DNA of 64,000 nt. Origin: Phaeosaccion multiseriatum. Taxonomy: Eukaryota > Protista > Ochrophyta, other classes. Position 1 is the first letter of the stretch, and every line of letters starts with the position of its first letter. Below, one piece after another: positions 1 through 64,000 of this stretch. The notes beneath the pieces are model-generated. The model had not been told where the DNA came from. It saw only the letters and a program-made list of their open reading frames with translations, and ran no database searches. The stretch lies in NCBI GenBank assembly GCA_965112735.1, contig OZ218962.1:2604001-2668000 (forward strand). The letters run 5' to 3'. A program made the position numbers and the translations under genes.

Positions 1-496
1 GGTCATCAGGTCGCGAATAAAGGCAAGAGACCACGCTATAATGGAAGCCTGGGCGCTGGGATCGCCATCGGCGGCGGCGGCGGCTGCTGCGGCTGCTGAT
101 GGTGGTGGCGGCGGCAAAGCGGAGTGTCAGGACGGTGAGGGTTGGGGAGAGACTGCTGCGCCGCCTGTGGCAACGGAGTGGCAGGACTGCTACTCTGGTC
201 GGTCAAAATCTGTGGTGGTGACTGGTTTGCAGGCCTATCGCTACACGACCACCACGGCCGCCAACCACGGCAACAACAAGGAGGATGAGGAGAGGAATGC
301 TTTTACTCATGCCTCATCTGATGCATCCCCGAGAGGAGCAATGGGACTCCGAGGCGGGGTGGTGGGGGTGGTGAGGAGGGAGAGGGCGCTGCATGAGTTC
401 CGCTATTGTCTCTTGAACGACGACGGGGCGGCTGGGGAGTGGTCAGAGGTGGTGCGACTGAAAACGCCAAAGCTCAATTCACCAAGAGTACGATGA
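1..496 (+). CDS. 3' end of a gene running in from before the window; C-terminal fibronectin type III-like domain
   Basis: Frame is open from base 2 to TGA at 496. EWQDCYSG..VVVTGL..Y...EFRY......GEWSEVVRLKT matches the FN3 C-terminal pattern, split by low-complexity inserts. Confidence 0.5.
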   Translation, partial: VIRSRIKARDHAIMEAWALGSPSAAAAAAAAADGGGGGKAECQDGEGWGETAAPPVATEWQDCYSGRSKSVVVTGLQAYRYTTTTAANHGNNKEDEERNAFTHASSDASPRGAMGLRGGVVGVVRRERALHEFRYCLLNDDGAAGEWSEVVRLKTPKLNSPRVR

Positions 497-866
497 TCAA
501 GTACTTATCGTTCTCACCGGAGAAGAATTTAATAAACTGAACCGAAATTGAGTTACTAATGCGTGTATTGTTTCGTAGTCTTATAATACAACCGCAGACC
601 CCGTTCGCCAATGGACGAGGGCCCACACCTACACCCGAAGTACATGCAAGAGGTACCATAGTCTTATCAAACACCTCAATTAACAATTGACACTTATAGC
701 CCTCCCCCCGGCCCTTCAAGCGGCAACGACAAGGGGTACTCTGCTGCCCTCGGGAGTGGGGGATGTTGACCCCCTCAAACATACCGAGATGCATGTAAAT
801 ATACGCCGCCGTAGGCCACCTTCCTTCTACCGCCTTCTACCTCCTCACCACGAGGTCGCAGAAGCC

Positions 867-3800
867 TCAGCAGATGGGTGCAAATGCCCGTTCGTCGGGC
901 ATCGCTGCTGCGCCCACACCACTAGCAGTAGTGCTGTCGTCGTACTCCCGTATCACCAACTGCTGCTGCTCCACCCCCTCCTCCTCCATCTCCTGTAGGC
1001 AAAGGAGCACCTTGTCGTGCTGCCCTGTCTGCCCGTATGCCTCTAGCATGGCGCTGTAGCAGAAGGAATTGAGGCGTATACCCCTCTCTCGCATGTGCTC
1101 CCCAAGCTCTACCACCCGTCCGTGCTGACTCGCCCTGCTGCACGCCTTCATTGCTGCCGTATAGCACACAATGTTGGGCTTCTGTATCACCAATTGCTGC
1201 GGCTGCTGCTGCTGCTCCTGCTCAGCCGCCTCCATACTGTGCAAGATCTCCAATGCCCTTTTGCACTCGCCGGCCCGACCACAAGCATCGATGGCGATGC
1301 TAAAGCTGAACACATCTGGCTGTGCTCCCTTGTTCGCTGCCGCATCACCTCCCCCCCCTCCTGCCGCTGGAACTGATGCTGGTGCTGGTGCTGCTGGTGC
1401 TGGTGCTGGTGCTGGTGCTGATGCTGCTACTCCTGGTGGTGCTGCTACTTCACCGCCCATCTCCCCAAAGAGATCCAGCCCCTCTCCCATAAACCCCTCA
1501 AATAGCCCGAAAGCCCCTTGCTCCTGCCCCCCCTGCTGCTGCATCTCCGCAAGCAGGTCCAGCGTGACCTCCCATTGCCCTGCCTTACCAAAAGCATCCA
1601 TCACACAGTTGTACAGCAAGGTCGTGGGTTCGAAACCATATCTCTGCTGCATCTCCGTCAGGAGACGCAAGGCTCTTTGCGGCTGGCCGCTCTTGCTGCA
1701 CGCAGTGATGGCCTTTCTAAAACTGTGCATGTCCGGCCGTAGAGAACGCACAGCTCTCCCTCCTCCTCCTCCTCCTCCTCCTCCTCCTCCTCCTTCTCCT
1801 CCTCCTCCTCCTCCTCCTCCTCCTCCTCCTCCTCCTCCTCGTCGTCGTCGTCCTCCTCCTCCTTGTGCTGCTGGTACTCCTGCTGCTGCTTGGTCTTCTC
1901 CACCAGCAGCACAGCCTCGCTGCTCCTCCTCCTCTTCGTTCTCTTGCACGCGAAGTTCTCTCATCACCAGCAACACCTCATCATACCTCGCTGCCTTACT
2001 GCACGCATCCAACGCGCTGCAGTAGCTGATAATGTCCGGGCGAATCCTGCCGTCGTCGCCAACAGGAGTAGCAGTAGCGTCGTTCGGAGCACCAGCATCA
2101 GCATCAGCATCACCATTATTATCAGCAGCAGCAAGACGGGCAAAATCCACCCCTCGCATTTCCCCGAGGAGGTCGAGCGCTGTCTGGTAATCGCCCGCCT
2201 TCCCACAGGCCGCAATCGCAATGTTGTAAGAGGTTACGTTTGGTTGAACGGTACCACAGCTGCCGACCCCACCCTTCCTCTCTCCTCCTCCTGCTCCTCC
2301 TGCTGCTGCTGCTGCTGCTGCCCCCTGCCCCTTCTGCCCCTCCTCCTCCAACTGCTGCTGCTGCTGCTGCTGCTGCTGTGTCTCCTTCATCTCCCTGAGC
2401 AGCTCCAGCACCACAAGGTGTTTCCCTGCCTTGCCACATGCGTCCATTGCGGCGTGGAAACTCACTGTATCCGGTCCGAGCCCTCTCGATTCACTCTTGC
2501 GTAACTCGGCAAGCAGCGAGAGTACAGGCTCGTACTGTTTCGCGGCCCCGCAAGCGCGCATGGCACAATTGTAGCAGTAGCGCATATCTGTCGCAGTCAA
2601 CACAACACGGCCGCTCCTCCCGACCCCGCCCCCTCGCCGCCGCCACCAGCCCTGATCCCGACCCTGACCCTGACCCTGACCCTTGCCCTTGCTCTTGCCC
2701 TGACTCCGCTGGCCCTGACGCTGGCCCTGACCCTGCTCCTTCCACTTGTTCTTCACCTCCCGCAAGAGGTCGAGTGCTTGGAGGTACCGCCCGGCCTCTC
2801 CATATGCCCGAATGGCAGTACTATAGGTAACGGCATCAGGCTCCATGCCGCTCTCGCTCAGCTCCTTGAGAAGGTTTGTCACTCCAGTCTCTACCCGCTG
2901 CGCCACCCCCCCCCCCCCCCCCCCCTCCTCCTCCTCCTCCTCCTCCTCCTCCTCCTCCTCCTCTTCCTCCTCCTTCTCCTTCTCCTTCTCCACCTCCTTC
3001 TCCACCACCACCACCACCACCACCCTTGCCCATGCCTCCGTAGGCCGCCATCGCGATATTGAAGGTGATCCGATCGGGACGCAGGAGAGTCCTTCCCCTC
3101 TTCTTGCTCTGCCCCTGCCTTCTCGCACTGCTACTGCCGCCTTCACTCTGCCCTACTACAGGTTCAGTGGTGCTGCTGGTGCAGCTGGTCATGTCTCTCA
3201 TTAGCCTCAGGGCCGCTTCGTTCTCTCCCGCCCTCACGCACGCCTTCATCGCAGTGTTGATGGAAACAATGTCGGGCACGATGCCCTCACCACCGCCAGC
3301 AACATCAACGTCCGACACGAGGCGTGCGGCACCTTCGGCAGAAGGAGAAGGAGAAGAAACAGCAGCAGAAGCAGAAGCAGAAGCAGTCGAAGAAGAAACT
3401 CTCGGTCCTCTTCCTCCCGCTCCTGCTCCCCCTCCCTCCCACATCTCGTCCAGCAACTCTAGCGCTCTCTCCCACTGCCCAGCCCTGCCACAAGCGTCCA
3501 TGGCGGTGTTGAAGTTCACCACGGAGGGAGACAGCCCGTGCCGCCGCATGTCTCCCAGCAGATGCACCGCCCTGTCAAACTGGCCGGCCCTACCGCAGGC
3601 AAGAATGACGTTGTTGTACACGATCGAGTCGGGGCGGTAGTCGTGCGTGTCCCACAGCTGCTGCTGTCGTCGCCGTCGATGCTGCTGTTGCTGCTGCTGT
3701 CCCTGCGGCCGCCGCTGCTGCCGTAGCTGCTGCTGCAGCAGCTCTTTCCCCCCTGCCCGCCTCCGCGCCTGCTGCTGTAGCACCAAGTGATGCATCTCAC

Positions 3801-5199
3801 CAAGGAGCGCCAAGGCCAGGTCGGCATCCCCCATCCGCCCGCAGGCCTCAATCACAGCCTTGAGGCATGCCGCAGTCAGCTCAATAGGCAGCGCCCCCCC
3901 CCCGTTCTCCTTTCCCCCCTTCTTCCCTCCTTTCTTACCACCTTGTCCGACCTGAACTCGCCTTTCACCACCACCATTGCCTGAGCCTGGGCTGGGGCTC
4001 TGTTTGCCCCCTGAGTCGCGCAAATGTCGAATGACGGAGACCATCTCCCCGTACTTTCCCGCCCTTCCGCAGGCATTCGTTGCCGCATCATAACTGTAGC
4101 AGTCCGGGATCAGCCTTCCCCCAGGGGACCGCTCCATCTCCTTCAGCAGGGCCAGCGTAACGTCGTACTGGCCGGCCTTGCCGCAAGCATCCATCGCGGC
4201 ATTGTACGTCACCGCGGTTACAAGGCGGCCGCCTTGCTTTCCTCTCTTCCCCCCTGTATCACCAACTACCGCATCTATCGCTTTCATTTCGCGCAGCAAC
4301 GCCAAAGCGCCCTTCCACCTCCCGTGCCTCCCCAGCGCCGTGATGGAGGCGTTGTAGATTCTCTCGTTGAGCAGAGGCACGCCAGACCGCCTCGCATTCT
4401 CCAGCGCCACGGCAACTCCTCTCCAGTCCTCTCCTACACTCCGCATCCCTCCTGCTCCTCCTCCTCCACCTCCTCCTCCTGCTGCTGCTGCTGCTGTATC
4501 ACCAACTGCCGACCCTGCCTTCCTGCGGTTGGCCTTCCCCTTCCTCCCCAGCTCCTGGATGTGGGTGAGGAGAGCGATCTGCGCATGGTTAAGTACGTTA
4601 GCCGGCACTGGCACACCCGCTTCCTGGGCATCCTTCAGTGCCATTAGGACGTCTTCCCAGTCGTTTCCCCTCATCACCCCTAAGCGCTGCCGCACTTTTC
4701 GCCGCTGCTCCTCCTCCTGATCCAGCGCCACCAATTGCTGCCGCCGCGCTTCTCGCCGTTGCCTCTCATCCTGAGTCTGCTCCTCTTCTCCTTGGGATTC
4801 GTCCCGGGCTGCAGGCATGGCCCATATGCCTCCTCTATCCAGCAAGGAGCCCACGCAAGAGGGTGATGGTGATGATGGTCGAGGAGGCACCTGGAGCCCC
4901 CTCATTCCCCCACCAGCACCACTGCCACTGAAGATTCCGCGACTTCCCCCTCTTTGTCCTGCAGGCGTCTGAGAAGTCAATACTAACGCTCTCTCCCCTC
5001 CTGCTTCACTCCCCAATCTCCTCCTCCGCCTCCTCCCCCCCTTTCCGCCGTTGCTGCTGCTGCCGGTGCTGTAGCTCGTACCGAAAGGGCTCGCCCCAGC
5101 CGCAGCCACATTAGTAGAAGAATCACCAGGACGCGGACCTGTGGGGCACACAAAGGCCACCCCTGCAATTGATGGTGCATGATGAAGGAGTGGCCCCAT
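867..5199 (-). CDS. P-class pentatricopeptide repeat (PPR) protein, ~18 repeats; frameshift at a C20 homopolymer (2906-2925)
   Basis: ORFs 2836..5199 and 867..3146 both carry PPR motifs (e.g. VTYNAAMDACGKAGQY, PDSIVYNNVILACGRAGQF, PDAVTYSTAIRAYGEAG). They join into one protein if the C run differs in length. Start codon uncertain. Confidence 0.88.
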
Positions 5200-5389
5200 T
5201 TCCTACTACTACTCCAGCTACTTCTACCACTACTGCATCTACGGCTATTGCACTATTACTGCAGCTTCTCTGCCGCTGTACACCACATCAGCGGGACGAA
5301 ACTTGTAGGAATCTTTGCACGTTGGTGCTCCGAGGTACTGAGAGCTGGCGACGAATGATGACGATCTGATAACACAAAAAGAAGAAAAA

Positions 5390-6937
5390 ATGACAACGAC
5401 CAATGAAGGGAAGGTAGGCAGCTTGACTGAGGAGGGGCAGTCTCGTTCGGCATTGCCAGAGAGTAAGGCTGTAAGAGCGGCCTTGAGAACTGTGGCGTGC
5501 CTCTTCCCCAGCAAAGCTCTGTGGGGAGTGTGCAAGGAGGTCGATGACGCCACCTCCCGCACTCTGGTGATCAACGCCGCAATGCCGGATTGCGTGAAGC
5601 TTCGGATGCTGAGTATGATACAGCAGCAGCAGGGACAAGAGAAGAGATGTAGTCCAGCATCTTCTTCTCCGACTGAAACAAAAAGGCCAGCAAAGGCGGG
5701 GGCTCGAAGGTCGGGGAGGACGCGGGCGAAGCAGACTGAGCAGCAGGAGGACCAGCTTGTGAAAATGCAGCGGGGTGAAGAAGCTGTGGCAGGGTCATTT
5801 CGCGTGGCGGCTGTGATGCTTGGCCTCCGATACCCACATTCAAGGGACAAGGGCATGCAAGTGGCAGACAAGGCTCTCGTTACGAAGGTACTGGCGCTGT
5901 TACCAGCATCAGTCAAGCGTGTGCTCTTTTCCGACTCTTTCAATCAGCCGAAGATACGCCTGCCCGGCACAGTGGAAGAAGTGCGTTTCGGAAGAGCTTT
6001 TAATAGGAGCATCGCTCTTCCTGCCTCGCTCAAGAAGATTGAGTTTGGGTTTGCCTTTAATTCCTCTCTGCTGGACCTTCCTGCTTCTGTGAAGAAGATT
6101 ACGTTTGGTTATCACTTCAATCAGCACGTGGTCCTTCCTGATGGTGTGGAGGAGGTGGTGATGGGCCGTGACTTTAATCACCCTCTGGACCTGCCCGCCT
6201 CTCTGAAGAGCCTCAAGTTTGAGGGGTTATCGAACTTCAATCAGCACCTGGTCCTTCCTTGTGGCGTGGAGGAGGTGGAGATGGGAGGTGACTTTAACCT
6301 CCCGTTGGACCTTCCTGCCTCACTGAAGAAGATTCGATTCGATGGATACTCGAAGTTCAATCAGCACGTGGTCCTTCCTTGCGGTGTGGAGGACGTGTGG
6401 ATGGGGACAGACTTTAACTTCCCCCTGGACCTACCTGCCTCGATAAAGAAGATCAGACTTGGCGAGAACTTCAATCAGCACATGAACCTTCCTTTTGGAG
6501 TGGAGGACGTGCGGCTGGGGTGTGACTTTAACCTCCCTCTGGAACTGCCTGCCTCCCTAAGAAAGATCTGGTTCAGCACAAATTTCAATCAGCACCTAGT
6601 CCTTCCTACTGGCGTTGAGGAGGTGTTGATGGGGGAAGACTTTAACCTCCCTCTGGAGCTGCCTGCCTCGCTGAAGGAGATCAGGTTTTACAGCGATTCG
6701 AAGTTCAATCAGCAGCTGGTCCTTCCCTGTGGTGTGGAGGAGGTGGTGATGGGGGAGTACTTTAACCTCCCTCTGCAGCTGCCTGCTTCTCTGCGGATTC
6801 TTGAGCTGGGGTCGGATTACACCTGTCCTTTGGAGAGCCTGCCTGCGGGCCTAAGGAAGCTCAAGGTTGGGATGCACTACCCTCTACCGACAGATCTACC
6901 CGAAGGGCTTGAGGTGGAAAGATCGGCTATACAGTGA
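5390..6937 (+). CDS. Intronless FNIP (LRR-like) repeat protein, paralog 1
   Basis: 515-aa ORF with tandem FNQHxVLPxGVEEVxMGxDFNxPLxLPASLKKIxF units. N-terminal and C-terminal caps are shared with 20132..22201. Confidence 0.85.
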   Translation: MTTTNEGKVGSLTEEGQSRSALPESKAVRAALRTVACLFPSKALWGVCKEVDDATSRTLVINAAMPDCVKLRMLSMIQQQQGQEKRCSPASSSPTETKRPAKAGARRSGRTRAKQTEQQEDQLVKMQRGEEAVAGSFRVAAVMLGLRYPHSRDKGMQVADKALVTKVLALLPASVKRVLFSDSFNQPKIRLPGTVEEVRFGRAFNRSIALPASLKKIEFGFAFNSSLLDLPASVKKITFGYHFNQHVVLPDGVEEVVMGRDFNHPLDLPASLKSLKFEGLSNFNQHLVLPCGVEEVEMGGDFNLPLDLPASLKKIRFDGYSKFNQHVVLPCGVEDVWMGTDFNFPLDLPASIKKIRLGENFNQHMNLPFGVEDVRLGCDFNLPLELPASLRKIWFSTNFNQHLVLPTGVEEVLMGEDFNLPLELPASLKEIRFYSDSKFNQQLVLPCGVEEVVMGEYFNLPLQLPASLRILELGSDYTCPLESLPAGLRKLKVGMHYPLPTDLPEGLEVERSAIQ

Positions 6938-7650
6938 AGTTTGGGATTCCTTCCACGGTCCCGTCCGCCCGGACGGACGGACTCAACCGAGGGCGATGTT
7001 ACAACAATAATATTACAACGAGCGCAAGGACGAGAGTGAGGGACAGGAAAGTACGGCCGTGATGAAGGGGAGGAAGGCAGGGGGGGGGGACGGGTGCAGC
7101 AGAGGCGAGAGCGTGCGTGCGTACAACGTACATGCTGACGGGACAGCAGACAGGGCGATGGCAACAAATGGCATAGTCGTATCAAGGCTTTTGTGATAGA
7201 GCGCATGCAGTACGCAACAGTCCGGCCGATGTCGCCTTTCGAGACTGAGTGAGCAGCTTTGCGGACAGAGGGTGGCCACACTTGGAGAGGACAAGAGCCG
7301 TGGCCCCACCCACCCCTCAACCCATGATTGAAGAATTAAAATGTGTTTCAATACACTTAAGGTACCTCCTCCCCGGGGAGGTCCTCGTCCTCGCCCACTC
7401 TCCTTCTATCATACGAAGTATTATTTACAACGCGATCCTCTCTTGTTGTGTGTATCTCCTTCTCTCCCTCTCTCCCCGCGCGCTTCTCCCTCTCTCTTGT
7501 CTGTACAGCTGAATAATCTCTGCCACACAGTTGTATGTGTGCGCTGCGCGTCTCCTTCTCTCCCTCTTTCTCTCTCCCTCTGATGTGCTGTACAGCTCAA
7601 CCTCAACCTTCAAAACCCCCACCCACTCGAGTGAGCAGAGCTCCTCGCCC

Positions 7651-8163
7651 TCACCCTCCTCCTACCGCTGGAAACACGTCCAACATGGCCTGCTCAAAGA
7701 TGGCGAGTCCCTTATCCATATCCGCCTTGCTCATGTTGAGCGCAGGGATGAAACGCACCGTTTCAAACGTGCTGGTAGTGAGCAAAAGCATGCCTCGCTT
7801 CAGGCACGCCTTGCTGACTGCCGCTGCTGCCCCAGAGCCCGCTGGTTGGTCGAGCTCCAGCCCAACCATGAGCCCAGGCCCGCGAATGTCCAGAATAGGA
7901 AACCGTGTGCCGATTTTACCGTCGCTCCCTCCGCTGTGTGTGGTGGGGTGTGCGTGGAACAAGTCAATACGTGTACAAAGAAAGAAAGAGAGAGAGAGAG
8001 AGAAGGACAGGGAGAGAGATCGATGGTGCGAGTTAATTAACGTTGACTTCACTCCTCCCTGAGGCGTTCAGGGGCATTGCCCATATGCCCACAACCAACC
8101 TGATGCTGCCAACTCTACTACCTGGTGTCAGGTAATCAGGACGCTTCAGTCATGTATCACTCA

Positions 8164-8207
<44 letters not shown>

Positions 8208-10521
8208 CCTGATTCGGATGAGTCCTTCCCTCAGTTGGGTGGCCCTTTTGGCCACATTCTCAAGCACCTTCTCCTCCTCAAATACGTCCAGCGTAGCGCA
8301 GGCAGCGGCACACGCTACTGCATTTCCCGCGTAGGTGCCTCCCATGCTCCCTAAAGAGTGATGGAGAATTGTTTGACATATTGTTTTTTTACACACGAAG
8401 GGCGGGATTAGTACACTCCCTCGACAGGGGAAGGAAGGGTCAAGCGTGAGAGAAAGGATTGAGGCATTTCAGAATTGACGGGTTGCAAGCGTTGAGGAGG
8501 GAGCTGGAGAGGAGTATCAGGGGAAATGGAGAGAGATATGCAGTTATCAGCTCGTCACATCTTCTCCTCAAAGCCCCCCTCACCCCTTGGGGCTTGTGCC
8601 TCCCCCCCCTAGGAAGGTGACTAACCTGGGGGCTGGTGGTTGGCAAGCTCCTGACGGGTGACGATGCCTGACAGAGGCAAACCACTCGCAATGCCCTGCG
8701 TACAGAGCACCAGTGGGAAGACCGAAAAGAGAAGGGAGAGAGAACAGAGAGAGAGGAGTGTGTGTGTGAGAGACAACATAGAGGGAGGAGTGCGAGAGAG
8801 AGAAACACATAGAGGGGAGATGAGGAGAGAGAGGAGACAACAGAGCGCCTGACCGACAGAGAAAAGGGATACACAGATACACACATACATACACCGCGCA
8901 CACACACATAAAGAGGCTAGAGAGAGAGAAAAGACGGAGGTAGAGGAGCAAACGACGCCTGAGCCATCGCAACCCCCGCACAACGATAACACACTCACTC
9001 ACTCACTCACTCACTCACTCACTCACTCACTCACTCACCCACTTACCTTTGCAAACACCAGCACATCCGGAACCACCCCACTGTGTTGGCAGGCCCACAT
9101 CTTGCCTGTCCGGCCCACGCCCGTCTGCACTTCATCGAAGATGAGAAGAATGCCGTGTTTGTCGCAAATCTCCCTCAGTTGGGGCAGGAAGGAGGGCGGA
9201 GGCATGACATATCCTCCTTCGCCCTGCACCGGCTCCACAATCATCGCAGCCGTGTCCTGATTGATCCCCACCCGATGATGGTTTGGTTGATAGATATAGT
9301 TACAGTAAGAACTTGATTAGGGGGATGCGACAAGGGGGCCCTTCCCTCCCACCCCCGTCGAGGAGGGCCCACCCATATGCTCTACCTTTCCCACCCCACC
9401 CATACGATTCCATCTCATCCCACCTCTGGGGTGCACTGAGAGTGCAGCATGTTCTCGAGTCCATCGATGGAGGCGCCGCAGCAGTCCTTCCTACCCATGT
9501 GCTTCTAGTCTCACATCCCACCCATATGCTCTACTTCTCCCACCCCACCCATATGCTTCCATTTCAACCCACCTCTGGGGCGCACTGAGAGCGTAGCATG
9601 TTCTCGAGTCCTTCAATGGGGGCGCCGCAGCAGTCCTTCCCAAAGGGGCAGCCCACCTTACAGTGTGCGCAGTAGGGGAAGGGAGCTGTGTGGATGCCTC
9701 CCATAAAGGGACCGAAGCCTGCGCAGACAACAGGAGGTTACGGTGTGTATGGACGGTGGGGATGGGGGAATGGTGGAGTTTTTGTAACGCTTGTAACGCA
9801 CATTATAATATGAAGAGGGTGCGTTGGTGATGTGTTGATGTTTTGTCCTGTCTTTGTCTGCAGTTTGATTCTTGTCTTGTCTACAATGTGAGAAGGTTTT
9901 TGGAGCGTGACTAGAGGAAACGAGGAGAACACCACTCGCGCGCGAGAGGGAGGAGGGTTAGGATAGGCGAAGTTCCTTCGCAACCTCCCGAGAAACGCAC
10001 GTTCCTACGTTCACACGCACTTACTTACCGGCGGAGAAGACACTCTTGGACGTTGTTAGCGGCATGGTACCAAACGTCCTGCCGTGGTACGAGCCTACGA
10101 GGCCCCAGCGGAGGAGAAGGAGGGGGGGAGGGAGGGACATGACAATTGGGTGGGGTATGAGGGATGAGGTGTAAGCTCCTCCTCCCAGGCATGTATGTGT
10201 TTCTCAAGATATGCATTCACAGTGTTGACGAGGGAAGGGAACTCCACGGCAAATACCTCTCTTTGTGTGTATCTCTCTCTCTTTTCCTCCCCAGCTCCCT
10301 CCCCCCCCCCTCTCCCTCTCTGTCCCCCTCTCTCTGTTGCAGTGCGAAGAGCGGCCAGTGGGGAGAACAGAAACACGACAGAGCCAACGCGCAACTTCCC
10401 TAAGCCCGCTAACCGCCCAAGCTGCTCACCTTGGAACACGATGAAGTTCGGTCGCTTGGTGGCGTGGCGGGCGAGCTTCAGAGCAGACTCCACGGCATCG
10501 GCTCCACTGAAGCGACCACAC

Positions 10522-10586
<65 letters not shown>

Positions 10587-11569
10587 AGTAGGAGCAGCAA
10601 CAGCAGCAGCAACATAGTAGGCAGTAGAGACAAGACATCCCAGGAATTGAAGTTCAGTAAGAAGCACACTTACCTATTCCAGAAGAAGAAACTGTCCAGC
10701 GGCGAGTCCCCCGCTTTGTTGCCCTCGGTGGGTAGGATGGGCAACATCTTGGAGATGAGCTCGAGCATGCGGTCCTGGAACGACGGGGCAAGACTTGGGA
10801 GTCAATTCTTTTGGCTCTTTCTGTATAGCCCTGCAGCTTTTCTTCACGCCGACTGTCTCACCTGGTAGCTGATGTTGACTTGCCCATGCATGTACCTTGT
10901 GTAGCGTCGTTCGATCATCCCGTGTCATTCATTGTGCAGCACGTTGTTGCGTTTGTGGTTCGTGAATGAAATCCCATTCGAGACAATAGTAAGACGACCA
11001 CCAGGAAGAAGGATACGCAGTGCAAAGCAGAGGCGTGAGGGGTGGACAGTCCCGCCGGACGGGTTCATAGAGAGGAGGAAGGACCAAGCAGTCCCAGAAC
11101 AATCACTTGTACAAAAACAATAATTCCCGCAAGGAGGAGCACGTACATCGCGGCCTGGTGCTGCACAGCCTGTGTAACCTTGGGGTGGCAAGCTCCAACG
11201 TTGGTAACTACCGCACGGAGGAGGCAAGGATGTAATGTGAGCAAAAGCACACCAAGGTTTGGAGTCTTTACACATGATGATTTTACCTCCAATTCCCGTA
11301 GCAAAGTCAAGCAGCTTCTCCCCGCAGTCTGTATAGAGGTAGCTCCCCCTTCCCTTGACAACGATCATCTCAGACAAGCGGCCGATGCCTGGAGGGCGAA
11401 GAGAAAACGAAGGATCCGATGCATCAACAACGAAAAGGACACCCACAACAAGCGTTTGTGTGTTTGCTTTGCTTTAACCTCCTTCCACTCCTCCTCCTCC
11501 GTCCTTTGTGGTCTCACCTGGGGTGATGTGCTTGGCGAACCGCATGAGGTCCTTGCTCTTACCGGCCAT
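7651..11569 (-). CDS. Class-III PLP-dependent aminotransferase (4-aminobutyrate/acetylornithine aminotransferase family), ~11 exons
   Basis: Spliced exons give [73 protein letters not shown]|GIASG (PLP lysine), [26 protein letters not shown] and VRFIPALN, with GT-AG junctions. Confidence 0.9.
9367..9640. repeat. ~150-bp tandem duplication covering an exon 3' end, its splice donor and the intron start
   Basis: 9367-9490 and 9517-9640 align (cccacccatatgctctac...cacctctgggg.gcactgaga..g.agcatgttctcgagtcc.tc.atgg.ggcgccgcagcagtccttcc). Confidence 0.85.
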
Positions 11570-11756
11570 GTTCGTTTTCTTATTGCCTGGACAATTAAAT
11601 CTTATCCCGCGCTCTCTGTGCCTCGCGAAATTTGCGCTTCGTGTGGCCTTGACCCAAGCAAAGGCCTCTGCTGTCGCTCTCGATCCTTTTGCAGAGAACA
11701 GACAAACATCAACTAACGTAAGTAGACCGACAAGATCAAAAGAGATAGAGTGCAGC

Positions 11757-12570
11757 ATGGTTTACCTTCGGTCAGTTGCAGTGGCTCTACCGCTGACTTT
11801 AGCGGCGGTAGCACATGGTAAGTCCTGGGAAAGGTTGGTTGCGGTTGAAGATGCGCATTCTTCCCTTTACCCGCTGCCTGCTTTTTTTCTCTTGGGTGGG
11901 CCTGTCCCCCCCACCCTACTCTATCTGCGGTACTGCAAGTCCTCTCCTTGTTCGCGCCCGCTTGCAGGTAATCTCATTTGCGCGGTGCACATTTTTGCCT
12001 TCGCCTGTGGGCCTTTCGCTTCCCCCACACACACAGGATTTGCCCCTATGGCCCCAGTAACTCGGCAGGCGGCCGTTGCAAGAGGAGGATCCTTCGGCCA
12101 GCAGAGTCAAACAGCGCGTCCCAGTACTGCCATACGAATGGCCGATGTTGCACCCATCACCGTGACTGGCAACAACATCGACGTTACGGACCCTTTGAAG
12201 GTATGGCAGGGCGGCGGTTGGTTGGCTCTCCCTCTCTCTCTTTCTCTCTCTATATATATATCTGTGTATATGTGGCTGTCTGCCTCTCTCTCTGCATTTG
12301 TTTGCCTCCTCTTTCTATTTCTCTCTCCTTCTCTCTTGCTTTCTTACGTTCTTTTTTTCTTCTTTCTTAGTTCTCTCTCTGTCTATGGGCAACACCCAGC
12401 AGCACCTTAAATCTCTTCCTATTCCACAATATTCTGCAAGCGCTCTGTGAAGCGTCCTCTCCCTCTTTGCTTGATCACATGACTTGAGCTTAAGTCAAAT
12501 TGGTTCTTTCCTTCCTTCTTGCCTGCCACGCTGTCTCCACCAACCCCCAAATCTGTTCCTGCATGTCCAC

Positions 12571-12622
<52 letters not shown>

Positions 12623-12649
12623 GTCTGTCTGTCTCTGTCTCTCTCTCTG

Positions 12650-12681
<32 letters not shown>

Positions 12682-14338
12682 GTGTATCTTTCTCTCCCTC
12701 TCTCACCCCCACTCTCCCACCCCTTCTCCTGTGCCCACCCTCTGTTACCTTTCCTTCCTTCTGGCAACACGCGTTCGTCCTCCTCCCATACACCCTCAAC
12801 ACAGGACTACGTCAACAAGAAGCTAGAGCGAACGCTGTCCAAGCTAGGCGGGGATGTGGTGAGCGCAGATGTGCACCTCATAGTCAACAAGAACCCCAGG
12901 GTGGCGGAGAAGCACGAGGCCGAGGTTGTGGTCTTTGCCAAGGTACGCACACACACACACACGCTCATAGACCCGGTCGCAAGCGCACACGTACAGGCAT
13001 TGCAGACACAGCAGTGTCCGTCGTTCTCTCTATACATCGAAGCCGCTTTGCTTCGCCATTGCTACCTGGCGCTGAACCGGCTTGTATCTCTCGCCTTCTC
13101 GTGTGTCCCTAACATCTTGTCTCGATTTCGAACCACATGGACGTTAGGGCCACGTGATCCGCGCCAAGGAGAAGAGCGAAGGCATGTATGCGTCCATAGA
13201 CCTCGTGACCGACCGCATCACGCGCAAACTCAGGCAGTACAAGGTGGGTAGAGGCATATAGGTTATGGTACCAGGCATATAGGCAGGCATGGAGGCGTCC
13301 GGAGAGGGGAGTCCTGTCCCCAGGGGTGTGCGGTGGATGGCGAGATGTGTGAGGGGGACAAGTAGAGCTTTTGCCCAGCCTACCCCCATATGTCTCCATG
13401 TCCCGTCATCTTCTCCACAACCCCCCCCCCCCCCCCCATCGTCTGACCCTCTCTTACCATCCGCTACTGCAACGCTTCTTTCTGTACCGCTACTGCCACT
13501 GCTTTTGCCACTGCCCTCTGCCACACCATCAACACCTGGCGAGTAGGAGAGAAAAACTGACAAGAGGCGAAATCGCCCTGGACTGTCCGAGACTACTGAG
13601 GAAGTGGCTGCTCAGGTGAGAGGATGAGCTCCTGCCTTGTACTCTCGATGGCCTTACGGGGTGTGCATTCGTGCGAAGGGGGGGGGGGACAAGGGGTGGT
13701 TTTATTGACTTAGAGGGGGGGGGGTTGCTTGTTTGCATTGGTACGCTTGTTCTGACCATGGTGAATACAGAGCGTACATTGTGTATGTAAGCATATCCTT
13801 TGAAAGCTACAACCGAACTGACGTGGAACCGCGAACCGAACCGAACTGAACGGCCCACGCCCACCCCACCCCACTCCACCACACACACCTACCACCTTTC
13901 ATCTTCCTCTCACCACTTTCTCTCCCTCTCTCAGGTAACTGCCGAGGCATTGGAGGAGGATGGCGACGACGGTGAATTCGTGGACGAGTACGCGGACTTC
14001 GACCCCAACCAGCAGGTGGACATGAGCGTCGTCAAGAGGAAGGAGTTCCCCATGCCCCCCCAGACCGTGGCCGACGCCGTATTGTGCCTGGTAAGGAAGG
14101 GTAGGAGAGGAGGTGTGGGGCATGTGCAAGGAGGGGCGTTGGAGGAGAGGCATGTGGTGGGAGAGGTAGAGAGAGAGGGGGAGGGAGAGAGGGAGAGGGA
14201 TGTGGGGTCGTGGGTGGGGGTAGAATAGAAGGCTGTCTTCTTGTCGGCCTTCCTCCCTACTGTCTGCCCATCTATGTTGTTCCTGTTTGCCTATCCGCCT
14301 GCCGGTCTCCCTATATGCCTGCCCTTACACCTCCTGCC

Positions 14339-14383
<45 letters not shown>

Positions 14384-14518
14384 GTCTGTCTTCCTGTCTG
14401 CCCACAGGACTACATCGACCACGACTTTTACTGTTTCCGAAACGCGGACACAGAGGAGGTGAACGTTGTGTACAAGAGGAACTCCGGGGGCGTGGGCCTC
14501 ATCCAGCCCGAGCTCTGA
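11757..14518 (+). CDS. PSRP1: Plastid-targeted ribosome hibernation factor (long HPF / plastid-specific ribosomal protein 1), 7 exons
   Basis: Signal peptide plus FAP motif ([21 protein letters not shown]|FAP). Then [98 protein letters not shown], i.e. the S30AE N- and C-terminal domains. Confidence 0.9.
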
Positions 14519-15209
14519 GGAGTGTGAGTTTGAGCTTACTGGCCCTGGATGATATTTGAATGGCCAGTGAGCACTTGTCGTGGATAGGTGGAGGAGGTGA
14601 ATGGGTCATCAAAATCCATTTTACTGCGAATGGGGGAAAGTGCTTTGGAGCGTCAGCATGCCCCGTGTATACAGCAAGAAAACACAAAAGAGAACAACAA
14701 AGAGGTGAACGAATTTATATATTATAATGGTCCGAACACTGCGAAAAGGGCACAAGGTAGTGGAGAGGGTTTGGGCCAGAGCAGGAGGAGCGGGAAGGAG
14801 GCAAGAAGGGGCAAATTACGAGACTGTGAGAAGCAGAGGGTACTTGGATTGTGGGAGAGAGATTGGCATATGCCTCAGCAGTGGAAGGGAGAGGGGTGGA
14901 TGGGGTGACATGGAGCGAAGAAGCAAGTGGAAGACAAGGGAAGGGCCACACCGTTAGGTGCCATCCACCGGACAGGTACAGGGGGAGAGCAGACCTTCAC
15001 ACTTGCACCTGCTCTTGCCAACTTTTAATTTGAAATTCGAACAACATCACCAAACCACAACTCTTCCGTGCGGCTTTGATTTTTGTCTCATTCATTCGTT
15101 ATTAGCATGGTTATTACATACTCAGCACTTCGCATGAAGAAGTCGGGTAGTGTGTATATACGTGTGTGTGCGTGTGTGCGCCCACGCGTGTGTGGTGGGG
15201 GTGGTGCAC

Positions 15210-15373
15210 TCAACCGCTTAGCTGCGAGGTTTGCATGACAGAGTTGGGGGACCGCTGTACGGCCGTCCTGCTCGACCCCACCCTCCCCCCTCCTACCGCC
15301 ACCGCTGCTGTATCACCAACTGCTGCTCCTCCTCCTGCGGCCTCGGATGCCTCTCCCATCGCCACGTCAGCCT

Positions 15374-15405
<32 letters not shown>

Positions 15406-18400
15406 AGGGCCTCCCCCCTTCCTCCACGAGCCCCTCGGTTGTTGCTCCTTAGCGCCGGCGTCCCACGCCCGGTCAGAGCCGTGGCGGGAGTGCCAGCTCC
15501 AGCTCCAGCCCCTCCTTCTGCTGCTGCACCACCTCCTCCACTGCCGCTACCACTGCCACCGCCGTGGGTTGCCATCGGAGCCGTAGACCCCGCCGCCTTG
15601 AAGGCCCCGGAGGATAGACCTGATCCGACGGAGGCACCACCACCAGCAGTAGCAGCAGCAGCAGCGGAGGAGGTGGTTGTGGAGGTGGTTTCCGAGCGGG
15701 CTCTTCTCCTCGCCTCCATGTCCTGCACAGCGGCCCACACCTCATCGGTGAGTCTGTCCTCCCCCATGGACTGTGCGTGCAGCCTTGCCAGGGTGAGCCA
15801 CAAGTGGAAGTCGTTGGTTTGGATGGAGGAGGGGTTCCGCTGCCGGGCATTCACGTAGTGCTCCTCGGCCCTTCTGCTCGCCTCCACGTCAATGGAGAAG
15901 GGGAGGTGGCGAGCGGCCGCGAGGTACATACGCAGCTTGTCCAGCAGGGGTGAGGCCCCTCCTCCTCCTTCTCCTCTTCCTTCTCCTTCTCCTTCTGCTT
16001 CTGCTTGTATTGCTGCTCCTGTCGCTCTTCCATCCAGACCGTCCGCTGTACCACCAACGGGCACGACAGGCACCACCACTGCGGTGTCCGTCATTGCCTT
16101 TTGGAACGACAGCACCACGGCGGGGTAGTTGACCTGCCAGTCGATGCTGTAGAATCCGAAGTCGTAGGGCACCGTTTGGTCCATACACACTGACCGCAGC
16201 GCGCCCAAGCTACGCACTCCGGCGGCGGTGACGGAGCCTGGAGAGAGGCATGTTTCGTCCACGATAAGCACCTGCAAGATGAAATTGGATGGAAAATGGA
16301 GAGAGGCGGAAAAGGGACAGGGATAGAGAGAGGAGGGAGAGAGAGTGAAGAGAGGGAAGAGAGAGAGAGAGAGAGGAGGGAGAGAGAGAAGAGAGAGAAG
16401 AGAGAGAGTGAAGAGAGAGGGACAATTAGGCAAGAGGAAGAGGCAATTACAAAACGCGCATAAACTGTGCGCGCCAGGCACAGCAGGGAAAGGGAGTAGA
16501 GCATGTCGGCTCCTTCCCCTTCGTACCCTCTCCCTCACACGTTCCCCTCCGGGCCATGCACGACCGCTACAGATCCCTACGAGCACAGCCTTTCTTGCGA
16601 CTGTAGGCTGACTGGGGGGGCGCCATCGACGGGAGCTGGAAGCTGAAACTGAAAGCTGACACTTCAACTTCAGACTGACTGACTGACTGACTGACTGACT
16701 GACTGACTGACTGACTGACATACTGACTGACTGACTACTGACTGACTGACTGCCCGCCTGCCTGACTGACCGTTCCATCAGCCAGCTGCAGCTCCGACGG
16801 TACGAGGCGGTTCCTGTGATAGTCCTTGTGCGGGGTGAAGCCCGTCTCCCGGCACAGCGAGGCCACGGTCACCGAGACGGTATGTCGACGAGGCACGAGG
16901 CTCGAAACCGCCTTCCCCAGGGCAGCCGTCAGCTGGGCATCTCCAGACGCTCCTCGGGCGGCTGCTGCTGCTAAGGTAGGGCCGGGGCCCAAGCCGGTCA
17001 AATTGACACTCAAACTGTAGGTTTTGGGGGAAGTAGGCAACGGGAAGAAGGGGAATGTACAAGGACGTGAGGATGTTTCCCACAATTGACAACGACCCCT
17101 CCTCCGCGCCATTCCTCGCTTCGTGTTTCCCGCCTGATCCGATACTTGGGGGTTGAGCTCTTCGACCCTCCATTGAAGAACCTCACTCCAAAACAGGAGT
17201 AAGAGATAAAAAAGCGCACACATCCACCGACGCACATACGCACGCACGCACTCACCCGCCCAGGGTGAAGGTGCCAGTCCTGGCGTACACTCTGGATAAC
17301 AACACGAGCAGCACGTACTCCGCAGCCAGGGAGTCGCCACACAGACTCTCCGACAGAAGCTGCACGCATTGGCGACGGGCCTGGTGTGGTGGTGATTCAC
17401 ACCGTCAGTGCCATGGACGAGAGAAAGAGAGAGTGAGAGCAGACAGACAGACAGACAGAGAGAGAGTTTGGGAGGCAGGCAGGGGGGGAGAGACGGGCGG
17501 CGGCATTGCAAGGGTCAAGGACTGCAGCAGGGCTATGCGCGAAGGAGCGCCGCTACGGTCAGTACAATGCTCGTGCGCAGACGAGACGCAAAATCAAGAC
17601 CAGTATAGAGGGGGGCCCAAATCGCTGTCGCATTTACCCCCTGACCCTGCCCCGGCTCCCACCTCTTCCTCTTCCCCTTCCCCTTCCCCCTTCCCCCTTC
17701 CTCTCCCCAGACCTGGGCCATGAAGGACTTGAACGGCAGCGGTCCCTGCAGTCGGTGCAACGCCGCAGCGGGGTCCTTCTCCTGGACCTGCAGTGGGTGC
17801 GCGGATGGCAGCTTGCGGAACAAGATGGCGTGCAGTCGCGGCGCCAGAGAGGAGGGCGGCAGGGCTCCATCCACTCCGTCAAACTCCTCCATCGCTGCTG
17901 CTGCTGTTGTATCACCAACTGGTGCACCTTCTGCTGCTGCCGCTGCTACCCCGTTCTTCTTGACCTGCTGCTTCTGCTGTACCGCTGCCTCCGCGGCTTT
18001 GGCGGACACAGACCCAGCAGTGCCCTCGCCCCCTTCACCACCACCAGCACCATCACCCGCTGTAGGCCTTGTTGCCCCTCCTCGTCGGAACGGGCCGCTG
18101 TGCAGCAACGCCTCATAGGCTGCTGCGGCTTCTTGCCCGTGCTGGCTGCGATACTCACTCAGCATCTGCTCCTCCTCCTGCCGGGCCAGCATGTCCGCTG
18201 CCGCCAACTCCTCCTGCCCATACGACAAAATGCCGATGAACTCAACCACATCGTTCAGCTTGCAACCTTCCCTAGCTCCTCCTCCTCCTCCTCCTCCGGC
18301 CCCGGCAACGGCCTCCTCCTTCCCGTCGTCTCCCTGCCCTTGCTCACTTTCCTGCTGGGAAAAGGCTCCGTATGTCTTCACCACACAATGCAGCTCATCG

Positions 18401-18559
18401 GAAAGCAGCTCTTGCTGAAACGCGCTTCCCCTACTGCTTGCTGCTGTATCACCAACTGTTGCGCCCCCGCGTCCGTCCTGTCCTCCTCGCCTTTGTCTCC
18501 CCACGGCTCCATCCGAAGCTGCTACCTCTTCCTGGTGAGTGTTAGTGTTAGTGTTAGTG

Positions 18560-18594
<35 letters not shown>

Positions 18595-19822
18595 AAGGAC
18601 GGGTGCAGTAGTATCAGGTTCGGCGGTCTCGTCCCTGCCTCTCTTCAAGTGCAGAGACTTGGGTGCGATCCCCAACACGGCCTCCTTCGTGCTATCGTCG
18701 CCAACCTCGCCCTCCATGATGACGTCATCGTCCTCAGTGGAGTCGAGTCCACCGCTCCTGGAGGTACCAAACTGCTGCTGCTGCTGTTGCTGTTGCTGTT
18801 GGCGGCCTTGACCCATGCAATGCAGCCCATCCCGCACCCACGGACTCTCTCCCGGCACCGGTGTGCAGTACATGGGGACTCTGCACACGAATACCAGTGT
18901 TGGCAGTGTCGGAGAGAAAAGAAAATCGAGCCAGGAAGGACAGAAGAAAGGGGGGGGTCAGTGCAACCAATGAGAACTCTTTCCCTCTTCCCCACGCGCC
19001 GCCGCCTCTTCACTCCTTATCCTCATCCTTCCTTCCCGTAAAGAGCGGAGTAATCGATCGAAGAGACTGCATCTGAAACCGAACTTGAAACAATGGCTGA
19101 AGGGGAGCCTCACGCACCTCTCCATGGTACGCGCCGCAGGGCTGTCGAAGTCCGTAGTGAAGCCCTGGCGAGCGTGTATGCAGTCTGTGTAGAGGGAAGT
19201 GGTGGGATGCCTGACACCGGTACTGTCCTCCACCTCCTCTAGAGTGCCAACGAAGTACTCGGGATCAAACACGTCCTGAAAAAGGGGGGAGCAGGGGAGG
19301 GGGGTGCGGACGGCAGAGGAAGGGAGAGGAGAGGGGATTAGGAGAGGAGAGAAGGGGAGAGGAAAGACAAAAATAGGAATCCTTACCTGCACCATTCCTC
19401 TGTATCGCACGAGGCTGTTGGGGGGAATCTCTCCTCGCTGCAGAGCTCTGCGCGTGAGGAGAGGCACGTGCTCCAGCATGGGACCTAAACGAGACACACA
19501 ATGCGTGGGAGAAAGGGGGAGAGGAAGAGACGGAAGCGAGAGAAAGGGGGACAACAGTGAGAGGGAGGGACTCTGAATCAATATTCTTCCTATACGCCCT
19601 TCAAAGAAACGAGAATACCTAAACCCACCTGACCAAAAGTCCTTATGGTCCCCCTCCTCCTCCTCCTCCTCCTCCCCCTCCTGATGCGGCTCCTGCCGCT
19701 TCCTGCCGTTCTGAAAGGATAGGGCCTTCCTAAAGGCTGCCTCTATACTTCCTATTAAGTCATCGCCTTCACGACCGTGTCCACAGCCCGCCTCCCTCTC
19801 TTCTAGGTGCTTCTCTTGCTCT

Positions 19823-19858
<36 letters not shown>

Positions 19859-19941
19859 TGCTGTTGCTCCTGTCCAAGGGATCTCTGCAGGTGTATGTCT
19901 GCAATGACCTGGAGAGGACAGCTCACGTGTGGCAGCGTCAT
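15210..19941 (-). CDS. MCMBP: Mini-chromosome maintenance complex-binding protein, multi-exon
   Basis: PNSLVRYRGMVQ|DVFDPEYFVG, YCTPVPGESPWV, CVVKTY, KLNDVVEFIGILS, PPSSLAPRLH, GDSLAAEYVLLVLLS, FTPHKDYHRNRLVPSELQLADGT, VDET, VPYDFGFY, LRMYL and FHLWLTLARL, all MCMBP-type motifs. Confidence 0.87.
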
Positions 19942-20131
19942 GGTGCGTAGTTCTTTTAATCTGGTGCGACAGCTTCAGATTTTGAAAAATCAGGATGGGT
20001 GGAATTAAAAAGTGCACCTATGGCAGCAAAAGGAGAAAAAAAAAGAAAAAAAGAAAAAAAAAAGCCCTTTGCGTGTCCCCCTCTTCCTCTCCCTTCTTTC
20101 CTTTTTCATCGAGACTCATCCTTGGAGAAGC

Positions 20132-22201
20132 ATGAGTGATACCTGCGGAGCGCGGGCCTTGAGTACTGTGGCCAGCCTTTTCCCGACACACAAGGCTCTG
20201 TGGGGATTGTGCAAGGAGGTGGACAAGCTCACGTGCCGCACTCTGGTCCTTAGCGCCGACATGCCTGGTGATGTCAAGAGGCGCATGCTCAGCATGCTGG
20301 AGGAGCAGCAGCAGAAAGACGAGGAGAAGCATCATACTGCATCTTCGTCTTCTTGGTCGGGGACTAGGCCTGCTGCTGCTGCAGATCAGGATGCGCTCGA
20401 AAGGGGGGGGAAGCGGGCAAAGGGAAGGGCACAGCGCCAGCTGCCCGAGAGCTCACAGCGCAATGAGGCTGGGCCGGGAAAGGAGAGGCGCTCATTTTGC
20501 GTGACCGCCGTGCGTCTCGGCGCCCAGAGTAGACGCAGCCCTTCTGCCCCTGAAGAGGCTCTCGTTGTCAAAGTGTTGTCCATGTTGCCACGGTCGGTGA
20601 AGGGTGTGCTCTTCTCTGACACTATCAATCAGTCTGATGTGTTGTTGCCAAGCTCGCTGGAGGAGTTGACATTCGGGAGGTACTTTAAGAGACCCGTCGC
20701 TTTCCCTTCCTCGCTGACGAAGCTTACTTTTGCTGAGGGCTCGCGGTTCAATCAGCCTGATGTGATCCTACCGAGCTCGCTGGAGGAGGTGACTTTCGGG
20801 GAGTTCTTTAACAGACCCATCGCGTTCCCTCCCTCGCTGAGGAAGCTTACTTTCGACTGGAATTCGGCGTTCAATCAGCCGGATGTGATCCTGCCGAGCT
20901 CGCTGGAGGAGGTGAAGTTCGGGAGGGCCTTTAACAGACCCATTGCTTTCCCTCCCTCGCTGAGGAAGATTACGTTTGCTGAGAACTCGCGGTTCAATCA
21001 GCCTAATGTGATCCTGCCGAGCTCGCTGGAGGAGGTGACTTTCGGGTGGGACTTTAACAGACCCGTCGCGTTCCCTCCCTCGCTGAGGAAGCTTACTTTC
21101 CTCTCGAACTCGTTGTTCAATCAGCGTGATGTGATCCTGCCGAGCTCGCTGGAGGAGGTGAGATTCGGGAGGGACTTTAACAGACCCATCGCTTTCCCTC
21201 CCTCGCTGAGGAAGCTTACTTTCCTCTCGAACTCGTGGTTCAATCAGCGTGATGTGATCCTGCCGAGCTCGCTGGAGGAGGTGGCATTCGGGAAGGACTT
21301 TGACAGACCCATCGCTTTCCCTCCCTCGCTGAGGAAGCTTGCTTTCTGCTCGGAATCGGCGTTCAATCAGTCTGATGTGATCCTGCCGAGCTCGCTGGAG
21401 GAGGTGACACTCGGGTGGCGTTTCAACAGACGCATCGCTCTCCCTCCCTCGCTGAGGAAGCTTACTTTTGATGAGTTCTCGCGGTTCAATCAGCCTGATG
21501 TGATCCGGCCGAGCTCGCTGGAGGAGGTGACATTCGGGAGGGACTTTAACAGACCCGTCGCTTTCCCTCCCTCGCTGAGGAAGCTTACTTTTGCTGTGCA
21601 ATCGTGGTTCAATCAGCGTGATGTGATCCTGCCGAGCTCGCTGGAGGAGGTGACATTCGGGCGGCGCTTCAACAGACCCATCGCTTTCCCTCCCTCGCTG
21701 AGGAAGCTCACTTTCTGCTTGGGTTCGGCGTTCAATCAGCCTGATGTGTTGTTGCCGAGCTCGCTGGAGGAGGTGACATTCGGGCGGCGCTTCAACAGAC
21801 CCATCGCTTTCCCTCCCTCGCTGAGAAAGCTTACTTTCGACTTGGATTCGGCGTTCGATCAGCCCGATGTGTTGTTGCCGAGCTCGCTGGAGGAGGTGGC
21901 ATTCGGGAGGGCCTTTAACAGACCCATCGCTTTCCCTCCCTCGCTGAGGAAGCTTACCTTCGGCAGGTATTCGTGGTTCAGTCAGCAGTTGATTCTTCCT
22001 TGTAGTGTGGAGGAGGTGGTGATGGGGCCCGGCTTTAAGCAGCCCTTGCAGCTCCCTGCGTCTCTGCGGAGGCTGACGCTGGAATTTAGCTACACCTGCC
22101 CATTGACGGACCTGCCTGCTGGCCTCCAGTATCTCAAGGTTGGGAGGCAGTGCCCGCTGCCCGCAGATCTGCCGGAGGGGCTCCGCGTGGAGTACTTTTG
22201 A
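20132..22201 (+). CDS. Intronless FNIP repeat protein, paralog 2 (11 near-identical 41-aa double repeats)
   Basis: Open frame. ATG at 20132 lies just upstream of the block that aligns with paralog 1 (ALSTVASLFP.HKALWGLCKEVD). Unit is FNQPDVILPSSLEEVTFGxx FNRPIAFPPSLRKLTFxxxSx. Confidence 0.87.
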   Translation: MSDTCGARALSTVASLFPTHKALWGLCKEVDKLTCRTLVLSADMPGDVKRRMLSMLEEQQQKDEEKHHTASSSSWSGTRPAAAADQDALERGGKRAKGRAQRQLPESSQRNEAGPGKERRSFCVTAVRLGAQSRRSPSAPEEALVVKVLSMLPRSVKGVLFSDTINQSDVLLPSSLEELTFGRYFKRPVAFPSSLTKLTFAEGSRFNQPDVILPSSLEEVTFGEFFNRPIAFPPSLRKLTFDWNSAFNQPDVILPSSLEEVKFGRAFNRPIAFPPSLRKITFAENSRFNQPNVILPSSLEEVTFGWDFNRPVAFPPSLRKLTFLSNSLFNQRDVILPSSLEEVRFGRDFNRPIAFPPSLRKLTFLSNSWFNQRDVILPSSLEEVAFGKDFDRPIAFPPSLRKLAFCSESAFNQSDVILPSSLEEVTLGWRFNRRIALPPSLRKLTFDEFSRFNQPDVIRPSSLEEVTFGRDFNRPVAFPPSLRKLTFAVQSWFNQRDVILPSSLEEVTFGRRFNRPIAFPPSLRKLTFCLGSAFNQPDVLLPSSLEEVTFGRRFNRPIAFPPSLRKLTFDLDSAFDQPDVLLPSSLEEVAFGRAFNRPIAFPPSLRKLTFGRYSWFSQQLILPCSVEEVVMGPGFKQPLQLPASLRRLTLEFSYTCPLTDLPAGLQYLKVGRQCPLPADLPEGLRVEYF
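20624..21976 (+). repeat. Coding tandem array, 11 x 123 bp
   Basis: (a/t)tcaatcag-type unit starts at 20624, 20747, 20870, 20993, 21116, 21239, 21362, 21485, 21608, 21731 and 21854. Confidence 0.92.
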
Positions 22202-22753
22202 CACAGAAGCTGTCCCGTTTTCCCGAGCCTTGCGAAGGAATCAGAAGCGGGGCAGAGTTGCGAAGGAATCAGACGCGCTCTGCAAGCCAGGAGGAGGAGA
22301 GGAGGCCCCATCCAGGTGCGTGCCAAGAGAGGCTGGTGTGCGGAGTGGCGGGGTCTGTGTAGGTACAGTGTAGGCAGGAGCTTGGGCTTGCACTCGCTCG
22401 CTGTGGGCGGTGGTGGTTAGCGGAGTCGGAGTCAGGCCTGCTGAATACAACCCCCTTCCTCTGAACTGACTCATTTCGCTGTTGCTCTCCCTGCTTGTCT
22501 GCCGGTTAGGTGGGAAGAATGCGGCCAGTCTGCCACCGGAGAAGAGGGCAGAAGGGGTCGAGACTCCGAAGAGGAGGAGCGGGAGGTGGAGGAAGTGTCG
22601 ATCGATTCGCGGGGAAGGAAGGGGGCAGGGAGGCAGGGAGGAAGGAAGGAAGGCAGAAGGGAAGGAAGGAGAGAAGGAAGGAAGGAAGGAAGGAAGGAAG
22701 GAAGAAAGAATGGAAGGGCGCAGCGAGAGGAGGGCCGGTTCGGTGTCAGAGCA

Positions 22754-22790
<37 letters not shown>

Positions 22791-23309
22791 CGACGATGAT
22801 GATATGGCACGCCACTGAGAGGGGAGGCAGGCGCCACCGAAGCCTAGGCAATGAGGAGAAGGAGGAGGAGGAGGAGCAGAAGCGGTAGATGCAGCCCGCT
22901 ACAGGTATGAGTCCCTGCTCTCTGTGCGTCTCTCTCTCGTCGCCGGTCACTTTTGGCTCAGTTCGCTCACAGCAATCACCCTCGTTATTGGAATGCCATG
23001 ATTGGAAACGCTCCCCCCCCCCCCCTATTTTAGGAACGACTCGCCCTTCTAGTGGGGGAGACGGCGAAGGCCCTACTCGACGTGTCAAGGCTTGGTGTGG
23101 AGCCGCCAGACAAGGTCAGCGGTGTAGACACGCGGGGCTGAGGGCAGGCGGGCGGGCACGACAGGGTAGGAGTGTATGGGGAGGTGAGGGGAGGGCAGGG
23201 CAGAATAGAGGTGTATGGGCAGGACAGGGTAGATGTGTATGGGCAGGGCAGGGTGGAGGTGTATGGGCAGGGCAGGCAGGGCTGCAGGGACTGGGTGCAG
23301 GGATTCAAG

Positions 23310-24392
23310 ATGGTCTACCTCCTGGTGGAGGCTGGAGCCGCCGTTGATGCCCTCACCGATGATGGTGAGAGCCCTTTGGTGTCGTGTATGCGGCCTGGAG
23401 AAGGGAAGATGGATGAGGCGTTGGGCAGTTTTAGTTCATCACCGGGAGAATGGGAGGCGCGTGAGCAGGTGGCTCGATTCCTGCTGAAGATGGGCGCTAC
23501 TGTTGACGAGAAGGTGGTGAAAGTGGCAGGAGAGGTAGGCTTCGGTGGTGTCCTTGCCTCATTCTTCCGAAAAGGAATTGTGGAGCACAACGCTGTCAAA
23601 GATAGGCTGGACACCATCGCTGACCACTTCTCGTCCGTGTCGACTGGCACTGAGAATGACACAAGCGATGCTGCAGTGCGGGTTCGACTGGTGAGTAAGC
23701 ACAGTGGCGAGAAGGGAGAGAAGCAGTACGTCTTGAGTGTCCCGTTGGTGGAGCAGCTGATGGAGAAGGTGAGGGATAGGGGAAGGGGCGGAGGGGAGAA
23801 AGAGAGAGCAGATAAATCCTTGGGTAGGGCATCAGCGGCAGGCATTCTCCCCAATATGCTTGACCCGAGGAAGCATGGCTACAAGGGCGGGGAGAAGAGC
23901 AAGGGCAAGAGCAAGGGAAAGAGCAAGGGCAAGAGGGAAATCAGCAGCGTGGAGCTGGAGTATGATGGTGTGGACTTTACCGAGGAGGGCTTTGAGGCTG
24001 TGGTGAAGTTCGTGACCACAGGCAGTGTGGAGAAACTGCTGACGAGGCAAACGGGGGCGGTAACGGCGAGAAAGAGGAGGGGGGGGAGCAGCAGCAGCCA
24101 CCGCAGTAGCAAAGGCCGTATCTCTGGAGCGGGTGGAGGCAGCGCAGAAGGCGGACTTGGAGCAGAGGGGAAGGCGGGGGAGGGGAAGCAGAGGCTTCCA
24201 GCTTTGTTCGACGAGACGAGAGCGAAGCAGGCTCTGCAGGCAGCGGAATTTTTCTCCTTAGAGGGCATGGCGAGGGAGGTAAAGACGCTGATGGGCGAGT
24301 ACGGGTTTCAGCTGGAGGGGGGGGGGGATGGAGAGAGGGAGGATAGTGTCTCTGAGCAGCCGTCGCGAAAGCGAAGAAGAAGTGAACGATAG
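23310..24392 (+). pseudogene. 5'-truncated ankyrin + BTB-like paralog (copy A): last ankyrin plus C-terminal domain only
   Basis: Similarity to 27393..29495 starts abruptly at MVYLLVEAGAAVDALTDDGESPL. Upstream is a ~24-bp gtgtatgggcagggcagg-type repeat (23155-23290) instead of the N-terminal ankyrins. It could still encode a short protein. Confidence 0.6.
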
Positions 24393-25105
24393 CCTCAGAG
24401 TCTGCTTCTTGACCTTCCCATTGAGGAAGTAGAGGTGGAGGAGGCAGACTTCTGAGGTGCGAGAAAAAACTGGAAACCTATAATGTCGCAATTTCTACAA
24501 TTGGACCGTGGCCAGCCTCCAGCGGCCCCTCATACCACTGCGCCCTCCCTCCCCCCTCGCTTCCCGGTGGGGCTCTGGAAGCAGCGTGCCCCCTCCCTGA
24601 CCATCGACCATATGACCCTACCTCCCGCAGCCGGCGGCCGTGCCAAAGCAATGCATGCCCCGTACAGCGTGCCTCAGCCACAGCCTCTCCTCTCCTCTCC
24701 TCTCCTCTCCGGCCGCTCGCTTTGAGTGGCGTACGCTGCGGCCTTGCGCCTGGGGTGTGCTGCGGGCACATGTGCTTGGAGTGTACACACACAAGCTCCA
24801 CCAAGAGAACCTTCCCACACACGCACGCACGCACACACACACACATGTACTACTGCTCCCCTGCCCCTGCTGCTGCTACGTTTCCCCCTCTCTAGCCAGC
24901 AGCATCCCCGCCACCAGTCCTCAAGCCTGTCGCAGCTATATCCTCAAGCCCTTCGCAGCTACAGAGAAGCGGCCGCTCTCTTCCACAAGGCCGGCAAGAG
25001 AAGAGACACCCCCCCCCCTCAACATAGTGCATCGCAGGTCACAAGCGTTCGGCTCTCACGAAATTGGGGGAGGGCTCTCTTCCTAAACCCCCATGTCCAC
25101 CTCTC
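24393..25105. repeat. 3'-flank segment duplicated in inverted orientation at 40473-41104
   Basis: Near-identical sequence; the track gives matching spurious ORFs (24483..24725 + vs 40376..41077 -, MSQFLQLDRGQPPAAP...). Confidence 0.9.
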
Positions 25106-25198
25106 TCTTCTCTCCTTCATACAAGAAGATAAGTACAATGTACACTCAATCAAACATACATGATCTGTCCTCACCATCCCCCCCCTGCGCTGAGACAA

Positions 25199-27240
25199 TC
25201 AGACCCCTTCGTCCCTTGCGAGCAGACGGTGGATAGCGTGCAACGAGAGGGCGAAGGTGTCGCTCCCCATCCCGGACACACTCGGGAGCTTCTGCAGCTG
25301 CGAAAGACTCCCTGCCGCCGCCGCTGGTCTGTTGTCACTCCATCTGTAAGCCGGGCTCGCTGGGGAGGCTCGTCCATAGACTGCTGCCACTCGTCCATCA
25401 AAACCCCCTCCCAACTTGAATGCTGGGTCCTCTATTTCAACTCCTCCTCCTCCTGCTGCTCCTCCTCCTCCTGGTGCTCCTGCTCTTGCTCCTCCTCCTC
25501 CTCCTCCTCCTCCTCCTCCTCCTCCTCCTCCTCCTCCTCTTCCTCCTCCTCCTCCTCCTCCTCCTCCTCCTCCTCCTCCTCCTCCTCCTCCTCCTCCTGC
25601 TGCTGCTGCTGCTGGTGCCGCTGCTGCTGCCTCTCCTCCTCGTGTTACTGCGTCGGCTTCTCGGCCTCCTCCTGGCGCTACTGCGGCGGCCTCTCTTCCC
25701 ATGTCTCCCCTTCCCTGGGCAGCAGCGAGTAGAGGGCTCAGGAGAGGAGGCAAAGGGTCCATTATCACCACGGGAACATCGAGGTACCCAAGCGCGTAGA
25801 GCAGAGGCTTGCTCGAGTAGAACCCCGCGAGATTCACCACCACCGCATCGTAGTCGAGCTGTGGGCACGCCATGAGTGTGTTTGTGCGCGACGGATGTAT
25901 GTGTGTGTTTGTGTGTGTGTGTGATGCCCGACGGCGAAGGGAGAAGGAGAGATGAGGAGAGAGCCAGAGGCCCAAGCACAAGGCCTGAGTTACCACCCCG
26001 TCTCCTTCTACCTCCCTCCCTACCTCCTTCCCATCTACCCTCCCACCCTCCATCTCTCCGCCTCTCCCTCCTTCCCTCCCTCCCTCCCTCCCTCCCTCCC
26101 TCCCTCCCACTCCCCCACTCACGTTGGTCAAGGCATCAAGCAACTCGTCCTCGCGGTTGCTGCTCACAATGGTGGCGTCAAGGGCCAGCTCCTGAGCAGT
26201 GCTTAGAATGAGACGCTCTACTTGTTCTCTCGAGCAGCTGTGCGGAGTCCGCCGATTGTATCCCGTCAGTCGACCTGCAAGGAAGCTGTCCGTTGTTGTG
26301 GGAGAAGCGGGCAGGGGGGTCGAGGAACGGGTGGGAAGGGTCCCTTTGAGAACGTAGCAAGGAGAGTGAGAGAAGTGATGAGCTACGGAGAGCCAAGTAG
26401 AGACTTCGCATCGAAGGCAGGCAGAGTTTGGGTACAAAAAACAGAAGTCCTGTCTTTACCACTTGCTCTCGCGTCTCTGCCACTCCAACTCGAACTGCAT
26501 ACTTCACCCCTTCAAACATGGACACAAACAACCCATGAGCATACAAGTACACGCACGCACACTCATACAGACCTGCCAGCTCCGTTCAGACAAAGAACAC
26601 GACGCTGCTTCTGAGAAGAAAAAGACGGAGCAGGATGAGAGAGGGGGGGGGTGGACGCTCCCTCCAGCGCGGTTTCGGTGGTCTCCATAGGCGTCCACCG
26701 GTGGCCTGTTTCGCCACTACCCCCAACTGCTTCATTTCCCGCTTCCCACAGTCTCCCCGAGGCTTCGTGGCCTCCCTCTGCTCTAGAGTGGCGATGATTG
26801 TAGTCTGCCAGCGCTTTTGTCCAATCCACTCCTTTCGAAGAGCCTTCCGTTCCTTGCGCTCCTCCTGCTCCCCCCCCCCCTGCTCCGTCCGCCGAGTAGC
26901 TTTCATGCAGTCTCTCAGTAGCTTCATCAGGGTCTCTTCCCAAAGGCCCAACAAACGCCTCGACTTCTGCGTTCAGTTCCGCGAGGTCTTCGTCGCTAAT
27001 GACCTCACACCTCCCTCTCTCCCCTTTCCCTTCTCTTCTTATACCTCCCGAGGTACCTTTGCCTCCTCCTCCAGCTCCTACGCGTCCTCCCACCACGGTC
27101 CTCTGTGAGCCCTGGCCCAGACTCCAAAAAGAGGGAGAGGAAGGTGCGCCTCTACAACGCCTTGCTGGTTTACGGCGACCACAGGCACAGCCTCCAAGAG
27201 AAGAGACCCGAGGACGCATATGGCCTACCCTTTGAAGCAT
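25199..27240 (-). CDS. Divergent type-II 3-dehydroquinate dehydratase (AroQ)-fold protein, probably non-catalytic, multi-exon
   Basis: Spliced product RVLCLNG...SREQVERLILSTAQELALDATIVSSNREDELLDALTN|LDYDAVVVNLAGFYSSKPLLYALGYLDVPVVIMD...VSGMGSDTFALSLHAI follows the DHQase II pattern (ILVLNG; QSNHEGELID; GIIINP; PVIEVH; IAGFG..GY.LAL). Arg-rich N-terminus; start uncertain. Confidence 0.6.
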
Positions 27241-27392
27241 TTTGGGGCTTGATCCTGCTTGAATGCAATGTAATGCAGCCAAGCCATATGCAAGACCTCG
27301 GCATCCAGGGCCATTCACAAATGGGGTATGATTTGAATCTGTGGAATCTTTATCTTTTAAACAGCAGCAGCAGCAGCAGCAGCAGCGAGAGG

Positions 27393-29495
27393 ATGTCTTG
27401 TAGGCGAAGGAGGATTGGAAGAAAGGTGCAAACGTGGTATGAGAAGAGAACTGAGCAGGAAGCTTCGGGCTGGGGCAGCAGCAAGGAAGACCTCCTGCTC
27501 TTGCTCAAGGCCGTCCTCTGCACGGTCGATGTCCAGAAGCTAAAGACGAACGGATATGGTCCGCTGCACTACCTCGCCGATGCTGAGAAGAGCAAGGAGG
27601 CACGCTGCTCGGAGGTGAAGGGTACGAGGATGCTGGAGGCTGTCAAGCTCCTGAAGGAGTGCGGTCTAAACCTTGACACCAAACGAAGCATGTATTGCCC
27701 TGGCGAGACTGCTCTCCACGAAGCTGCATGGATGGGGAACTTTGACTTGGTGAAGGGACTAGTGGAGGCGGGTGCGAATGTCAACATCAAGAGTGATGCC
27801 GGACGGACACCTCTAACCCTTGCGGCTCTGGCCGGCCAGCCCATGATAGTCTGGTACTTGTTGAAGCATGGAGCCAAATGGGAGGAAAGCTACGCCTTGC
27901 ATTGGGCTGCTACTTATGGAAGGCCTGTGTGTGTGAAGATGCTGCTGAAGGCTGGGGCCAACCTTTCTGAGAAGGATGAGGATGGTGACATGCCCGCCCA
28001 GTGCTGCTTCAAAGGGAAAGGGACGGGCGAGGGGGAAGAAGGCTCACCAACCGAGCGGGCCGAGGCTCTGTCGATGTTGCTCAAGAAAGGCGCAGATGTG
28101 CAGGTGAAGGACGAAGATGGCAACACTCTTCTGCACCTTGCCGTGTCACACGGAAATGAGCATTGCATCCCCATTCTTGTGGGTAGAGGGCTGCAGGTCG
28201 ATGCAACGAACGGGACTTTGAACACCCCGCTCCACTTGGCCTCTAACAATGGACACTTGGGATGTGTGAGGGAGCTCATTCGCCGCGGTGCACCTCTTGA
28301 TGCTGTGAACTCATATGGCAGCACTCCCCTCCTGCTCGCTGTCGGCAAAAGCCACGTGAAGGTTGTCACCGAGCTGATCGACGCGGATGCCTCTGTTCAC
28401 ATCAAGGACAAGAATTCGATCACCGCACTACATATCGCGGCCGCCCTGGGCAGCATGGAGCTGGTGTACCCCCTGGTGGAGGCTGACGCTTCGGTCGATG
28501 CCCTCACCGATGATGGCGAGAGTCCTTTGGTATCGTGCATGCGGCCATCTCAAGGCAAAGTGTCGGAGAAACTGGAGACTTGGGAAATATCACCGGGAGA
28601 AAGGGAGGCGCGTGGGCAGGTGGCTCGGTTCCTGCTGAAGATGGGCGCTGCTGTTGACGAAAGGACCATCGCTGTGGCAGGAGAGGCAGGCTTCGGTGGT
28701 GTCCTTGCCTCATTCTTCCGAACAGGAATAGAGCAGCGTGATGCTGTTACAGACAGGCTGGACACCATCGCTGACCACTTCTCGTCCGTCTCGACTGGCA
28801 CTGAGAACGACACGAGTGATGCTGCAGTACGGGTTCGACTGATGAATAAGCACAGTGGCGAGAAGGGAGAGAAGCAGTACGTCTTGAGTATCCCGTTGGT
28901 GGAGCAGCTGATGGAGAAGGTGAGGGATAGGGGAAGGGGCGGAGGGGGGAAAGAGAGAGCAGGTAAGTCATTGGACAGGGCATCAGCGGCAGGCATTCTC
29001 CCCAATATGCTTAACCCGAGGAAGCATGGCTACAAGGGCGGGGAGAAGAGCAAGGGAAAGGACGAGGGAAAGAGCCAGGGCAAGAAGGAAATCAAAAGCG
29101 TGGAGCTGGAGTACGATGGTGTGGACTTTACCGAGGGGGGCTTCGAGGCTGTGGTGAAGTTTGTGACTACAGGCAGTGTGGAGAAGCGGTTGACGAGGCG
29201 AAAAGGAGAGATAGTCACAGAGGGGGGCGGGAGCAGCAGCGCTCACAGGAGTAGCAGCAGCACGGGAGGAGCAGGGGCGGCGAGTAGCACAGGCACGAAG
29301 AAGAGGGAGCGCGTGAAGCTTTTCGACGACGTTAGAGCGAAGCAGGCTCTGCAGGCAGCGGAATTTTTCTGCTTGGAGGGCATGGCGAGGGAGGTAAAGA
29401 CGCTGATGGGCGAGTACGGCTTCGATCTGGCGCAGAACGAGAACGGGAGGGAGGCACAACAGCCATCCCAGAAGAGGACGAGGACTGGCTGCTGA
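27393..29495 (+). CDS. Intronless ankyrin-repeat protein with a degenerate C-terminal BTB/POZ-like domain (copy B, intact)
   Basis: About 8-9 ankyrin repeats (GETALHEAA, GRTPLTLAA, GNTLLHLAV, NTPLHLAS, GSTPLLLAV, TALHIAA). C-terminus has ILPNML..VELEYDGVDFTEGGFEAVVKFVTTG...QALQAAEFFCLEGM, resembling BTB (F..LL.FLYTG...LL.AA.FF.L..L). Confidence 0.82.
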   Translation: MSCRRRRIGRKVQTWYEKRTEQEASGWGSSKEDLLLLLKAVLCTVDVQKLKTNGYGPLHYLADAEKSKEARCSEVKGTRMLEAVKLLKECGLNLDTKRSMYCPGETALHEAAWMGNFDLVKGLVEAGANVNIKSDAGRTPLTLAALAGQPMIVWYLLKHGAKWEESYALHWAATYGRPVCVKMLLKAGANLSEKDEDGDMPAQCCFKGKGTGEGEEGSPTERAEALSMLLKKGADVQVKDEDGNTLLHLAVSHGNEHCIPILVGRGLQVDATNGTLNTPLHLASNNGHLGCVRELIRRGAPLDAVNSYGSTPLLLAVGKSHVKVVTELIDADASVHIKDKNSITALHIAAALGSMELVYPLVEADASVDALTDDGESPLVSCMRPSQGKVSEKLETWEISPGEREARGQVARFLLKMGAAVDERTIAVAGEAGFGGVLASFFRTGIEQRDAVTDRLDTIADHFSSVSTGTENDTSDAAVRVRLMNKHSGEKGEKQYVLSIPLVEQLMEKVRDRGRGGGGKERAGKSLDRASAAGILPNMLNPRKHGYKGGEKSKGKDEGKSQGKKEIKSVELEYDGVDFTEGGFEAVVKFVTTGSVEKRLTRRKGEIVTEGGGSSSAHRSSSSTGGAGAASSTGTKKRERVKLFDDVRAKQALQAAEFFCLEGMAREVKTLMGEYGFDLAQNENGREAQQPSQKRTRTGC

Positions 29496-29811
29496 CTGAG
29501 AGCGTGGCCAAAGCAGCAGTTGCAGCATTGTCTTTTACCACAGATACTCTCGCTTGATCACGCCCGTTAAGTACTTTTTATTTGTCAATTAATTGTTTCA
29601 CAAAGAGAAAACAACGCCCCGCTCTATGTCTTGTCTCTTCTACTTCCGCGAAGCGCAGCAGAGACTTGTCGTATGTGATGTTATGTACATGTGCTTCGAA
29701 ACACTGTGCGTGTTGTAGAAGGGGGGGGGGGCAGCGCGGGCGATGGCACCACTCATTTGATACGCACTGCTACTGCCCTTGCTGCTGTTGCTGCTGCTAC
29801 TGCTGCTGTTG

Positions 29812-32800
29812 CTAATAGGGTAGGGGCAGGAAGAATTGCAGGACGGGGTCCTTGGCCCTCCCCCCACCCGCCTCGCGTAGAGCCCAGTACCGCACTCGCA
29901 AGCACGGGACACCCTCCCCTCCACCCGACTCGCCACCGCTTACGGAAGCTGCTGCTTCTGCTCCTGCTCCTGCGGCTGCTGCCGTGTTAGCTCCGCCTCC
30001 TCCCCCGCCGCTCGAAGTTTTGCTCTGCGACGAGTTGCTCTCCTCGCTCATGACTGTAACCGCAAATCAAAAGGGGGGAATAAGGGTATAAATAGGTCAT
30101 GGGGGGGCGGGAGATGAGTTGAGGTCATGGGCCAAGCCCTATCTCTACCTCCCCGGAGCCAGCAGACCCCCCCACACACACGCAGCCAGCAGACCCCCCC
30201 ACACACACACACACGCACGCACGCGCACGCACATACAGGGGGTGCCCCTTGCGCTGTCGGCACAAGTGTGACGCACAACCCCGAGACTCCACACAGCAAG
30301 GCAAGACTGGCTACGAGGAGCCTCAGGTAGCCTGGCTACTTCGACTTCACATGGGACCCCAACCCTGACCCTGACCCCGACCCGTAACCCTGCAACTGCC
30401 CCGGACCATCGACCCTGACCGTAGCCCTGATCCCCGGTCTTCGTCTCCTCCACCAAACTTACAGGCCGGGGTGATCTTGATGGCAAAGAGGGCGTTGAGG
30501 GCCTTTGTTGGGCAAAGGACGAAATCCTCCACCCCAACCTCAACCACTTGTGCCGCAGGGTCCAGTTCAGGCATGTCTTCATCGGGCACGCCCTCTGTGC
30601 GCGTGGGATAGGTAGACGCGTCGTCGGGAGGGGGAGGAGGAGGAGGAGGGAGAGAGCAGGAAAACACATGGGACGGTGGGTGGATGGCATCAGTGCTCAC
30701 GAGCTGACAAAGCTCAAGCGATTGGTGTATTGGAGTCTCTGGAGACGAAGATGGGTGCGAGGAAGGGAAGGATGAGTTGGGACTCAGGAGCGTGTGTGCA
30801 TGGGGGATGGAGGGAGGGATGCAGTGGGCGAGTACGTGGGTGCGTGCGTGGGGGAGAGAGTGTATGAGAAGGGAGCCGCAGGCATTCGGCGGTCCCACCA
30901 GTCAAGATGTCTCCCAACGGCCTTCCTGCCTCACTCTGACTGTCGCCCCTACCTTCTTCTGCCACCCGCAGAGCATAAGCTTCGGGCCGGTCGCCGAGGA
31001 CTGAACTCGAAGCAAGGCCACCGACGCAGAAAGGAGGAAGGGGAGGAAGGAACGGAGGGAGGGACAGGAGCAGAAGGGAGGGAGGAAGTGAGGGATTGCG
31101 GTCGCACGGAAGTTGGGAACGAGGAAGGGAAAGGAAGACAGGAGTGTATAACAAAAGAAACGGGACGAGAGACGAACGCAAAACACCAAAAAAACAAAAC
31201 ACACCACGAAGGAGTGGACATGGATAGTTTGTATGTAGCACCGCGATCTTCAGAATAGCAGCTACGGGGTAAAGAGCCGCCACTGTACACACACTGAATG
31301 CTTCCTTCTCTCTGCCACGCAAACACAAGGTGCTGTCAGACGCTAACCATATTTCTACGGCCGCCCGACAGGCAAGCAAGGCAAGAGCCGTTTAGAGTTC
31401 GTTGCTCCTGCCGCTTCCTTCCGTGGGTCAGTGTTAACCCCATCTCTCAGCTCTCAGCCAGGCGGTGGGGGTATATACCATGCCACCACAGACAAAAAGA
31501 CGACACCCACATCCACACCCACATGGAAAAGAGACATTGAGTTAAGAGACAAATGTCCACTGCCGCACACACCGCATACAGCCAAGCAGCTGTGTACATT
31601 GCGAGTCACACACCCCGAGAAACAAACCCCCAAGCGCAGTAAGAAAAGGGCTTCCGCCTTCCGTTCCATGACTTACTCACTCACTCACCCACTCACTCAC
31701 TCACTCACTCACCTTCTCGTCCGCGTGATTCCCTCATGAGAGCCACGATGAAGTGCATTGCCGATCCTTTGACGGGCTCCACCTGCAGCGGAGGGATGGG
31801 GCTCCCTGTTCTACTCACCCCACCTGCAGCACCACTACCCCCTCCTCCTGCTCCTGCTCCTACCGCTGCTGCTGCCGCTGCTGCCGCTGCTACCGCCAAC
31901 GCTGTAGCCCCCACCGCTGGTACTCCAACTCCTCCTCCTGCACTGGTGTCGGTGCCAATCGAGCTCACCCTCGAGATTGCTGGCGCCACCCCGTCTCCTC
32001 CAATGCCCTGCTGCTGTACATGCAACACCTGCTGCTGCAGCTTCTGCGCGATGAGCTTCTCCTTCTCCGCCTTTGCTTCGGACGACACGAGGAGAGCCGC
32101 TGAGTGAGCGTCAAGCCCCCCGCCCACCGCCCCTGCATCGTCTACTGCACCCCCTCCTTCTCCTCCTTCTCCTCCTCCTTCCCCTCCTCCTTTTTCCGAT
32201 GCTGCTCCTACTGCTGCTGCTCCTGCTGCTACCACTGGATCGGCCGAGGCACCCCCGCCAGTCCCTGCCCCCCCCTCGGCCGTACCCACACCCACACCAT
32301 CACCGCCTCCTCTTCCCGCAGTAGCGGTGGTCGATGTGGAGAGAGAGAGAGGGCGGGTTGCGGTAACGCTCGACCGCGAAGACTCGTTGCTGCCATCCAT
32401 GCTAGCCTCCCATCCTCCATGCTGCTGCTGCTGCTGCTGCTGCTGCGGCTGCTGCTGTCGAGGCGGCGTAGATTGGAAGGTAGACTGGCTATTCGCAGCA
32501 ATACCACAGGGGCTCACATCAGCAACACCACCATAGGGGCTGACCCCTCCATTAGACGAGGCGGTGTCTCCCACTGCCAGACCTACTCGCCCGGTCGCTA
32601 CCGCCGCTGCCGCTGCTGCTGCCATTGACACGGCCGTCGGAGACGAAACCATGACGTGTGCAAGCGCCGCTGGTGAAGCCGCCAGTCGATCCAGGAGCCC
32701 AGAGTTCCCCGCACCCACACCCCCTCTTTCGACCTCTCGGGGTGAAAACATGGCCATCCTCGCCGCCTCTGCCGCCATCACGTTCGCCAGTGCGACTGCC

Positions 32801-34082
32801 CCTGCGGCCGTGGCTGTGGCGGTGGCTGTGGCGGTGGCCTCTTGCGCCTTTTCTTCTTCCTCCCTCTTGACAGTCTGCAGTGCGCCCGTCAGTAAGCTCT
32901 CCTTCGCTTGGACTTGTTCGGAAATAGCCTCTACAGGCTCCCGAACAAAAAGAGACGCCCCCATGCCCTCTTCTCGCCCGCCGCCACCAAAGCTCTTTGC
33001 CAATGCTGATGCTGATGTGGGTGTCGATCTGATGATGTGCGTCCCCCCGGGGGACAGCAGCAGCGGAGCATCCCCGTCCTCGAAATCATCATCATCGTCA
33101 TCCTCCTCCTCCTCCTCCTGCTCCTCCTGCTCCTCCTGCTCCTCTTGGTTCACAGTGCTGGTTCCGCTGGGCCGTCTGATGCCGTCTTCTCCTTCTTCAC
33201 CCGCCCCACTCTCGCCACCCCCGTCGAGCAGAGCTCCACGCATCGGCTGCCTGTCTCGGTCCTCCCCCCCCTGGGGCTTCAAGCCGTCCCATGACTGTTC
33301 TTCTTCTTGCTGTTGTTGCTCCTCTTGCTGGTGCTGTTGACTACTACTACGGCCAGTAGTGTTGCTGCTGCCCCCCATGCTACTGCCGCTTCTGCTGCGT
33401 CCCTTATGGTCCAGCACGAGCGGCGCCAAGCCCTGACCGATCCCGCTGCCGCCGCTGCTCCCTGCCCCCGGGTAAAGGAGCCCGTTAGCACCGCCGCTAA
33501 AGTTGGTGCGTATGGATGGGCCGGTAGGCTCTGTGAGCTCCGAGTCTCGAAAGAAGTCAGTGGGGGAGTCGCCATAGGAGCTGACCGGCGTCGTGTCCAT
33601 GAGCTCCTCCACGAACATCTGGTGTTGGGGGTTTGTTTCAGTGTTCGATGGTTTCATTTGTTTATTGTGTGTGTGTGGTGGGGAGAGGGGGATAACGCAG
33701 TGTCCGGATCAGGGCCGGTCGGAGGTGCATCCACTCAGCAACTCTGTTATACACTCCCTCAACCCCATCCCACCCCTCCACCGATCCACGCCCCATTCAG
33801 ATCATTCAGCATCACTTCACTTCACCTTCTTACCTGCTCTCCGGCAATCTCATTGCTATCGCTGCTGAATCGCAGTGCGTCGATGCCCCGTCTGATGTCG
33901 GAGAGGTTGACCCGCTCCCCCGTGCTGACCTTCTTCATGAGGGGTTCAGGAGGCAAAAAGCTTCTTTAGAAACGAAAGCAACTCTCTCCTTGCGCACACA
34001 CCGGCGGGGAACGGCCGCTGATGAATAGTAGTGACTTGCTGGATCGATGCCTTTTGTCGATGGCCCGTTCTCGGGCTACCAT
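29812..34082 (-). CDS. Multi-exon hypothetical protein with a large low-complexity/disordered exon (~31714-33620)
   Basis: Phase-compatible GT-AG exons: MVARERAIDKR..SR|RSFLPPEPLMKKVSTGERVNLSDIRRGIDALRF..EQ|MFVEELMD... The 3' exons (e.g. VEVGVEDFVLCPTKALNALFAIKITP; VPCLRVRYWAL..PVLQFFLPLPY*) are less certain. No family recognised. Confidence 0.42.
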
Positions 34083-34722
34083 TTTGTCATCCGAGCCGCG
34101 TCCACCCGTCTTGCCTGGGCCCTAACTCCCTCTACCGCCCCATGCGCCTACATGCAGGGCTCTATGTAGCCTCGCAACTGGGCCCTGGACCTTCCTCCTA
34201 GTTAGGTCTTCTCTATCTCACCCGGCCCTAACCCTCCCCCCCAGCCCAGCCAGGAGAAGAAAGCACCACAAAACGGGGCGCATGACCGAACCCCACCCCA
34301 GGAATTGTCTACTGGTAGCCCACGCCACGCCAGAGCAGGGTTCCTATCAGAGAGCAGAGGTGCCAGACGAGAGTCCGCCTTGGGGAGAAGCAGGGGCCTC
34401 TGCAATTTGCGCTCCGGGCCTCAGCACAGCTTTTAAAGTGGGGGGGGGGGGGGGATTCGGTTGGGATCGGATCGGGTGGGATTCGTGGGGCGCGGGGCAT
34501 AAATCCACACTGAAACTCAAAATCCCCTCCGGCACTCGAACCACCACGCTTGGCGCGAAGATCACACACCTTTTTTTTCTTCCCGCCTGTCCAAGTTCCT
34601 TTGCTAGTATTGTGATAGACTCCTCCTGCTGCTCCTTCTCGGTGCCGGACGTGGTCTTCTGTTTGCGGTGTTGGCTTCTCTTTATTCCAAAAGAGTTGGC
34701 GGTTTGAGCGGAGAGAGGCAGG

Positions 34723-37075
34723 ATGGAAAGCACGTTGACTCTTCGGGGCAAGGGCAAAGGAAGCAGCAGCAGCAGCAATAGCAACAGAAGTAGCAGCAGC
34801 AACAGTAGCAAATCCATCTTCTCGGGGGTGGTGGCGTTCATCGACGTGCGGACGGATGATGAGGTGAGTTCAAAAGTCAGGAGGTCATCAACCGCAGCAA
34901 TGGAGGAGATGTGGGAGAGAAGACGAAGAAGTGGCCATTGCGTTACTTCCTGCCCTTCCTCGTCTCCCGCACCCACCTCTCATCAACCCTTCTCCTCCTA
35001 GGTGGACGTCTCGAGCAACTACGGGATGAAGCTCACAAAGCACGGGGGCAAGTATCGAAAGAAGCTAAAGCCCATGGATAACATCACGCATATTGTTTGG
35101 AAACATGGGGATGTGCAGGCCGCTCAGGCGGGTGTTGACAACGGAAAGGTAGGGAAAGCGGATGGGAAACTCGAAGGGAGAATGGCGGGACTGGGGAGGG
35201 GCGGGGGAGGGGGAGGGTGCGGGGGGGAGACTGGAAGAGGAGCAAGCGCAATTCGCTTCAAGAGAGCGGCCGCCATTCCATGTGTCTGGCATCTCTCTAT
35301 GTGTATGCCTCTTCTGATACGCCCCTCCCCCAATCGCTAATATGACGCCTGCGCGCCCGTGCCCTTATCATCCGACTCTGTTGCTCCCCTCTCAATGACT
35401 GTACAGGTCCTTGCGAGTGCTCAGTGGATTGACGAGAGTATAAAGGTGCGCATAGGATGAATGACATAGATTGTGCCACTTTTTCCTTTCTCTTCAGCGC
35501 CCCCCCCCCCACCCCGCCCGTAGCATGACTTCCACTATTTTGTTGTTCGTAATGCATGGACTGGTCTTCCCCACCTTCAATGGGCGCACAGGCGGGAAAG
35601 TGTCTCCCCACAGACGCTTACTTTCCCCCGGACTTCGACGCCACAGCCTCCACCAGCCTTGCCTGCATCTACAACGGAGGCGGCAGGAGCAGCGGCAGGA
35701 GAAAGAGCATGGCGACGGCACCGCTCAGTGAAGCAGACCTCAATACCGTCAGCAGTAAGAGAAAGAAGAGCAGCGCCGGTGCGAAGCAGGCAGTAGCAGC
35801 AGCAGAAGAAGACGAACCAACGGGGACGCAGACGGAGGCCATCGACTCCGACGACGATGACGAGGGAGGGGGTGTGCCTCTAGATGGAGGCCGTTCACTC
35901 GTATTGGATCGGTCCCGCAAGACTCCGGGGGGCGCAGGGTCGTCGCGGGCAGCAACATCAACGACAACGGCAAAGGGCAAGGGTAAGGGCAAGGCAAAGA
36001 CCACTAGAAAGACGCCCGCAAGCGGCAAAGGGCGGCCCAGGATGACGCCAGCGACTGCCAAGACCGCCACTCCGAGCACGCGTGGAGGCGGTGACGACTC
36101 CGACGACGATTCCGACGGCGGCGAAAGCACCCCGGACGATGTGACAATGCTGGAGGCTTCTGTGGACTCCACTGAGGGAGGCGAGGCGGTTGGGACGAGG
36201 GCTGCAGGCGGGGCTGCGGGCGGCGGCAGAATGGTTGGGGGGGCCGATGTGTACAATGACGACAGTAGCCAGGACGATGGCCTAGGGCCGAGTGCGGGCA
36301 ATGCTGGGAACGAGCAAGTACAGGAGGAGGAAGAAGAGGGCGAGGAGGGGCAGGATGGAGGCACAAGGACTACTACCCCCTTCAGCAGCAGGAGGAATCC
36401 TGAATGGCTCAGAAAAGGCATGTCCGAAGGAGCAAGGGGTGGAGGAACCAACGGGGCCGGGGTGCCTTCCGGTGGCAGAACAGGCGGTGGTGTCCACAGC
36501 AGCGGCAGCAGCAACAGCAGTGGGCGCTTCAACTACGAAGGCGGCTACAACACGACTCCGCCCACTGCGGCTACTGTTGTTTCGTCCACGCAAAAGAGCA
36601 TCGCCACATACGGGAGCAAGACTAGGGGAGCGGGGAAGGGGGGGGAGCCAGCAGCGGGCGAGGCCGAAGAAGGAAATGAGGAAGAGAGAGAAGTTCCGAG
36701 CAATAGCAATGGTGATGGTGCTCAAAAGAGCGGCGATGATCGTGCGTTGTTTGCCTCTCCTCCTTCAGCGGCCGGGAAGGCGCCCAGCCCACGTGCGACT
36801 ATAGCAGCCGAGCCGGAGACCGGGGCTGAAGAGGGGGACGAGGGGGGAGACGACGAAAGTAGGGAGGCGGAAGAGGAGGCGGGGGAGCAAGACGCTGGAG
36901 ATGGAGGAGAAAGGCGAGGGGAGGGGAAAGAGAAGGGGAAGGCCAAAGGCAATGGTGGGAGGGCGAGGAGCAGGGTGACGAGTTCCCGCGCTTCGCCCTT
37001 GGAGACGCATGAACGAATAGCCTTGATCGGCGGAGAAGAAGATAAGGATGAAGGGGGGAGAGGGGCCGAGCCAGC

Positions 37076-37129
<54 letters not shown>

Positions 37130-40100
37130 GCGGCAACCACATGGCACCGCGAAAACGAGCACCCCTTCCCCAGGGGGGCGCAAAGAGGGGCAAGCACCTT
37201 TGGCGCCAGAGCAGGAGGAACGGGGGGCGGAGCAGGAGATTGACCTTGATGAGGAGGATGGGGATGAAGCAGAGAATGAGTCCGATGCCGGAGAGCAGAA
37301 GAGCAACAGCGTCGATGGAGAGGGAGGGGCGGCAGGAAAGGGAGAGGAGGTGATGCCTGTGCGAGCCGTCCGCGAGCGAGGAGGCCTGCTTGCGGCCCGC
37401 TTCGCCAATGCAGACACAGCTGCCGTACCACCAAGTGCTGCTGCTGCTGCTGCCGCTCAAGACGATCGGGGCTCCGAGGCGGAGGAGGAGGAAGACGAGA
37501 CCGAGCCAGAGCACATGGGCACCGGGGCGGCGGGCAGTGGCGAGAGCAGCATGGCACACCTGCGTAAGAGGCGAAACGGCCCTTCTTCTTCCTTCTCCTC
37601 GCAATCAGCGGCGGCCGCACGGGGCGGTGGTGACAAGCATGACGAAATGCAGCAGCAGCAGCAGCAGGAGGAGGAGGAGGAAGGGGGCGATGTAGACATG
37701 GACGATGAGCCAGAGGCGGAGGAGGAGAGTGATGATGATGATGAAGAGGAGAAGGCGCAAGAGCCAGCACCGAAGAGAGCTCGTAACGGCTCCAGAGCCG
37801 CTGCAGGCCCCGCAGCCGCCGCGAGTAGTAGCAGGAGCAGCAGCAAGGGTGAAGGGGGGCGACGTAGCGCTGGGGCGGGCGTCAGTGCGAGCAAGAGACC
37901 AAGGCAGGTGGCTAAAGAGCATGGCCCAGGCTCAAGCACTGAAGCCTCCGCAGCAGCGGGTGGCCACGGGAAGGCCTCAGGCGCGAAGCCCGGCGGGGTT
38001 GGGAAGGGCAAACAGAAGGCTGCAGCTGCGAAGGGTGCGAGTGCAGGAAAGGCAGCAAAGGCTCCAGCAGCGACCAAAGGGAAGGCAAGATCCGCGCCCA
38101 GCAAGGTCAGTACCAAGGCCAATACCAAGGGCAATGGCAAGGGCACGGGCAAAGCTCCCACCAAGGCGGCGGCGGCCGTTGTGACGAAGAAGGCAGCAGC
38201 ATCGAAGGCGAAGGGCGGGACGGGAGTAGCAAAGACGGGACGGGGAGGGGGCAAGGGCAAGGGGAAGGCGGCCAAGGCAGCTGCCAAGTCGGTGAAGAAG
38301 GGCGCCTCGGCATCCGCCAAGAAGGCCACAGCAGCAGCAGAGGAAGAGGAAGAGGAAGACGAAGACGAGGAGAGTGGAGCAGGGGGGGCGCGTCCGCTGT
38401 CTTCCTTCTCTTCGTCCACGCAAGGGAGCGCAGCCGCCAGCACAAAGGTACATGCGGGGGTTGGGAGTTCTTTGCCGTCGGAGCTTCCCTCTTTTGTCTT
38501 TGTGTGGACACCTTCCGAGGGCATAGGACCAAAGTTTCAATCATACCCGCACCAAGTATTGCTCTCAACTCGTTCATTATCCCCTCTGACTAAGAACCCT
38601 TTCTGACACATGCACGCACCCACACACATACACACACGCACACACACATACAGGAGTCCATGCACATGTCACTCTCGGGCTTCGACGAGGAAGACCGCGC
38701 TATGCATGCCGCCATCATCGCCCGTCTCGCCAAGGAGCACCCCAACGTCAGGCTGGTGGACTGCAAGGACCCACTCAAGCCTTTCACGCACCTCATCATT
38801 CGAGACCGGAAGGTATGTGGGCAAGTATTGAATGGATGGGAGTAGGGGGGAGGGGGAGGGGAGAGGAGGAGGCGTCCCTGCCCCACAGTGGGGAATCACG
38901 CGCACACCCACAGACGCCTTGTGTGCTCGTGCTCGTGCGCGGAGTGTTGCTGTGGAACAAGGGTGCATTTCGCTTTCACTGCTTTGTGTACTCGCAGGAG
39001 CACAGCTCTCTGCCCATCCGTGGGCGTGCGTGTGTGGGGCGTGTATATGTGCGCGAGTGTGCGTACGTGTGTGGGCGGACGTTTTCTCTGCCCTTGTGTT
39101 CCCCTTCCTTCTACATCTTACTCAACGCTCCTCCCTCGCCATACCCAACCGTGCGCCCCCTCCCTTCGTCCCTCTTCCTCCTCCTCCTCCTCCTCCTCCT
39201 CCTCTTCCTCCTCTTCCTCCTCCTCCTCCTCCTCCTCCTCCTCCTCCTCCTCCTCCTCCTCCTCCTCCTCCTCCTCCTCCTCCTCCTCCTCCTCCTCCTC
39301 CTCCTCCTCCTCCTCCACCACCACCACCACCACCACCACCACCACCTCTCTGTAGGTACGCACTCTCAAGACGCTCGTGGCTCTCTGCCGCCCCGGCTCC
39401 ATGGTGCTCTCTCCACAGTGGGTGCTGGAGAGCCTCACCGCAGGCCGCTGCCTGGACCCCACTCCCTTCCAGTTGGCAAGGTGAGTAAGCCAACAGGGTT
39501 TGTTACTGAGTTAACGGCGCCACCTCACAGGACCCGCTGGCTTTGTTGGATTCGCCTTCGATCCTTCCCCTCTGGCCTCTGTGCTCGAGTCGGCAAAGCA
39601 GGGCTTCTCTTGGTGGCTTGTATCGATCTATCACTTGCCTCCCGTCCCCTCATTCCATGCTCCAACTGGCTTCCTCTCCTCACTATTTGCCTGCTGCTTT
39701 TTTCGGGTTTCTTCTCTCTTGGTGCTGGTGACGTACCTAAACCCAACCTTTTCTCACCCAATCCCTGTCCCCGTCCCAAAAAACAGATACATCCAATCGG
39801 ACCCCAACGACCCTCACCGCTCCACCCTACTGCGAGGAGAACGCATCTTTCTTGGGCCACTCCACGACCCCAACCCCGACTTTCGCTCCATTGTGGCCCA
39901 GCTGGTGCGCCTGGCAGGGGGGACGTTAGTCGACAAGCCTCGTGGAGCTACCATCGTTTTGCTGGACAACAATAAGGGGAGGACTTGGTTGCTGCAGAAC
40001 GTAGAGAACGCCCCCTTTGGAACAGCAGCAGGAGGAGGAGAAGGAGAAGAAGGGGAGGAGGAAGGGAGTGACGGAGAAGGAGCGGGCGGCGGCGGCGGCG

Positions 40101-40312
40101 GCAGCGGCAGTAAGAAGGCTCACACGGGTGTGCAGACCTCATCGTGGAGCGCGCTTCGCAACCTCATCAAGAAGAGGCGAGTGCTCAAGCTTGAGTGGCT
40201 CTTCGACTGCATCGAAGGCAGCCACCCGGTCGAGGCCAGCCCGGCGGGGTTCGTTGTGGAGACGGGGACGGACACCGTTAGCATGGACATCAGCCCTAGC
40301 CCGTACTTCTGA
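34723..40312 (+). CDS. MCPH1: Microcephalin-like protein: N-terminal BRCT, long disordered linker, C-terminal tandem BRCT; 7 exons
   Basis: N-BRCT FSGVVAFIDVRT..SSNYGMKLTKHGGK....NITHIVWKHG...VLASAQWIDESIKAGK resembles MCPH1 (DVVAYVEV..LVDMGAK..VTHVIFKDG..VSVLWVEKC..AG). C-terminal THLII..RTLKTLVAL..VLSPQWVLESL and QLVRLAGG...EWLFDCI. Exons 34723-34863, 35002-35148, 35407-35445, 35592-38447, 38654-38812, 39356-39480, 39787-40312. Confidence 0.7.
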
Positions 40313-40472
40313 GAGGGCGGAGAGGGTGGAGGGTGGAGGTGGAGGTGGAGGTGGCGGAAAAATTCGAATTTGATGTCAAGTTGACGACGATTGGAGAAAT
40401 GGGGGTCTCAGGGGGTGAACGAGTTCGAGGAGAAGGGAACTCTCCCTCCGGGGTGAGGAGTATGTCTTGAAC

Positions 40473-41104
40473 AGAGGGTGGGTATGGGGCTTGGGAAGAG
40501 AGCCCTCCCCAATTTCGTGAGAGCCGAACGTGGGTGACCTGCGATGCACTATGCTTGAGGGGGGGTGTGTCTCTTCTCTTGCCGGCCTTGTGGAAGAGAG
40601 CGGCCGCTTCTCTGTAGCTGCGACGGGCTTGAGGATATAGCTGCGACAGGCTTGAGGACTGGTGGCGGAGATGCTGCTGGCTAGAGAGGGGGAAACGTAG
40701 CAGCAGCAGGGGCAGGGGAGCAGTAGTACATATGTGTGCGTGCGTGTGGGGAAGGTTCTCTTGGTGGAGCTTGTGTGTGTACACTCCAAGCACATGTGCC
40801 CGCAGCACACCCCAGGCGCAAGGCCGCAGCGTACGCCACTCAAAGCGAGCGGCCGGAGAGGAGAGGAGAGGAGAGGCTGTGGCTGAGGCACGCTGTACGG
40901 GGCATGCATTGCTTTGGCACGGCCGCCGGCTGCGGGAGGTAGGGTCATATGGTCGATGGTCAGGGAGGGGGCACGCTGCTTCCAGAGCCCCACCGGGAAG
41001 GGAGGGGGGAGGGAGGGCGCAGTGGTATGAGGGGCCGCTGGAGGCTGGCCACGGTCCAATTGTAGAAATTGCGACATTAGGTTTCTAAGAAGCAGACTCT
41101 GAAG
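40473..41104. repeat. Inverted copy of 24393-25105
   Basis: The reverse complement matches the copy-A 3' flank but lacks a ~60-bp stretch after the stop codon. Confidence 0.9.
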
Positions 41105-43189
41105 CTATCGTTCACTTCTTTTTCGCTTCCAAGACGGCTGCTCAGAGACGCTATCCTCACTCTCTCCATCCCCCCCCCCCTCCAGCTGAAACCCGTACTC
41201 GCCCATCAGCGTCTTTACCTCCCTGGCCATGCCCTCCAAGCAGAAAAATTCCGCTGCCTGGAGAGCCTGCTTCGCTCTAACGTCGTCGAAAAGCTTCACA
41301 CGCTCCCTCTTCTTCGTGTCTGTGCTACTCGCCGCCCCTGCTCCTCCCGTGCTGCTGCCGCCGCTCCTGCTGCTAGCGCGCCCCTCTCCCGGTCTTCTCG
41401 TCAGCATCTTCTCCACACTGCCCGTGGTCACGAACTTCACCACAGCCTCAAAGCCGTCCTCGGTAAAGTCCACACCATCATACTCCAGCTCTACACGCTT
41501 CATCTCCTTCCTGCCCTTGCTCTTTCCCTCGCTCTTTCCCTTGCTCTTCTCCCCGCCCTTGTAGCCGTGCTTCCTCGGGTCGAGCATGTTCGGAAGAATG
41601 CCTGCCGCGGAGGCCGAGCGACCTGTGGAGGTCTTCGCTCTCTCTTCCTGTCCCCCAGTGACCCTCGCCGCCAGCCGCTCCATCAAAGGGATGCTCAAGG
41701 CGTACTCCTTCTCGCCCCTCTCTCCACTGCCCCTATGCACCAGCCGAACCCGCACAGTAGTGTCATCCTTCTCATCCGCAGCACCGCTCATCGTGGAAAG
41801 ATAGTGGGTAGAAACGGTGTCCAGCCTGTCTGTAACAGCATCACGCTGCTCTATTCCTTTTCGGAAGAATGAGGCAAGGACACCCCCGAAGCCTACCTCT
41901 CCTGCCACAGCGATGGTCCTTTCGTCAACAGCAGCGCCCATCTTCAGCAGGAACCGAGCCACCTGTCCACGCGCCTCCCTTTCTCCTGGTGATATTTCCC
42001 AAGCCTTCAGTTGTTCCGACACTTTGCCTTGAGATGGCCGCATGCACGATACCAAAGGACTCTCGCCATCATCGGTGAGGGCATCGACCGAAGCGTCAGC
42101 CTCCACCAGGGGGTACACTAGCTCCATGCTGCCCAGGGCGGCCGCGATATGCAGTGCGGTGATCGAATTCTTGTCCTTGATGTGAACAGAGGCATCCGCG
42201 ACGATCAGCTCGCCGACAACGTCCACGTGGCATTTGCCGACAGCGAGCAGGAGGGGAGTGCTGCCATATGAGCTCACAGCATCAAGAGGTGCACCGCGGC
42301 GAATGAGCTCCCTCACACATCCCAACTGTCCATCGTAAGAGGCCAAGTGGAGCGGAGTCTCCGAATCGTTGTTCGTTGCATCGATCTGCAGCCCTCTTCC
42401 CACAAGAATGGGGATGCAATGCTCATTTCCGACTGACACGGCAAGGTTCAGAAGACTGTCGCCATATTCGTCCTTCACCTGCACATCTGCGCCTTTCTTG
42501 AGCAACATCGACAGAGCCTCGGCCCGCTCGGTTGGTGAGCCTCCACTCCCTTTGCAGCAGGACTGGGCAGGCGTGTCACCATCCTCATCCTTCTCAAATA
42601 CATTGGCCCCAGCTTTGAGCAACATCTCCACACACTCAGGCCTTCCATTCCAAGCCGCCAGGTGCAAGGCGTAGCTTCCCTCCCATTTGGCCCCATGCTT
42701 CATCAAGTACCAGACTATCATGGGCTGGCCGGCCAGAGCCGCAAGGCTTAGAGCTGTCCGTCCGGCATCACTCTTGATGTTGACATTCGCACCCGCCTCC
42801 ACTAGTCCCTTCACCAAGTCAAAGTTCCCCTTCCATGCAGCTTCGTGGAGAGCAGTCTCTCCTAAAGAAAAAAAAACGAGATCGCCATCTTCACTACTTC
42901 ATTTTTTTTCGTTTACTCCGCACTCCTTCAGGAGCTTGACAGCCTCCAGCATCCTCGTAACCTTCACCTCCGAGCAGCGTGTCTTCTTGCTCTTCTCAGC
43001 ATCGGCGAGGTAGTGCAGCGGACCATATCCGTTCGTCTTTAGCTTCTCGACATCGACAGTACAGAGGACGGCCTTGAGCAAGAGCAGGAGGTCTTCCTTG
43101 CTGCTGCCCCAGCCCAACGCCTCCTGCTCATTTCTCCTCTCATACCACTCCTGCACCTTCCCGGCAATCCTCTCCCGCTCCACACTCAT
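41105..43189 (-). pseudogene. Ankyrin + BTB-like paralog (copy C) with one in-frame TGA at 42899-42901
   Basis: ORFs 42899..43261 and 41105..42817 are in the same frame and together cover all of copy B. The stop lies in an A8/T9-containing divergent patch (CGVNEKK*SSEDGDLVFFSLGETAL). Confidence 0.7.
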
Positions 43190-43337
43190 CTCTGTTCTTG
43201 TAAATGACGTTAAAGAAGGAGAAAGAAGAAAGAGAAAAAGAGGAAAGAGAAAAAGAGCCATTTGTGAAGGGCCTTGGATGCAGACTCAGCTTGGCTGGCT
43301 GGGGCTATCTCTCTCTCTCTTTTTATGACCGGTTTTG

Positions 43338-43951
43338 GTGGGGCGAGATGCCCCACTCGGTGAAAGTGGGTATTTTTAGTACCCAATTTTTTTAAAAGTG
43401 GGTATTTTTAGTACAGTACCCAATATGGACCAGTAGCGCCCCTCCCCCCCCCCCTCCTTTTTTGTGTGTGTATCTCTCCCCTCCTCCTCCAAAATATACT
43501 ACGCTATGATATGACGATTTAATGGTATTACCACGATAACAATGGTATTCATATTTACAGACACACTTAGTGTCCGTCCTCAATCATGCATGGCTTACAG
43601 TAGTAGTCAAAATCGCCTTCCGCAAAACCCTTGCTGTCGCAAAACTCGACGGTGCACATGTGGTGCACGAGGTTTCCACACGCTCTTTCGGATGGGCAGA
43701 GGAACAGCTTGACTTGCGAGGGCTTAGTACAGCCATACGAGCATGTGAAGGCCATGTCTCCCTCTCTCAAGCCGCCCAACGACGGCGCTGCTGACGCGGC
43801 AGCAGCGGCAGTAGCGGCCGCAGCGGCCGCATCAGAGGCAGCAGCAGAAGCAGCATCAGAAGCAGTACCAGTACCAGTACGCTGTTTTTTTTGGGCCCCC
43901 CTTCCCCCACCCCTTCCTCCTCGTCCTCCTCCGGCTCCGCCTCCTCCTGTT

Positions 43952-43985
<34 letters not shown>

Positions 43986-46897
43986 TGCTGCTGCCACCTC
44001 CCTCCTCGTCGTCCTCTGCACCGCTATCACCTCCATCCCCCTCCTTCGACTCGTCTGCACCAGTGCCACTTTCCTTCGCCCTCGCCCGCTTCGCCCGTTT
44101 TTTCGCGTCCGCCTGCTGCGCGCTCCATAAATTATACACGGTGGTCCACACCAGCTGATTGAAGCGGCGCTTGTGAGAATCAGAACGAGACTTGATGTCA
44201 AAGGCGTCTTTGACTGCGTCAAACATGCTTCGCGCTTCTTCAAGCGTCGGCTTGTCCTTCCAGAGCCCCTTTTCTTTCGCCGCGGATTCAATCGCACCCA
44301 TCAAACAGCAAAATTTTGACATCCTTCGCTTCTCCGCCCTCCCCTGCACGTCTGCTGTCGTGAATTCTCGAAGGCGAGGAGTGCCTGTCATCCAAGCATC
44401 CCAAGCAGCGCGCACAGTGAAGCTAGGGACCTCAAAGTGCTCGGGAAGGGTATGCCACCGGCCGTTGTAGAGATACAGAGGTGGCTGATCTGCACCTGCA
44501 CAAGAAGAAGAAGAGGGCGGGGCGCTGCTCGAACCCTCACCAAGGCCCAGAGTGCCTGCCTGGTGAGCCGCGAGAAGGTCGCTGAGCCCACTCTTAGAAA
44601 AGGCTGCGTCGAGGGTCGTCTGCAGGGCCCTGCTCACACCCAGACTGGTGACAGTGCCAGAGGCCTGTGCATTCTCCTCCAGAACGTCACGGATCAGCGT
44701 CTCCAAGTCGACCTTGATCGTCTGGCCCAACACCTCAAGCTTGCCGCCTAGAGAGGCCACGCTGTCCGCCACGACTTGGAATTGCCTCAGCTGCACGACG
44801 TGGGGAGGAATCCCGGTTGCAGAAATCTCGTCCGTCTCGTCCGGATACTTCAGCACGACATGCTCTGAAAGGTCCGCCAGCAACCTTTGATCTCGGAAGA
44901 GCTGTGTCGTGAAAAGAGGGTGATTCTCCTGAAGAGTGCTGCGCAGAAAGCCGGCGTGGTACACCACACTGGCAAGACAGAATTCAGCCACCTTCCTCAA
45001 TCTCAGCGGCACGTCCCTGAAGCAGCTCACAATGGCTCCCGCGAGCACGTCTTCAATGCCCTCCTTCGCTGTGCCGTCCACCTTGAGGCGCTGAAAAAAG
45101 GGAGGAAGCAATGCAAACTCCTTCGCTGAGATGTTCGCGCCGGAGGCAGCCCGGCCCACATACTGATCTGCTGCATTGATGGGGTTGAAGTAGATGCCCT
45201 GCACGCCGGGAAGAGACCATCCCATAAGTTGCACAGCAATTGGGTTGGGAGCAGCGGACGAGCCGCTTGTGACGTGCGAGGCAGCGCCCTTGCGCCCAGA
45301 ATGAGTGCCGAGGTCCTCTGGAGTCAGCCCCATGCCTTCCAAAATGGACGAGTTCGCCGCCGCCGTACGTCTGACGAAGCCGCAATACCTATCGTACTGA
45401 TTGTTGCCAGCGAACAGCGCGTTCTTCTCAAAACCAAAGCTCAGGAGGTAAACACCAAGCGCGAGGACGGGGCAGATCTCCGGCATGATTGGATTCGCGT
45501 AGACGTGGCGAGGATGTCGGGCCTTCTCTCCCAGCTGATCGCCCTTTTGCTTCCCAAAATAGACGCAGAGCGCGTCCCCCTTCCACTCGAGATGATCGAG
45601 ACAAATCTCCACACAGTTGGTGGCGCGGCACATCAGATTCCAGGAGAGAACGAGGAAGGGGTGGCCAAAGGCGCCCTGTCTGTGCCCGTTCTCACAGACT
45701 GCCGAGCTCAGCATTGCTGCGATGTACACAAGCGAAGGAAACAGTGGCAACCAAAGACGGCGTCAGGGCTAGGAAGTGAGTGGGGGGCATTCAATGCATC
45801 AGCCACTTGTCTCCACCCACTCCACTAGTTTCCACTGTCCACTGACTCCACACAGCTGGGAATTTACCTTTGGCAAGAGCGCGGTAGAGAGCGAACGGCA
45901 TGGGAGCCTTCCCTTCTCTGACTTCGACATTTCCCTCCTGCTTCTCTCCTGCGATCGTCCTCTTCAGCCCCTTGGTGAGCGTCGCAAGGTCGCTTTGCAA
46001 TTTGCGGTGCTGTTCCTCCTGATGGTAGTCTCTGTACAGATTGAAGAGTGCAGAGCGTTTCGACTGTGCACCGGCCTTGGATAAGCCCTTCGGCCCCTTC
46101 TTGACTTCAAGCAGCCACCCGAAGAACGCGTCGGCTGTCAGCAGATGGAACAGCAAAGGGTGCGGCGCCCGAGGTGCTTGGATCAAGTGTGCCTTCACCC
46201 GCTTCGTCCACTGCGCCTCAGCCTTCTTCTTGGCCTTTGCTTGGGCTTTCGCTGCTCTCGACACCTCAGCCGGCGTCTGCTGTGCCGCTGCAGTGGCACC
46301 ACCCGCTCCGCCAGGTGCGGCGGCTGCTGCGGCTGCTGCTGCTCTCCTCTGTGCTTCCTCCTCTTCCCCATCTTCCCCGTCTTCCTCCTCTTCCCCTTCC
46401 GGTGGAGCAAATGCTGTCCTGAAGTCAGGGTCCAGAAGCTCCGGGTGCTTGCGGAAGAGGTATCGGATCAGCATGGTGGAGGCGCATGCATATCCACTTC
46501 TCGAGCGTGGGGCGATGGTGTTGTTTCGGAGGTTCTGAATCTGCTGCTGCTCTGCAGTAAGCGGTGCTTCTTCCCCCTCTGCTGCTGGTGCTTCCGGAAC
46601 CGTAGCAACAGCGACGTCAGCCATGGTATGCTCTGTTCTCCTGCAAATTCACGTGGGAGATGCCCCTCCCACCACTGGCATCAGCTGTTACAGCCGGGTA
46701 TCGTCCGCGCAGCCGCTGCTCCTCTTACATAGCTGCCCTGTGCAAATATGCTGATGCTGTGAATGAATAAAAATCCATGTGGGGAGGGGGGGGAGAATGC
46801 CCCACAACCAAAAAATATTGGATAAAAAACTTGAAAAACGAGCATTTGTGGCCCATAAAATATCCAAAACCATAATTTCGTGGGGCAGGTGCCCCAC
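43338..46897 (-). mobile_element. Crypton-type tyrosine-recombinase DNA transposon, ~3.56 kb, apparently intact
   Basis: Single tyrosine-recombinase gene with AT-rich ends. Each end carries a GTGGGGC-N-GCCCCAC palindrome (43338-43356 and 46880-46897). The boundaries are inferred. Confidence 0.72.
43567..46624 (-). CDS. Crypton tyrosine recombinase, 968 aa, 2 exons (46624-45868 and 45716-43567), with a C-terminal PHD-like Cys/His finger
   Basis: Phase-1 GT-AG intron (AAAG|gtaaat...cgcag|CAATG). Catalytic residues R (WNLMCRATN), K (KQKGDQ), HxxR (GTHSGRKGAA), W (GWS) and Y (VQGIY), plus the Crypton-type blocks RHVYANP..PEICPVLAL, DQYVGR, FALLPPFF and SATGIPPHV. Confidence 0.88.
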
Positions 46898-46947
46898 ATC
46901 ACGGTACTATTAGACATACGGACTACAGAGAACTTTTTCTCTCTCAA

Positions 46948-49768
<2,821 letters not shown>

Positions 49769-50267
49769 AAGCTCTCCTTCATGGGAATACGATTGGGGCG
49801 GTTTGGCCTGGGCTGTTTAGAAAACATAGCTCTCATTTGTGTGTGTGTATGTGTGTGTGTGTCACCTCCAGCGTATAACGCCACTCTCACGGATCAAAAG
49901 AACACAAAACATATATTACATACAGCACCGACGTCCTCTGCCTTCCCTGTGTTGGTGGGTGGGGATGGCCCCTCTTACGTAAGTGTTACATACGGGGAGG
50001 GGAACTTCTCCCCACCACTTCCAAGCCGGTCTTGTTTCTGCCTGCCTAGTTGGAACCACCATGGCCTGACAACTAGACGAGTGGTGCATACACGGGTTCT
50101 CTCCCCGACTTTGCTCTTCGCACAAAATTGTTCTTCATGAAACCACGTACGCACTTAAACGCTTGTAGGTAACATAATGATACAACAAAAACTACACACC
50201 TCTCACCTCTGGCCATTAACCCAAGCAAGGCTTGCTCCGACGGCGGGAGGGAGCGGCGTTACTGACG

Positions 50268-53200
50268 TCACTGGCACGGGACACTCTCAAAGGAACCGAA
50301 GCCGCAGAATCTGAAGAGCGCCGTGGGGGGGGAGAGGGTGAGGCAAGAAAGAGCATGTGATTATTTGTGGTGAGAAGGAGTGAAGGGTCTCTCGTTACAC
50401 CTACAGGACCCCCTCCCCCCCCTCGCCGATTTCCTTCCTAGTACCATACGCTGAGAAAGCCCCATTAGATCTCACTCACCTACAGCTGACCTCGCCCAGG
50501 GCTCCACAACCGAGGCTGACGTCTCCGTTAATACATCTTGGCTCGGAGTAGCAGGGCTCACCATCACCGCACATCACAGCACAGGCATCGATCCCTTCTC
50601 CATCGCCGGGATGAGAAGAAGGGGTGGCTGAAGTGGGAGTGGGTGGCGTGCTACTGGTGGAATAGGGAGTCGTCGGAGTGGGTCCTGATACCGTTGCGCC
50701 GCATGGAATGCTGGAAAATCTGCCGAAGCCGCAGAATCTTTTGGGGTCAGATACACAGAATGAAAGGGTGGGCGAGAGAATGAGAGGGTGGGCGAGAAGG
50801 GGTTGGTTTTACGTACGATGGCGCCTGACACCTGGTACCACACGCATAGAAAGCTACACCATCACCCACCTAAGTCCCAACTGTCAGGCTTTCACTTGCT
50901 CATCTCGTTAGCTTACATTATATTTCGTAGTGCTTTTTTCAAATTCATACTACAAAGAGTTAGCAAAGAGTTTCACATTCACACATAGGCTCTCACCTGC
51001 ACAATTTGATCCCCAGGGCGCCACAACCGATGCTGGCCCCGCCCACGCTGGCCCCCAGCCCACACTTTCAGAAGTGAAATGCAGAGTGCGAAACAACAAG
51101 GCAGGGCGGGGAGAGGGGGGCGGGGGGTTAGTGAGATCCGCAAAGAACCGCTGAACGATGGAGTACAAGGCCCCCACTCTGTAATTCATTGGCATATCCT
51201 CCCCTTACGCACGCACGCACACACACACACACACACACACCTTAGGTTCCTGGTAACACGGCTCATCAGTGAGGCAAAGGATGCTACATTCATCCTCCCC
51301 TACTTGTTCAGGCGCCTCTGTCTCATCAGCACTGGATGAAGACGCAGGAGGGGAGACCGACTGAGAAGGATTAGCGCCCGTTTGTAGAGCTGCTGCCGGA
51401 GCAGCTGTCGGAGCAGCTGTCGGAGCAGCTGTAGGTTCTGACGTGGGGGCTGGCGTCTGCCCCGGGCAAACCACCTGTACATACAAACATCGCCACGAGG
51501 TTGGGCAAGCGACGCAGGTAGGGAGGAGGGAATGCAGTGTTGGAAACCGTCGACGAGAGAATGACGCTAGGGCCAGAGAGTGGGGCCAGCGCCTTGGCAG
51601 AGAGAACATACTGCGGTCGTGTCTGTGACAAACGACACCATACCACACTGTACCTGGCTGTAGTCCTCGTTTAGGGCAGTTCGGGGCCCTATGCCGCCCA
51701 CCACGTTGGTGACGGCCATGATGCCGTTGTCCGAGTGAGTCAGCACGTGGCAGTGGTAGAGCACCGTGCCGCTGAAGTCGTGAGGTGACTGACGGACGAC
51801 ACCGCCGCCGTCAGCAGCGATGGTGTCAATCCTTGTGTGTGTGCGTGCGTGTGGGCGGGTGGGTGGGGCAGAGGTGGCGTGTGTTCAAGAACGGAAACGC
51901 AGCAGGGTAGGCAATTGAATGAGTCAGCGCATGTGTTAGAGCGGGTGGTGTTGTGACTGTAAGTCACAACTGTCGGGCAACTGAATGGAGGAAGAGCACG
52001 ACAAGCGGAAAGTAGAGGCTCTTCACTCACCAGTCTCCGGGCTGGTGCCAGTCCTGCAGGGCCAGCACAGGCGTGTTCACATCCACCACCTGCAGAGTGA
52101 GGCAGACGGGGAAGCAGAAAAGCAAAGCGTGGTAGAGTGAGGCGAGGGTACACCGGTCAAGACTCATCCTCCTTCCTTCACCACCCTCCTCCGTGGCTCG
52201 ACTGACCTGGAAGTGGTTGACGTGCCCGTGGAAAGGGTGCATCGCGGAGCCTTGGATGATGAGCTCGTAGACTTCGTCAGCCTCCCAGCTGCGCAGAGGG
52301 TTGGCGTACCCGTCAAACAGCTCACCGTTGACACCCTCACGCACCGCCATCGGATACGTCTCATCGACATCCCGTGTGGTCAGATCCTGGAGATAGGGGG
52401 CGCGGCAAGGCTGCCATTCGGGCAGAGCATCCGTTTCTCCGCTGCCCGTGATGGTCAGAGTGGCCACCTTCACCTCCACGTCCTTGGTGGCGGGCTTGAG
52501 CACGACCTCGTACGTCCCCGCCGAGCACGACACCGCCACGTCCACCCGACTGGACGGGGTGAAGAACAGCAGCGTCTCCCCCGCAGTCTTGGGCAGCATC
52601 CTGGGCAGGCTCGACAGGTACACGCCATCCTTGGCCAGCACAGACACTTCGCAGTCGCCGCCCTTGATGGCCACCAGCGCGTTCTCCTCGTGCCCTGCGT
52701 AGAGCAAGCGCAGTTTGGTCCAGCGGCCCGCAATGGCCGAGATGGACTGCGGGGCGGCACCGCCTCCTCCCGGTTGGGCGAGGCAGCCGTTGACGAGGTA
52801 GAAGTCGTCCGTGGTGGACGCATACCAGATCTTGTCCGCGGACGCGAGAGCCACGTCGTTGGTCTCCTCCGGCTTAAACTCCTGCATCATGATGACGTGC
52901 TCCTGCATGTTGCCGTACGCCGCAGGCATGCCGTTGCCCTCGACGTTGGCGTTGTCCTCCACGATGAGCGGCGCCGCAGCTCCTGCCCCCGTCGTCAGAG
53001 ACACCGAGCCGTGGTGGTGCGTGTGGTACCAGAAGGTGCCGCCCGAGTGGTCGCACGGAACCCTGTACAAGTACTGGTACGTCTCCCCGGGGCCAATCTC
53101 GGACCCAGGGAAGTCAGCAGGAGCCTGTGGGACACACATCAGATCCGATATGATCAGTCAGATGGTGCGACTGTGAGGCAGGCAGACGTGCATGCAAAAC

Positions 53201-56200
53201 GCTGACAGACAGACAGACAGACAGGCAGACAGACAGACAGACAGAAAGACAGACAGACAGACAGACAGACACATGGACCGACAAGCGGGAGGCAAACAAA
53301 CGACCATGTCGTGACTCACCACTCCACTGATGTGCAAGCCGTGCGTGTGGATGTTCATGGTCTTGGGGTCCTTGAAGGCGTTGGTTGGGCCTCCGGGGTT
53401 GTCACCCGGGGAAAGCTCGTTCACCACCGTCAGTCGGTAAGTGTTGCATGCCTGGGCAGGGCACAAGCACGGACGGGAGTGGCACATCAGCAAAGGGGGG
53501 CAGGCGGTAGGCAGACGGAGAGACGCCGAGAAGAGACCATTCGAGGCTCTCTTGCCTACCTGCATGCGCATGGTGGGTCCCGGGATGGCGCCGTCGAAGG
53601 TCCTTGTGTTGACGAGTGTCTCAGTCTCGGAGTCGAAGAAGGACGTCTCAACGAAGCGAACGGTACCGCGGTACTCGCCTCTTCTTCTCGTCCACTCCAC
53701 CTCCTGTGTGCGACAAGGCAATCGAATGGGAGACATCAGTGCTGTCTGTGGAGAGAGGGAGAGACAGAGCGAGACCGTACATATGCATCAACTCACCCCG
53801 CTGTCCGCGGAGCACATGTCCGTCGCTCTCTTGCAGTACACACACGTGGGGTCGCCTCCCTCCCCGGGGCACTGCGCCACTGGCGTGCTGTCCCATCTCT
53901 CGCACACGCCCAAGTCGCTGGCCACGGTCGGAGGAGGGGTGGGAGCGGGAACGACGGGAGCCGGCGTGGGGGCTGAAGTGGCGGCCTCGCTTGCGTTGCC
54001 CACCCCACGTAGGCGGTACAAAGTACCGAAGCCGTAGTCGTATATAAACACATTCTGATCCGGGGAGGGTGGAGGGTTATGGTGAGGATGGGTAGGTGAG
54101 ACTCTGGCGCGTGGGGAAGGGAGGAGGTACAGCGCCAGGGAGGCGGCTAGGCTTCTGACTATTTGGACTTACGCCGGTGTAAGGGTCAGCAAAGATGTCT
54201 GTCCCACCAACATTGCTTGACAAGATCCGAGGGGTGGAGAAGTCGATGGAACCGTCGGCGTTGTTGTCGAAGTAGAAGGTGCAGTGCTTGGTCTACCGGT
54301 GGGGTGGAAGGTATTGGGTCACATGCCATGCCCATGCACGCACACATACGCACAAAAGAGGGACGGAACGAAATGAGCGAGTCGACGGATTGTGATATAT
54401 ATATACAATGGCGTAGACAGAAGAGCGGCTGACCGAAGAGGGAGGGAGAGACGGAGGGAGGAAGTTCGACTGCCGCAAAGCTCTGCTCCCTCGGTCTTTG
54501 CGTTGTCTCAAATGGTCACATCCTTAGTCAGTCTAGTCAACAGCAGCTCGAGCAATCGATCAACCGAACACCACCCTGCCTGACACACACTCACGCAGGC
54601 ACGATCGAACTATGACTACAGTTTGATGAGTCTGACCTGGTCTGCGAAGAAGAGCTTGTTGCGGAGGTGTAGAGGCAGCGCGCTGTTGGCCTCGGAGGAG
54701 TAGTACAGTGAAGTAATCGAAGCCCCACTGGACATACACAGGTCTACACCGGGAGATAGGGCGAGAAGGAGAAGAGAATAGAAGGAGAATACGAATAAGA
54801 AAACACGCACGCACGCACACACGCACACGCACCCTCACGCACATACATAAATACATACACACACGTACACCCACCCACACGCACACGCTCCAACCCACAC
54901 ACACGCTCCAACCCACCCACCCGCCAACACACCTACACACCTGGGTACTCAGGATCCATCACGCCTCCTCTGTAGGCGAACTTGGGCGGCGTTGCCGTGC
55001 TGTCGCTGTCGTCGTCGAAAATTTCGTCACACGTGTCGTAATTGTACTGTAGTACAAAGAACGAGAGAGGGAGGGAGGGCAGGAGGGAAGCGAGCCAGAG
55101 AGAGACCAGAGAGAGAGAGAGCGAGAGCGAGAGAGTGAGAGCGAGAGAGTGAGAGAGAGGGCGAGCGAGGGATCAATTGGAGGGAGGAAGGGAGGCAGAG
55201 GAGGGGGAAAGAGGAAAGAGAGAGACGATGAGGGAGAGGTCGGGAGGCGAGTCCGACGAAGTAAGCGCTACAGCACCACGTGACCACCGACTGCTGACCT
55301 ACCCTCTACGCGACAAGTCAACTCACCACAGCGAGGTAGTCCTTCCTCGCCTGCTGCTCGTGGTCGAACCCCTGAGAGAGACAGAGCGGGGAGTGGCCAT
55401 GTAACCGTCAAGGCATGTAACCGTTAGGGGGAGAGCAAGGTGGGAATCACGGGCGGGCGCTTCGGAAGGTTGCGGTGGGCGGGGTGGAGGGGGAGAAAGA
55501 GGCAGAGAGAGGAGGGCAGAGGGGCATCGATAGGACATTGACCACGAGGAGAGAGGTGGATACAGCGAGACTTCTTTGCCAACTACTTCAGCGGGCTTTA
55601 GGCCCCTCACCTCCCGGCACGGCCATCCAAAGTTGGGCACGTCTCTCCGGGGGCCGCCGACAGTGGGGTTGGGCAGTGAATTGATCTCCTCCGCCGTCCC
55701 GTAGCCTGCGAGGGCCGTGGAGGCAAGCAGGAGCAGCAGTTGGTGATACGGCAGCAGGTGAGTGGACGTCGCCAAGCAAGCACTAGCGGTTGTATCCCAG
55801 ACTCTTTGCCTTCTCCGCCAGGAGGAATGACCTGAGACTCCACCCCAACCCCCCCACCCCCCCCACCCATCCTTCCTCGAGCCACATGCCCTTTCACCCT
55901 TCCCCGCTCGGTCTTCAGTACGCGTACGTACCAACGTCACCAATGAGCACGGTGCCGTCGGGCCCGAGGGCAAGTCGGAATGGGTTTCTGAGTCCGGATG
56001 CGGCCAAGGTCAGGTCCTCCACACCCAGCTCGCGATGTAGCGTCAAGGACTCCGGTGGGATGACCCACGCCTTGCCTGCCAGCGACGTCTTGTGAAGAGT
56101 GAGGGTTGAGGGGTGAGGGGTGAGAGTCAGGGACAGGGAAAGCTTAGGGTCAGGGTCAGGGTAGGCATCAGAACCAGGGTCAGGGATGTAGAGAGCTATG

Positions 56201-59200
56201 GGTCAGGACGTGACGCCTGCATGGCAGAGCAGAGCGTCTGACAAGGCAAGCGACCCCCTCCCCCTCCCCACACACACCACACAGCCTATCCTACTCATCC
56301 CCACACACACCACACAGCCTATCCTACTCACCCCCACACACACCACACAGCCTATCCTACTCACCCCCACACACACCACACAGCCTATCCTACTCACCCC
56401 CACACACACCACACAGCCTATCCTACTCATCCCCACACACACCACACAGCCTATCCTACTCACCCCCACACACACCACACAGCCTATCCTACTCATCCCC
56501 ACACACACCACACAGCCTATCCTACTCACCCCCACACACACCACACAGCCTATCCTACTCACCCCCACACACACCACACAGCCTATCCTACTCACCCCCA
56601 CACACACCACACAGCCTATCCTACTCCTCCCCACACACACCACACAGCCTATCCTACTCACCCCCACACACACCACACAGCCTATCCTACTCACCCCCAC
56701 ACACACCACACAGCCTATCCTACTCACCCCCACACACACCACACAGCCTATCCTACTCATCCCCACACACACCACACAGCCTATCCTACTCCTCCCCACA
56801 CACACCACACAGCCTATCCTACTCACCCCCACACACACCACACAGCCTATCCTACTCATCCCCACACACACCACACAGCCTATCCTACTCACCCCCACAC
56901 ACACCACACAGCCTATCCTACTCCTCCCCACACACACCACACAGCCTATCCTACTCACCCCCACACACACCACACAGCCTATCCTACTCACCCCCACACA
57001 CACCACACAGCCTATCCTACTCACCCCCACACACACCACACAGCCTATCCTACTCACCCCCACACACACCACACAGCCTATCCTACTCACCCCCACACAC
57101 ACCACACAGCCTATCCTACTCCTCCCCACACACACCACACAGCCTATCCTACTCACCGGCTCAAGGGCGAGGAAGGCCCCTCTCGGCATGGGAAAGGCGC
57201 TGTTGGGCATCTCCTGTGCCATCGAGGGAAGAAGGAAGCAGCACAAGAGGGCAAGCAGCAGCGGCGGTAAATGAGCACATGTGTTGAGGGGGTAGGGCAA
57301 GCAGCAGCGGCGGTAAACGAGCACATGTGTTGAGGGGGTATGTAACCGCATAGGCCAGCGCACAGGAGTGCGGAAAGGGAGAGAAGGCGGGAGAGAGAGA
57401 CAGAAACAGAAAGAGAAGGAATGTGAGGGGTGCGTACTGGAGTGGTCCCAGGGGTCCAGCATCCTCCCCTCCTCCTCCTCCTCCTCCTCCTCCTCCTCCC
57501 CCTCCTCCTCCTCCTCCTCCCCACCACGTCCTCCTCCTCCCCACCACGTCCTCCTCCTCCTCCTCCTCCCCTCCCCTCCTCCTCCTCCTCCTCACCCTCC
57601 TCCTCCATCACACTCCCCCTCTTCCTCCTCCCCAACCCCTCCCCCGCCTTTACCTACCAAGCTGCACTCGTCGGGCTGGTTGCGCATGTCCACACCGGGG
57701 TCGTTAGCGTTGGCTTTGGCGGCGTCTCCGTGGGTGAAGAGCAGGCCGCCGTCGGGCAGGAAGCGGAGATCTCCGGGCCCGTGCGAAGAGGAGGTGCTAC
57801 AGAAGCCGTTGAGTAGCACTTGTAGGTCCTCCTCACCACTGTTTATGGCGAACAGAGCAATAATAGTAATTAAGAAATCAAAAATAATATTACGTAGTAA
57901 TAATACAATGGATCGGGTGAAAGGAGAGGAGTGGGAGAGAGAAGGAAGAGAAAGGGAAACGCTGGATGAATGGATCTGAAACTGAAAAAGAGCCAGGGAA
58001 GCTTTCATCCATCACTGTCCTCTCACCTGGAAGAGAAGCTGTCGTTCTCTGCGTCATATTCCACAGTGGCCCGAACGAGCTTGGAGTATTTCTTGCAGTC
58101 GAAGCCCCAGTTTGTCGCCTGCGTTTTATGTGTATCGCACGTTGATGTGATGTTCATTGGTCGAGGAGGGAAGGGAGTGAGTTGAGAGAGTGAGCCTACG
58201 GCGTCTACGGGCATACCCGACCACAAACAACGCACGCACGCACACGCCCACACCCACATTACCTTGATGGTTGGGCAAATGTCCTCCGTCTCGTAGAGTC
58301 TCTGCTCCTCCTGCGAAGCCTCGTCCCACCACGTAGGTGTGCCCGGTTGCTGCCAGTGGAGGTGTGCATACGTACGTAAGGGCAGAGGGCGTTGAGACGA
58401 GACGTCGCAGTGTGAGTCGAGGGGAGGGCAGCGGCAGGAGTAAAAGGTGCATGAGTTGCTCATGGCCCGGAGGAGGGAGCTACGAGAGAGAGAGAGAGAG
58501 AGAGAGAGAAGGAGGGAGCTTGTAACAAAATATGAAATATACGCTTTCGCTGCCCACCTTGGCGGAGTAGATGGTGTATACATACGGCTCGTCGGGCCAG
58601 TCTGGGTGGATGGCAACTGATGTGAGGCCGTGGTCGCTCTTGTCCACCATCGAATACACGTCATTCTGTAGAGGAGGGGGGGTGGGGGGGGGTGGCAGGA
58701 GGAAAAAGCTCGTCAAGTCAGTGAAAATGCATAGCAGGAGCAAGAGCATGAGCAGGGACAGGAGTGCAGGGGCAGTGAAGGCGAGATTTTCTTCATTCTG
58801 GAGTCTGCCCACCCTCGAGAGAAGAGATTAAAATGGCTTGGGGTGGTCCTCATTTCTTCTGACACTCAATCTCTCCTCTCCTCCAGTTCATTAACTACCA
58901 CCACATACTCCCTCAAAGCATCAACCGACGCACAAATTCACAGGACAGGAGACCACGATTCACAAACGCACACGTTCACCACGACGCACAGGCACACACA
59001 CTCAAGAGCACAGGTACGTACCGAGAGGTCCAGCACGACTTGGGCACCCCCCACCCCATCGGAGGCTTCGCGGGGCAGAGAGTCAATGTCAGGAAACACC
59101 TCCAGAACTCCTCCTCGGTAGGCGACCAAGATGGCAGATCCACTGTGGGCAGATTGGGGATTAAGTGGTGCACGGGGGTGGGAGATGGGGGACAGAGAAA

Positions 59201-59847
59201 GGGCGGGGGGATGTGACGATAAAAGGGGCAGGCAGGAGAGAAAGAATAGGTGAAGTGTGAGAGAGAAGGAGGGAGACGTGAGCGAGGAGGGCTATATATA
59301 TGTATGTGGAGAGCGAGAGAGAGAGAGACAGTGAATGGCCGATAGGTGCCGCTCGATGAGGCAGGGTTCGTGACTCGCATTCAGCAGGTAACACGACGCG
59401 GGTGCCAGCACGGATGCGTCGCTGGAAAGGGCAACCACCACCACCACCACCACCAACTACTGCTCCTCTCGTACCTGTACTGGCTTGATCGTGGGAAGAA
59501 GACCGTCTTTATGGCGTTAGAATGCCTTCTCAATGTCGCTTGGAGGTCCATCTGTTTGGTGATGGAAGCATCGCCAGCACGAAATAAATAATCAATTCAC
59601 GAAGATTACAATTAGGGAATGGGTGAGGAGGGTGAGGAGGCGTGTATCTGTGAAGGGAGGCCTGGAGAGGGTGGGACGGTGAGAAAATTAAAAGTGCAAG
59701 GAAGGTGAGCGAAGGGAGAAGACTTACCTGGAGTTGTGCATCCACAAGTTCAGGGATTAGTTGACCATGCGCCCCTCGCAGAAGGAGCCCAAGAGCCACA
59801 CTGCCACAAGCAGCAGCGGGTATGGCGCCTCTCATCGGTGAGAGCAT
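50268..59847 (-). CDS. Secreted fusion: signal peptide, glucose/sorbosone dehydrogenase-like (GSDH) beta-propeller, Pro/Thr linker, three-domain multicopper oxidase, 2 Cys-rich modules; >20 exons
   Basis: GSDH motifs: DHGLTSVAIHPDW..YVYTIY, SHGPGDLRFLPDGGLLFTHGD, LAGKAW, SGLRNPFR, LIGDVG.GTAEEIN, NFGWPCRE, LFFAD. MCO motifs: IPGPT, NIHTHGLH, GTFWYHTHHHG, HPFHGHVNHFQ, LYHCHVLTHSDNGIM. Ends ...RFCGFGSFESVPCQ* (TGA at 50268-50270). I found no stop between the domains in the spliced frame. Confidence 0.8.
56267..57156. repeat. Intronic 33-bp minisatellite, ~27 copies
   Basis: Unit cacacacaccacacagcctatcctactca(c/t)ccc; it explains the spurious PTHTTQPILLT and SRIGCVVCVGV ORFs. Confidence 0.95.
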
Positions 59848-60710
59848 ACAGCTACCCTTGCGACTCGCGGTTTATGAACACCACGGCCGCTTTTGCCTTT
59901 GAGACGACAGCCGCTCTTGTTCGAACAACGGGCACACGTCAAGCAAGTGACGCGCTGGTCCTTCTCTTGCTCCAACCCAAGGGCTTATACCTTTGGCGAA
60001 AACGATTCGAATTAAGGAGTAACAGCCGTTCGTGGAGTGGGGGGCAAAAAAGTATCAATCAGGAGGGAGAGAGGGAGAGAGAAAATGAAGAGGGGTGAAG
60101 AAGAGGAAGGGAGACACGCGGGGATACGAGCATTTCCTTCAGCCTTCTCCCGTTAGCCCGCCCTTACAGCCTACCCTTCGGTTGACACGTCAACTTGGTG
60201 CGATCTTGAGTTCACGGGTAAGGGAGGGGAGCCAAAAACCTATGGTATTCACACGACTCACCCTGCCCGCCAAAGTGCTGCTACGGACGCAACTTCTCGC
60301 TCTGTGCAAGTCTCGCTCCTCCTTGTGGCTTCCTCCTTGTCGCCTCCTCCTCTTACATATACAGCTGCTTATATAAAGGGGGGGGGGGTCCCGTTCTCGT
60401 TGAATCTCGGGGGGGCATCATCAAAGAGCCAACGGGCTCCTCGTGAGCAAGATCTAACCGCCGTCGGAGAGCCGTCACAAAATCCTTTCTCCGCTTCTTC
60501 TCTTTCTCATGGTGTTTGTGAGAGCCAAGAGCGACACAGAAGGTGAGAACTTCTCGGAGCGAGGCCCGCACCCTTCTGTTCTTGAGGAGGTAGCCGCCTC
60601 GAGTACTAGACTTGTAGAAAGTGGAACCGTGGCACCATCCGTTAGCTACTCCGCGCTGCTCATTGACCAGTGGCACAGGCAGCGCGACAGATATTAGGAA
60701 ATGAGCCGGA

Positions 60711-60982
60711 GGAGGGGAAGACAGGCAGCAGCAGCAGTAGAACTAACCTGCTGCAGTGAAGGTTCTGATCAAAATGCTGCTGTCGCACCGCATCATTTCG
60801 TCCTCGCTGAAACAGGCAGTCCAGGCAGGTGGATTCTTCCACTCGACTCTCCCTCTCTTCTCCCTGGCTGATCCTTCAGCCAAGTGCCATTGCAACTCTA
60901 CAGAGAGGAGGTCGCCCCTCATAGTAGAGGGGGGAGGGGAAGTAGAAGCAGCAGTAGAACTAACCTGGCTGCTGCAGTGAAG
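60711..60982. repeat. Imperfect ~50-bp direct repeat pair
   Basis: ggaggggaag...gcagcagtagaactaacctg(gctg)ctgcagtgaag at 60711-60761 and 60933-60982. Confidence 0.7.
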
Positions 60983-61499
60983 CTTCCGACCACCATGGCT
61001 GGGCTGCTCCTGGGCTGCCTGCCGTCGTCGGGCCCGGGCCGCAGCTCCTCGACTCGCTCAGGTCAGTGCCCAGGAGGCAGGCATCTTGGGCTTAGAAGAG
61101 AGTGGGTTCCCTCCTGACCTCGAGAAGAGGGTAGAGACTAACTAAGGGGGAAGAGCTGTTTTTCAGGGGGGGGTCTTCCCCCCCCCGGCGAAAGAATTAC
61201 TGTACCCCCCCTCCCCGTCCTCAACCCGTGACTCCGTGACTGGCTGCCTCAGGCCTCTCGCTTTTTCAAGCGAACTTTGCTTCTCACAAGGACTTGGAGG
61301 ATAGGAGCAGGCCAGCAGACACAGCAGAGAACGCGTGACTGCGCCGTCTACCATACCTCCGACCTCAGCTCCTCCGACTGCGGCCCCCGGTGGCGTTGTT
61401 GGGGAGTCGTGCAGCAGCGTACTAAGAAGTAGAAGCGATTGCCAACGTGGCTTCTTCTGGCTGCGACAACTGGACAACATGCCGCGCCCCCGGCGCAGA

Positions 61500-62760
61500 G
61501 GGTGAGCAGCCAGTGCGACTATGGGGTACTTTACAGCAACCCCACGTGTCAGTAGAGGGGGTTGTCTTCCAAGTGGAGTTCGACTTGTGGCTACTGCGTG
61601 GAGAAGGTCTGCACTCCTCCCGGGGCTCTTGGTGGTCCTTGCGCCAGCACAAATGGTATAGCCTGGAACTCCTGCCAACAAGGAAAGGGGTTCGTCAGCG
61701 TCGAGCCCACACCATGCCAAGCTCCTGACGCAGCGGGCGAGGCTTGCGAGGACGATCGACTTGTGGTTGGGTACCTGTCAAACAGACCAGGACTTACAGT
61801 GTATCGATGGGACCTGCAGGGGTCCTGGGGCTGTTGGTGAGTTTTGTGAGGGAGGTGTGTCGGGGAAACGTCTTCTCAGGTTCCTGCGGGAAGCTCTCGT
61901 CTACGAGGCCGGGACATGCATCCAGTGCATGCCTCAATGCCAGAGCGGACTGCCCGGCCTTCCCCTTCTCCGTACCCTTCCCCTTCGACGTCTCTCTGCT
62001 GGCACTGCGGTGAAGTCTTCGAAAGGGTAGTGGGCGGCTTCTGCATCCCCCAGGGGGGCACGGACCGGACAAGGAATATCCGCCGGGCGGGCTTGTGCAC
62101 GGCACAGCGGGGTGGGCAGCCAGGCGACAAGTCTGCGCCGGCAATAGCGCGCGGTGGGCCCGCCGACTCTTGGCCGTTGTCGTTCGGGCATCGAGGCCGG
62201 GGAGAGCTGCAACAGCTCCAGCTTTAGCTAGCGCGTCTCGAGCGAGTACCTGCTGCGCCGATGACCCCTCGCCGCGTGGTCCCCCCTCTTTCCGACCTCG
62301 CCTAGGGTTCTGCATCTATACCTCCAGACACCCGAGTGCCTCTGCCTGACGCGCCGTTGACCGTCGGCGTCTGCGATGCTTTTCGTGGCGCCGTCGAGGC
62401 CGTCTGCGAGGAGAACAAATTCGACGACTACAGCTCGTGCACAGGGGGCTTCGACTGCAGCAACAGGGATCGCGTCTGTGTGGAGAGCTAAGTGTAGCAA
62501 GGAGCTGAGAGAGAGGAACGCTGGCGAGCGAAGACCGGCCGGCCATAAAGTCAAAGAGTGAGACGATCGACGGAACAAACCCGTTTGGGCACGCCTCCAT
62601 CTCTTACTTGAGAAGGCTCTATCTAGAATATAGCACCTCGGTCGAACGCCGTATAATGTACTTGTTGTTGCTTCTGGCTGCTGCTGCTCCGCTGGCAGTG
62701 GTGGTGGGTTATCAGCCAGCACATCCCCACTGCTGGGTCTCTCCGTCGGTCCCTCCATCT
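61500..62760 (-). mobile_element. Decayed Ty3/gypsy-like pol relic (RT-RNase H connection, then integrase)
   Basis: Fragments across frames and stops, in the expected order: RWRRAQTGLF..L...P..L..P.F...LALHTDA (cf. W..Q..AF..L...F.LHTDAS); AVRSGIEACTGCM (integrase CxxC); HRYTV..LFDRYP; VPNHKSIVLASL; WQEFQA..GVQTFSTQ*PQ. Confidence 0.42.
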
Positions 62761-63032
62761 CTCGCTCATGCTCTCACGCGAATCCTCTCACGCAAGAGTA
62801 CAAAGGCCCAGCAAGAGGATTTAGAGCACCTTCCCACCTAGGAGTCCCTCCCGCAGCCGCCCCCGGTACGGCACCGACAGCAGGCGCACCCGTAAGTATA
62901 AGACTGAAGCGCCTTGTTGGGCCTCCCAACTCGGAGCTGGATGCTATGTGTGGGTGCGTGCGTGTGTGAGGTTTATTTTCTCGCTTTCCCGCGCCGTCGC
63001 CCTTTTTTTTTCTCTGCCTTTTCAGTCTCCTT

Positions 63033-64000: not shown

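Follow-up and report, generated by a model that had tools for sequence, protein, structure and literature searches.

Circular excision is the accepted model for Cryptons, and to our knowledge there has been no biochemical study of how Cryptons transpose. Activity of a Crypton was first seen only in 2023 (PMC9977147), and the Crypton literature defines cis-acting sequences for no Crypton family (PMC3212892, PMC9977147). Elements of the CryptonS group carry terminal direct repeats of 5–6 bp, commonly TATGG (Kojima and Jurka 2011, PMC3212892), and an active Crypton of Chlamydomonas enters a short target of nearly the same sequence and leaves no trace on excision (PMC9977147). The locus described here lies in a 64-kb stretch of the Phaeosaccion multiseriatum genome (the window), and positions 43319–46934 of it hold a single copy of a Crypton, a recently active DNA transposon with a tyrosine recombinase as its sole gene.

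The element and its recombinase gene

The genome of P. multiseriatum contains approximately 33 near-identical copies of the element (98.9–100% identity), which points to a young and recently active family. The only long ORFs in the 3.6-kb element are the two exons of the recombinase, and no other genes are present. A multi-copy element whose sole gene is a tyrosine recombinase, with neither reverse transcriptase nor long terminal repeats, is what defines a Crypton, and the identification is very nearly certain. The preliminary description had called this an intact element of the Crypton tyrosine-recombinase type, and the 33 copies, the open frames, the predicted fold and the R-K-H-R-W-Y motif set all bear this out. 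A search of the genome for a family of non-autonomous derivatives found none and brought up just two old relics and a solo right-end fragment.

The gene is on the minus strand and its two exons encode approximately 968 aa, with an N-terminal SAM-like domain, then the catalytic domain, a C-terminal region specific to the clade, and a Cys/His finger. The first exon (45868–46624) encodes the SAM-like domain, which is of the core-binding type and aligns with the N-termini of the homologues; its Pfam match to PF13495 is weak (E 0.058), and the same domain is present in 4 of 13 homologues. A predicted intron of 151 nt (45717–45867) was placed by the spacing of the homologues, and its GT..AG borders are found in all 29 aligned copies, 20 of which retain an open spliced frame of 957–974 aa. 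The splice model was checked for reading frame only, by coordinates in a script, and the searches and folding used each exon separately. The second exon (43567–45716, stop codon at 43567–43569) encodes the catalytic domain, the conserved C-terminal region, a low-complexity linker and the Cys/His finger. All of the catalytic codons identified in the window sequence are in this exon: the first Arg (45625–45627), the His (45301–45303), the second Arg (45292–45294) and the Tyr (45190–45192), which follows the second Arg by 34 residues in the canonical order and spacing. The WNLMCR motif, the beta-hairpin Lys, HSGRKG, GW and the Tyr show no variation, or conservation of at least 90%, among 75 homologues. 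A near-invariant Arg two residues ahead of the active-site Trp is missing in the family of this element. The active site was assigned from motif conservation.

A Pfam search with both exons gave no match to an integrase catalytic domain, and a 13-sequence profile compared with PDB sequences gave nothing relevant, so the fold had to be shown through structure prediction. The AlphaFold model (pLDDT 92, pTM 0.92) exhibits its best structural match in VIA-align to Flp (Z 14.9, 223 aligned residues, rmsd 4.2), followed by Ndc10 (Z 13.0), Cre (12.0), XerH (11.6) and the Tn1549 integrase (10.7; 6emz). All of the top structural matches are tyrosine recombinases, Ndc10 or type IB topoisomerases, and the predicted catalytic fold common to Cre, Flp and lambda Int can be assigned with confidence.

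Homologues from Phytophthora, Chaetoceros and Hanusia exhibit at most 39% identity over the 727-aa exon-2 product and at most 49% over the catalytic region. The conserved C-terminal region aligns with the Phytophthora, Chaetoceros and other homologues, and Pfam identified no GCR1_C domain in the protein of the element or in its homologues, as is characteristic of CryptonS. On the evidence of the oomycete and diatom homologues, the element appears to be related to stramenopile elements of the CryptonS type. The C-terminal region is modelled as a helical hairpin with a small, confidently predicted domain, and by structure comparison it matched generic coiled coils or nothing. No DNA-binding fold was matched in the C-terminal domain, so the palindromes described below cannot be matched to any DNA-binding domain. 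The extra Cys/His finger at the C-terminus is absent from the 13 aligned homologues.

True ends, core and target site

Near each end of the element is a palindrome, GTGGGGC-gagat-GCCCCAC on the left (43338–43356) and GTGGGGC-aggt-GCCCCAC on the right (46880–46897), and the preliminary description had these palindromes bracketing the element. The sequence common to the copies instead spans 43319 to 46934 with a sharp boundary, placing the true ends 19 nt (left) and 37 nt (right) outside the palindromes. Comparison with other copies and empty sites thus upheld the palindromes as part of the element but not as its limits. Six empty copies of a host motif were compared with filled ones; the empty site contains one CT, and filled sites contain CT at both junctions. 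The junction with host DNA maps to this CT, within a 6-bp core at 43319–43324 and 46933–46938, and from these alignments the ends and the CT junction are assigned with high confidence. As in other Cryptons, the short terminal direct repeats reflect sequence shared with the target and not a duplication of it. No terminal inverted repeats were found at the true ends, and no terminal repeats of any kind beyond the short core.

The left core copy (43319–43324) reads CTTTTT here, whereas 30 of the 31 copies for which both ends were read have CTATTG. The boundary at this true left end was set from the other copies. On the right (46933–46938), CT at 46933–46934 is common to all copies and the following TTTT is derived from the target, so that in the window copy CTTTTT forms a 6-bp direct repeat at the two ends. 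This copy differs from its nearest relative at three positions, two of which (43321 and 43324) fall within the four variable core bases and match the right-hand flank. Six-base repeats at both ends are found in three copies.

Since CT alone is always present at both junctions, it could be read as a target-site duplication of 2 bp left by a cut-and-paste transposase whose gene is elsewhere, with the recombinase as cargo or serving resolution only. This is hardly credible for an element that lacks terminal inverted repeats at its true ends and has no other gene, and short repeats shared with the target are a known Crypton signature (PMC3212892, PMC9977147). A duplication would also leave unexplained the 6-bp repeats of the three copies, the exact replacement of four core bases in the window copy and a dyad-symmetric target spaced by 6 bp.

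That target has the consensus W-A-W[CTNNNN]N-T-W, derived from 30 independent targets and symmetric about the 6-bp spacer. An A is present at position −2 in 26 of 30 targets (p 1e-11) and a T at the second base past the spacer in 20 of 30 (p 3e-5), and the full CTATTG occurs in two (P 0.008). The overlap is probably 6 bp wide, a width that rests on the three copies and on the symmetry of the target profile. Junctions with element bases on the left and target bases on the right outnumber the reverse class by 28 to 0, so the information of one strand dominates.

The core is joined to the left palindrome by a 13-nt linker, ATGACCGGTTTTG (43325–43337), presumed to form the right half-site of the core in a circle; its second base, T, agrees with the target preference. 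A 35-nt linker ending in GAGAA (46898–46932) connects the right palindrome to the core. No extended inverted repeat is centred on the core in the predicted circle junction, unlike in canonical sites.

Subterminal palindromes and their possible roles

The preliminary description had reported both palindromes, a third TGCCCCAC, a duplicated 20-mer and TGGGTA/TACCCA motifs, all of which were found as described. The left palindrome is exact in 32 copies and is predicted to form a hairpin, and the arms of the right palindrome extend imperfectly to 46869–46905. An imperfect third palindrome, TGTGGGG-N15-CCCCACA (46778–46806), holds the third TGCCCCAC in its right arm (46798–46805). The 20-mer is exactly duplicated (43363–43382 and 43395–43414) as part of a 32-bp tandem unit of approximately 1.6 copies (43363–43422) containing two TGGGTA..TACCCA inverted repeats; the unit is single in one copy of the element. 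The right end contains TGGATA/TATCCA motifs as well as an inverted repeat (46816–46869) whose arms, TATTGGATA and TATCCAAAA, are separated by 36 nt.

The pattern GTGGGGC-N3-7-GCCCCAC has two matches in the 64 kb and none in any of 100 shuffles. Across the genome it has 70 matches, compared with 1 for a reversed control, and 32 of these are at left ends and 33 at right ends of the element. Approximately 65 of the 70 are thus within the Crypton family, which supports reading the palindromes as part of the element rather than as a motif common in the host. The TGCCCCAC sequence alone is not rare (8 matches, 4.6 expected); it had been taken for a direct repeat at the termini and is just the common arm of the palindromes.

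The palindromes had further been proposed as crossover sites resembling lox or FRT, with strand exchange inside them and the 8-bp TGCCCCAC as crossover repeat. They do match each other and are directly oriented, their spacers (gagat and aggt) are asymmetric, they lie near both ends and they are specific to the element. Canonical recombination sites, however, have arms of 11–13 bp and a spacer of 6–8 bp (PMC3212892), whereas the palindromes have 7-bp arms and 4–5-bp spacers. Comparison of empty and filled sites puts the exchange in the CT/6-bp core, 13 bp (left) and 35 bp (right) outside them, and the copies continue past both palindromes to the sharp boundary. Recombination of palindrome by palindrome would leave a left end, one palindrome and a right end, and no such footprint was found in the 67-Mb genome. 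A crossover within the palindromes is accordingly very improbable.

A role in regulation or transcript structure, with an upstream promoter element on the right, a 3' end hairpin on the left and no part in recombination, is unlikely but deserves weight. The right palindrome is 255 bp upstream of the start codon, the left is 210 bp downstream of the stop, and each is predicted to fold into a stable hairpin on the mRNA strand. A promoter and a terminator do not normally share one sequence, however, and this motif flanks the gene on both sides, both in this element and, with other arm sequences, in two distant relatives, while it is nearly absent from the other genes of the host.

Both palindromes are unchanged between subfamilies and exact in all left ends, and 10 subfamily differences are found elsewhere in the 310-bp right end. 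The copies are so alike that this conservation carries little weight. It is therefore conceivable, though improbable, that the palindromes and the other terminal inverted repeats are neutral and that the family expanded too recently to lose them; in the two old relics the palindromes are degraded and exhibit no special preservation. Against neutrality, two exact same-arm 7-bp palindromes in 3.6 kb are far beyond chance, and both ends fold far better than shuffled sequences (z −3.2 and −4.6).

The pattern also recurs in relatives. Loci were searched with an eight-sequence alignment, all 75 proteins being too diverse, and a first check of three relatives showed no flanking palindromes. Among the 23 distant relatives with enough flank, four have the gene flanked on either side by palindromes with the same arms, compared with 0.02 expected from shuffles and 4 of 506 for mismatched real flanks. 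Two of the four are trivial, with elements in tandem, and the palindromes of the other two, L087 (GGTTCC) and L106 (GCAGGAT), are not explained by tandem copies. With the tandem cases removed the enrichment is modest (P about 0.014), and matching palindromes are absent in the remaining 19 relatives, as neutrality would have it. A further relative, L095, contains GTGGGGCGAA twice, as well as ACCGGTTT, in an intergenic region, but non-coding local alignment to the element was no better than shuffles and the likeness is possibly due to chance.

There is about an even chance that the palindromes are accessory recombination sites, for which they are candidates by sequence. Taken whole, a Crypton with the CT/6-bp core at its true ends and the palindromes as accessory sites is the best explanation and a fairly likely one.

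Possible mechanism and comparison with known systems

The element would excise as a circle with the junction GAGAA-CTATTG-ATGACC. This circle would hold both palindromes, 54 bp apart and flanking the core, rather than a single palindrome. No circle or head-to-tail junction was found in the assembly, and a search of the JGI metagenomes with the left end found neither a copy nor a circle junction, so excision is inferred only. The circle junction would then recombine with a target that must match at the first two core bases only, leaving the other four as a mismatched overlap that is resolved almost always toward one strand. Either strongly biased repair or the exchange of a single strand, finished by replication, would fit such resolution. 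The DNA is not cut at the palindromes, which would be accessory binding sites of the arm type, used by the recombinase to recognise the two ends and bring them together.

A bolder and doubtful proposal is that the element represents a clade of Cryptons with a two-tier site, composed of a degenerate 6-bp core with two matched bases and of arm-type palindromes. In it, the family-specific subterminal palindromes would serve a dedicated recombinase domain, and integration would take place through a single strand-pair exchange that replication then completes. If true, it would account for the 28:0 junction bias as well as for the presence of 33 copies from a cut-and-paste class.

The degenerate target (roughly A-W-CT) places the enzyme nearer to a loose-specificity integrase than to Cre or Flp, and for the building of site-specific tools this result is sobering. 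The family is unusually tractable: many of its copies are intact and near-identical, the ends are known to the base, an empty site has been verified, the target profile shows the spacing of the two cleavage points, and the palindromes offer a pair of candidate accessory sites. Direct plasmid and gel-shift experiments can thereby address the way in which a tyrosine-recombinase transposon of a eukaryote selects its DNA and is joined to it.

The element resembles the CryptonS of oomycetes and diatoms in having a tyrosine recombinase as sole gene, no GCR1_C and true ends without terminal inverted repeats (PMC3212892). It differs in its core, which agrees in length with the 5–6-bp terminal repeats of that group but reads CTATTG and not TATGG, with just CT obligatorily shared with the target and always repeated, and in its matched subterminal palindromes, which are not described for the group (PMC3212892). 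The extra C-terminal Cys/His finger is a further difference, and the copy number is high for a Crypton. Like this element, CryptonF-1_cRei inserts where the sequence resembles its own terminus (CACCG into CAYCG), lies close to genes and rises in copy number despite a cut-and-paste model (Lopez-Cortegano et al. 2023, PMC9977147). Its obligatory match is longer (4 of 5 bases) and it falls in another Crypton group, and its activity was observed (PMC9977147), whereas that of the present element is read from the identity of its copies.

The integrases of Tn916 and Tn1549 are also tyrosine recombinases that tolerate a non-homologous crossover region and prefer AT-rich targets, and their circular intermediate carries the crossover bases at its joint, as the predicted circle would here. 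They are bacterial and without sequence relatedness to the element (approximately 12% identity in structural alignment), and the coupling sequences of Tn916 travel along from the old site, whereas this element almost always keeps its own four bases. With lambda-type integrases, Cre-loxP and Flp-FRT, the element shares the catalytic fold and a 6-bp overlap flanked by symmetric contacts. Its palindromes could act as arm-type accessory sites as in the lambda-type systems, arm binding being hypothetical here, and it differs from Cre-loxP and Flp-FRT in having a degenerate target and no inverted core arms of 11–13 bp.

Terminal palindromes and element boundaries

The Crypton copy in the window carries two palindromes located as the preliminary description had them, GTGGGGC-gagat-GCCCCAC on the left (43338–43356) and GTGGGGC-aggt-GCCCCAC on the right (46880–46897). 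These are the only matches to the pattern in the window, and 100 shuffles produced none. A third TGCCCCAC, at 46798–46805, belongs to an imperfect palindrome (46778–46806), of which it is the right arm, and the duplication of a 20-mer and the TGGGTA/TACCCA and TGGATA/TATCCA motifs were all confirmed. The asymmetric spacers of both palindromes point in the same orientation, and hairpin-set folding of both termini is far beyond that of shuffles (z -3.2 and -4.6).

The true ends were set by lining up the flanks of the genomic copies. The genome (67.1 Mb, 22 contigs) contains 33 copies with pairwise identities of 98.9–100%, forming two or three subfamilies, and no diverged paralogue was found in it with the window recombinase as query. 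The sequence shared by the copies opens with CTATTGATGACC, 19 nt outside the left palindrome, and extends 37 nt beyond the right palindrome, ending GAGAACT, for an element span of 43319–46934. The palindromes are therefore subterminal and do not bracket the element as first proposed.

Several copies occupy the same position in a 40-bp host motif with 322 occurrences genome-wide, which starts with CTTTATTGACTTAATAGG, ends with GAAACTGAAAGTG and often has a TG microsatellite next to it (loci L046–L051 and genome-wide). At least three insertions into this motif, counted as independent because their outer flanks differ, are all at the same base. The unoccupied motif reads ..agaaaCTgaaagtg.. and the occupied motif ..agaaa-CTATTG...GAGAA-CT-gaaagtg.., with one CT in the empty site and two in the filled site. 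A short sequence common to element and target is the Crypton signature (PMC3212892, PMC13465315, PMC9977147), and the CT of this element behaves in this way.

The window copy sits between two divergently oriented ORFs, with flanking stretches at 43187–43319 and 46934–46950. On one side it lies upstream of a minus-strand ankyrin-repeat gene, about 130 bp from the probable start; on the other, 14 bp separate it from an ORF that begins at 46948 and has a very long CAG/polyQ run. This position is gene-proximal, as reported for the active Chlamydomonas Crypton. Remnants are also present, namely a 79-bp solo piece of the right end in which the right palindrome is intact (L061, G000:C14:1474863-1474940) and, among loci L058–L060, two old relics (76–85% identity) with the left palindrome degraded or half deleted and one frameshifted copy without the left arm.

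Crossover core and junction bias

Four observations agree on a crossover core 6 bp wide. Across the 30 independent targets, position -2 is A in 26 (p 1e-11), and W is seen at -1 and -3; beyond CT and four unconstrained bases, the second base is T in 20 of the 30 (p 3e-5) and the third is W, such that A(-2) and T(+2) are placed symmetrically around the midpoint of a 6-bp spacer. The junction of the element itself, GAA[CTATTG]ATG, fits both. The full CTATTG is present in 2 of 29 targets (P 0.008), so that the two copies inserted there are bounded by perfect 6-bp repeats. Across 3.6 kb, only three positions distinguish the window copy from its closest relative. Two of these (43321 and 43324) change ATTG to TTTT, the four bases after the right-hand CT, giving CTTTTT at both ends. 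Finally, one copy has a 4-bp duplication whose start coincides with the right-hand boundary of the core.

The ATTG of the element is retained at the left junction, and target bases at the right junction, in 28 copies; the reverse arrangement is found in none. Equal classes are expected if both strand pairs are exchanged and the mismatched overlap segregates at replication, for which the chance of 0/28 is approximately 4e-9. A single strand exchange completed by replication would fit this bias, as would strongly biased mismatch repair. Integration of integron cassettes and of CTX phage proceeds by single strand exchange completed by replication, which the one-strand exchange proposed here resembles. 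Replication-completed exchange, if true, would help to explain the growth of the family to 33 copies; the same point has been made about the Chlamydomonas element (PMC9977147).

The recombinase gene and its product

Two long minus-strand ORFs lie between the palindromes (45791–46624 and 43567–45750) and are read as two exons of one gene, with exon 1 at 46624–45868, a 151-nt GT..AG intron at 45867–45717 and exon 2 at 45716–43567. This model agrees with homologue spacing; the intron GT..AG is present in 29 of 29 aligned copies, and by coordinates the spliced frame is open (957–974 codons) in 20 of 29. Protein searches and folding were conducted on each exon separately.

The product is a tyrosine recombinase. 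Sequence-library searches with the exon products gave no such assignment. An AlphaFold model covering residues 1–289 of the exon 2 product, with 75 homologues as input, has a pLDDT of 92, and its structural matches are all tyrosine recombinases or known structural kin (Z scores: Flp 14.9, Ndc10 13.0, Cre 12.0, XerH 11.6, Tn1549 integrase 10.7, lambda Int 9.9). Among the 75 homologues, conservation is at least 90% for WNLMCR, the hairpin Lys, HSGRKG, GW and a Tyr located 34 residues further on. The exon 1 product is alignable to the SAM-like N-terminal domain of homologues. Homologues reach up to 39% identity across the 727-aa exon-2 product; those with an organism name belong to Phytophthora, Nothophytophthora, Chaetoceros and the cryptophyte Hanusia, and many are metagenome proteins.

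An Arg two residues before the active-site Trp, at least 90% conserved (RAGW in relatives), is missing in the window family, which has LMGW (~45214–45225) and has clearly multiplied despite this. The sole private substitution of the window copy outside the core, at 45375, gives Val in place of the Leu of other copies and most homologues. The clade-specific C-terminal region (43981–44490; model residues 120–262) contains a small, confidently modelled domain (pLDDT >90) following a long helical hairpin; comparison with solved structures gave no convincing match for the domain, and no DNA-binding fold was found for the region.

Role of the palindromes and comparison with known elements

The palindromes belong to the element and are not a host motif, as 32 left-end and 33 right-end contexts of the family account for most of 70 genome-wide matches, compared with one for the reversed pattern. 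The loxP/FRT-like crossover role first suggested for them does not hold, with the junctions located 13 and 35 bp outside them. A canonical recombination site was also rejected, the arms and spacers being too short, and no left-end/one-palindrome/right-end footprint was found in the genome. In a circle, the palindromes would lie on either side of the core, separated by 54 bp. None of ten fixed subfamily differences in the 310-bp right end falls in the right palindrome, and over its first 118 bp the left end is free of substitutions except in the core; this constancy is weak evidence for function because the copies are so young.

Among 23 metagenome loci with a full related ORF and flanks, four have same-arm palindromes on either side of the gene, against 0.02 on average for shuffled flanks and 4/506 for mismatched real flanks. 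Two of the four are trivial, their elements being tandem. The others look like the window element with different arms: L106 has GCAGGAT arms around 5-nt spacers at positions -135 and +241 and a second upstream copy, and L087 has GGTTCC arms, likewise around 5-nt spacers, at positions -319 and +182. Once the tandem cases are removed, enrichment falls to a modest level (P about 0.014), and the favoured reading, at roughly even odds, is therefore that the palindromes are accessory binding sites, specific to each family, by which the ends are marked and paired. The main rival is a role in transcription of the element's own gene.

Head-to-tail tandem copies of related Cryptons are found in metagenome contigs, at L095 (1–4627; period 2432 bp, copies 99.9% identical) and at L123 and L125 (periods of about 2.9–3.2 kb), and L107 has a 380-bp direct repeat whose copies lie 3.1 kb from each other. 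Such tandems are consistent with a circle integrating into the core of a resident copy. In L095, a relative with 41% identity, the intergenic region (2480–2580) has two occurrences of GTGGGGCGAA at a distance of 31 bp, adjoining ACCGGTTT, and both words also occur at the left end of the window element; overall alignment of the non-coding DNA of the two is no better than chance.

The window element adds a new family to a known kind, the Cryptons, and behaves as predicted by the Goodwin model. Its matched subterminal palindromes, its dyad target profile fixing a 6-bp overlap with just two obligatory bases and its one-sided junction resolution are without description in the cited Crypton literature. 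In protein architecture and repeat length it is like CryptonS, which likewise has a shared C-terminal region and lacks GCR1_C (PMC3212892), and in tolerating a non-matching overlap and using AT-rich targets it is like Tn916/Tn1549.

Follow-up and report, generated by a model that had tools for sequence, protein, structure and literature searches.

On its minus strand, the window (the whole stretch of 64,000 nucleotides analysed here, Phaeosaccion multiseriatum contig OZ218962.1, positions 2,604,001 to 2,668,000) carries a single intact nuclear gene of a photosynthetic stramenopile, an alga within or close to the brown/yellow-green group. It codes for a 1259-amino-acid protein of the secretory pathway, in which a signal peptide, a six-bladed beta-propeller of the GSDH/sGDH type, a linker rich in Pro, Thr and Cys, a multicopper oxidase (MCO) with three domains that resembles CueO and Thermus laccase, and two Pro/Thr-linked 8-Cys modules follow one another in that order. 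This propeller-oxidase architecture is a conserved family in Phaeophyceae, Xanthophyceae and Chrysoparadoxa. We propose tentatively, and at a little under an even chance, that the protein could act as a water-forming carbohydrate:oxygen relay, in which the propeller would oxidise sugar and pass electrons one by one to the type-1 copper of the oxidase.

The gene model

Homologue-guided spliced alignment with a check by hand gives 24 exons, all with GT donors and AG acceptors, which join into one open frame of 1259 codons running from the ATG at 59847 to the Gln codon at 50273-50271 and the TGA at 50270-50268. An earlier note on this DNA had delimited the gene to 50268-59847, exactly the start and stop of the spliced model, and had reported a signal peptide, GSDH propeller motifs and four copper motifs in one frame; every motif it named is present in the 1259-codon frame. 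With 24 in-frame exons and homology support, a chance origin is ruled out.

Exon 1 (59728-59847, aa 1-40, donor cagGTAAGT) opens with the frame's first ATG and encodes a signal-peptide-like N-terminus (residues 1-28, hydrophobic core at residues 7-22) with predicted cleavage after AHG at residue 28; homologue P0001 has AWG/QL at the equivalent position, so that the cleavage context AxG/QL is common to both. The first propeller strand region lies in exon 2 (59475-59551, aa 41-66, acceptor AAACAG, donor cagGTACGA), which fits the family motif 'kF.P'. Exon 3 (59022-59142, aa 66-106) was placed by spliced alignment, and its motif AILVAYRGGVLEVFPDIDS is the counterpart of VITAHKTGRIRLYQSI in a Vaucheria transcript. 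Exon 4 (58543-58665, aa 107-147) contains the motif DHGLTSVAIHPDW and matches Pfam GSDH at E 0.0038 and the family HMM at 25.5 bits. It is followed by exon 5 (58263-58349, aa 148-176, donor aagGTAATG), exon 6 (58027-58118, aa 177-207, motif GFDCKKYSKL) and exon 7 (57658-57838, aa 207-267), whose motif CSTSSSHGPGD..THGD includes the candidate catalytic His226 at 57783-57781. The 57-nt exon 8 (57157-57213, aa 268-286) was also found by spliced alignment; its PRGAFLALEP pairs with PQGAFRAQ of the C15 paralogue. Intron 8 (56089-57156) contains a minisatellite (56266-57157; 27 copies of a 33-bp unit, 97% matches, score 1693) in which each unit begins GTGAGT on the coding strand and an open frame repeats VSRIGCVVCVG throughout.

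Beyond this intron, exon 9 (55932-56088, aa 287-339, family HMM 28.7 bits) encodes GLRNPFR (Arg320/Asn321, 55989-55984) and GDVG, and exon 10 (55611-55705, aa 339-370, donor gagGTGAGG) encodes AEEIN and NFGWPCREG. Exon 11 is a 45-nt micro-exon (55327-55371, aa 371-385) between the splice sites TCTCAG and GTGAGT, and its product GFDHEQQARKDYLAV pairs with FDSPSEKTRRAYLAE in the transcript from Vaucheria. Exons 12 (54941-55046, aa 386-421, motif FAYRGGVMDPEYP), 13 (54637-54743, aa 421-456, KLFFADQ) and 14 (54173-54292, aa 457-496, TKHCTFYF..NVGGTDIF) continue the propeller, whose last strand is in exon 15 (53797-54054, aa 497-582) together with a Pro/Thr linker and a 5-Cys stretch; a Pfam search with exon 15 returned no family.

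The oxidase begins in exon 16 (53560-53703, aa 583-630, family HMM 27.1 bits) with EVEWT and GPTMRMQ, in the region where homologues have a conserved PELEW motif. Copper motif 1, HTHG (His665, His667; HTH at 53349-53341), is in exon 17 (53320-53451, aa 631-674). Exon 18 (52207-53124, aa 675-980) supplies the middle cupredoxin domain, copper motif 2, WYHTHHHG (His708, His710; HTH at 53025-53017), and copper motif 3, HPFHGH (His970, His973, His975; 52239-52222), and its best phmmer matches reach 1e-63. Pfam searches with single exons put Cu-oxidase_3 (27.2 bits) and Cu-oxidase_2 (20.7 bits), both on the exon 18 ORF, above the curated cut-offs and left GSDH sub-threshold at 17 bits. Exon 19 (52031-52089, aa 981-1000) leads to exon 20 (51654-51831, aa 1000-1059) and copper motif 4, HCHVLTHSDNGIM (HCHVLTH at 51755-51735; His1026, Cys1027, His1028 and His1032, with Ile1037 at the axial position), which aligns via a homologue to the Thermus laccase motif HCHIVEHEDRGMM. 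The set of copper ligands, ten His and one Cys, is complete.

The C-terminus is spread over four exons. Exon 21 (51241-51474, aa 1060-1137; in Pfam a PT repeat only, E 0.006) encodes a Pro/Thr linker and Cys 1-3 of the first 8-Cys module, and exon 22 (50997-51064, aa 1138-1160), located by aligning module 2 to the region, encodes its Cys 4-6. Exon 23 (50480-50737, aa 1160-1246), for which a Pfam search gave no family, completes module 1 with Cys 7-8 and continues through a second Pro/Thr linker to Cys 1-6 of module 2; exon 24 (50268-50310) adds Cys 7-8 and the stop codon.

One gene or two

The two halves meet at intron 15 (53704-53796; 93 nt, phase 0), which has a strong donor, GGG/GTGAGT, and a pyrimidine-rich acceptor, and the sole stop, an in-frame TGA at 53790-53788, falls within it. 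An alternative acceptor at 53746 would give a 51-nt intron and keep the frame. That stop lies two codons past the donor of the linker exon and is followed 52 nt downstream by an in-frame ATG, as would suit a propeller gene ending at 53790-53788 that had been misjoined to an oxidase gene with its start codon at 53736. We regard such a pair of neighbours as barely credible: the intergenic gap would be about 50 nt, too small for a terminator and a promoter, a separate oxidase would be without a signal peptide, and after the donor GGG/GTGAGT come a pyrimidine tract and AG.

The one-gene reading of the window gene rests on its relatives, since the four sequencing runs found for this organism are all of DNA. 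Homologous proteins are colinear with the gene along its full length, and the best relatives of the propeller half, like those of the oxidase half, are brown-algal proteins. Complete transcripts with both halves in one ORF come from Vaucheria (P0009, P0011, P0163) and Tribonema gayanum (P0006, P0016, P0167), and P0003, P0002 and P0123 are each one unbroken ORF (range 1285-1750 aa) on intron-poor eukaryotic metagenome contigs, so that transcripts and uninterrupted frames alike cross the junction. The junction intron is also found in paralogue P1, and the C15 paralogue has a homologous 131-nt GTACGT..CAG intron; canonical splice sites thus occur at the junction in the window gene and in a divergent paralogue. 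Since the halves of the C15 copy sit in different frames, that copy requires its canonical intron, and the frame shift across it also argues against two genes. Finally, the homogenised block that the tandem paralogues share (below) begins upstream of the junction.

Tandem copies

Three tandem copies of the gene are about 96% identical in the oxidase half and only 57% identical in the propeller, a contrast that is new here. An extra propeller fragment lies near them. A blastn comparison of the gene with C13:2669501-2688000 found a block on the minus strand at 52010-53974 that is 92-94% identical to two tandem paralogues, introns included; it starts within the Pro/Thr linker of exon 15, and similarity resumes at 51398-51833. 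Compared with the paralogues, the oxidase half has a dS of 0.05 and the propeller half one of about 1.5; identity switches within the linker between the domains. As judged from its dN/dS of 0.25, the propeller is under purifying selection; the value for the oxidase is 0.38.

The window copy might instead be a silent or decaying duplicate of a real family, which we consider very improbable. There are three tandem copies with an additional fragment nearby, the end of exon 8 adjoins a minisatellite with 27 consensus donor sites, and the propeller has lost three residues that the family conserves: CEH has become CKK, PQG has become PRG and FR has become FL in the window copy and in two tandem paralogues, at residues that are invariant or nearly so in other members. 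Decay is nevertheless hard to reconcile with 24 exons and 1259 codons that are open with intact splice sites, with the dN/dS values of both halves, and with copper ligands and His and Arg-Asn motifs that are all intact.

The propeller and PQQ

The first structural matches of a homologue's propeller model (pLDDT 87.6) are sGDH, 3A9G, Asd and 2ISM; after these dehydrogenases the next neighbours are HHIP propellers, and AA12 propellers are more distant than the bacterial enzymes. The family profile matches sGDH at E 7e-10, and for the middle of the propeller HMMER finds no match among solved structures. Neither the candidate catalytic His (His226 here) nor the RN-motif Arg varies among 23 family sequences; hhalign sets the family His against that of the canonical GSDH motif FHNGG and the RN motif against GLRNPW of P0123, and a weak match also puts GLRNPFR on GHRNPQG of 2ISM.

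The earlier note had seen no C-terminal R-x-R PQQ-binding pair, and we agree: GGTD (54208-54200) stands in its place, with Gly485 and Thr487 at the positions of sGDH Arg406 and Arg408. When HMMER aligns the family profile with sGDH (1c9u), G/V face R406/R408, and Arg408 and Lys377 of sGDH are likewise not kept in the family. In sGDH, Asd and AA12 a PQQ carboxylate is bound by an Arg, which is Arg406 in sGDH and Arg621 in CcPDH (PMC6881789). Because this conserved PQQ-binding Arg is missing family-wide, PQQ binding by the propeller is doubtful. PQQ synthesis, in addition, is not known from eukaryotes.

Distribution of the architecture

The same architecture occurs in Vaucheria, Tribonema, Chrysoparadoxa, Cladosiphon and Ectocarpus (CBJ26284.1). 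We found no paper on the fusion in the literature. The novelty claimed in the earlier note should nevertheless be moderated: the architecture has been public since the Ectocarpus genome (CBJ26284.1/D7FVB2), where it went unremarked and was annotated only as an MCO of iron transport and copper resistance. Stand-alone propellers of the subfamily were almost absent from a word search (4 matches, 2 of them fragments). The oxidase clade is also found alone, without a propeller, and elsewhere it is joined to GH16, sulfatase, CBM1 and CBM6; relatives of the window protein bear CBM6/CBM35.

Possible functions

In the relay that we propose, the propeller would be the reductive half, with sugars or the ends of polysaccharides oxidised at its His/Arg-Asn site by means of PQQ acquired from bacteria or a related quinone. 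Single electrons would then move to the type-1 copper of the fused oxidase, whose trinuclear centre would turn O2 into water. Sugar oxidation with intramolecular transfer to O2 is plausible and fits all the observations. In its favour count the invariant His and Arg, the complete copper ligands, the packing in the Vaucheria homologue model (below), the near absence of stand-alone propellers from the word search, the joining of other GSDH propellers to electron carriers and the CBM6/CBM35 of relatives; the missing PQQ-binding arginines, the three residues lost in the tandem copies, the unmatched middle of the propeller and the metal oxidases nearest to the oxidase half weigh against it. If the relay is correct, the chain would be a water-yielding carbohydrate:oxygen oxidoreductase located in the cell wall or matrix, with substrate choice set by the propeller and the oxidase as a constant electron sink.

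An unlikely alternative confines catalysis to the oxidase, which would be a cuprous/ferrous or phenol oxidase of the cell surface with a role in metal handling or the cross-linking of wall phenolics; the propeller would no longer bind a cofactor and would be a binding or positioning module, for which the hedgehog-interacting protein propeller is a cofactor-less precedent. The family-wide absence of the PQQ-binding arginines points this way, as do the HHIP propellers next to the dehydrogenases among structural neighbours, the metallo-oxidases McoC and CueO as nearest solved oxidases, the metal-related annotation of the Ectocarpus orthologue and the fusion of the oxidase clade elsewhere to non-redox carbohydrate modules. 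On the other hand, a catalytic-type His and an RN-motif Arg that are invariant across 23 divergent sequences are more than a pure binding module would need, a related fusion retains a fully canonical GSDH domain (96 bits), and PQQ binding is plastic between sGDH and AA12 (PMC6881789).

Rather improbable, in our judgement, is a third arrangement in which both halves are active and linked by a mediator: the oxidase would turn phenolics into quinones or radicals, which the propeller would re-reduce with sugar electrons, or the reverse. Mediator redox cycling has been proposed to run between fungal laccase and cellobiose or pyranose dehydrogenases; sGDH-type enzymes reduce quinones well, phenols are laccase substrates, and phenolics abound in brown algae and their relatives. 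The linker, too, is long, and the Vaucheria homologue model gives it low confidence (residues 510-530). That full-length model nonetheless reaches pTM 0.82 despite its floppy linker, which suggests defined inter-domain packing of propeller and oxidase, fixed in the model and not as beads on a string. Cycling, moreover, would not need an obligatory covalent fusion, yet stand-alone propellers are nearly absent from the word search.

Comparison with known systems

Closest to the window protein are Ectocarpus siliculosus CBJ26284.1 (UniRef100_D7FVB2, 1175 aa) and its relatives in Ectocarpus spp. and Cladosiphon okamuranus (P0235, P0238, P0166), which have the GSDH propeller before the oxidase by Pfam and are the best matches for both halves (28-31% identity in the propeller, 44-45% in the oxidase). 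At the C-terminus of the Ectocarpus protein is a hydrophobic membrane anchor, which the window protein lacks, and by eye a PKD-like segment separates the halves of the Ectocarpus protein (Pfam finds no PKD at E 0.01); in the window protein the linker is rich in Cys, and the two 8-Cys modules are present. The fusions of Vaucheria litorea (MMETSP0945), Tribonema minus/gayanum (for example KAG5188997.1) and Chrysoparadoxa australica (CAM9363120.1, CAM9301442.1) share the signal peptide, propeller, PELEW linker and three-domain MCO, with the His, Arg and copper ligands conserved as in the window protein. They differ in a longer GFGD..TSERIF loop, in a type-1 copper axial ligand that varies among Met, Ile, Val and Leu, and, in many of them, in a C-terminal CBM6/CBM35 in place of the 8-Cys modules.

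Among characterised enzymes, the algal propeller has its first neighbours, both in structure and in sequence, in the soluble PQQ glucose dehydrogenase (sGDH) of Acinetobacter calcoaceticus (1C9U/1CQ1) and the aldose sugar dehydrogenase Asd/YliI of E. coli (2G8S), with which it shares the six-bladed fold and the His, Arg-Asn (GxRNP), DEIN-like and GWP motifs at only 13-15% identity. In these enzymes Arg406, Arg408 and Lys377 hold the PQQ carboxylates (PMC6881789) and the acceptor is free, whereas the algal family is without these residues and has extra Cys-rich insertions in the propeller and a fused oxidase. The oxidase half shares three cupredoxin domains and four copper motifs with E. coli CueO, Thermus thermophilus laccase 2XU9 and Campylobacter McoC 3ZX1 (sequence E 5e-20, Foldseek E 1e-30, TM about 0.72-0.80 by target) at about 16-21% identity; it differs from them in an axial Ile for Met, in having no recognised methionine-rich lid and in the attached propeller.

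Other GSDH-type propellers are also joined to electron carriers, such as cytochrome c in P0220, a protein present only on Logan-assembled contigs. P0123, from a eukaryotic contig of JGI metagenome 3300003878, is GSDH-PKD-MCO, with the same domain order in one unbroken ORF; its GSDH domain is canonical (96 bits) and has arginines close to the PQQ-carboxylate positions, a PKD spacer is present, and its oxidase is 35% identical to the window oxidase over the best stretches. In the secreted pyranose dehydrogenase of Coprinopsis cinerea, CcPDH, the six-bladed GSDH-type propeller is joined to cytochrome b (PMC4332668, PMC6881789), in the order AA8 cytochrome b, AA12 PQQ propeller and CBM1, and the PQQ is not self-made (PMC4332668, PMC6881789, PMC5960967). 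CcPDH, cellobiose dehydrogenase and the window protein are alike in tying a dehydrogenase, here a putative one, covalently to a dedicated electron-accepting domain; in CcPDH this is a haem b domain that feeds LPMOs, whereas in the window protein it is a four-copper oxidase, with which the path could end at O2.

Gene model and protein layout

The DNA is eukaryotic and rich in introns, and it carries the gene on its minus strand. The gene model was built from a family profile of homologues with a custom spliced protein-to-genome aligner, and all boundaries were then inspected by eye. The spliced alignment gives 24 exons, with GT at every donor and AG at every acceptor, and a single open frame of 1259 codons that runs from the ATG at 59847 to the TGA at 50270–50268. 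The gene limits proposed in an earlier note on this DNA (50268–59847) were thus recovered exactly, and every motif listed there was found where it had been placed, including the GGTD at the position of the R-x-R pair of soluble PQQ glucose dehydrogenase (sGDH). Two small exons, a 45-nt micro-exon at 55371–55327 and a 57-nt exon at 57213–57157, are supported by homology. The predicted protein begins with a signal-peptide-like N-terminus (residues ~1–28) and a propeller that extends up to residue ~515; a Pro/Thr linker and then a five-Cys stretch (residues 516–582) lead into a multicopper oxidase (MCO; residues 583 to ~1046), which is followed by a C-terminal tail made of two repeats of a Pro/Thr linker and an 8-Cys module. 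A Pfam scan matched no family to the 8-Cys modules or the Cys-rich linker.

Repeats lie inside and around the gene. Intron 8 holds a minisatellite (56266–57157, minus strand) of 27 copies of a 33-bp unit with 97% matches, which adjoins the exon 8 donor. On the coding strand each unit starts with GTGAGT and is a stop-free run of 11 codons, and the array therefore offers 27 in-frame consensus donors, each of which would add VSRIGCVVCVG. The simple repeat (GACA)17 lies in intron 17 (53204–53271), and (GTAT)21 and (CA)41 lie at 48963–49163, ~1.1–1.3 kb downstream of the stop codon. Finally, a GAGG microsatellite with about 240 repeat units (89% matches) occupies 63033–64000 and continues past the end of the window; it is located in the 6-kb spacer that separates the gene from an opposite-strand paralogue arranged head to head with it.

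One gene or two

At the junction between the halves the linker exon ends in GGG/GTGAGT at 53797. The 93-nt intron that follows contains one stop codon, the TGA at 53790–53788, and its 3' end is a pyrimidine tract and CACAG, after which the frame resumes with EVEW; a second possible acceptor, likewise in frame, is found at 53746. The HMM-scored junction 53881/53703 was dropped because the profile has no copy-specific Cys linker, and the consensus donor at 53797 was preferred. The junction intron (53704–53796) also contains an in-frame ATG at 53736, and its retention could end translation at the TGA and yield a propeller-only isoform.

A search of sequencing runs found four, from one sample, that hold about 90% of the words of the stretch including its introns, and all are DNA. 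Aligned to 51600–56200 they are DNA contigs that cover the introns, and the few "joints" in them fall within simple repeats and none at a predicted intron. Since the only runs that hold the stretch are DNA, the decision for one gene rests on relatives. A phmmer search of the full database with the large oxidase exon gave best matches of 990–1945 aa in which the matched part starts at residue ~640–690, and Pfam finds GSDH, Cu-oxidase_3 and Cu-oxidase_2 in these proteins, often with CBM6/CBM35 too. The fusion is present in transcript ORFs of Vaucheria litorea (MMETSP0945, flagged complete) and Tribonema gayanum (Trinity), in gene models of Tribonema minus, Chrysoparadoxa australica, Cladosiphon and several Ectocarpus species, and, as one unbroken ORF of 1285, 1750 or 1082 aa, on metagenome contigs with eukaryotic neighbors (Meckelin, COQ9, RPN2). 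In the divergent fusion copy on contig 15 the halves are in different frames, and they are joined only through a GTACGT..CAG intron of 131 nt in the homologous position. In addition, the best relatives of the window protein are the same brown-algal proteins whichever half is compared. Against this record it is hardly credible that two separate genes were joined in error, and the single reading frame with both halves that the earlier note had spliced by hand is upheld by the 24 exons and by the recurrence of the architecture in relatives. What these comparisons show is a conserved arrangement in which an sGDH-type propeller and a complete oxidase share one chain, predicted to be secreted or located at the surface.

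The architecture is real, and it has been conserved throughout the brown/yellow-green group of algae. Databases have contained it since the annotation of the Ectocarpus siliculosus genome, as CBJ26284.1/D7FVB2, although the public annotation of this protein is that of an MCO for iron transport and copper resistance only. A full-text literature search found no paper on a GSDH/PQQ-dehydrogenase–MCO fusion, and neither multicopper oxidases nor laccases are mentioned in the brown-alga genomics preprint. The C-terminus of the Ectocarpus protein is a hydrophobic segment (VGIVILLCGGLL) with basic residues next to it, and the protein is probably membrane-anchored; the window protein, in contrast, has no such tail. 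A metagenomic protein, P0123 (JGI 3300003878, L022:4846–8094), is encoded by an unbroken ORF of 1082 aa and joins a GSDH domain of canonical type (96 bits) to a PKD domain and a multicopper oxidase, and its contig neighbors, RPN2 and zf-UBP, are eukaryotic; judged from its sequence, it represents the fusion in a second and more orthodox form, from an intron-poor eukaryote.

The oxidase half

In HMMER scans exon 18 scores above cut-off for both Cu-oxidase_3 (27.2 bits; cut-off 21) and Cu-oxidase_2 (20.7 bits; cut-off 20.4), and the N- and C-terminal cupredoxin profiles reach 35–65 bits in homologues. Copper ligands were read in the spliced protein and in conserved family columns, and were aligned to the motifs of Thermus laccase by way of a homologue. 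All ten His and the one Cys (H665/H667, H708/H710, H970/H973/H975 and H1026/C1027/H1028/H1032) are present, so the four laccase copper motifs noted earlier are indeed complete, covering the type 1, type 2 and binuclear type 3 sites. The model of a full-length homologue (pLDDT 90.7) has the three-cupredoxin fold, and Foldseek places the homologue's oxidase with McoC, CueO and Thermus laccase at E 1e-30 to 1e-28 (TM by target 0.72–0.80). By sequence the nearest enzymes are Thermus laccase (5e-20) and CueO, which are bacterial three-domain enzymes. The position of the type-1 copper axial Met is occupied by Ile1037 (HSDNGIM) in the window protein and by Val, Ile, Leu or Met in relatives. The axial Met is typical of CueO-like enzymes but not universal, and since fungal laccases are known in which the axial residue does not coordinate the copper, Ile1037 is compatible with membership of the MCO family. 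In other organisms this oxidase clade is fused to GH16, a sulfatase, CBM1 with TSP3 repeats, or CBM6 (P0008, P0093, P0017 and P0018), and so is tied recurrently to polysaccharide-active modules.

The propeller half

A single window exon gives 17 bits with GSDH (Pfam PF07995), below the cut-off of 25, whereas full-length relatives pass, namely the proteins of Ectocarpus (47.3 bits), Vaucheria (41.2), a brown-algal relative, P0166 (37.6), and Tribonema gayanum (35.1). A profile of the propeller family finds sGDH (1c9u) at E 7e-10 and E. coli aldose sugar dehydrogenase (Asd) at 4.5e-9, and hhalign aligns the family with the canonical GSDH domain of P0123 at a probability of 96.3%. Structure work used the Vaucheria homologue, and the window protein was analyzed as spliced sequence in local scripts. 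The propeller of the Vaucheria homologue, as modeled with AlphaFold2 (pLDDT 87.6, pTM 0.89), is a six-bladed beta-propeller of the sGDH/Asd kind. In a Foldseek search with it, PQQ sugar dehydrogenases fill the first 18 places, with E values as low as 8e-17 and TM scores by target as high as 0.79, and HHIP and then fungal AA12 come after them. The AA12 structures 6I1T and 6JT5 rank under the bacterial enzymes and HHIP, at 9% identity, and a family-profile search found no match to AA12 structures by sequence.

The catalytic histidine is His144 in sGDH and His363 in Coprinopsis cinerea pyranose dehydrogenase (CcPDH). The corresponding His226 (SSSHGPG) is invariant in 23 family sequences, and hhalign sets its column on the His of FHNGG in P0123. 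The PQQ quinone oxygens are bound by an Arg-Asn pair (Arg228/Asn229 in sGDH, Arg430/Asn431 in CcPDH). The window protein has Arg320/Asn321 in GLRNPF; the Arg is invariant, and the Asn is replaced by Gln or His in some relatives. GLRNPF aligns on GLRNPW of P0123 by hhalign and gives a weak match to GHRNPQG of 2ISM. A profile from the His motif to the GWPC motif had no PDB match at E 10 with HMMER, and one central propeller exon gave only blade-repeat noise and the weak GHRNPQG match against the PDB.

The PQQ carboxylates are bound by Arg406, Arg408 and Lys377 in sGDH and by Arg621 in CcPDH, and one of these arginines is kept from bacteria to fungal AA12 (PMC6881789). In the profile alignment the family has Gly/Val opposite Arg406/Arg408, the window residues being Gly485/Thr487, and has Thr/Ser opposite Lys377, with a Lys one residue further on. 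The absence of the C-terminal R-x-R pair that had been noticed in the window is thus a property of the whole family. As judged by these alignments, both parts are ordinary members of two well-known families, except that the propeller lacks one of the features that define PQQ binding. In this genome pqqC (TIGR02111) was searched for and not found, but 14 control genomes were silent as well, so this negative carries no weight. Elsewhere the genome has canonical GSDH-family genes, at C11:576819–577505, C15:1737003–1737632, C14:2157062–2157661, C9:1362132–1362800 and C15:871248–871775, which score 66–103 Pfam bits, far better than the fusion-type propellers.

Tandem copies and module-wise evolution

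The window gene belongs to a set of three tandem copies on contig 13, near which an extra propeller fragment is also found; in addition, contig 15 has a full fusion and contig 1 a gene for the oxidase only. Compared with its two tandem paralogues, the oxidase half is 94–96% identical in protein (dS 0.05–0.06), with introns conserved as well, and the propeller half is 57% identical (dS ~1.5, dN/dS 0.25). The high-identity block begins at ~53974, within the Pro/Thr linker of exon 15, and exon 14 has its own short high-identity tract, separate from the main block. Since a near-identical oxidase is joined to a diverged propeller and the switch lies in the linker, either gene conversion would have kept the oxidase uniform or a different propeller would have been recombined onto a shared oxidase; whichever occurred, the unit of exchange ends at the domain boundary. 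Both halves are under purifying selection, and we consider it very unlikely that the window copy is silent.

The contig 1 paralogue (C1:1074688–1077544) was considered as a fifth fusion and rejected, its upstream "exons" being Pro-rich noise. It encodes an oxidase of the same clade with no propeller exons upstream, so the oxidase module also occurs alone in this genome. Upstream of the third tandem copy, C13:2688359–2688526 (minus strand) is a fourth His-motif propeller exon, 66% identical to that of the window gene; a genome-wide exon search found no oxidase exon to match it, and it may be a partial duplicate or remnant.

Possible function and relation to known systems

The suggested relay, in which the propeller would oxidize carbohydrate and the oxidase would pass the electrons to O2 and form water, is attractive chemistry, and we put its likelihood a little short of even. 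A dehydrogenase requires an acceptor, and an oxidase requires no donor domain. The relay is suggested by the family-wide invariance of the catalytic-type residues; by the rarity of this propeller subfamily on its own (four matches in a word search, two of them fragments), while the oxidase clade also stands alone; by the canonical GSDH-PKD-MCO fusion; by the carbohydrate-binding modules of relatives; and by the fusion of GSDH propellers elsewhere to electron carriers, cytochrome c in the protein P0220 and cytochrome b in CcPDH (PMC4332668). The full-length Vaucheria model has a pTM of 0.82 in spite of a low-confidence linker, which points to a defined packing of the two modules. The main rival explanation is that the oxidase alone works, on metals or phenols, and the propeller merely binds; the missing PQQ-carboxylate arginines, the metallo-oxidases among the oxidase's structural neighbors and the iron/copper annotation of the Ectocarpus orthologue all favor it, but the invariant catalytic-type residues and the scarcity of lone propellers speak for the relay, and we judge the rival rather unlikely. 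Redox cycling through mediators is less probable still.

The relay could be taken further, to a doubtful picture of a "short-circuited glucose/O2 fuel cell" in one natural chain. Here a carbohydrate dehydrogenase that depends on a quinone would be wired directly to a laccase-type copper center, and the family would be a new class of H2O2-free, water-forming carbohydrate oxidase in the cell walls of algae of the brown, yellow-green and related groups; the quinone pocket would be re-engineered, for PQQ scavenged from bacteria and bound without the canonical arginines or for another cofactor; and among the tandem copies the propeller would diversify toward new substrates, with gene conversion preserving a single oxidase module common to all. 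In glucose/oxygen biofuel cells and biosensors soluble PQQ sugar dehydrogenases are the classic anode and laccase-type oxidases the cathode. If the two types of enzyme are covalently paired in nature, this would show how evolution couples them and would define a carbohydrate oxidase that yields water, not peroxide. It would add an unrecognized oxidative enzyme to the wall and matrix toolkit of brown algae and their relatives, and would correct the present annotation of the Ectocarpus orthologue. The family also reopens the question of how eukaryotes unable to make PQQ obtain or replace it, and the mosaic of diverged propellers and homogenized oxidase is a tidy case of module-wise evolution.

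Pfam scans of the window exons and of relatives found no cytochrome domain. The quinohaemoprotein-type fused dehydrogenases, CcPDH (AA8-AA12-CBM1) and cellobiose dehydrogenase, have a built-in haem b acceptor (AA8), and the window family has an MCO instead; the resemblance is best read as an analogy of design and not as membership. CcPDH and cellobiose dehydrogenase are thus similar in plan, but carry a cytochrome where the window family has a terminal oxidase.
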